Program-made: the position numbers and the translations under genes
Shown: positions 1-31,298 of the stretch, piece after piece
Numbering within the stretch: the first letter of the stretch is position 1
Layout: each line of letters starts with the position of its first letter
Notes under the pieces: model-generated
What the model saw: the letters and a program-made list of their open reading frames with translations, nothing else
Told to the model about the DNA's origin: nothing
Database searches by the model: none
Assembly (NCBI GenBank): GCA_016839815.1
Contig: JAEOTM010000123.1
Coordinates: 1-31,298, forward strand
Reading direction: 5' to 3'
DNA from: Candidatus Hodarchaeota archaeon
GTDB taxonomy: Archaea > Asgardarchaeota > Heimdallarchaeia > Hodarchaeales > Hodarchaeaceae
Length of the DNA stretch: 31,298 bases

Positions 1-1485
1 GAATTCTTTTACTATAGACGAAAATTCTGGGTAGAAATTTGCTTTTTCTATGAAGATTAATTCTCTAACAGATATAGGTAGTGTTTCACATAATTCCCAA
101 GGGGGAATCGTGTCAGCTGGTAGCAAATTCTCATAATCCAATGATATTGAGACAGGTGGTGTATCTGTATCAGAATACATTCGATCTTTACCATGTATGA
201 CTCGTAAGAATTCACTATTGTATGTTATAGGATTGATTCGGCGTGTTTCCTCAGGTACACCTATAAGAGCTTTTTTCATTCGTTCAATGGTTCTTCTTAA
301 GGCATGTAGCACACTTTTCTGACTACCACGGATAACAACGTAACTATCATTATCGTGTAAATTTAAGATCTCCCGAACACGATTGCTATTTAACCAATTA
401 TGAGGTGCATCAGATTGACTCATCTCGTTCATTGGAATACCAGTGATTAATTCGATGCGATCGAATAGCTCATCTGAAAAAGGTTTTCCTGGTTGGACTT
501 CTTCTGTAAAAATTCCTGTGCATTTCGGTAATCTAACAGCTAATGCTACTTCACTCTTATCTAGATTAGATATTGCAGAGGAGACATCGATATAGTTTGG
601 TTGAAAATCAGATTCCTTTATTCCTCTCTTCTTTAAATTTTCTTTTAGTTTTAGCAATGTTAATTGCCGGGTAATCTCGTGATTACAATAATTCGGTAGG
701 TCATTTATTTCTTGTATTCCTTTTAATTCAACACGTGATCCACCTGTAATTGAAATATTAACATCTTGACGAATGGATCCTATACCTCTTCGTGCAATAC
801 CTAGTAGGCGTAAACTGAGTCCCAATAACAAGCCTATGTTTTGTAAGGCAAAAGGATCATGACAATCGAGATGATTAGTAATGATTTCAGTTAATGGAAT
901 TCCTAACCTATCAAGATTAAAATATACAGTCCGTGAAGCTCTATCATGAAAATCCACTCTTCTTGCAGCATCCTCCTCAATTAAGACGTTATTAATCCTA
1001 ATTTTGTTATTTCTGTATTTTATATATCCATCACGGGCAATGATAGTTGTACGTTGAAAACCTGTGGTTATTGAACCATCTAGATATTGTTTCCTATTGA
1101 AAATGATCTCATTTACAGGTGATTCACAATTCAAAAATTTTGCAAGCAAAAATCCCTTCATTATTGTTTCTAAGCAGGGAGAAAAGGGTGGTGTCTCGTC
1201 CATCTCGTAAGTACAAATATTGTCTCCGTAAGTTTCGTAAATTACTCGATAATGCTTTTCAAATTCGACAAGCATTCCCGCATCGAAATCCCCAAGTTCT
1301 CCGAGTACAGGTCGAAAGTACCGTTCGAAATGATAATCACTTTTAGCTGTGGGGGGTACTAAAGTGGGAGGACAATGGCAAAACAACTTTCGTTCAGACT
1401 GTAATTGGGCATGAATCTCCAATCCTGCACAAAATCCTAGCTCCTCATAATCATAGTTGAAAGATTTAGTCGATGGTCTTTGCAC
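1..1485 (-). CDS. gatE: Glu-tRNA(Gln) amidotransferase subunit E (3' end runs off the window)
   Basis: Manual minus-strand translation from GTG at 1485 (SD-like GGTAGGA upstream): YDYEELGFCAGLEIHAQL..KLFCHCP..FRPVLGELGDFD..DETPP..RKQYLDGSITTGFQRT..EEDAARR..DRLGIPL..RRGIGSIRQDVNISITGGSRVELKG, all GatE signatures. Absent from the ORF track because its stop lies outside the window. Confidence 0.95.
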   Translation of the reverse strand, partial: MQRPSTKSFNYDYEELGFCAGLEIHAQLQSERKLFCHCPPTLVPPTAKSDYHFERYFRPVLGELGDFDAGMLVEFEKHYRVIYETYGDNICTYEMDETPPFSPCLETIMKGFLLAKFLNCESPVNEIIFNRKQYLDGSITTGFQRTTIIARDGYIKYRNNKIRINNVLIEEDAARRVDFHDRASRTVYFNLDRLGIPLTEIITNHLDCHDPFALQNIGLLLGLSLRLLGIARRGIGSIRQDVNISITGGSRVELKGIQEINDLPNYCNHEITRQLTLLKLKENLKKRGIKESDFQPNYIDVSSAISNLDKSEVALAVRLPKCTGIFTEEVQPGKPFSDELFDRIELITGIPMNEMSQSDAPHNWLNSNRVREILNLHDNDSYVVIRGSQKSVLHALRRTIERMKKALIGVPEETRRINPITYNSEFLRVIHGKDRMYSDTDTPPVSISLDYENLLPADTIPPWELCETLPISVRELIFIEKANFYPEFSSIVKEF

Positions 1486-1705
1486 TAATTATCCTACCTA
1501 AATTTTAGTATATTCAAGTATTCGTTGTAATTATGCCTTCTGTTGTAAAATCAAAACGAGAATAACTTTATGAAAGCATATAAAATTAAGCTTTTAAATC
1601 CACACAGAAATAATTCAGTAAGACATTTTCGACATTCAATATTTTAGCTGCGATTCCAAGCAATATTACGCATAATTCATTCTGTTGCGGGAGACACATC
1701 TAATA

Positions 1706-2791
1706 ATGCCCAAAAAGAAATCACAATCAATTCATTTAGCATTTACTACAGCAGAATGTAGACGGATAATAAAAAAAACTGGAATTAAACGTGTATCACA
1801 GGATGCAGCTATTGCATTAAACAAACTTTTAACTTATAGGGCTAGAGAAATCGCAGCTGGAGCAGTGGCGCGAAGTAGTGAAAGAGATAGCCAAACTGTC
1901 GCTGAAGATGATATTACTTACGCAGTCCGAATGGGATCTCCTGTAGCAGGCTATGAGGTGGGTAGTGCAGCACCTGTAGTCCATTACGTTTGGTTTATTT
2001 CATCTGCTGGTACCTGTTTACTTTCTCGTTCATACTCAGGTTTACAATTTCCTGATACAATATTTGCCGGATTGGTTACAGGAATTGTGGACCTAATGGC
2101 TGAGGTTACAGGACGATTGATAGATAGAATTACAACGGATGAGCTAATCATTCATATCCGAAGAATTGGAGAAATGACTGTCGCCGTTATCTGTGATAGC
2201 GAACAAAGAAAACCAATAGATGAATTAACTGATTTGCTGGCTCTTCGTTTTTCTGAAGTTTTTACAGATGAAATAACCCAAGAAGTGATTGATACTTCGA
2301 TATTTGAGGATTTCACTCCTGTTCTGGACGCTTTGGTTTCTGGAGCAGGTCTTAACATTCCCAAGGAACGACTTAAAGTAAAAGGTGAACAGCAGCTTCG
2401 CCTTACCGATAAACAATTGGAAGAGACTGTTGATGCAACTGCTCTCAGACAGGAACTACGGAGAGCCCAGGAATCGATTCAAGATTTAAGACTGTTTAGA
2501 AAGGAAATACCTGAAGAAGAAATCGATACTGCTGATGTAGATCTAGATTTTGATGAACCTCCAGATGTATCTGAAATTAAAGCTGTACTTCGTCAAGCAT
2601 CCATGGACATTAGACAAGAATTCAGATCAGAGAATAATATTAGTGAAGAAGAAGGTGTAATTTCTGAAAATATAAGAGAAGAAGTCGCTAAAGATTTAAC
2701 AGAAATTGTACAAAAGGAATCTGAGAAGAAAGACGTTGTAAAAAAGAAACCAAGGAAAAAAAGATCACGAAAACGTCGAAAAAAGAAATAA
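1706..2791 (+). CDS. Archaeal histone fold - longin-like domain fusion with acidic coiled region and Lys/Arg-rich C-terminal tail
   Basis: N-terminal CRRIIKKTGIKRVSQDAAIALNKLL..EIAAGAV..TVAEDDITYAVR aligns by eye with HMfB. The central VHYVWFISSAGTCLLSRSY..FAGLVTGIVDLMAEV..LALRFSEVF..FEDFTPVLDALV fits the longin pattern. ATG 1706 (GGGAGA upstream) is preferred over TTG 1685. Confidence 0.85.
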   Translation: MPKKKSQSIHLAFTTAECRRIIKKTGIKRVSQDAAIALNKLLTYRAREIAAGAVARSSERDSQTVAEDDITYAVRMGSPVAGYEVGSAAPVVHYVWFISSAGTCLLSRSYSGLQFPDTIFAGLVTGIVDLMAEVTGRLIDRITTDELIIHIRRIGEMTVAVICDSEQRKPIDELTDLLALRFSEVFTDEITQEVIDTSIFEDFTPVLDALVSGAGLNIPKERLKVKGEQQLRLTDKQLEETVDATALRQELRRAQESIQDLRLFRKEIPEEEIDTADVDLDFDEPPDVSEIKAVLRQASMDIRQEFRSENNISEEEGVISENIREEVAKDLTEIVQKESEKKDVVKKKPRKKRSRKRRKKK

Positions 2792-2797
2792 CGGGCC

Positions 2798-5377
2798 TTA
2801 AAAAAGCTGTTCCCACTGTTCTTGAGTAATCCCGTATATTTTCAACACAATCTCATTGATTTTACCTTGATTATGCTCAATTAAAGCTTGGTGCTTGTGG
2901 AGTTCCTTTAAAAGAAAATTTATATCCATTCTAATATTTCTGGGCAGAAACGAGAATTTTTCTGGATTTCTACAATAATAGAAGAGTCTTTTTTGAGAAC
3001 TTAAGGATTTATCAGGAGTATGATGCACAATTTTTTCCCAGATCTTACTATATATTGTTTCAATTTGTTCTCCAATATGTAGACATTCTTTCACCTTCAG
3101 TTCCACTTGTTTGATTCGTTGAGAATCTGAAGCTGATTTCCGCTCTTCCAGGTTAATAATAGGAAATGATCTCATTTCTTTTATTCGAATCTGAGGATAA
3201 CGATTCCCCTCGGCACCTGTTGACCGAATTATGTTGAGTTCTTGTCCGATCCAATATCCTAGTGATGACGTGAGAATTCCCATGATTAAATAAGGAGTAT
3301 AGGGAGGTTTAAACTTATGGATGGTATGCAAATTCCTAAGTCCGAAATAGCCTTTTGTATCATAACTTAGAATGAATTTGGATGCAGTTTGCCTAAGAAA
3401 AATCTTTGGTTCAGTAAATCTTCTTTTCTCACCAGATATGAGAAGTACTTTTTTGTTTCCTACATCTGATCGGTCCAGATTATTCTTCCTTAAGTATTCT
3501 TCGTACTCTTTTGAGAACCTAACGTAAGAATTCTTCATATCTGGAACCCAGAACGTTATGAAAGATTGAGGTAATCCATTTGCTCCATCAATAACCCGAT
3601 ACATTCCACTGGACTTATTTTGAGATAAAAAATGCGTTCTTAACAAACTACCATACTCTAGTCCACAGGAAATCTGAGATACTTCACCTAGTTTAACCGA
3701 TCTGGAGTGAATATGATTAATCAAATCACGAGTAGCTGCCCGTCGATAAATCTTATAGATAAAGTTTGGATGTTCGTTGAAATAAATTAAATATTCATCC
3801 TTAGGTGTATAATTCAAACTTTTCTGGGCTAAGTATTTAACCGAGTCTTTATTCTTAGGCTTAGTATTCTGAAATATTAAAATAGATAAATCTACTACCG
3901 CTTTCCTATAAGTATAATCTTCAAGTAAATAAACTAGTTTATAGTTATCTGCTAGCATTTTTCGAAGGTCACTATATGAAGATAAATCAAGGAATGAGTG
4001 GTCAAGAACGAATCCTACAATTCCATGTTGTTTACAAGAAGCATAACGTAAGGCGAGTCCTAGAAACAGAATGTAGAGATTTTCACGTTTTCCCATAAAT
4101 TTTGGGATCATCTCTAGTAGGATATTTCTATTCTCTTGTGAGATAACCTGCTTCGCAAATCTTCCTGAAAATGGAATATATGGTGGATTAGACAGAATAA
4201 GGTCATAACTAGTAGAAGCTATTCTTTTCCGAAACATTTCAGTCATATTTGTCAAGAAATTCATATTATTAAGATTCCACTCAGTATCAGATATTTCCTC
4301 ATCCATTAACATTAATAATCGTACAAAATTCCTCGAAAATGCTACTATTCGTTCATCAATGTCATATCCGTAAAACACAGAAAAAAATATGTTTTTTCGT
4401 AGTACTTGTAAGGTATCAAATGGGCTTTTCTCATTTAATAGAAGAATTTGATTAATAATACATTCTAATGCAACAAAAAGAATCATCCCTGTACCCGATG
4501 CGGGATCTAGAATCTTTACTTTTGCAAATTCCGAATAAGAGGAAATACTACTCACTTTACTGAACATTAACGAGTAATTAACTAAAGTAAATGATAGTTC
4601 TAACGGTGTGAAATATTGTCCTCTCATTTTATCCAAATTCAACCTTATTGGAGGACTTTCAAGTAAATGTGTAGGTGTAAGACCCAGAAGATCTACATAC
4701 TTTAAACTTGGAAAGTCTTTACTAAGACTACTCTGTTTCAACCTATTGATAAATCGTTTAAGCTCAGAGTTGGTGGATTGTGTTGGATTCTTGATCTGAA
4801 TGGATTCAAAACTTAATAATACTTGGTTATAGACGTTGATAAAAGTGCTAGGATGAAGTAATTCAATTAAATTGAATTTTAAAGAGTTAATTTGAATTTC
4901 TTCGCTGGATGATTTTCTAACGACATCATTGACTATCGTAATAACGCGAAAACCATTATGATAAGAATCTAGTCTTTCTCTATCGGTGCAATGTTTGATA
5001 TACATTGGATTGTGGAGAGATGCGGAGAGAAAAAGCATTGCAATATTTTTTGGAATAGCATTCCATATCAAGATTTGATTTTGAAAAAGGGAAAAAACCA
5101 CTAAATCGGAATCTGTATGTAGGAGAATCCATTTTAATTCGTAATCTACTAGATTCCTCTTAATAAATTTAATTAATTTAAGATTCTTATAATTAAAGAA
5201 CTCAAGCGTAGATAGTTTTACCCAGAAATACCCTAATGATAATTTGATCCACAATTTACCAATATTTTTTAGCGTTTGAGATGGAGCTCCTAAGAGTTCA
5301 TTAAAACCCGATAATCTATCTTCCTCAGAACCTGAATGATTTATAAGTTGATTATCTTCATATTTTTGATTCCTCAT
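2798..5377 (-). CDS. Amino-DNA methyltransferase, gamma class (Eco57I/TaqI-like, probably N6-adenine), with C-terminal target-recognition domain
   Basis: Motifs in gamma order: GQYFTP (X), ILDPASGTG (I), YGYDID (II), SNPPY (IV), LYILFL, YSDLRKML. TaqI-C-like KLGEV..GLE..PKIFLRQT..LMGILTS..YPQIRIKEMRSFPI. No clear nuclease motif. Confidence 0.85.
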   Translation of the reverse strand: MRNQKYEDNQLINHSGSEEDRLSGFNELLGAPSQTLKNIGKLWIKLSLGYFWVKLSTLEFFNYKNLKLIKFIKRNLVDYELKWILLHTDSDLVVFSLFQNQILIWNAIPKNIAMLFLSASLHNPMYIKHCTDRERLDSYHNGFRVITIVNDVVRKSSSEEIQINSLKFNLIELLHPSTFINVYNQVLLSFESIQIKNPTQSTNSELKRFINRLKQSSLSKDFPSLKYVDLLGLTPTHLLESPPIRLNLDKMRGQYFTPLELSFTLVNYSLMFSKVSSISSYSEFAKVKILDPASGTGMILFVALECIINQILLLNEKSPFDTLQVLRKNIFFSVFYGYDIDERIVAFSRNFVRLLMLMDEEISDTEWNLNNMNFLTNMTEMFRKRIASTSYDLILSNPPYIPFSGRFAKQVISQENRNILLEMIPKFMGKRENLYILFLGLALRYASCKQHGIVGFVLDHSFLDLSSYSDLRKMLADNYKLVYLLEDYTYRKAVVDLSILIFQNTKPKNKDSVKYLAQKSLNYTPKDEYLIYFNEHPNFIYKIYRRAATRDLINHIHSRSVKLGEVSQISCGLEYGSLLRTHFLSQNKSSGMYRVIDGANGLPQSFITFWVPDMKNSYVRFSKEYEEYLRKNNLDRSDVGNKKVLLISGEKRRFTEPKIFLRQTASKFILSYDTKGYFGLRNLHTIHKFKPPYTPYLIMGILTSSLGYWIGQELNIIRSTGAEGNRYPQIRIKEMRSFPIINLEERKSASDSQRIKQVELKVKECLHIGEQIETIYSKIWEKIVHHTPDKSLSSQKRLFYYCRNPEKFSFLPRNIRMDINFLLKELHKHQALIEHNQGKINEIVLKIYGITQEQWEQLF

Positions 5378-5387
5378 TCGAATATAG

Positions 5388-5420
5388 TCCTCTATAGTCT
5401 CAATCTGAGACTTAAGAGGA
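5388..5420. promoter_or_regulatory. 33-bp imperfect palindrome just upstream of the methyltransferase start
   Basis: TCCTCT-AT-AGTCTCA-ATC-TGAGACT-TA-AGAGGA gives 13 paired positions. On the minus strand the 3' arm is AGAGGA, 10 nt before ATG 5377. Confidence 0.5.
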
Positions 5421-5473
5421 ATAGCAGGTAAAAGAGAAATTGGAATTGGCGAGTTAACGAGAGGAACCTCCTC

Positions 5474-7225
5474 TTAAATGCTACTTACCTCTTCTTCGGT
5501 CTGTGATTTAATTTTGGAATAGAAATTACTAGCAAGATTTCGAATTGTTCTATCTGGGTCGTGTAGTATAATATGCTCTAAAACGGTAAGTATTTTTTGT
5601 GGTTCTTCCTCAGTTTCCAAACCAATTTTTCCGAGTTGTTGAACCGCATCGATTCTTTTAACGTAATTCTGGGAAGTATTTGCCTGTCTTATCAATTCAG
5701 TTATTTGTGATACGCCTTCACTATATTCAGGTTCTTGATCTGGTGGAATTGATAACGGTAATTCAATTGTCACTAAACTTCCCTGATTGAATCCGTTAGA
5801 TTCAATACGAAAAGATCCTCCATGATCAGAAATCACTTGTTTTGCTAAAAATACTCCTAATCCTAGTTGACTGGCAGAGGGATGGAAAGTCATAAACGGT
5901 TCACCTATATATCGTAAATCTTCATTATTAATTCCTACCCCTGTATCTTTACAGGTTAATCTAGCAATTTTATTTTCACTCATGCTAATTAATGCTATTT
6001 CCACGGTTCCATGTCCTGTAAATCGGATTGCATTTTCAAAGATATTCCTTAACGCTTGGAGCATACGAATTCGATCTACATTAATGATGAAAGGAGTAGA
6101 AGGATATTCTATAATCAAGTGAACCCGATATCTTTTCAAAATGAATTCAAGGCCATCTATCGCTTGCTGTAAAATTGGTACAAAATCTTCTAAGGCAAGA
6201 TTGCACTTGAATTTCCCCATTCTAACAGCTGCAATATCACTTAGGTCATTTACGATTGTTTCTAACTGAGAGAGATTTCTTCCGAACGCACTTAACATTG
6301 ATAATTCTAGACTATCTTTTTCTTCATCCGTTATTCCTTCAATTATTCGTGAAGAATAAAAATCTAAATGACCGCGGAGATTGCTAATTGGTGTTCTCAA
6401 TGTGTGCTGTGAAAGTGTAAGAAAGTCAAATTTTAAGTCAGTTAATTGTTTAACTGGAGTTAAATCAACCATGATACCTTGAACAATTGCTGTATTTTCA
6501 ATGTACAGTTTTCTTACATTGGCCATCACAGGTATCCGATTACCATCTTTACATAATAACTCAAGTTCAGTAGTTTGGTCTGGAAAAAATAATTGCCTAT
6601 CAATGCTATTAGCATTATTTATTTTGCCTGTGAACAGATCTCGTTTTGTTTCAAGTAGATAAGCAGCAATTTTTGCACGATGTTCAGGTGAGACAAAAAA
6701 CGTTGGTAGGCATTTTTTCTCTTCGATTTCTTGTTCTGAATAGCCTAGTTTCTCTACAAAGGCTCTATTATAGTAATCAATGCATCCATTTTTAAAAATA
6801 AATAGGAAATTAGGAGATTTACTGAATAAATCATGATATTGCTTTTGAGTAGCATCGAGATCCGCTCTAATTTGCATTAGCTTACCAATGTGTCTGATTA
6901 AAACAAGTTCATAATGCTTATCAATAGGAGAGACCCTCACCTGAATCCAAGTTGTTGTTCCATCTGGTAATAATGCCTGCCATTCTGATTCCTTTGGTAG
7001 AGGGCTATCTGTATTAGCAACGACTCGTGTAAACTTATCTCTTTCTGAAGGAGCAAGGAATTCTACAAATTGGTCTATTGAAAGTGCTTTAGGAGTACCA
7101 GATACATTGAGATCCGTTCGGGCTTTAGTATTTGCATAGTAGATTCGTCTATCCTTTAATACAATGATCCCTGCGGGAATTTTATCAAGAAAATCACGAT
7201 CAAAAGGTGGATCTAAGGAATTCAA
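5474..7225 (-). CDS. Soluble PAS-PAS sensor histidine kinase with C-terminal HEAT-like repeats
   Basis: Two PAS-like segments (IPAGIIVLKDRRIYYAN..DGTTTWIQV; SPNFLFIFKNGCIDYYN..KDGNRIPV). H-box SQHTLRTPI, N-box NIFENAIRFT, G1 DTGVGI, F-box EPFMT, G2 LGLGV. Tail KRIDAVQQLGKIG..HDPDRTIRNLA. TTG start is uncertain. Confidence 0.88.
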   Translation of the reverse strand: MNSLDPPFDRDFLDKIPAGIIVLKDRRIYYANTKARTDLNVSGTPKALSIDQFVEFLAPSERDKFTRVVANTDSPLPKESEWQALLPDGTTTWIQVRVSPIDKHYELVLIRHIGKLMQIRADLDATQKQYHDLFSKSPNFLFIFKNGCIDYYNRAFVEKLGYSEQEIEEKKCLPTFFVSPEHRAKIAAYLLETKRDLFTGKINNANSIDRQLFFPDQTTELELLCKDGNRIPVMANVRKLYIENTAIVQGIMVDLTPVKQLTDLKFDFLTLSQHTLRTPISNLRGHLDFYSSRIIEGITDEEKDSLELSMLSAFGRNLSQLETIVNDLSDIAAVRMGKFKCNLALEDFVPILQQAIDGLEFILKRYRVHLIIEYPSTPFIINVDRIRMLQALRNIFENAIRFTGHGTVEIALISMSENKIARLTCKDTGVGINNEDLRYIGEPFMTFHPSASQLGLGVFLAKQVISDHGGSFRIESNGFNQGSLVTIELPLSIPPDQEPEYSEGVSQITELIRQANTSQNYVKRIDAVQQLGKIGLETEEEPQKILTVLEHIILHDPDRTIRNLASNFYSKIKSQTEEEVSSI

Positions 7226-7378
7226 GTTTGTTACATTCCTCTTGTTGAATTTCTAAACAAGAGATAAATAGTATCCAGTACTATGTTCGCAATAAACATA
7301 CTTTTTAAAACATACTTCGATTCATATAAACTAATTTCTAGTCTTTTACGAAGTAGCTGTAGCTGGAAATGATCCATT

Positions 7379-8020
7379 ATGAGTCTCGATGAAAAATTAA
7401 AGTCCTTGGAGCTTCAAAAGAAATATAGCGAGATGATAAATGAACTTCGGATAAGTGAAAGTGCCAATACGTTGTGGTATGCGAAAATAAGCTCACTTAT
7501 GGCTGAAGATCGTCCACAAATAGCTGGTATATTGCAATCTTTAGAAGAACTGTCTCAAACAATTACTACTCTTCTAAGAAAATGTACGATGTTTCTAGAC
7601 GATAATTTCTCACCTATCCCTGTTGAAATCGAAGCATCAACTACAATTGGTACTCCCACTCCTGATTCTGTGAGTCGTGAACGTGACGATATCTTCTCTC
7701 TAGGATCTTTACGCTCATTAATTCAAACACTTCCATCAAAAGAATTGGATAGAGAGAAAACTACCACCGTGAAATTTTGGTATATAACTGCAGGTGGAAA
7801 GAGCGAATCCTTGGATCTTCAAGTCTCAGAGAACGAATATCTCGCTAATGTACTAATAGCAGTTCTAACAAAAATCGAAGGGGTAACGGACAATGAAGAG
7901 TACTCTGTTTCTCCACTAGGATTTAATCCCCTATTATTACCTCAATTTGAAACTGCAATTGCTCAAATTCTCACTTCATACTCTGATGAATTCACCCTCA
8001 TCAAATTCTATAGATTATGA
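7379..8020 (+). CDS. Hypothetical protein: N-terminal helical hairpin plus C-terminal ubiquitin-like (beta-grasp) domain
   Basis: 213-aa ORF with ATG, divergent from the kinase. Residues ~129-213 follow a beta-beta-alpha-beta..beta ubiquitin-like pattern. No terminal GG. Confidence 0.6.
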   Translation: MSLDEKLKSLELQKKYSEMINELRISESANTLWYAKISSLMAEDRPQIAGILQSLEELSQTITTLLRKCTMFLDDNFSPIPVEIEASTTIGTPTPDSVSRERDDIFSLGSLRSLIQTLPSKELDREKTTTVKFWYITAGGKSESLDLQVSENEYLANVLIAVLTKIEGVTDNEEYSVSPLGFNPLLLPQFETAIAQILTSYSDEFTLIKFYRL

Positions 8021-8113
8021 GGGTTATTACATAATTTTTTCGTTATCTGACAGAATACTCCTTCGAAAAAAGGATTAAAAATCCAATTCTTAGATTTATT
8101 AAGAAAGTTCACA

Positions 8114-8130
8114 GAAAAAAACTTTTATTT
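8114..8130 (+). promoter_or_regulatory. Putative BRE + TATA promoter of the ZIP transporter gene
   Basis: GAAAAAAAC-TTTTATTT about 35 nt upstream of ATG 8164, typical archaeal spacing. Confidence 0.4.
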
Positions 8131-8163
8131 GAATAGACCCCGTGTTTTAATGAGAGTCTAGAT

Positions 8164-8964
8164 ATGGATTATACCCCTGTTATTCACGGATTAATTTTAA
8201 CCACGATTGCAGGGTTGTCAACTACCATAGGTGCTTTTGGAATTTATTTTGTTAAACAAGAAAGTAAATTCATTAGTATAGCAATGGGATTTTCTGCAGG
8301 GGTCATGATAGGAGTTTCTATACTTGAATTATTACCCGAGGCAATCTCTGAAATTGGATTAGAAAAAGCAGGGATTGCATTTATTATAGGATTAATCACA
8401 TTTTCGATAATTGACATTTTTGTACCCCATGATTATATGCATGAGCACTCATGTTCTGATGAAGAGGAAGAATCGTCCAATGGTAGGAAGACAAGACTAG
8501 GACGTACTGGGCATCTTGTAGCCTTAGGTATTGCCATTCATAACCTACCCGAAGGGTTTATTACCCTATCTGGGGCGTTTCATTCAACAGAGTTAGGAAT
8601 CTTACTTGCAATTACGATATCAATGCACAATATACCCGAGGGACTTTCAGTAGCAGTACCAATTTATGCTTCAACCAATGATAAGCGAAAAGCTTTCAAA
8701 ATATCCTTTTTATCAGGATTAGCAGAACCACTCGGAGCAATAATCGCCACTATTGTGATACTTACTTTTGGACTTGCAACAGATGAGTTTATTCAACTAA
8801 TTTTAGCGTTTGTTGCAGGTATCATGTTATTTATTTCTTTTGATGAACTTTTACCATCTGCTCAAGAAACTTGTAAGGAAAATGGAAGTGATTCCCATAT
8901 AGTAACATTTGGAATAATTTCGGGAGTTGTAGTTATTTTTCTAACACTTATAGCACTAAAATAA
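8164..8964 (+). CDS. zupT: ZIP-family divalent metal (zinc) transporter, ZupT/GufA-like
   Basis: GFSAGVMI..ELLPEA, His-containing loop PHDYMHEH, HNLPEG and HNIPEG metal motifs, SGLAEPLGA, FVAGIMLFISFDELLP; about 8 TM helices. Confidence 0.92.
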   Translation: MDYTPVIHGLILTTIAGLSTTIGAFGIYFVKQESKFISIAMGFSAGVMIGVSILELLPEAISEIGLEKAGIAFIIGLITFSIIDIFVPHDYMHEHSCSDEEEESSNGRKTRLGRTGHLVALGIAIHNLPEGFITLSGAFHSTELGILLAITISMHNIPEGLSVAVPIYASTNDKRKAFKISFLSGLAEPLGAIIATIVILTFGLATDEFIQLILAFVAGIMLFISFDELLPSAQETCKENGSDSHIVTFGIISGVVVIFLTLIALK

Positions 8965-9052
8965 ACTTGAGCATTTTTTATTGATCTAAGAGTTCCAAAT
9001 GATAACTCATAAATAATTACAGGTAATGAACATATATTAAACAAAATTACAA

Positions 9053-9574
9053 ATGAGTCTTTATTCAGTGAAAGATCTTCAAACTATTTTAAAAGAAATT
9101 ATGAGAGAAGGAAAAAAAAGTCCTGGGGAATGGAAAAGTATTTCTGCACCAACTCGGGATAATTATGGCTCTGATTTGTTGTTATTTCATCCAATATCAG
9201 GCCCTGTTTTTCAGGTACGTGCTTATGAGAAAAATCCATACCAAATGCAAGGAGTAGGTACACGTATTTCAAAGTCTATTGATGAAGATTTCTTGAAACT
9301 CATCGATAAACGGAAACAATCAGGAGATTTGGGGATTTTAGACTTAAACTTTAAATTACTACAAAATTCAATGAAAGAAGGTAGAAAAATAGACAAAATC
9401 CTATTTGATGCGATTTTAGGTCAGAAAAATCAAGGGATAGATTATCTTAACCTTGGAAACTCTTTTAACCATCCTCAGAAACCCCTACCCCTACTAACTG
9501 ATGAGCAGAAACGCTTGGATAAAGAATTTAATCGTCTCGTGAAAAGAGATGGAAAAGACTCGATGTATGGTTAA
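9053..9574 (+). CDS. Conserved archaeal hypothetical protein
   Basis: 173-aa ORF. The pattern W..G.DL.L.HP..VFQ..YEKNP....GVGTRI...ID recalls an uncharacterised euryarchaeal family (from memory, unverified). Confidence 0.7.
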   Translation: MSLYSVKDLQTILKEIMREGKKSPGEWKSISAPTRDNYGSDLLLFHPISGPVFQVRAYEKNPYQMQGVGTRISKSIDEDFLKLIDKRKQSGDLGILDLNFKLLQNSMKEGRKIDKILFDAILGQKNQGIDYLNLGNSFNHPQKPLPLLTDEQKRLDKEFNRLVKRDGKDSMYG

Positions 9575-9584
9575 ATCTTTTTTC

Positions 9585-9630
9585 CAAAAAAGTTTAAAAT
9601 GAGTTAAAAGCTCACTGATCCAATCGGTGA
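9585..9630 (+). promoter_or_regulatory. Putative BRE/TATA and Shine-Dalgarno for the nucleotidyltransferase gene
   Basis: CAAAAAAG-TTTAAAA (TATA 9593-9599) and GGTGA at 9626-9630, 6 nt before ATG 9637. Preceded by a T6 tract (9578-9583) after the upstream stop. Confidence 0.5.
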
Positions 9631-9636
9631 TCAAAT

Positions 9637-10434
9637 ATGTCTGACTCGGAATACTCCAATCTTCTTTCTGAATTCACAAGTGCTGTCGAATCCGAATTAT
9701 TAGCATATGTTCGTGGATTGATTTTGTATGGATCATTTCAAAAAGAACAGGATCAAGGACCAGGATGGATTATCCCAGGAACATCTGATTTAGATCTAGT
9801 TTTGATCATAGATGTAGACGACATCAACCCTAAAAAGCCTTCTAGACGATTTGCAAAAATTGCTGAGACATTATCAGTATTTTTCGTGCATCCAGTCTAT
9901 GCACCCATCTTAGACTTAAGACTTCTCGAATATCATGATTTACCAGCTAAATTAGGCATGGCCTTTTCCCCAGTTCATGCAGAGTCTACAGCTCGCTATG
10001 GAGAAGTACTTCTTGGAAATAATGTTCTTGAAAATTTCACTTACTCGGAAAAGCAATTGAATCGTTGTACGAAAATTGCAATTAACCAAGCATATGAATC
10101 ACTCAAGAGTGGGTACTTGTCACGAGTAGTGATTGGAGAACAACCTCTTACTTACGAATTTGCTGATCTTATACTTGATATTGCGCATTCTACTTTAGCT
10201 TTTAAAGGACATTTAGATCTAGTTCGCTCTGAAGTGCCTGAACAATTTGATAAATTGCTTGGTGATGATTTAGGTGCTACCAGTGTTGATATAATTTACG
10301 AAGCAAAGAAAACTCGAATGGGCTCACAAAAAATGAGGCGTTCAGATTTCATTAGAGGTTGTATGGAAGTTTCTCAGAAAATCATGAAATATGTTCGAGA
10401 TCCTTTTACATTAGACGAAAACCAATTGTCTTAA
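9637..10434 (+). CDS. Pol-beta superfamily nucleotidyltransferase with C-terminal helical (HEPN-like/substrate-binding) domain
   Basis: GLILYGSF..SDLDLVLIID catalytic motif, a third Asp in ILDLRL, YGEVLLG, then an all-helical C-terminal half. Confidence 0.8.
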   Translation: MSDSEYSNLLSEFTSAVESELLAYVRGLILYGSFQKEQDQGPGWIIPGTSDLDLVLIIDVDDINPKKPSRRFAKIAETLSVFFVHPVYAPILDLRLLEYHDLPAKLGMAFSPVHAESTARYGEVLLGNNVLENFTYSEKQLNRCTKIAINQAYESLKSGYLSRVVIGEQPLTYEFADLILDIAHSTLAFKGHLDLVRSEVPEQFDKLLGDDLGATSVDIIYEAKKTRMGSQKMRRSDFIRGCMEVSQKIMKYVRDPFTLDENQLS

Positions 10435-10462
10435 AACTTTGTACTCACAATTCTTGTCGGAA

Positions 10463-10492
10463 TACTGATCGGACTTATATCAGTAGTTTTTT
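10463..10492 (+). promoter_or_regulatory. Inverted repeat (operator or terminator) overlapping a TATA-like element upstream of the ECF operon
   Basis: TACTGAT-cggacttat-ATCAGTA followed by GTTTTTT. CTTATAT lies about 42 nt upstream of ATG 10522. Confidence 0.45.
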
Positions 10493-10521
10493 GAATTAGA
10501 TTAATTTGCTGAGCGACAATA

Positions 10522-12114
10522 ATGAACCAAAAGTTTATGCTTCTTTATTCAGTCATCGCAATTTTCTTAGTGTTTTCTGGGCTAATTATTGTTTTCATAT
10601 TACCACAAACTTCTAATTCAGTCCCTGGTTTTCCATTTAAGATTACTGGAGGAACATTAATTGAAATAAACCGTGAAAATCACACGGGAATAATTTGGGG
10701 TCAAAGCTTTGAAATCAAGATAACCCAAGAATTCAATACTTCAATAGAAAAGGAACACTTCTCTATTCATGTATTAAATTTTCCCACTTCAGGAATATTA
10801 GTAATGGGTCTTATGGAAACCGAGAAAGTGTCTATACAAGGATCTTTATCATGCAAATTAGACTTATCTGGAAGAATTTCTAGAAATAGAATCATTACTA
10901 TAACTAAACCTCCCGAAGATCAAGCAAAGATCACATTTCTTGCTATGGGAGATACTCAAGGTTTTACTAAGCTATATTCAGAGATGATTCAAAATTCCAA
11001 TACTTTAGGAAATAACTTTATCCTTCATCTTGGTGATATGACAGCCTCGGGGAGTGTTGACAGCTTTGAAACATTCAAGAATTTATCTAAGGTATCTGAG
11101 ATTCCGATATTTACCACACCTGGGAATCACGATATCAAGCTTTCAAACTCCACAGCGTATTATGAGAAATTCTTTGGTAAGTCTGAATATTCTTTTCTGT
11201 ATAATGGATACTTATTTATTTCTCTGAATTCCTCTTCAGGTTTTTATTCAGAGAATAGCTTCATATTTTTATCTAGTCTATTGGAAAGTTTCCCTACTAC
11301 CCCAAAGGTTATCTTTACCCATATCCCAATATTTGATCCAAGACTGGATAAAGATCATGATCTTTTGAATGAAACTCAATCTACGAAGCTACTTACACTT
11401 TTAAATAACACAAACGTAAAAGCGGTAATATCAGGACATATTCACTATTTTAATCATACCTTAATGAACGGAATTCACTTTATTACCTCGGGTGGAGGAG
11501 GTGCATACTTATATGAAGCACCTGAAGATGGAGGACTTCATCACTATACAGAAGTCACTATCAACGTTATTACAGATGAGTTTACTATCAATCCAGTGCC
11601 ATTGATGAAAAAAACACAGCCAACAGATGTATTTATTTCTAAAGAAAACATATCCCGAGTTATATCTATTGAAGATTTATTGAGTGAATTTACTCTCACT
11701 TATGGAAACAGTAGCTTTCAGAATCAATATGATAATTGGCGAGCAAATGGTTCATACATAGGTATAAAGATCAGTGATCTAGTGGAAACTGTAGGTGGTA
11801 TGAGCGAAGATCAATGGTTATCTGTAAGAGCATGGGATGGTTTAGTATCAAATTATAGTTATATGGTAGTATATCCCAATAGTTCATGGTATGAAATTCA
11901 GGGAGACATGATTCTAGCATTTTCGTATAATGATCAGATAGTTCCTGACTATCAAGATGGGTATCGGGTTGTTTTTCTTCCGCTAGATGGTAGTTACAGT
12001 AATGAAGATTGTAAGAACACATCATTACCAAATGAAGGATGGTACATCTATCCTTCGGCAGGATTTCGCTGGATAAAATATGTTCAATCACTAACAATAG
12101 TCGAAGAGGGATGA
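10522..12114 (+). CDS. Membrane-anchored/exported calcineurin-like metallophosphoesterase with C-terminal molybdopterin-binding-oxidoreductase-like domain
   Basis: N-terminal hydrophobic anchor. Motifs MGDTQ, HLGDMT, PGNHD, FTHIP, SGHIH, TSGGGG. C-terminal YIGIKISDLV..AWDG..MILAFSYN..GYRVV..AGFRWIKYVQSL. Many N-x-S/T sequons. Confidence 0.85.
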   Translation: MNQKFMLLYSVIAIFLVFSGLIIVFILPQTSNSVPGFPFKITGGTLIEINRENHTGIIWGQSFEIKITQEFNTSIEKEHFSIHVLNFPTSGILVMGLMETEKVSIQGSLSCKLDLSGRISRNRIITITKPPEDQAKITFLAMGDTQGFTKLYSEMIQNSNTLGNNFILHLGDMTASGSVDSFETFKNLSKVSEIPIFTTPGNHDIKLSNSTAYYEKFFGKSEYSFLYNGYLFISLNSSSGFYSENSFIFLSSLLESFPTTPKVIFTHIPIFDPRLDKDHDLLNETQSTKLLTLLNNTNVKAVISGHIHYFNHTLMNGIHFITSGGGGAYLYEAPEDGGLHHYTEVTINVITDEFTINPVPLMKKTQPTDVFISKENISRVISIEDLLSEFTLTYGNSSFQNQYDNWRANGSYIGIKISDLVETVGGMSEDQWLSVRAWDGLVSNYSYMVVYPNSSWYEIQGDMILAFSYNDQIVPDYQDGYRVVFLPLDGSYSNEDCKNTSLPNEGWYIYPSAGFRWIKYVQSLTIVEEG

Positions 12115-12115
12115 A

Positions 12116-13252
12116 ATGTCATTAGATGATGGGAAGAATGAACAAGATCGAAAATCAGAACGAACTGGGGAAATTCCTGCTCATATTCCATGGATTAGAT
12201 CGGATTTAATTAAACAAAAGAAGAAAGCTCCTTATTTTCAAACAAGTGATTTAGTTATAATTGCACTCTTCAGTGGTTTAGGAGGGATATTTAGTACATA
12301 TATTGGATATTTCGCCAATCTCCTCAACAGCTTATTTGGTATACCGTTTGGCGGTGGTCAATTCCTAGCAGGTCTACATATTTTCTGGCTGGTATTTATT
12401 TATTTGTTAACGGATAGAAAAACGGGTGTAATATTAACTGCAGGGATATTAAAAGGTTTTATTGAGTTTTTTACGGGGAACGCGCATGGCATATTAGTTA
12501 TACTATTATCAACAACTCAAGGATTTATCATTGAATTAATCCTGATTATTTTTCTTACTACAAAACGAAATAGTATTCTCTCCTTAGCAGCTGGATTTGC
12601 AGGTTTATCGAATGTCTTATTACAGCAAGTACTCTTTTTCAATTCCCAAATCCCAATCTCATTTATTGCATTAATTGGAATTATCAGCTTTCTTTCGGGC
12701 TTAATTCTTGGAGGATTTTTTCCAATCTCAGTATTCTACATCTTTGATCAATCTACCCTTTTAGAATGGAGAAAACACAAAAAAATTCCCTCTAGATATT
12801 CAAGGAACTTTAAAGCTTTTGCTACTACCATAGTTATAATATTGATTTTTGTAGAGGTATTTGTAATCGGATTTTTAGCGTCTCAAAATACACATTCGAT
12901 AAAGGTGACTGGAGAAGTATATAATCCTTACACATTTTATATTAGTGATTTTCCTCAGATTACTATAGAAGCAGAATTAATTGGCGATGTTTCTTATGAA
13001 CCTCCAAGGAACTATTCTGGTGTACCTCTTTATCGTCTAGTTGACAAAGCACAACCAAAATTAGAGTTATTTAATATACTTCTAAAAGCAAATGATGGAT
13101 ATTCTGTAACCTTTAATTCAACCGAAGTGGATAATAATGAGAATATAATTGTTGTTAAGGCCGAGACTGGCTTAAAAATTGTCGCAGCGCATTATCACGG
13201 AAGTTACTGGATTAAAAATATTGCAACAGTCGAAATAGTTCAGTTCACATAA
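12116..13252 (+). CDS. ECF transporter S-component (YkoE-like) fused via an extra TM helix to a molybdopterin-binding-oxidoreductase-like domain
   Basis: FQTSDLVIIALFSGLGG start and six hydrophobic helices with RKTG..GFIEFFTG..QGFIIEL as in YkoE-type S units. C-terminal IKVTGEV.NP..YSGVPLYRLV..ANDGYSV..LKIVA....GSYWIKNIATVEI. Starts 1 nt after the upstream stop. Confidence 0.82.
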   Translation: MSLDDGKNEQDRKSERTGEIPAHIPWIRSDLIKQKKKAPYFQTSDLVIIALFSGLGGIFSTYIGYFANLLNSLFGIPFGGGQFLAGLHIFWLVFIYLLTDRKTGVILTAGILKGFIEFFTGNAHGILVILLSTTQGFIIELILIIFLTTKRNSILSLAAGFAGLSNVLLQQVLFFNSQIPISFIALIGIISFLSGLILGGFFPISVFYIFDQSTLLEWRKHKKIPSRYSRNFKAFATTIVIILIFVEVFVIGFLASQNTHSIKVTGEVYNPYTFYISDFPQITIEAELIGDVSYEPPRNYSGVPLYRLVDKAQPKLELFNILLKANDGYSVTFNSTEVDNNENIIVVKAETGLKIVAAHYHGSYWIKNIATVEIVQFT

Positions 13253-13331
13253 TATTTTGGTAGCAATCTCAACGAGAGTGGAGAGGAAAAGAAATTTGAC
13301 TAATGGCTAGAACGAGTACTTTCGACTTATA

Positions 13332-14822
13332 GTGGATTCTAATCAGAATATAGTAGAATTGAAGGATATTAACTTCCAATATTCTGATGCCCAACCTAAA
13401 ATTATAACGAATGTTAGTTTAGAAATAAAAAAAAACGAATTCATTGTAATTAGCGGAAAAAGTGGTAGTGGAAAATCGACACTTGCACTAATTCTAAGTG
13501 GGTTTATTCCTCATTTAATAGGAGGATTATTTCAGGGGGAAATTCGTTATCAGGGTATTAATACTCATTCTTTAACCTTAGGTGAAATTAGCCAACTTGT
13601 AGGCTTAGTACAACAGGACCCAGAGAACCAAATCGTAACTTCAAAGGTTATTGAGGAAATCGCCTTTGGTCCAGAAAACCTCAATCTCGAAAAAAAAGAA
13701 ATAACCGAGCGGATAGACTTCGCTTTATCTGCAACAAATTTAAAAGAGCTAATCAAAAGAGGAACAAATGAGCTTTCGGGAGGGGAAAAACAACGAGTAG
13801 CGCTTGCCTCTATACTTGCCATGGGAGGATCAGTTTTAGTTCTTGATGAACCAACTTCCTATTTAGATATGGTGAATAGATCCCAAGTTCTGAAAACACT
13901 TCAGAAATTGCATCAACAAAAGAAAATGACAATTATTGTCATTGATCATCAACCTGATATCTATAAGGACTTGTTAACTAGATTAATAGTTCTTGATAAA
14001 GGAATGCTAACTGGTAATTATACTAAAGGAGAAATTGATTACTCACTCTTTCAGATTCCACAAGAGTCATTATCAGACATTAAAAAACTATCAGTCAGTA
14101 ATGAAGGAATAAAGGTTCTTACAACTGAAAAGTATAATGTTTTTATTAAGAATAAGAAGATTCTTTCTCATATATCCTCAAAATTCAATGCTGGTTTAAT
14201 TTACGGAATTATTGGAGCGAATGGATCAGGGAAAACCACATTTGCTCTGTCTCTTCTTAATTTACTTAAGACAAATGGAAATGTGATGATGTTTGGGAAA
14301 AATTCGACCAAAAACCCCGCATATGACCTAGCGAGAAAATGTGGATTGATATTTCAGAACCCAAATCACCAGATCTTTGATCAGACTGTTGAGAAAGAAA
14401 TCTTATTTGCGCCTACTAACTTTCATTTGGTTACCGAGGACAATTTAAAGAAGATAAATCACCTCCTTACGGATGCAAATTTACACCAATACAAGGAACA
14501 CCCACCATTTGGATTATCCTTTGGTGAAAAAAGAAGATTAACTGTTATTTCTGTGGATGTTTATTCTCCCTCAATTTTAATTATGGATGAACCTTTCATA
14601 GGTCAGGATCGTGAAAACTTTGAATTTATTCTCAAAATATTGAGAGAAAGAAAAGTAAAAGGTTTAACTTCAATAATAATTTCGCACAGAAAAGAATTAT
14701 TGTCTTTAGTTGATAGATTTTTCGTGTTTGAGAAGGGAAACCTAATTGGAGAAGGAACTAGTGAAGAACTTCTTCCTATTTTTGAGAGGAATCAATTATT
14801 TCCATTATCTTCGGAAGTGTGA
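13332..14822 (+). CDS. ECF transporter ATPase with duplicated ABC domains (EcfA-A' fusion, YkoD-like)
   Basis: GKSGSGKST, QQDPENQ, LSGGEKQR, LDEPT, then GANGSGKTT, FQNPNHQ, LSFGEKRR, MDEPF. Confidence 0.93.
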   Translation: MDSNQNIVELKDINFQYSDAQPKIITNVSLEIKKNEFIVISGKSGSGKSTLALILSGFIPHLIGGLFQGEIRYQGINTHSLTLGEISQLVGLVQQDPENQIVTSKVIEEIAFGPENLNLEKKEITERIDFALSATNLKELIKRGTNELSGGEKQRVALASILAMGGSVLVLDEPTSYLDMVNRSQVLKTLQKLHQQKKMTIIVIDHQPDIYKDLLTRLIVLDKGMLTGNYTKGEIDYSLFQIPQESLSDIKKLSVSNEGIKVLTTEKYNVFIKNKKILSHISSKFNAGLIYGIIGANGSGKTTFALSLLNLLKTNGNVMMFGKNSTKNPAYDLARKCGLIFQNPNHQIFDQTVEKEILFAPTNFHLVTEDNLKKINHLLTDANLHQYKEHPPFGLSFGEKRRLTVISVDVYSPSILIMDEPFIGQDRENFEFILKILRERKVKGLTSIIISHRKELLSLVDRFFVFEKGNLIGEGTSEELLPIFERNQLFPLSSEV

Positions 14823-14826
14823 TATA

Positions 14827-15621
14827 ATGATTAATAATACGTCCAAGGATAGTGAGTGGTTTGATTTTAGTCAACAACAAACCTCAACAAACCCACTTAT
14901 TAAATTTTTAGCAATTATTCTCATATCTGTTTATTATTTTATGATTACGGATTTAATTCGGATGTATCTTCTGATTTTAATCGTTGTTCTGTATTATACC
15001 CTTAATTCATTTCCTTATCAGGTGTCAAAACCAAGGTATAGGTTTTTATTTATCTTTTCGATACTAATTTTTAGTGTACAGATTTTAACAGTGAGACAAG
15101 GCTCATTTTTATTTCATATGATCCCTGAAATAGCGGAGTTTGGCCCATTTTTCCCAATATATGAGAGAGGTGCATTTTTTGGTTTCCTACTAGTTGGTAG
15201 ATTTTTAGGAGTTATCACAGTTTCATGGGTTTTCATAGATTCAACGAACCCGTTTGATTTTGCTCAATCCCTAACGAAAATAAAAATACCCTATCGACTT
15301 GCATACTCCCTTAGTCTCGCCCTTAGATTTACACCTGTACTGAACACTGAAATATTGACAATTAGAAATGCTCAACAAACCCGTGGGTTGAATACAAGTC
15401 CTAATACAGTAAAAGGAACCTTTAACATTCTAAAGTTTACTTTATATCCGATTATTAGTTCCACATTAAATAGAATAAAATATATTACCTTAAGTATGGA
15501 AGGAAGAGCATTTGGGCTATATGCTGACAGAAATCCATTGAATGAGGTGGAATTACAGATTATCGATTTATTAAAACTCCTAATATTGATAATTGTTCTC
15601 TTTCTACTCTTATCAGTCTAA
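14827..15621 (+). CDS. ecfT: ECF transporter transmembrane T component
   Basis: NPLIK start, TM helices, LALRFTP, coupling motifs AQQTRG and SMEGRAF. ATG 14827 (4 nt after the ATPase stop) is preferred to TTG 14746. Confidence 0.9.
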   Translation: MINNTSKDSEWFDFSQQQTSTNPLIKFLAIILISVYYFMITDLIRMYLLILIVVLYYTLNSFPYQVSKPRYRFLFIFSILIFSVQILTVRQGSFLFHMIPEIAEFGPFFPIYERGAFFGFLLVGRFLGVITVSWVFIDSTNPFDFAQSLTKIKIPYRLAYSLSLALRFTPVLNTEILTIRNAQQTRGLNTSPNTVKGTFNILKFTLYPIISSTLNRIKYITLSMEGRAFGLYADRNPLNEVELQIIDLLKLLILIIVLFLLLSV

Positions 15622-15776
15622 CTCTGTTGAAGAAATAAATTACTTAAATTAAAGAATTTCACATGTCAAATAGAAATTTGCATCTCTGATACTATACAAT
15701 TAGGTGAGAAACAATTCAATCAAATGGTAAAGATCATTCCACCCCTGATAAGCCATTAATACAATGTCGGATTGTT

Positions 15777-16433
15777 TTGATTGATATTGACAAGCTCTAC
15801 GGACATGAACAAGTAGTACAATCACAAGTAGATTACTTAAAAGAAAATTTAAATGAACTAGGTTACTTTTTTAGACCAATATTAGTCGTAAAAAAACATA
15901 ATGTAGTTTTAGATGGTCACCATCGTGTCCAGGCATTGAAAGAAATGGGAGGGGTAAGAATACCCTGTATTGAAATTCCATACTTAGATAATGATGATAT
16001 TTCATTAGCCACGTGGTTTCCAATATATACTGGTCCTTCAGATGGATTTCCCAAGACTTTGAACAGACTTAAGATAGAATGGAAGGCTATCGACGATAGT
16101 AAAAAAGCTCTCATCACATATCCTGATTATGAGTTTGCTTTATATGCAAAAAATGGACAATGGTTATTGAAAGGGAGCCAAAAATCCCTCTATCAAACCT
16201 TTCTAGATCACTACGATCCAGAACGATTTGAATATGTCAAAACAACAAGCTATGCCGTAAATTCAGTAAACAATGGGTATTCCTCTTTTGCGTTGCTTCG
16301 TAAAACATTAACAAAAAAAGATGTTATTCAAACAGCAAAATCGGGGAATGTTTATGCCCCAAAAACAACAAGGCATATTTTAACTTATCGGTATCAGGAT
16401 ATCAAGGTACCTCTTGAAAATTTATTTGATTAG
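15777..16433 (+). CDS. serK: SerK-like free serine kinase (ParB/Srx fold); true start may be upstream at about 15714
   Basis: Collinear with Thermococcales SerK as recalled: HEQ, RPILV, DGHHR, TWFP, RK..TK.DV, PKTTRH and terminal VPLENLF. Confidence 0.8.
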   Translation: MIDIDKLYGHEQVVQSQVDYLKENLNELGYFFRPILVVKKHNVVLDGHHRVQALKEMGGVRIPCIEIPYLDNDDISLATWFPIYTGPSDGFPKTLNRLKIEWKAIDDSKKALITYPDYEFALYAKNGQWLLKGSQKSLYQTFLDHYDPERFEYVKTTSYAVNSVNNGYSSFALLRKTLTKKDVIQTAKSGNVYAPKTTRHILTYRYQDIKVPLENLFD

Positions 16434-16463
16434 AAACTCAATTACTAGTTTTGGTGGAAGAAT

Positions 16464-17054
16464 TTGGATATAGAACTCATACAAGTCACTGGAACAAAAG
16501 GGATTATTGAAGGGATGAAAACCTCGCGTAGGAGAGACGAGATAGATAATATTCCCAAGAAAGTCTTTAGTTGGGGACATTGGTCTGTACTCGAACATAG
16601 CTCATTAACGGTTAAAATTTCGAATATTAGTAGAGCGTGTACCCATCAACTTGTCAGACATAGAGTAGGAAATTCATATACACAGGAATCACAACGTTAT
16701 TTTGATCCTCTCACTGATCCTGATTGGTACGTTATTCCTCCACGAATTGAACAAAGCAAAGAATTATTAGAAAAGTACCGAGAGGCAAGACAACAAGAAG
16801 CTGATGAATATCGATTTTATCGTGAAAACGGTATTCCTAAAGAGGACGCACGATTTTGTTTGCCCAATGCCTGTAAGACTATTGTTACTTGGACTTTTAA
16901 TATGAGTAGTCTTATTTGGTTTTTAGAAATGCGGAAAGCTAAGGTTGCTCAATGGGAAATCCGTATTCTCGCTGAAAAAATTTATGATCTTGTCATGAGC
17001 TTACCCGATTGGGCTGAATTTCTGCAACACTGGGAACCTGAACAGAGACGATGA
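16464..17054 (+). CDS. thyX: Flavin-dependent thymidylate synthase
   Basis: GHWSVLEH, ISRACTHQLVRHR, SYTQESQRY, EDARFCLP, AQWEIR. TTG start with GGTGGA SD. Confidence 0.95.
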   Translation: MDIELIQVTGTKGIIEGMKTSRRRDEIDNIPKKVFSWGHWSVLEHSSLTVKISNISRACTHQLVRHRVGNSYTQESQRYFDPLTDPDWYVIPPRIEQSKELLEKYREARQQEADEYRFYRENGIPKEDARFCLPNACKTIVTWTFNMSSLIWFLEMRKAKVAQWEIRILAEKIYDLVMSLPDWAEFLQHWEPEQRR

Positions 17055-17216
17055 GTCTTATCAGATCTTTTTAGACGCTCTAACTCGAGGGATAAAAAGT
17101 TAGTATTAAAAGTCCTTTAGTTATTATGTCCATAATTCAATTAATTTTACTGTCTAGTGATATATGGATAGGATAAATCTTTGATCTCAAAGGAGAAACG
17201 CGTTTTTAAGTCTGAT

Positions 17217-18746
17217 ATGAATCTCAAATTATACGAATACGGAGAAATTACTCTCCATAGTAAAAATCAGTTTGAATTACGTCTCGATTATTCCGTTGAT
17301 CCACAAGACGAAGAAACTAAATTTGAATTAGAATCTTATTTCTTTATCCCTCAAAGCTTTCGAATTACCCCTTGGAACTATCCTAAAGAAAGATTTTATG
17401 AGGACATGCAAGTATACATCCGATTTAATCCAGTTTTAATCACTCTAAGTGAGTTAATCAACCCTGCTAATCCTATTTCTCCCCTAAATCGTTCAATGGA
17501 GTTTATGAAACGAATTTTCGCTGGAGATACATCAACAGAAATAGTTCCTAATATCATACATGAACTGAAAATGTTAGCGGTAATAGTTACGGCTAGTGTC
17601 AAAAAACACACAGAATTGATTCGGACCCTCCTCCAGATTGAGGATATCACAAGTCAAGACCTAGTAGACACAAAAAAACAAGCCAAAGAATTTCTGAATC
17701 AACTTCAGGCGTTTAATTTCACATTCCAGAAGAAGAGGAAGGAATTCATAACACCATTTACACCCATTGAGTTGAAAGAGACCTTTGATTTCGTATTGGA
17801 ATACATTAGTATATCTGTACAGCATGAATTGACCAAACTTATGACATTCATGACTCAAAAAACCCCCTTAGCTGGAGAATTCACTGGACTGGTGACTAAT
17901 ATCAAAAATGTATTGAAGAAAGAAAGAGATTTTCGATCTACCTGTGGATTTACTTCGGTCCTTAATCAAAATGAAGAAAACGAAGAGTTCACATATAGAT
18001 ATTCAATACTTAAGAAATTTACTACCAATGTTCTCTATTTAACTGCTCGACCAGATCCCAGTCCTAGATTAATGACAGAATTAACCTATGCTGCAGCTGC
18101 AGGAATTGCCATGCTAATTGCTGTCCTTCTCACCTATGTGGTCCAATTATTTTTTGAAGATTACACTTTACCATTCATAACTGCCCGTGTTGTATCTTAC
18201 ATGATAAAAGATCGCTTGAAAGATTGGTTAAGACTCATATTTGGACAGGAAGGTAGGTTCAGAAATCCTTACGACTACAGATCTACAATTAAAGATAATG
18301 AAGGGAATAAAATCGGTTATTCAAAAGAATCATTTCGTTTTATAAAGACCCCCCCTCAGGATATCATTAAACACAGAAGTAGTTCACATATGACGAAAAT
18401 TGATGGAGAAGGAAGGCCTGAAAATATTATTAAGTATAATAAATCTATCAAATTATATCCTAAAGCAATTTCCGAGTTCCATTCCCGTGTTTTGAATACA
18501 AGTGATATCATTCGCTTCGATGTAAGCAATTTTCTTTCTAAGATTGAGGAACCATATAATACATATCAGTGGTATAATAGTGAAGAGCAAGAAGTTGAAT
18601 TCATTAACGCAGCAAGAGTCTACCATCTGAATCTTATCGTAAGATTCACCCACCATAGTTTGAAGGGAAAAATATCCGATATCAATCGTGTGCGTTTCAT
18701 TTTAGATAAGAGAGGGATAAAACGTATTGAAACTGAGTTCACATAA
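17217..18746 (+). CDS. Conserved hypothetical protein with a central two-TM hairpin
   Basis: Long ORF; ATG 17217 is preferred over TTG 17181. YFFIP..YP...FYEDMQ.YIR, hydrophobic YAAAAGIAMLIAV..VVSYMIKDRLK, C-terminal YHLN..RFILDKRGIKRIE. Confidence 0.75.
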   Translation: MNLKLYEYGEITLHSKNQFELRLDYSVDPQDEETKFELESYFFIPQSFRITPWNYPKERFYEDMQVYIRFNPVLITLSELINPANPISPLNRSMEFMKRIFAGDTSTEIVPNIIHELKMLAVIVTASVKKHTELIRTLLQIEDITSQDLVDTKKQAKEFLNQLQAFNFTFQKKRKEFITPFTPIELKETFDFVLEYISISVQHELTKLMTFMTQKTPLAGEFTGLVTNIKNVLKKERDFRSTCGFTSVLNQNEENEEFTYRYSILKKFTTNVLYLTARPDPSPRLMTELTYAAAAGIAMLIAVLLTYVVQLFFEDYTLPFITARVVSYMIKDRLKDWLRLIFGQEGRFRNPYDYRSTIKDNEGNKIGYSKESFRFIKTPPQDIIKHRSSSHMTKIDGEGRPENIIKYNKSIKLYPKAISEFHSRVLNTSDIIRFDVSNFLSKIEEPYNTYQWYNSEEQEVEFINAARVYHLNLIVRFTHHSLKGKISDINRVRFILDKRGIKRIETEFT

Positions 18747-19132
18747 TTTCTTAGAGCATATATAAAATAATCAAAGGTTATTATTCTTCAAAGAGTTTAA
18801 TTCTAAGATAAAAATTCTAAATATTATTAAATTTAAAATTGAAAGGAATCATTGGAATTTCTATCAAGTTTTTGGAAGTCATTTTTTATTAAATTCCATG
18901 ATCAATAATTATATTTAGTTTAATAAGAATTTCTCATCTTTGTTCTCACTTGATAGTGATAAATTATTTTTTATAGATTTTTCAATGGATTCGATAAAAA
19001 ACATATTGATTTACGCGTTTTCATATTATAATTTTAGATAGAAAGCTTTTTATAATGTAAGAATTAATCAGTTTTCTGTTTGAAATTTCATGCAAAAGTG
19101 TTTTCAAACAAAATATTTTAGGAGAATAGAAT

Positions 19133-20881
19133 ATGGTAAAACGAATGAATAAGGTTATGGCGGAAATATCGGTCATATTCCTTATAGTATGTCCTATTTT
19201 CATGATAGGATCGAGTGCTATGCAAACGAATAGCGCTTATCCCTCCGCAAGTCAGGTAGATTACATCGAATACTCCACATTTTTAGGAGGTAGCGAAAAT
19301 GATGAAGGAGGAGTCATACTGTTGGATAGTCAAGGTAACCCCACATGGGTTGGAATGACTACATCGAATGATTTTCCAGTCACCATGGGACCAAGTGTGA
19401 CAGGTACTATAGATGATTGGGTATATGTGGCAAAATTTAATAAAGACAACTTGACAGAACCAATCTTCATTAGAGCAATTGGTGGTGCTGGGGTGACAAT
19501 GGGAACGTACTGTGAGATAGATGAGGAAGATAATCTCTATGTTGGGGGATGGACTACCGTGGGATCAAATTTTGCGACACCAGGTGCTTATGATACCACA
19601 TATAGCGGTGGTCATGATGGTTATATATGTAAACTAGCGAAAAATGGTACAATTCTTTTCACAACCTATTTTGGTGGAAGTAATGAAGAATATTTTAGGG
19701 GAATAGCTCTTGACTCGGAAAATAATATTTGGGTAACTGGAGCTACAGAGTCCGCTACGTTTCCAACAACACCTGACGCGATAGATAGCACATTCAATCC
19801 CGTTCAGATTGATTCGATAAATGGGTTACTTTCAGAAGCATATGTACTGAAACTATCAAACGATGGATCAACGTTACTATATAGTTCCTTCATTGGAGGA
19901 GAAGAGGCAGCAGATGGATCTTACCATATAGCTATTGATTCTTCAGATAACATTATACTCGCTGGAGGTACTAGAGCTGATGATTTTCCAGTCACAGTTG
20001 ATGCATGGGATACTTCGTTCTCAGGTGTTGTAGATGGTTTTTTTATGAAACTAGCTTCTGACGGGTCAATAATATTTGCTTCTTATCTTGGAGGAAGTAT
20101 GATAGATTGGCCTTTAGAGATCCTGTTCGATGCAGATGATAATATCATTCTCGAAGGAGGAACTGAATCGGAAGATTTTCCAACATCAGAAAATGCTCAT
20201 CAAAGAGTGCTTCAAGGGGATTTTGATATTTTCATAACCAAAATTGCAGCGAATGGCAGTCAACTGCTATTTTCGACATTACTAGGAGGCCCAACAAGGG
20301 ATCTAGTCTATTACTCGGCTATTGATGAAGCTTCTTCACGTATCTACTTTACTGGATGCACTTGGGGAACTGGTTGGCCAGTGACTGATGATTCTTCTTA
20401 TCATGGTGGTCGAACAGATATTATCCTCGGAGTTCTTGAATCTGATGGCTCGGAGTTATTATTTTCGACATTAATTGGAGGAATTGAAGTAACTGAAGAA
20501 ACAAGCGGTGTAAGTGATTTTGGCGAAGGATTCATCTTAGTTAGTCCTACCGTAGCTTACATGACCTTCTTTACCACATCTTCGAATTTTCCTGTCACGC
20601 CAGATGCCTATGATTCGGAATTTGACGATACACCCAATCCTGAAACTGTCAATGGAGCAGATACTGGCTTTATGAAACTTGTGTTACCAGAGCTACCCCC
20701 TCCAACCACTACCACCACTACTACAACTACTACAACTACTACAACTACTGTACCGGTAGAAACTACTGATGACACTACCGATGATACTACAACAACTGAT
20801 TCTGCAACATCAATAGGGTTAATAGTGTTCTTGTTTTCACTAGCAATAATTTCAAGGAGAACTCGAAAGAAAGAAAAATAG
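19133..20881 (+). CDS. Cell-surface beta-propeller (SBBP-type repeat) protein with Thr-rich linker and C-terminal TM + basic anchor
   Basis: Signal peptide, repeated S(T/Y)(F/L)GG...D...G.T.S.DFP.T..A.D units, poly-Thr, then SIGLIVFLFSLAIISRRTRKKEK. Confidence 0.88.
   Translation: MVKRMNKVMAEISVIFLIVCPIFMIGSSAMQTNSAYPSASQVDYIEYSTFLGGSENDEGGVILLDSQGNPTWVGMTTSNDFPVTMGPSVTGTIDDWVYVAKFNKDNLTEPIFIRAIGGAGVTMGTYCEIDEEDNLYVGGWTTVGSNFATPGAYDTTYSGGHDGYICKLAKNGTILFTTYFGGSNEEYFRGIALDSENNIWVTGATESATFPTTPDAIDSTFNPVQIDSINGLLSEAYVLKLSNDGSTLLYSSFIGGEEAADGSYHIAIDSSDNIILAGGTRADDFPVTVDAWDTSFSGVVDGFFMKLASDGSIIFASYLGGSMIDWPLEILFDADDNIILEGGTESEDFPTSENAHQRVLQGDFDIFITKIAANGSQLLFSTLLGGPTRDLVYYSAIDEASSRIYFTGCTWGTGWPVTDDSSYHGGRTDIILGVLESDGSELLFSTLIGGIEVTEETSGVSDFGEGFILVSPTVAYMTFFTTSSNFPVTPDAYDSEFDDTPNPETVNGADTGFMKLVLPELPPPTTTTTTTTTTTTTTTVPVETTDDTTDDTTTTDSATSIGLIVFLFSLAIISRRTRKKEK
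20705..20749 (+). repeat. Poly-Thr coding trinucleotide repeat (15 ACN codons, including ACAACTACT x3)
   Basis: accactaccaccactactacaactactacaactactacaactact read directly from the sequence. Confidence 0.9.
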
Positions 20882-20888
20882 AATAACG

Positions 20889-20910
20889 TTTTTCTTTCTC
20901 TTTTTTTTCT
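20889..20910 (+). terminator. Archaeal oligo-T terminator
   Basis: TTTTTCTTTCTCTTTTTTTTCT begins 8 nt after stop 20881. Confidence 0.6.
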
Positions 20911-21015
20911 ATAATTTGTCAAGAAGTCTGATCTACAATGAATTGAGAGTGACCGATTTTAATCTTCAAAATAATAATACTTATTAGATCGAAAATCAGA
21001 AGGAAAGAGACAATA

Positions 21016-23781
21016 ATGAGCAGGAGATATTTTAATAGCAGTTGGACAATACTTTCTGCGATTATACTTGGAACGTTATTGCTAGGGAACGGGGATTTTT
21101 TTACAGGAATCAGTCATTGCAGCATTTCTCCTTCTGTTGACTATCAAGTGTCCTCTAATTCTAATATAGATGAAGTAAAAGCAGATTCAGCGATTTTAAT
21201 TGAAACTGATGAACAATTTAACAGGATAGCTTCCGAGAGACATTGGCCAGGTACAGGTACCGTTTCTAATCCGTATATTATTTCAGATCTAATCTTTCCA
21301 CAGGGAAAGATCTTCATTTCTAATACGAATGTATACTTCTTAATTGTGAATAACACATTTCATAATCCCAATGATGGAATTATCCTCAGAAACGTTGCAA
21401 ATGCGATTATCTATAATAATAGCATCACAAACGCATATGGTAATGCTATTATTGTGGATTCATGTCTTGGTATTAGTATTATAGGAAACTCAATTAATAA
21501 TTCAAACCAGCATAGTATTAGTATCGTTGATACTTACAATTTCACCATTGAAAGCAATATCATACACTATTCTGGACATGGTGGTCAGAACGATGCAGTA
21601 AAATTGAACTATGCAGAGAACGGAAAAATTCTCGAAAATGTTCTAGTAGAGAATTACGGAATTGGTTTTTCTCTAGATAGTTGTACAGATATTTTACTAT
21701 CCTTCAATCAAATAACAAGTACTGGTCTTGAAGGGATTAGGATTGAAAATTCAGAAAGTTGCTCCATTCTTAGTAATAGAGTAATTCTAGCAAATAGTTT
21801 CGGTGTTTCGTTGGAAAATGTCTCTATGTCTACGATTTCAAACAATTTAGTGCAATCTAGCGTTCTAACGGGTTTAAGATTCGCATCTACTACGAATTGT
21901 TCGATCTCCAAGAATCATCTATGGGGCTGTGATACAGGAATAGATATCCTTAGTAATTCTAATTTTTTACAGATCTTTGATAACAAAATTGAAGGAAGTT
22001 CTACCAATGGATTACAGATTATCAATTCAAATGACTGTTTATTAACGAGTAACATTGTAATAAACAACGATGAGTACGGAATAAGCTTAGAGAATTGTGA
22101 GAACAATTCGGTGAGATGGAATGATTTTGTGAATAATAATGGATTAGGAATTCAAGGACTCTCCAATGATAATATCGGTATCCCTCATATAATTGAACAT
22201 AATTACTGGGGTAATAACGCTTCTTCTTATCTACTCGAAGGAAACGCTGGTACTAACGATTCAATTCCACAATTAGATTATTGTCAACTCTTTTCAAATT
22301 TGGATCTTTTTTCGTTTAGTGAAGATTTCGGGTTGTTTCTATCACTTCAATGGAATATTAATGACAATAACAATTGGAATTTAACATACACGATTAGTAT
22401 CTCGCCTAATGCGGGAAAGGATTGGATAGAAGTAGTTTCGGGAATTAATAATCAGTCTTATTCTTGTAATTTTACAAATCTCCTAGCATCTTATCAATAT
22501 TTAATCAAAATTTCAGCAAGAAGTGAGGAAGGAATACTCAAAGTTGTTTACTCGGATAAATTTGTCTACTATGAAGGAGTTAGCGGATTAACAATTACCT
22601 CTCCAACTAATAATGAGAGTCTTAGAAAAAATTCCATAATTTCCTGGAAAGCTACTTTTCCCCTACATATCAGAGATTTATTCTATTCCATATTTATTTC
22701 AGAAAATAACATTTCATGGCATTTAGTGCAAGCTTGGGTCTTCGGAGAGACAGTTAATTGGAATACATCCGAGTATTCGGATGGAACCTACTATCTCAAA
22801 ATTATTACACATAATTTCCACAATCTAAAATGGGAGAATTATTTCAATGGAACTTTTGAGATTGATAATCATTATCTTAATCCTGAACCTGTTCTGATAT
22901 CACCGATAGAAGGAGAAATTTTAAGTGGGAATGTATTTCTTTCTTGGATAGAATCATTTGATTTCAAGGGATTTCCAGTAACCTACAATGTTTTTTATTC
23001 TTCAATTGAGGGTTGGGAGCCTATAGTCATGAATCTCTCTTCTTCATCTTATACATGGGACACAACAACGGTTAAAGATGGATCTAATTATAGATTAAGG
23101 ATAGAAGCAAGAGGAGGATTGGATGAGTATATTCGATATGAAACTACATTTAGTTTTACTATAGAAAATGTCACTGCTCCTCCTTTAGAGACAACTATAA
23201 TTTTTGTTCTAGTGCTTGCTATTATTGGATTAATATCCGTAGTATATCTACTTCGGAAACGGTTAACAGCGGCTGAATTAGCACTCAAAGTGAAAGAATT
23301 AAAAGTCGGTTTTTGTTTAGGAACTTTTACCGATAAGGGATTGATTATTCGTCAAAAAAATGAGGATTGTCCTTATGATAATTTATCGTTGCTTTCTGGT
23401 CTCGAGTATGGAGCCGTTTTAGTACAGCGTAGTAAATATGAAATAATCTATGGTCCATTCCCTCATCCCCCTGATCAGGATGGAAACGAATGGTACAATG
23501 TAGTTTATGGATTTAAAATTCATGATTCACAGGTTGTTGACTCTCGAATAGTACAACAGCAAGGAGAAACCCCAGCTTTACTACTAGTTTACTATCCAAG
23601 ACAATTTGATGTTCTTTTCATGCTTCAAAAACAAAAAATTGAAGATTACTTAGGAAAAACTCTGAATGAGTTAGATATAGATGATCTTATCCTTAGAGGT
23701 TTTGATATAATCCATGAAAAAGTGCGTCAAATTCTTTTAGATTATAAACCAATTGAGATGGATTTAGTCCTAGAAGAGTAA
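21016..23781 (+). CDS. Single-pass membrane protein: NosD/parallel beta-helix, FN3/Ig-like repeats, TM helix, ~175-aa cytoplasmic alpha/beta domain
   Basis: Signal peptide, WPGTGTVSNPYII lead-in, many GI.l....N..I..N repeats ending WNDFVNN..HNYW, three FN3-like units (W..Y.I..S....W..YTWDTTTVKDG.NY.L.I), TM IIFVLVLAIIGLISVVYLL-RKR. Confidence 0.88.
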   Translation: MSRRYFNSSWTILSAIILGTLLLGNGDFFTGISHCSISPSVDYQVSSNSNIDEVKADSAILIETDEQFNRIASERHWPGTGTVSNPYIISDLIFPQGKIFISNTNVYFLIVNNTFHNPNDGIILRNVANAIIYNNSITNAYGNAIIVDSCLGISIIGNSINNSNQHSISIVDTYNFTIESNIIHYSGHGGQNDAVKLNYAENGKILENVLVENYGIGFSLDSCTDILLSFNQITSTGLEGIRIENSESCSILSNRVILANSFGVSLENVSMSTISNNLVQSSVLTGLRFASTTNCSISKNHLWGCDTGIDILSNSNFLQIFDNKIEGSSTNGLQIINSNDCLLTSNIVINNDEYGISLENCENNSVRWNDFVNNNGLGIQGLSNDNIGIPHIIEHNYWGNNASSYLLEGNAGTNDSIPQLDYCQLFSNLDLFSFSEDFGLFLSLQWNINDNNNWNLTYTISISPNAGKDWIEVVSGINNQSYSCNFTNLLASYQYLIKISARSEEGILKVVYSDKFVYYEGVSGLTITSPTNNESLRKNSIISWKATFPLHIRDLFYSIFISENNISWHLVQAWVFGETVNWNTSEYSDGTYYLKIITHNFHNLKWENYFNGTFEIDNHYLNPEPVLISPIEGEILSGNVFLSWIESFDFKGFPVTYNVFYSSIEGWEPIVMNLSSSSYTWDTTTVKDGSNYRLRIEARGGLDEYIRYETTFSFTIENVTAPPLETTIIFVLVLAIIGLISVVYLLRKRLTAAELALKVKELKVGFCLGTFTDKGLIIRQKNEDCPYDNLSLLSGLEYGAVLVQRSKYEIIYGPFPHPPDQDGNEWYNVVYGFKIHDSQVVDSRIVQQQGETPALLLVYYPRQFDVLFMLQKQKIEDYLGKTLNELDIDDLILRGFDIIHEKVRQILLDYKPIEMDLVLEE

Positions 23782-23792
23782 TAAAAAGCTAG

Positions 23793-24359
23793 TCAGAACT
23801 TGTCTTGAAATTCTTTAATAATCGATTCTGCTTTATTTTCTATTGAATCTGCTTTATCAAGTTCTAGCACTCTTGATTGAGAAAGTTTTGATTCTGCTTT
23901 TTCCCTCATACTTGCAATTGATTCAAGAATATCAAATATTCCGTCATTTTCCTTTGCACTACAAACAATGGCGGATTCAATCTCATTGACTTTAGCAGGA
24001 ATGCTATTTATTAAGTCGAATTTATTTGCTGTCAGTACTGTACGTTTACTGGCTGATGGAAAGTTTTGGAGAAACTGCTGATATTCTTGGTGATCGGATT
24101 CCTTAGAAATGTCTATAACAAAGAAAATCTTGACTGGTTTTTGATCGAGCGCATCTTTCCAATATTTTCTAAATGATTCCTGTCCACCAATTTCCAGAAC
24201 CCGTACTTTAGCAATATTTTCTTCCCGGAAACCCAGGGTTGGTTCATGTTCCTCGAACTTCCCTGTAACTAATCGACGTAATATACTCGTCTTTCCTGCT
24301 TCTGAAGGACCAATAAATAATACAAATCCTTTTACCAATCTCAAAAAATCAGTTAACAC
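23793..24359 (-). CDS. Small Ras-superfamily GTPase, Arf/Sar-like
   Basis: G1 GPSEAGKTS, G2 PTLG, G3 EIGGQ (then ESFRKYW), G4 NKFD, G5 CSAK. GTG start 6 nt after the upstream stop. Confidence 0.9.
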   Translation of the reverse strand: MLTDFLRLVKGFVLFIGPSEAGKTSILRRLVTGKFEEHEPTLGFREENIAKVRVLEIGGQESFRKYWKDALDQKPVKIFFVIDISKESDHQEYQQFLQNFPSASKRTVLTANKFDLINSIPAKVNEIESAIVCSAKENDGIFDILESIASMREKAESKLSQSRVLELDKADSIENKAESIIKEFQDKF

Positions 24360-24365
24360 GGTAAT

Positions 24366-25508
24366 TCACCATCTGGAGTCGAAATAGTCATTCACTGTCT
24401 TAATAAAACGTGGACCGATGTAGTAATAGGGGTGGCTCTCTGACCTCTCAGGAATAATTAGACAACCCCGATCTTCAAATATTATAAAGTCTCGCGTAGA
24501 ATAATCTCTCCTCGTCGGTTTTTCGATTTTTTTGATCTTATATTGGTTTTGTCCAAGAGGCTCTGAAATAGTTATATCTTCAGTAGTTAAAATGAAAAGT
24601 TGATGTTTGGTGGTAATCTCTTTTCTTTCTCCAATTAATTGTACTAAATTATTTTCGGGAAACTTCTTGCTAAGAATACCATTGTTAATTAGCTTAACGC
24701 TAGAATAGTGTCGTAAACACATTCCAACTTTAGCTTTAATCTCAGAGAAGAAGTTTAAATATTGATGAGGGATGAAAGAATCATATTCAGAAAGCATAAA
24801 AGTACTTAATTCTTCTAGTTGTTTAGAATAGTGATTAGATACCATTTCTAAGTAGTATTTGCGATGTTGCAGTAATTTATCTAATGGTAAACGAGGTCTG
24901 ATATTTATATCGCTTTTCTTTTGTTTTTTATGAATTATGTGGAAAACATCGTTTCCTGAAGCCAATAGTTCCTCATAATTTTTACTAGTGAACTTTTTTT
25001 TAGCATTAAGAAGTTTTAACAATTTTATACTTGAAATATTCAAATGAAGGTAAGTATAAGCAAGTAAATCAGCAAAATCTAAATCATGAGGATATAGGAT
25101 TCTAAAGGCTTTCACAAACGTATCATGGACAGAACTATATTCAATACCTTCATTATGAATTTTGAATAGAAAATCAATAGCATTTCTCTGAGTTGTTGCC
25201 TTCTGGTCTAGATGATCTTTCAAATCGGTTGTATTTAAAGTTAGAACTAAAGGGGTAGGAATCATTTCAGGATTTTTCCGTAAATACCCATAATTCTCTA
25301 ATTCCTGTACTCGTAAGCTAACTGTGGGTTGAGCGAATTTAACCAAAGAAACTAAGACATTTAAAGTTGTATATCCTCCAAGTTTGAACAGTGATGCTAA
25401 AATGCGGGCATGTTGTTCAGTAATTCCATTATCCTCTCCCTTTAATGCATCGAGTAACAAGGGTTCATAAGGTACAGTCGTTTGTAGATGTTTAGACAGA
25501 TTACTCAT
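24366..25508 (-). CDS. TrmB-like winged-helix transcriptional regulator (divergent)
   Basis: GITEQHARILASL..GGYTTLNVL..AQPTVSLRVQELENYGYL wHTH, a possible second degenerate wHTH, and C-terminal DFIIFEDR..LII..YFDSRW resembling the TrmB effector domain end. Confidence 0.65.
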   Translation of the reverse strand: MSNLSKHLQTTVPYEPLLLDALKGEDNGITEQHARILASLFKLGGYTTLNVLVSLVKFAQPTVSLRVQELENYGYLRKNPEMIPTPLVLTLNTTDLKDHLDQKATTQRNAIDFLFKIHNEGIEYSSVHDTFVKAFRILYPHDLDFADLLAYTYLHLNISSIKLLKLLNAKKKFTSKNYEELLASGNDVFHIIHKKQKKSDINIRPRLPLDKLLQHRKYYLEMVSNHYSKQLEELSTFMLSEYDSFIPHQYLNFFSEIKAKVGMCLRHYSSVKLINNGILSKKFPENNLVQLIGERKEITTKHQLFILTTEDITISEPLGQNQYKIKKIEKPTRRDYSTRDFIIFEDRGCLIIPERSESHPYYYIGPRFIKTVNDYFDSRW

Positions 25509-25819
25509 GAAATTATATCATCCAAATTCATTATTTCTGATATTATAATTCTAGACATCCACCTATTTATAGCTATTGAATGGAAGAAATCGATAGAGTG
25601 TAGATTACTCATTAGGATAGTTTTCAGTACCAAATGTCGCTTTTTTTAGCCTTTAAAAATAAAATAATGAGTGATTCCTTTCTTCTTACCCTGAGAAAAG
25701 AGATTGAGTCCTTGAAAGTCCTCAAAGAGGTGTTTGGAGACAAAACGATATATCAATCTATAAAAAGATGCAACCATATCAGTTTGTCCACCTTTATGCA
25801 AATATTGGAGTGGTTAAAA

Positions 25820-26461
25820 ATGTCAGAAAAGAACCAAAAACTCAAGAGAAGTCTATATTTGGGTGGAATTTTTGGGCCTGTTGTGTTCTTGTTAAATGAT
25901 ATCATAGGAACACTCATAACTCCTGGATACAACCAAATAATTAATGCTGTGAGTGAATTAACTCAAGCTGGAGCTGAAAATGCTGTTTTACTAAGCTTTC
26001 TGTTTTTAGTTGCTGCAACAGGATTGGTATTATTTGGTTTTGGGCTTATCTTCCAATATACCTTCTATACTCATAGATTAATTTTCTTAGGAGGACTTTT
26101 TATTATTCTTTTAGGGATATTTTCAGCATTGACTGGCACGATTTTCCCTATGGATCCTTTTGGAGAACCTGCAACCTTTGCAGGGGAAATGCATAAATAT
26201 ATAACCTTAGTTAATATCCTGCTGATTGTTCTAGCAATTCCTATGATTGGAATAGGAATCTACAAGGAGAAGCAGTCAAAACCGTTCGTATTTTACTCAG
26301 TATTAACAGTAATTCTAATGATTTCGGGTGGCATTTTAACAGGTATAATGATGGCAGATGGTATTGAGATGTTGGGATTATTTGAGAGAATGACAATATA
26401 TGCCTATCAATTATGGGTATTTATCCTCGCAGGAAGTATGTATTTCTCCTATCCTCAATAA
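25820..26461 (+). CDS. DUF998-like integral membrane protein
   Basis: PGYNQIINAVSEL, FPMDP, MH, GLFER motifs and about 6 TMs. ATG 25820 with GGAG SD is preferred over 25634. Confidence 0.8.
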   Translation: MSEKNQKLKRSLYLGGIFGPVVFLLNDIIGTLITPGYNQIINAVSELTQAGAENAVLLSFLFLVAATGLVLFGFGLIFQYTFYTHRLIFLGGLFIILLGIFSALTGTIFPMDPFGEPATFAGEMHKYITLVNILLIVLAIPMIGIGIYKEKQSKPFVFYSVLTVILMISGGILTGIMMADGIEMLGLFERMTIYAYQLWVFILAGSMYFSYPQ

Positions 26462-26853
26462 GAATTAAATTAAGACTTCACTTCTTACTAGGAAGCCAAC
26501 TTTTATTCCAGACAGAGAATAAGAGATACACACCAGATTATCCTACGGAGAACTGAATTTTAGATGAACTAATTGCAATTTCTGGGATTTTTACTTTTTT
26601 AGTAAGTATAATCCTTGTGATAATCCTTGTGTCTTCTTATAGGTAAATGAAAATATCATTTTTTGACGGGATCTTGTTACCTTCTGTTATTTTTTATATA
26701 ATGTATGTGCAATAACCAGCTCTTTGCGAAGTTGGGAGATATTGAATCAAATTGATGAAACTTGTTGATTAAATTGGTTCATTTAATTTATTCCAATTGC
26801 AGAAATCATCATTAATGCAATAACTGGGTTTCGAAAATCACATATCTTAATTA

Positions 26854-28695
26854 TTATCCTACAATCTGCCCATCTTTCATCCGAAAAACTCTATCTGCAA
26901 AAGAAGACATCTCTTGATCATGAGTAACTACAACAAAAGCAATACCCTTTTCATCGCAGAGTTTTCGGAAATATAATAAGACTTGTTTCCCCGTTTCACT
27001 ATCTAAATCTCCTGTTGGTTCATCTGCAAACACAACATGAGGGAAATTTATACAGGAACGGGCAATAATAACACGTTGTAGCTGCCCCCCGGAAAGCTTT
27101 GTAGGATCCTGATTTGCGTATTCTTTTAAGCCAAGATTATCTAGTAATTCAACAACGCGTGTCTGTAAGTTTTCTGTTTTTCCAGCCATTTTAGCTGGAA
27201 GAGCTACGTTTTCGTATACACTTAAACGAGGATCGAGTAAATAACTTTGAAAAACAAATCCTATATGATTTCTACGGTATTCTGACAGCTCATTATCACT
27301 CATTGATGAAATAGCTTTACCCCTGAGATAAACTTGTCCTCGATCTGGCATATCCAATCCAGCCATCATGTTTATGAGGGTTGTTTTTCCTGATCCCGAA
27401 GGTCCCAATATTGCTAGAAATTCTCCTTCTCTTACATTTAAATTTGCCCCTCTAAGGGCATAAACAGTACTAGTAGATGGTCTATATGTTTTATGAAGTC
27501 CCCTTGCTTTAATAATAATATCCTCATCATGTTCCTGATCTAACGAGCTATATTCCTTGGATAACATCGAAAGTTCCCCTCCTGATTCTGGAGACAAGAA
27601 AGCAATATCCATGAATCGATCTGCCCAGATTTTCACCTCTCGTAATTGAATGGGTAGCGCTATTACCGCTGAATGAAAATTATCCAGATTTATCTCAATA
27701 TTTCCCTCTTTAGTCTGATTGATGAGTTCTCTGATTGATATTTGTAAATTTTTTAAAGTTGTAATAATCCCCTGAAACTTACTTTTCATTTCTTGTAGAT
27801 TCCTCCCATTATTCACAGTTTTTCTAATTTCCTCTCCGAACCCATTAAGAATTAGAATCTCCTGTTTAGCTGAATTTTGAATTTCTTCAATTCGAGTGAT
27901 TTGTCTAATGATCGTATGGATAGCATCGATTCCCCCAACTAATTCTCCAATAAGAATTCCAAAAGCTTCTGAAGCTAACTCAGGATTAGTAATTCCTATT
28001 TTTATTGATCCTTTAAATGCATCTTCTATATTTTCCACCCGATTATTAATATTTTGAAGAAGGTGGTCAAATGATTTTAATAGTGGGCGAGTGAAGTTTA
28101 AAATTAATAACTCATCAAATGCATGCAAGGCTGATGAAGAACTCTTCCTATCATAATTTCGATGAAATATTTCATTCTGGATAATGATACGATCCTCACC
28201 TTTTTGTTTAAAGGCCCAGAATATTATCCACGATCGTTCAATAATGTGTAAAAAACTCTTCTCAATAAAGTCAATCATTTTCCGATTCTCTTCGCTAATG
28301 ATATGTCCTGGATTATCAGGGCATTTAGGAATCGAAGTAAGGAATTTTTCCAAGATTCCATGTGATTCAATCTCAGAACGATTACGCTTAGTTCGTGAAC
28401 GCAGGAGCTTTGATGATCGCTTTACATAATCTTGGTATAATGAATGCAGATTCTTTTCAGTGGTTATCCTTGATTCTGATTTATCAAAATCACCATTATT
28501 ACAATGAGCTTTGGCTAATATGAATGTATTAAATTCTACAACTTCAGGTCTCATTTTTTTGTCATTAAATTTCTTTTTTAATAGCTTACGAAGTTTTTTC
28601 TGAAGTTTATCGTTACCAAAATGATCCAGTTTATCAATAAGAAAACCGACTTGTAAATCAGTATTCCAATCTAAATTATTACCCATTTGAATCAT
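26854..28695 (-). CDS. LolD/MacB-type ABC ATPase with a ~370-aa N-terminal helical extension
   Basis: C-terminal LHKTY..ALRG..GPSGSGKTT..GFVFQ..LSGGQLQRV..ADEPTGDLD..VTHD. 4-nt overlap with the upstream gene. Confidence 0.88.
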   Translation of the reverse strand: MIQMGNNLDWNTDLQVGFLIDKLDHFGNDKLQKKLRKLLKKKFNDKKMRPEVVEFNTFILAKAHCNNGDFDKSESRITTEKNLHSLYQDYVKRSSKLLRSRTKRNRSEIESHGILEKFLTSIPKCPDNPGHIISEENRKMIDFIEKSFLHIIERSWIIFWAFKQKGEDRIIIQNEIFHRNYDRKSSSSALHAFDELLILNFTRPLLKSFDHLLQNINNRVENIEDAFKGSIKIGITNPELASEAFGILIGELVGGIDAIHTIIRQITRIEEIQNSAKQEILILNGFGEEIRKTVNNGRNLQEMKSKFQGIITTLKNLQISIRELINQTKEGNIEINLDNFHSAVIALPIQLREVKIWADRFMDIAFLSPESGGELSMLSKEYSSLDQEHDEDIIIKARGLHKTYRPSTSTVYALRGANLNVREGEFLAILGPSGSGKTTLINMMAGLDMPDRGQVYLRGKAISSMSDNELSEYRRNHIGFVFQSYLLDPRLSVYENVALPAKMAGKTENLQTRVVELLDNLGLKEYANQDPTKLSGGQLQRVIIARSCINFPHVVFADEPTGDLDSETGKQVLLYFRKLCDEKGIAFVVVTHDQEMSSFADRVFRMKDGQIVG

Positions 28696-29375
28696 TCACC
28701 TACAACACGACCATCACGAAGCTCAATAATTCGGTCACATTGATCTCCAATCCACTTTGAATGAGTTACAAGTATGAGGGTCTGTCTATTATCGATGTTA
28801 ATACGTTTAAACATATCCATTATATCTTTTGAAGTAACCGAATCCAAATCTCCTGTTGGTTCATCTCCTAAAATTATCGCTGGATGAGTTACCAATGCTC
28901 TTGAAACGGCTACTCTTTGTTGCTGGCCACTTGATAGCTCAAATGGGGAATGATAAACTCTATCTCCTAGTCCAACTTCACGTAAAATCATTGTTGCTCT
29001 ACGAGACGCTTCAGAATATCTCATACCCTGCGCTAGCAGAGGGATCATCACATTTTCTTGTGCATTCATATAATCGAATAAATTGAATAACTGAAAGACA
29101 TATCCAACATTATCACGACGAAAACGAGTCATTTGTGTGTCATCATAAATAGAAATATCAGTACCGTTAATTTTTACTGTCCCTGAAGTCGGAGTATCAA
29201 GACCACCACATATATTGAGCATCGTAGTTTTCCCACAACCTGATGGCCCCATTATTGCGACCATTTCACCGTGTTTAATCTTCAGATTGATTCCTCGTAA
29301 AGCATGAACAGAATTGGGAGTTCCTTCACTATATACCTTATGTAAATCTTCTAAAATTAAAATTTCATCAGTCAT
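28692..29375 (-). CDS. LolD/MacB-type ABC transporter ATP-binding protein
   Basis: GPSGCGKTT, GYVFQ, LSSGQQQRV, GDEPTGDLD, VTHS. Confidence 0.93.
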   Translation of the reverse strand: MTDEILILEDLHKVYSEGTPNSVHALRGINLKIKHGEMVAIMGPSGCGKTTMLNICGGLDTPTSGTVKINGTDISIYDDTQMTRFRRDNVGYVFQLFNLFDYMNAQENVMIPLLAQGMRYSEASRRATMILREVGLGDRVYHSPFELSSGQQQRVAVSRALVTHPAIILGDEPTGDLDSVTSKDIMDMFKRINIDNRQTLILVTHSKWIGDQCDRIIELRDGRVVGE

Positions 29376-29389
29376 CTGTTTACATACTC

Positions 29390-31298
29390 CTATCCATGAT
29401 ACCTTAAAGCCTCACTTGGAGGAATTCGTGCAGCCAACCAACCTGGTATTAAAGCAGCAAGCATAACTGAACCCATGATAAAGACTCCATACAAACTCAC
29501 TTGAGCCCATGGAATCGCTAAATTCCAATTCACAATATCTGCAAAAACCCAAGCTAGATAATTTCCCGTTAAGAAACCAACCAAATATCCTAATATTCCC
29601 AAAAAAAGTAATTCTAATAATACTGCTAGGGAAACTGCTTTCTTTGAAAAACCGACTGATCTCAACATTCCAATTTCTCGTTTTCGTTCTTTTACTGATC
29701 TATGAGAGACAACTAAAAGTCCAATCACCCCGATAACCAACCCAGATGCAATGAATGTTTGCAGGAAATTCAAAGCGTTTGCATTTGTAGAATAAGAATG
29801 GTAAAAAACGTCCCACAGATGATAGGAAGTAATGCCATAAAAACTTCCATCCCCTAATACCAATAGAGAGTCAGAAGCCTTAAGATTGGAAAATTCTTCT
29901 ATTTTTCCGCTAAGCACTTCATTTTCATCGTACTCATAACCATTATTTGTTTCAATCATAAATTCCCTAGTTCCAAATCCCAGAATTGAAAATTGGGAAG
30001 CAAAATCACTGCTAACAATGATTCCGAGGCTGTAATCATTTGATCTCATATCAAACGATGGGAAATAATTTAACGATCCACCATAGATCATCTCTATTAA
30101 ACTTCCATTTGTGGTAGGAAAACTCACAATATCCCCAATATCGAGAAAATAGAGACGTTCACCTAGAAATATAGGCAATCCATTTGGATCCTCAGAATCC
30201 ACAGGTAATTTTGTTAATCGATGTATTTTTTGTCCACCTAAGAAAATTTCCCAAAAATCCTTTGACTCTTCACGTGCCGCTTCTTGAGATTTCATTCGAT
30301 TGATCATCGAAAGTTTTGTGTAATTTGCTAGTATATCGTCAAACGTAAAGGGATATAAAACCTCTTCATCCTCATTTACGAATGTAGAACGATTTATAGC
30401 CACAAGTTTAGATTGGAAAATATCTTTTTCAAGAGAAATTTCGGAAATAGCTCCATCAAAGGGTAGAATCATACCAACATCTAACGGGTATACTTGTTTA
30501 ATCTCACTAAATCGGTTTTGAAGAATCTCCGGATAATCGACGACGGAAAGATTAAAGGGGGATTGAGACTCTACAACGAGGGAGACTCCAGACATATAGG
30601 ATTCCCAGGTATGACTTGAACCTTTGATTTGAGTCTCAGCATATGAACCAATGAAGAAATTAAGAGAGAGAATAACAGCAAAAGTAGCGAAAGTCAAAAC
30701 TGCACGGGATTTTCTGGCATTAATATAACGAGTGGCAACTAATCCAGTAGCTCTTGTTTTCTTACTTAAAGAAAAGATTCTTCTAAGACCAGCGGTAAGT
30801 GTTTCCAAATTAGCTCCCACTATTGTTGTAGCACCAATTACTGCAGACAGTAAACCAGTCATAGCTACATTATTCGCATTAAGACCCTCATTCGCCCAAT
30901 CAATAGTTACTTGAAATCCCCAGATTGTAAGAGCAATTAATAGAAGACCTCCAACTGTCAAGCATGATCTTCGATATTGTTGTACCCTGAAACTAAGAAA
31001 AATTATTCCCAATCCAACATAGAATAATGCTTGGAAATTCTGTGCAGCCTCTCGTTCAATATTACGATAACCTTCTGGAGCATAGAATGGTTGACCTGCT
31101 TGGATCAGTTCAATCAAAGTTAGTAATCCTAGAAAAAGAAATATACCTCCTAGGAGGAACGGCCATTTAGGTTTATTACCATTTAATAAAGTTTTAGTAG
31201 TTTTCGATTTCGACCCACGGACAATTTCGATTATTGAAATCCCTCTTGCTCGTAATGCAGGGACCATACCCGTTACAATAGATAAACCAATTGCTGCA
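29390..31298 (-). CDS. FtsX/MacB-family ABC permease (5' part outside the window)
   Basis: C-terminal SVKERKREIGMLRSVG..LLELL..LAALIPGWLAARIPPSEALRY. The frame stays open past ATG 31267 to the window end (AAIGLSIVTG-MVPALRA, the end of a first FtsX repeat), so the gene is partial. Confidence 0.9.
   Translation of the reverse strand, partial: AAIGLSIVTGMVPALRARGISIIEIVRGSKSKTTKTLLNGNKPKWPFLLGGIFLFLGLLTLIELIQAGQPFYAPEGYRNIEREAAQNFQALFYVGLGIIFLSFRVQQYRRSCLTVGGLLLIALTIWGFQVTIDWANEGLNANNVAMTGLLSAVIGATTIVGANLETLTAGLRRIFSLSKKTRATGLVATRYINARKSRAVLTFATFAVILSLNFFIGSYAETQIKGSSHTWESYMSGVSLVVESQSPFNLSVVDYPEILQNRFSEIKQVYPLDVGMILPFDGAISEISLEKDIFQSKLVAINRSTFVNEDEEVLYPFTFDDILANYTKLSMINRMKSQEAAREESKDFWEIFLGGQKIHRLTKLPVDSEDPNGLPIFLGERLYFLDIGDIVSFPTTNGSLIEMIYGGSLNYFPSFDMRSNDYSLGIIVSSDFASQFSILGFGTREFMIETNNGYEYDENEVLSGKIEEFSNLKASDSLLVLGDGSFYGITSYHLWDVFYHSYSTNANALNFLQTFIASGLVIGVIGLLVVSHRSVKERKREIGMLRSVGFSKKAVSLAVLLELLFLGILGYLVGFLTGNYLAWVFADIVNWNLAIPWAQVSLYGVFIMGSVMLAALIPGWLAARIPPSEALRYHG

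Follow-up and report, generated by a model that had tools for sequence, protein, structure and literature searches.

The window, i.e., the whole 31,298-nt stretch of hodarchaeal DNA under analysis, carries near its beginning a gene in which a histone fold is fused in frame to a longin domain; a gene for a DNA methyltransferase follows in the opposite orientation. The features of this locus, with the evidence for each, are:

1689..1693, forward strand: Shine-Dalgarno-like GGGAG, 12 nt 5′ of the ATG (read from the sequence)
1706..2791, forward strand: complete coding sequence of the histone fold-longin protein, 361 aa plus stop (ORF list, translation)
1706..1747, forward strand: short basic N-terminal extension, residues 1–14, MPKKK... 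(pLDDT 59; pairwise identity)
1748..1936, forward strand: divergent archaeal histone fold, residues 15–77 (PF00808, HMfB match, model)
1937..1975, forward strand: linker between histone fold and longin domain, residues 78–90 (alignment, model)
1976..2347, forward strand: longin domain, residues 91–214 (model topology, structural match)
2402..2497, forward strand: conserved amphipathic helix, residues 233–264 (alignment; model helix 235–260)
2555..2635, forward strand: second conserved helix, residues 284–310, motif DEPPDVxEIKAVLRQA (alignment; model helix 286–310)
2657..2719, forward strand: acidic, weakly conserved helix, residues 318–338 (model helix, pLDDT 51–71)
2726..2788, forward strand: polybasic C-terminal tail, residues 341–361 (composition)
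2798..5377, reverse strand: convergent N6-adenine DNA methyltransferase, 859 aa (Pfam Eco57I, N6_Mtase, TaqI_C)

The reading frame extends from the ATG at 1706 to a stop codon at 2789–2791 and encodes 361 residues. This ATG is preferred over the TTG at 1685 because GGGAG lies 3′ of the TTG and because M1 is invariant across 32 aligned homologues; the same alignment underlies all residue conservation counts given below. Structural statements refer to an AlphaFold2 model, in which strands and helices were assigned by DSSP. The protein as a whole is acidic (pI 5.5). Its N-terminal extension is poorly conserved (mean pairwise identity 0.36), and the linker between the two domains, which is present and in frame in all homologues, is modeled at pLDDT 66–73 with a mean pairwise identity of 0.47. 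The original prediction, made from the sequence of this locus, had placed a histone fold at nt ~1736–1933 and a longin-like domain at nt ~1976–2338 of a single open reading frame; both domains were recovered with slightly shifted borders, the second of them modeled with longin topology at pLDDT >90.

A conserved single-copy gene of the Hodarchaeales

The histone-longin gene is genuine, single-copy, and conserved across the order Hodarchaeales. Sixty-six full-length homologues (54–86% identity) were collected from NCBI, JGI, ENA, and Logan assemblies, some of which are closed single-contig genomes; their source names are mostly “Candidatus Hodarchaeales.” A search for the same architecture across Asgard genomes, suggested at the outset, did find it: strong orthologues, one per genome, occur only in the order to which the window belongs (19 of 21 and 2 of 2 genomes), and the remaining 59 genomes of the class contain weak longin paralogues at most. 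HeimC3_22820 of Heimdallarchaeota LC_3 is a distant member of the family. Because the same in-frame junction is kept in 66 full-length homologues from independent assemblies, the fusion is not an assembly chimera, a concern raised together with the original prediction. This conservation refutes an artefact of assembly or annotation, be it a chimeric contig or a frameshift; nothing was found in favor of such an artefact, and its probability is negligible. There is thus hardly any doubt that the window protein is a real member of a hodarchaeal histone fold-longin family.

The initial belief that no prokaryotic protein of such architecture had been described proved incorrect. A hodarchaeal “histone fold fused to a Roadblock/LC7 domain” was noted by Hocher and Warnecke (2024, Genome Biol Evol; PMC10919886) in a single sentence that assigns no function, and their text cites no accession. 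The window protein almost certainly belongs to that family. Both originate from the same clade and combine, in one polypeptide, an N-terminal histone fold with an α/β domain of the longin/Roadblock type; the identity is inferred from the fact that the window genome encodes only one histone-fold protein with a long non-histone extension, namely the protein described here. A fuller description of the fusion was not found in the literature on longins, histones, or Hodarchaeales, in preprints on Asgard chromatin, or in two surveys of prokaryotic histones. Beyond the published sentence, the present analysis describes the longin (not Roadblock) topology of the second domain, the C-terminal helices and tail, the residue changes, and the gene neighborhood. 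In particular, the retention of loop-1 contacts in a histone fold that has lost its tetramer and RKT residues, the position of the longin domain as the most conserved part of the protein, and the existence of longin-winged-helix paralogues directly behind ParA/MinD ATPases are new.

Histone fold, longin domain, and C-terminal region

The histone fold is divergent but complete. It matches PF00808 (E 7.2e-8; 33 bits against a cut-off of 21.4) and, over residues 16–75, HMfB (PDB 1a7w; E 9.4e-6); its score against the NCBIfam model archaea_histone (NF043032), 49.6 bits, is marginally below the cut-off of 50. Besides the best Pfam family, which is that of NF-Y/CBF/archaeal histones, there are weak matches to TAFs. 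The modeled helices α1 (residues 15–24), α2 (32–59), and α3 (67–77) have pLDDT values of 90–96. The fold is basic (pI 9.8), and its mean pairwise identity of 0.58 is below that of the longin domain and of helix 233–264.

The loop-1 and α1 DNA contacts and the R52-D59 clamp of nucleosomal histones are found in the family. Equivalents of HMfB K13, G16, R19, S21, and D59 are kept in 28–32 of the 32 homologues; K23, R29, S31, and D69 of the window protein correspond to K13, R19, S21, and D59, which are retained in 28, 31, 30, and 32 sequences, respectively. The equivalent of R52 is an arginine in 27 of 32 sequences and is replaced by S62 in the window protein and its nearest relatives. In contrast, the residues of the four-helix-bundle tetramer interface and the loop-2 contacts K53/T54 are not preserved as a set. 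HMfB L46, H49, L62, K53, and T54 here correspond to R56, E59, Y72, Q63, and T64. The H49 equivalent is glutamate in 26 of 32 homologues and never histidine; leucine never occupies the L62 position (Y in the window protein; Y, Q, K, or R in the family); and at the K53 position, 23 of the 32 homologues have E or D. The R52-K53-T54 triplet consequently becomes S-Q-T in the window protein and, in most homologues, R-[E/D]-[E/T]. The position of HMfB R10 varies, with arginine in no more than 11 of the 32 sequences. Both H49 and RKT are intact in each of the six canonical histones of the window genome, one of which is a doublet. Compared with archaeal nucleosomal histones (HMfB/HMfA, hodarchaeal HHoB), the histone-longin protein thus shares the complete three-helix fold and, in most homologues, the R52 equivalent; it differs in the altered tetramer interface, the altered loop-2 RKT, and about 285 additional residues.

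The second domain is, judging from the model, a true eukaryote-type longin and not a Roadblock domain. Strands 91–99, 104–109, 141–143, 148–154, and 157–163 and helices 117–135, 169–190, and 197–213, all at pLDDT >90, follow the longin order β-β-α-β-β-β-α-α, and the whole domain matches solved longins above other folds. Neither the Roadblock/LC7 order (α-β-β-α-β-β-β without paired C-terminal helices) nor a match to Pfam PF03259 was found. It should be noted that the window protein has no Pfam longin-clan match even at E ≤ 10; distant relatives show sub-threshold matches to Fuz_longin_1, Longin, Clat_adaptor_s, Sybindin, and Intu_longin_1, the best of which reaches 26.0 bits against a cut-off of 26.1. 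No other part of the protein is as conserved as the longin domain, which has a mean pairwise identity of 0.78 and contains dozens of invariant surface-loop residues, e.g., in YSG-FPDT and EVTGR. Its identity to eukaryotic longins (Fuzzy/Mon1 longin 1, TRAPPC4/TRAPPC1, Sec22b/VAMP7/Ykt6, AP sigma/mu N-termini, and SRX of SR-alpha) is only 9–18%. Unlike these proteins, the hodarchaeal protein has no SNARE motif, no transmembrane anchor, and no second or third longin domain; the longin SNAREs Sec22b, VAMP7, and Ykt6 carry after the longin a SNARE motif of ~53 residues and a transmembrane or lipid anchor, a combination that the hodarchaeal protein does not have. We know of no eukaryotic protein in which a longin is joined to a histone fold. 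Small GTPases have longin and Roadblock domains as partners (SR-alpha/SR-beta, Mon1-Ccz1, TRAPP, MglB), and dimerization is common among longin domains. The closest paralogues of the domain are longin-winged-helix proteins, encoded directly behind a ParA/MinD ATPase gene in 18 of 21 assessable loci; the model of such a paralogue also resembles CodY over its full length.

The C-terminal region combines two conserved helices in an acidic setting with a strongly basic end. Helix 233–264 (mean pairwise identity 0.74; model helix 235–260 at pLDDT ~92) is retained even in the remotest family members, and L233, E239, L247, R248, R253, A254, I258, and F264 are invariant in it. The second helix, 284–310, has a mean pairwise identity of 0.66. 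Region 223–340 has a pI of 4.4, with 33 D/E versus 17 K/R, and is followed by a tail in which 16 of 21 residues are K or R (pI 12). All 32 homologues end in a K/R-rich tail, the K/R fraction over the last 30 residues being 0.43–0.70; in some, the tail is lengthened by KKPVKK- or SKPAPKR-type repeats, like the C-terminal tail of histone H1. Tails with K/P-rich repeats of this kind are typically seen in DNA-binding proteins. A profile search with residues 223–345 gave no PDB match (best E 0.55). Pfam matches of the C-terminal region to TAPR1-like and Com_YlbF families were dismissed as sub-threshold and low-complexity, and a reading of the region as a SNARE motif was dropped in view of the lack of a synaptobrevin/SNARE Pfam match, a PDB match, and a hydrophobic segment. 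Nothing links the histone-longin protein to membranes: a search of its sequence revealed no transmembrane segment, lipidation motif, or SNARE motif.

Gene neighborhood

The one constant neighbor in the window's own family is the N6-adenine DNA methyltransferase, a large enzyme of type II/IIG-like kind. It is the next conserved downstream gene in 13 of the 16 loci compared and is immediately adjacent in 10 of those. The two genes stand tail to tail with a 6-nt gap; this convergent orientation means that they do not form an operon. Upstream, several loci also encode another large methyltransferase and a weakly Mrr-like nuclease. No GTPase or ParA gene was found within ~8 kb in 14 loci of the window's own family, and no ParA/MinD gene in 16 neighborhoods of about ±8 kb, so that the adjacency characteristic of ParA-wHTH systems is not seen here. 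The loci compared have no adjacent gene for a dedicated histone-fold partner, and their neighborhoods no trafficking genes. None of the PADLOC defence models matched the histone-longin protein.

In two genomes of the sister family, an Arf-like GTPase gene, a SerK-like gene, and the histone-longin gene stand close together on one strand in this order; the intergenic gaps measure 80 and 17 nt in one case, while the other has a 56-nt gap and a 17-nt overlap. The GTPase of this cluster is a lineage-specific paralogue (58–60% identity), the true orthologue being located elsewhere in these genomes. Since small GTPases number in the dozens in such genomes (57 candidates at first look, of which 20 have E ≤ 1e-10), a single lineage-level adjacency is weak evidence; moreover, the cluster may be plain synteny, because a serine-kinase-like metabolic gene lies between the GTPase and histone-longin genes. 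This intervening gene was at one point considered ParB_N-like (Pfam E 8.8e-4), which would have implied a partition/chromatin module; that reading was rejected because the family matches free serine kinase SerK (PDB 5x0b, E 7.8e-40), and all 16 of its members match NCBIfam SerK, albeit with scores far short of the equivalog cut-off. GTPase genes near the histone-longin gene in Heimdallarchaeota LC_3 (at a distance of 1.6 kb, separated by a single gene) and at the P0074 locus (at 5 kb) were likewise set aside as support, as these GTPases are Rab/Ras-like (WDVAGG, WDLAGH), not Arf-like (WDIGGQ), and hence belong to other subfamilies, and as GTPases abound in these genomes. The Arf-like subfamily is limited to the same order (21 of 21 and 2 of 2 genomes). 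This shared phyletic pattern was given little weight, because many clade-specific genes show it. Complex prediction for the sister-family longin domain and the neighboring Arf-like GTPase gave a score of 0.00 in both runs, which speaks neither for nor against binding.

Proposed role and its alternatives

We tentatively prefer a joint model, which falls somewhat short of being probable, in which a DNA-anchored, non-polymerizing histone fold displays a longin docking platform whose likeliest client is an NTPase. A histone fold cannot be monomeric, and this one would pair with itself or with an abundant canonical histone. The basic fold, with its loop-1 R-V-S and α1 lysine kept, would hold the protein on DNA together with the polybasic tail. 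As the H49 and L62 stacking residues and the loop-2 RKT contacts are replaced, the fold is not expected to lengthen a histone polymer. A docking platform made up of the acidic longin domain and helix 233–264 would then be displayed on chromatin, and the most plausible client would be a P-loop NTPase switch, either an Arf-like small GTPase or a ParA/MinD-type ATPase.

The components of this model are not equally secure. Anchoring to DNA or chromatin is, on sequence grounds, modestly favored by the pI values of fold and tail, the kept HMfB residues, the K/R-rich repeat tails, and the constant DNA methyltransferase neighbor. The acidic loop-2 residues of most homologues and the variable R10 position suggest, however, that the DNA binding of the fold itself may be weak or absent, and the overall acidity of the protein (pI 5.5) also counts against anchoring. 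A docking platform is suggested by the conservation of the longin domain and helix 233–264 above that of the histone fold. An NTPase client for the longin domain, to which the sister-family GTPase cluster, the ParA-linked paralogues, the longin/Roadblock partnership with GTPases, and the existence of Rab-GTPase-histone fusions all point, is possible but rather doubtful. The adaptor between chromatin and a GTPase that was originally envisaged is a hypothesis with circumstantial support. In its most specific form, the proposal is that the protein, tethered to chromatin, offers a site at which a P-loop NTPase switch docks or is regulated, this switch being the Arf-like GTPase specific to Hodarchaeales or an ATPase of the ParA type. 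This form is unlikely; were it correct, “DNA-binding domain plus longin” would be a general Heimdallarchaeial design, represented by both histone-longin and winged-helix-longin proteins.

Four other explanations were weighed. The protein could be purely architectural: its fold would heterodimerize with a canonical histone and cap the hypernucleosome, the longin domain and helices would self-associate or bridge, and the tail would grip linker DNA as does that of histone H1, with no NTPase involved. The family-wide loss of the H49 and L62 equivalents from a fold whose dimer core is kept, in a genome whose canonical histones have intact interfaces, fits such a cap, as do the H1-like tails and the common dimerization of longins. 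Capstone variants have, moreover, been proposed for archaeal chromatin (model in 10.1101/2025.05.24.653377). Yet from a simple spacer or oligomerizer one would not expect the highest conservation in the protein, together with invariant surface loops, and we consider this explanation unlikely. Less likely again is a role away from chromatin, in which the histone fold would be a dimerization handle as in SOS and TAFs, the tail would bind acidic lipids or RNA, and the longin domain would act in a cytoplasmic or membrane process of trafficking type. Eukaryotic longins are indeed trafficking modules, the loop-2 DNA contacts have become acidic in most homologues, the R10 equivalent varies, and the histone domain of SOS binds lipids (PMC11390915). 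Against this stand the near invariance of the loop-1 R-V-S and the K13 and G16 equivalents of DNA-binding histones and the absence of a transmembrane helix, lipidation motif, SNARE motif, or Pfam synaptobrevin match; the DNA-binder type of the K/P-rich tails and the lack of trafficking genes nearby point the same way.

A transcription factor of the NF-Y/NC2/TAF type, with a dedicated fold partner and a longin domain that senses a ligand or partner in the manner of the GAF-winged-helix protein CodY, is improbable. It would agree with the best Pfam family, the weak TAF matches, and the fusion of paralogous longins to winged-helix DNA-binding domains in a CodY-like model; but the nearest relatives of the fold are archaeal nucleosomal histones, no gene for a dedicated partner is adjacent, and to our knowledge longins have no ligand pocket. 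The methyltransferase neighbor raises one more alternative, that of an anti-invader component that coats or marks foreign DNA together with this enzyme, like ParA-winged-helix systems with profilin-longin-like domains. The type II/IIG-like character of the constant neighbor, the Mrr-like nuclease and second methyltransferase upstream in several loci, and the pairing of longin-winged-helix paralogues with ParA in systems predicted to be immune (10.64898/2026.10.19.760177) would be in keeping with it. A single-copy, stably syntenic gene that is near-universal in its order at 54–86% identity nevertheless behaves as a core gene and not as part of a patchy defence island, there is no PADLOC match, and the convergent methyltransferase is not co-transcribed; such a function is very improbable.

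Among archaea, Hodarchaeales are placed closest to eukaryotes, and the histone and the longin domain both count as hallmarks of the eukaryotic protein repertoire. That a core gene joins the two, with the longin domain under the strongest constraint in the protein, suggests, in our opinion, that these cells attach a protein-docking or NTPase-signaling module to chromatin. Should a small GTPase or an ATPase of the ParA type turn out to be the client, the protein would provide the first example in prokaryotes of a nucleotide switch held on histone-based chromatin, which would bear on the origin of GTPase systems linked to chromatin, e.g., Ran-RCC1. The function has become testable with the cultivation of a Hodarchaeales strain, Ca. 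Margulisarchaeum peptidiphilum HC1, for which proteome and transcriptome tables have been published (bioRxiv 10.64898/2026.07.02.735847).

Three known systems invite comparison with the histone-longin protein. SOS (Son of sevenless) likewise has histone folds in a protein of small-GTPase regulation, but there they pair within one chain as a lipid-binding double histone fold, and the protein also has a Cdc25/REM GEF module; as there is no sequence or domain homology to the hodarchaeal protein beyond the fold, SOS is a functional analogy only, as was originally maintained. Archaeal ParA-wHTH systems with profilin-longin-like domains (Li, Burroughs, and Aravind 2026, bioRxiv 10.64898/2026.10.19.760177) share the combination of a longin-type and a DNA-binding domain, and the closest longin paralogues of the window genome, located behind ParA/MinD genes, have exactly that build. 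The histone-longin protein, in contrast, uses an N-terminal histone fold instead of a C-terminal winged helix and is encoded by a stable core gene, not a multi-copy one. Lokiarchaeota, finally, possess Rab-GTPase-histone fusions (Schwab et al. 2024, PMC11390915), which also join an Asgard histone fold to a small-GTPase-signaling module. In the lokiarchaeal proteins, the GTPase itself is N-terminal to a face-to-face, α3-truncated histone, whereas in the hodarchaeal protein a longin domain of the GTPase-partner type follows a complete nucleosomal-type fold.

Gene model and domain identities

The histone-longin open reading frame runs on the plus strand from ATG 1706 to a stop at 2789-2791 and encodes 361 residues (ORF list and translation). 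We take ATG 1706, not TTG 1685, as the start because GGGAG lies 12 nt 5′ of it, as read from the window sequence, and because the first methionine is invariant among the 32 aligned homologues, all of which begin with MPKK or MSKK. Residues 16-74 match Pfam CBFD_NFYB_HMF (PF00808) with E 7.2e-8 and 33 bits, exceeding the curated cut-off of 21.4 bits; the NCBIfam model archaea_histone gives 49.6 bits, marginally below its cut-off of 50. Among solved structures, HMfB and HMfA come closest to this fold (E about 1e-5 over residues 16-75).

In an AlphaFold2 model (input alignment of 44 sequences; mean pLDDT 80.9), the histone fold consists of helices 15-24, 32-59 and 67-77, and is separated by a 13-residue linker from a second domain modelled with pLDDT above 90 (strands 91-99, 104-109, 141-143, 148-154 and 157-163; helices 117-135, 169-190 and 197-213). 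As modelled, the order of these elements, beta-beta-alpha-beta-beta-beta-alpha-alpha, is the longin order, and longin proteins head the structural matches listed below. Thus, both domains of the original prediction, a histone fold at nt 1736-1933 and a longin-like domain at nt 1976-2338, are borne out, with ranges right within a few codons. The C-terminal helices had no match among solved structures.

Structural matches of the second domain (score; deviation; residues)
Fuzzy longin 1 (9rs9_A): 15.2; 2.2 Å; 122
TRAPPC4 (2j3t_D): 14.9; 2.6 Å; 125
Sec22b (1ifq_B): 14.0; 2.6 Å; 121 of 128
Roadblock proteins (LAMTOR, MglB): 11.4-11.7; 2.1-2.4 Å; about 100 (residues 89-190)

The accompanying claim that no prokaryotic protein of such architecture had been described does not hold, since a hodarchaeal fusion, its second domain named Roadblock/LC7, has already been noted (Hocher and Warnecke 2024; PMC10919886). 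The repertoire given there agrees with that of the window's genome (about seven histone-fold proteins, a doublet, a tailed form and the fusion); for this reason, we take the window's protein to represent the same family, and its gene thus adds a new member to a family already on record, though uncharacterised. A survey of prokaryotic histone families reported Lokiarchaeal Rab-GTPase-histone fusions (PMC11390915); the hodarchaeal histone-longin fusion is absent from that survey and is not described in the 2026 archaeal histone survey or the Asgard chromatin preprints. What is added here is the identification of the second domain as longin, correcting Roadblock; a residue-by-residue interpretation of the histone fold, with the domains ranked by conservation; a conserved methyltransferase neighbour; a sister-family cluster and its limits; and the paralogy of the longin domain to ParA-linked longin-winged-helix proteins.

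Distribution and conservation of the fusion

A search of 5.8 billion proteins recovered 66 homologues (54-86% identity) with length and part order unchanged, drawn from NCBI, JGI, ENA and Logan assemblies and in the majority named Candidatus Hodarchaeales. When 1.8 billion cluster representatives were searched exhaustively without profiles, more distant full-length members (27-44% identity), among them HeimC3_22820 of Heimdallarchaeota LC_3, and stand-alone longin relatives also appeared. Among 83 genomes of the class Heimdallarchaeia, the longin part is strongly matched (E below 1e-30, in open frames 351-416 aa long) only in the order Hodarchaeales, with one copy in each carrier: 19 of the 21 Hodarchaeaceae genomes and both genomes of the sister family carry one, the two non-carriers being 87% and 71% complete. 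An assembly chimera at the junction, which the original prediction had flagged for checking, is ruled out by the 66 homologues of the same architecture in independent assemblies and by two single-contig genomes among the carriers. The search for identical architectures proposed alongside it found the fusion clade-wide. Membership of the window's protein in the histone-longin family is, in our judgement, nearly certain.

Mean pairwise identity of each part over 32 homologues
Histone fold, residues 15-77: 0.58
Longin domain, residues 91-214: 0.78
Helix, residues 233-264: 0.74
Helix with motif DEPPDVxEIKAVLRQA, residues 284-310: 0.66
Segment 311-340 and linkers: 0.28-0.56

The histone fold is basic (pI 9.8), the longin domain and helical region 223-340 are acidic (pI 4.4 each), and the last 21 residues, 16 of them K or R, have a pI of 12. 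Every aligned homologue possesses a K/R-rich C-terminal tail, extended in a few by KKPVKK- or SKPAPKR-type repeats reminiscent of the DNA-binding tails found in linker histones and in mycobacterial HupB.

When the HMfB alignment is used as a ruler for the 32 family members, the equivalents of K13 (28/32), G16 (31/32), R19 (31/32), S21 (30/32) and D59 (32/32) are retained, and that of R52 is arginine in 27 but serine in the window's protein. In contrast, the H49 equivalent is never histidine (glutamate in 26), the L62 equivalent is never leucine, K53 is replaced by E or D in 23 and T54 by E in 16, and just 11 keep the arginine of R10. H49 and the RKT loop are intact in all six ordinary histones of the window's genome (three of 67 aa and one each of 79, 87 and 142 aa). 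Taken together, these kept and replaced residues suggest that the fold is a dimer-competent variant, probably impaired in polymerisation. The three longer ordinary histones are located as follows.

Contig C183 (L004:1492-1920, minus strand): 142-aa histone doublet
Contig C96 (L005:1486-1749, minus strand): 87-aa histone, N-terminal tail rich in lysine
Contig C149 (L006:1474-1713, plus strand): 79-aa variant extended at both ends

Gene neighbourhood and a possible GTPase link

The histone-longin gene is monocistronic, with GatE divergent upstream. Further window genes relevant here are:

2798-5377, minus strand: 859-aa N6-adenine DNA methyltransferase, convergent with the histone-longin gene across a 6-nt gap
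9637-10434, plus strand: 265-aa protein whose Pol-beta nucleotidyltransferase signature is weak
15777-16433, plus strand: SerK-like gene, beside thyX

The methyltransferase has Eco57I/N6_Mtase/TaqI_C domains and about 250 N-terminal residues without assignment. We compared 16 loci, namely the window, those of 12 further Hodarchaeaceae and two sister-family genomes, and that of an assembly encoding the homologue P0022, which shows the Hodarchaeaceae gene order; 14 loci share this order. The methyltransferase is the next conserved downstream gene in 13 of the 16, directly adjoining in 10 and separated by an S8 peptidase in the other three, so that it is unusually stable for a restriction-modification-type gene. 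A PAS histidine kinase then follows in 8 of the 16. Seven Hodarchaeaceae loci have upstream a 124-144-aa Mrr_cat-like gene (weak restriction-endonuclease signature, E 8e-4; e.g. L012:12891-13289), directly upstream and divergent in six; the window itself has none. All 14 loci with the Hodarchaeaceae order are free of GTPase and ParA genes to a distance of about 8 kb.

In both sister-family genomes, three same-strand genes stand in succession: one for an Arf-family GTPase (PF00025, E 6e-44), one of 274-285 aa and, last, the histone-longin gene. They are separated by 80 and 17 nt in the first genome; the second has a 56-nt gap and a 17-nt overlap. The middle gene was initially considered ParB_N-like; this was dropped, as it groups with the free serine kinase SerK (PDB 5x0b, E 7.8e-40). 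The cluster GTPase shares 58-60% identity with an order-restricted Arf-like GTPase, of which it is a paralogue and which is itself 88-100% identical across the Hodarchaeaceae, and the sister-family genomes retain the true orthologue away from the cluster. In the window's genome this orthologue is on a different contig (G000:C122:12255-12815; L033:7256-7819, plus strand). Downstream of ThrRS, it stands in tandem with a second Arf-like gene, a paralogue (L033:6694-7242). The opposite strand nearby encodes a JAB/MPN protease and a homologue of ubiquitin-conjugating enzymes.

The SerK-like gene in the window is a homologue of this middle gene and of the ParB/Srx-fold enzyme SerK (5x0b, E 7.8e-40); it scores 119 bits with NCBIfam SerK, far under the equivalog cut-off of 380. 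In at least 10 Hodarchaeaceae genomes, such a gene keeps to the strand of the histone-longin gene, 8-25 kb downstream of it. The 265-aa protein has a homologue (32% identity, E 3e-44) flanking the sister-family cluster, which shows the whole region to be an old synteny block. The cluster thus resembles a compact version of that block no less than it resembles an operon. GTPases near the histone-longin gene in LC_3 and one further locus, considered as support, belong to other subfamilies. The window's genome encodes dozens of small GTPases, and any tie between the histone-longin protein and a GTPase counts as a lead rather than a finding.

Candidate function and ParA-linked paralogues

The domain identities, their conservation, the residue pattern and the distribution of the gene are shown above; the mechanism is a proposal built on them. 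The histone fold would compel dimerisation and, with the polybasic tail, would locate the protein on DNA, an anchoring towards which we lean slightly. Loss of the stacking residues would exclude it from histone polymers or confine it to their ends. The longin domain, acidic and under strong constraint, could then be presented together with helix 233-264 as a docking surface, whose client would most plausibly be an NTPase switch; that the protein has an NTPase client at all we consider rather doubtful.

Four rival explanations were considered. The lost stacking residues would also suit a purely architectural capstone or bridging protein, to be set against the constraint on the longin domain. 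A non-chromatin protein, in which the fold serves dimerisation alone, would have to accommodate the nearly invariant K13, G16, R19 and S21 equivalents. An NF-Y-like regulator would be in keeping with the Pfam family matched, the closest solved structures being archaeal HMf histones. A defence component linked to the methyltransferase, the least likely of the four, would draw on that stable neighbour; no PADLOC model matched the histone-longin protein.

With respect to the putative NTPase switch, contigs C21 and C205 of the window's genome encode the closest paralogues of the longin domain (E about 1e-7 to 1e-5). These proteins are 211-213 residues long, and the model of one (pLDDT 86) has a longin domain followed by a C-terminal winged helix. 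Each has a gene for a ParA/MinD-type ATPase (Pfam ParA, E 2.5e-18) directly in front of it:

C21 module (L059:1449-2090, 2087-2836, minus strand): longin-winged-helix and ParA/MinD ATPase genes
C205 module (L062:1233-1868, 1869-2711, minus strand): longin-winged-helix and ParA/MinD ATPase genes

Among 23 longin-winged-helix loci from two families of the class, 21 were assessable, and in 18 of these the ATPase is the immediate upstream same-strand gene; the modules are often multi-copy or tandem (20 further loci, L064-L084). They probably correspond to archaeal "ParA-wHTH systems" catalogued in a 2026 preprint and predicted there to act against invaders, specifically to the variant whose winged helix can carry a fused "profilin-longin-like" domain (10.64898/2026.10.19.760177). 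The parallel shows that, where these archaea couple a longin domain to a DNA-binding domain, a P-loop NTPase goes with it; for the histone-longin protein itself, such a partner would be conjecture by analogy. On contig C98 (L061:1147-2205, 2239-3441, minus strand), a protein of 352 aa, longin-like at its N-terminus and unassigned in its C-terminal half, is encoded directly downstream of a CheR-type methyltransferase gene.
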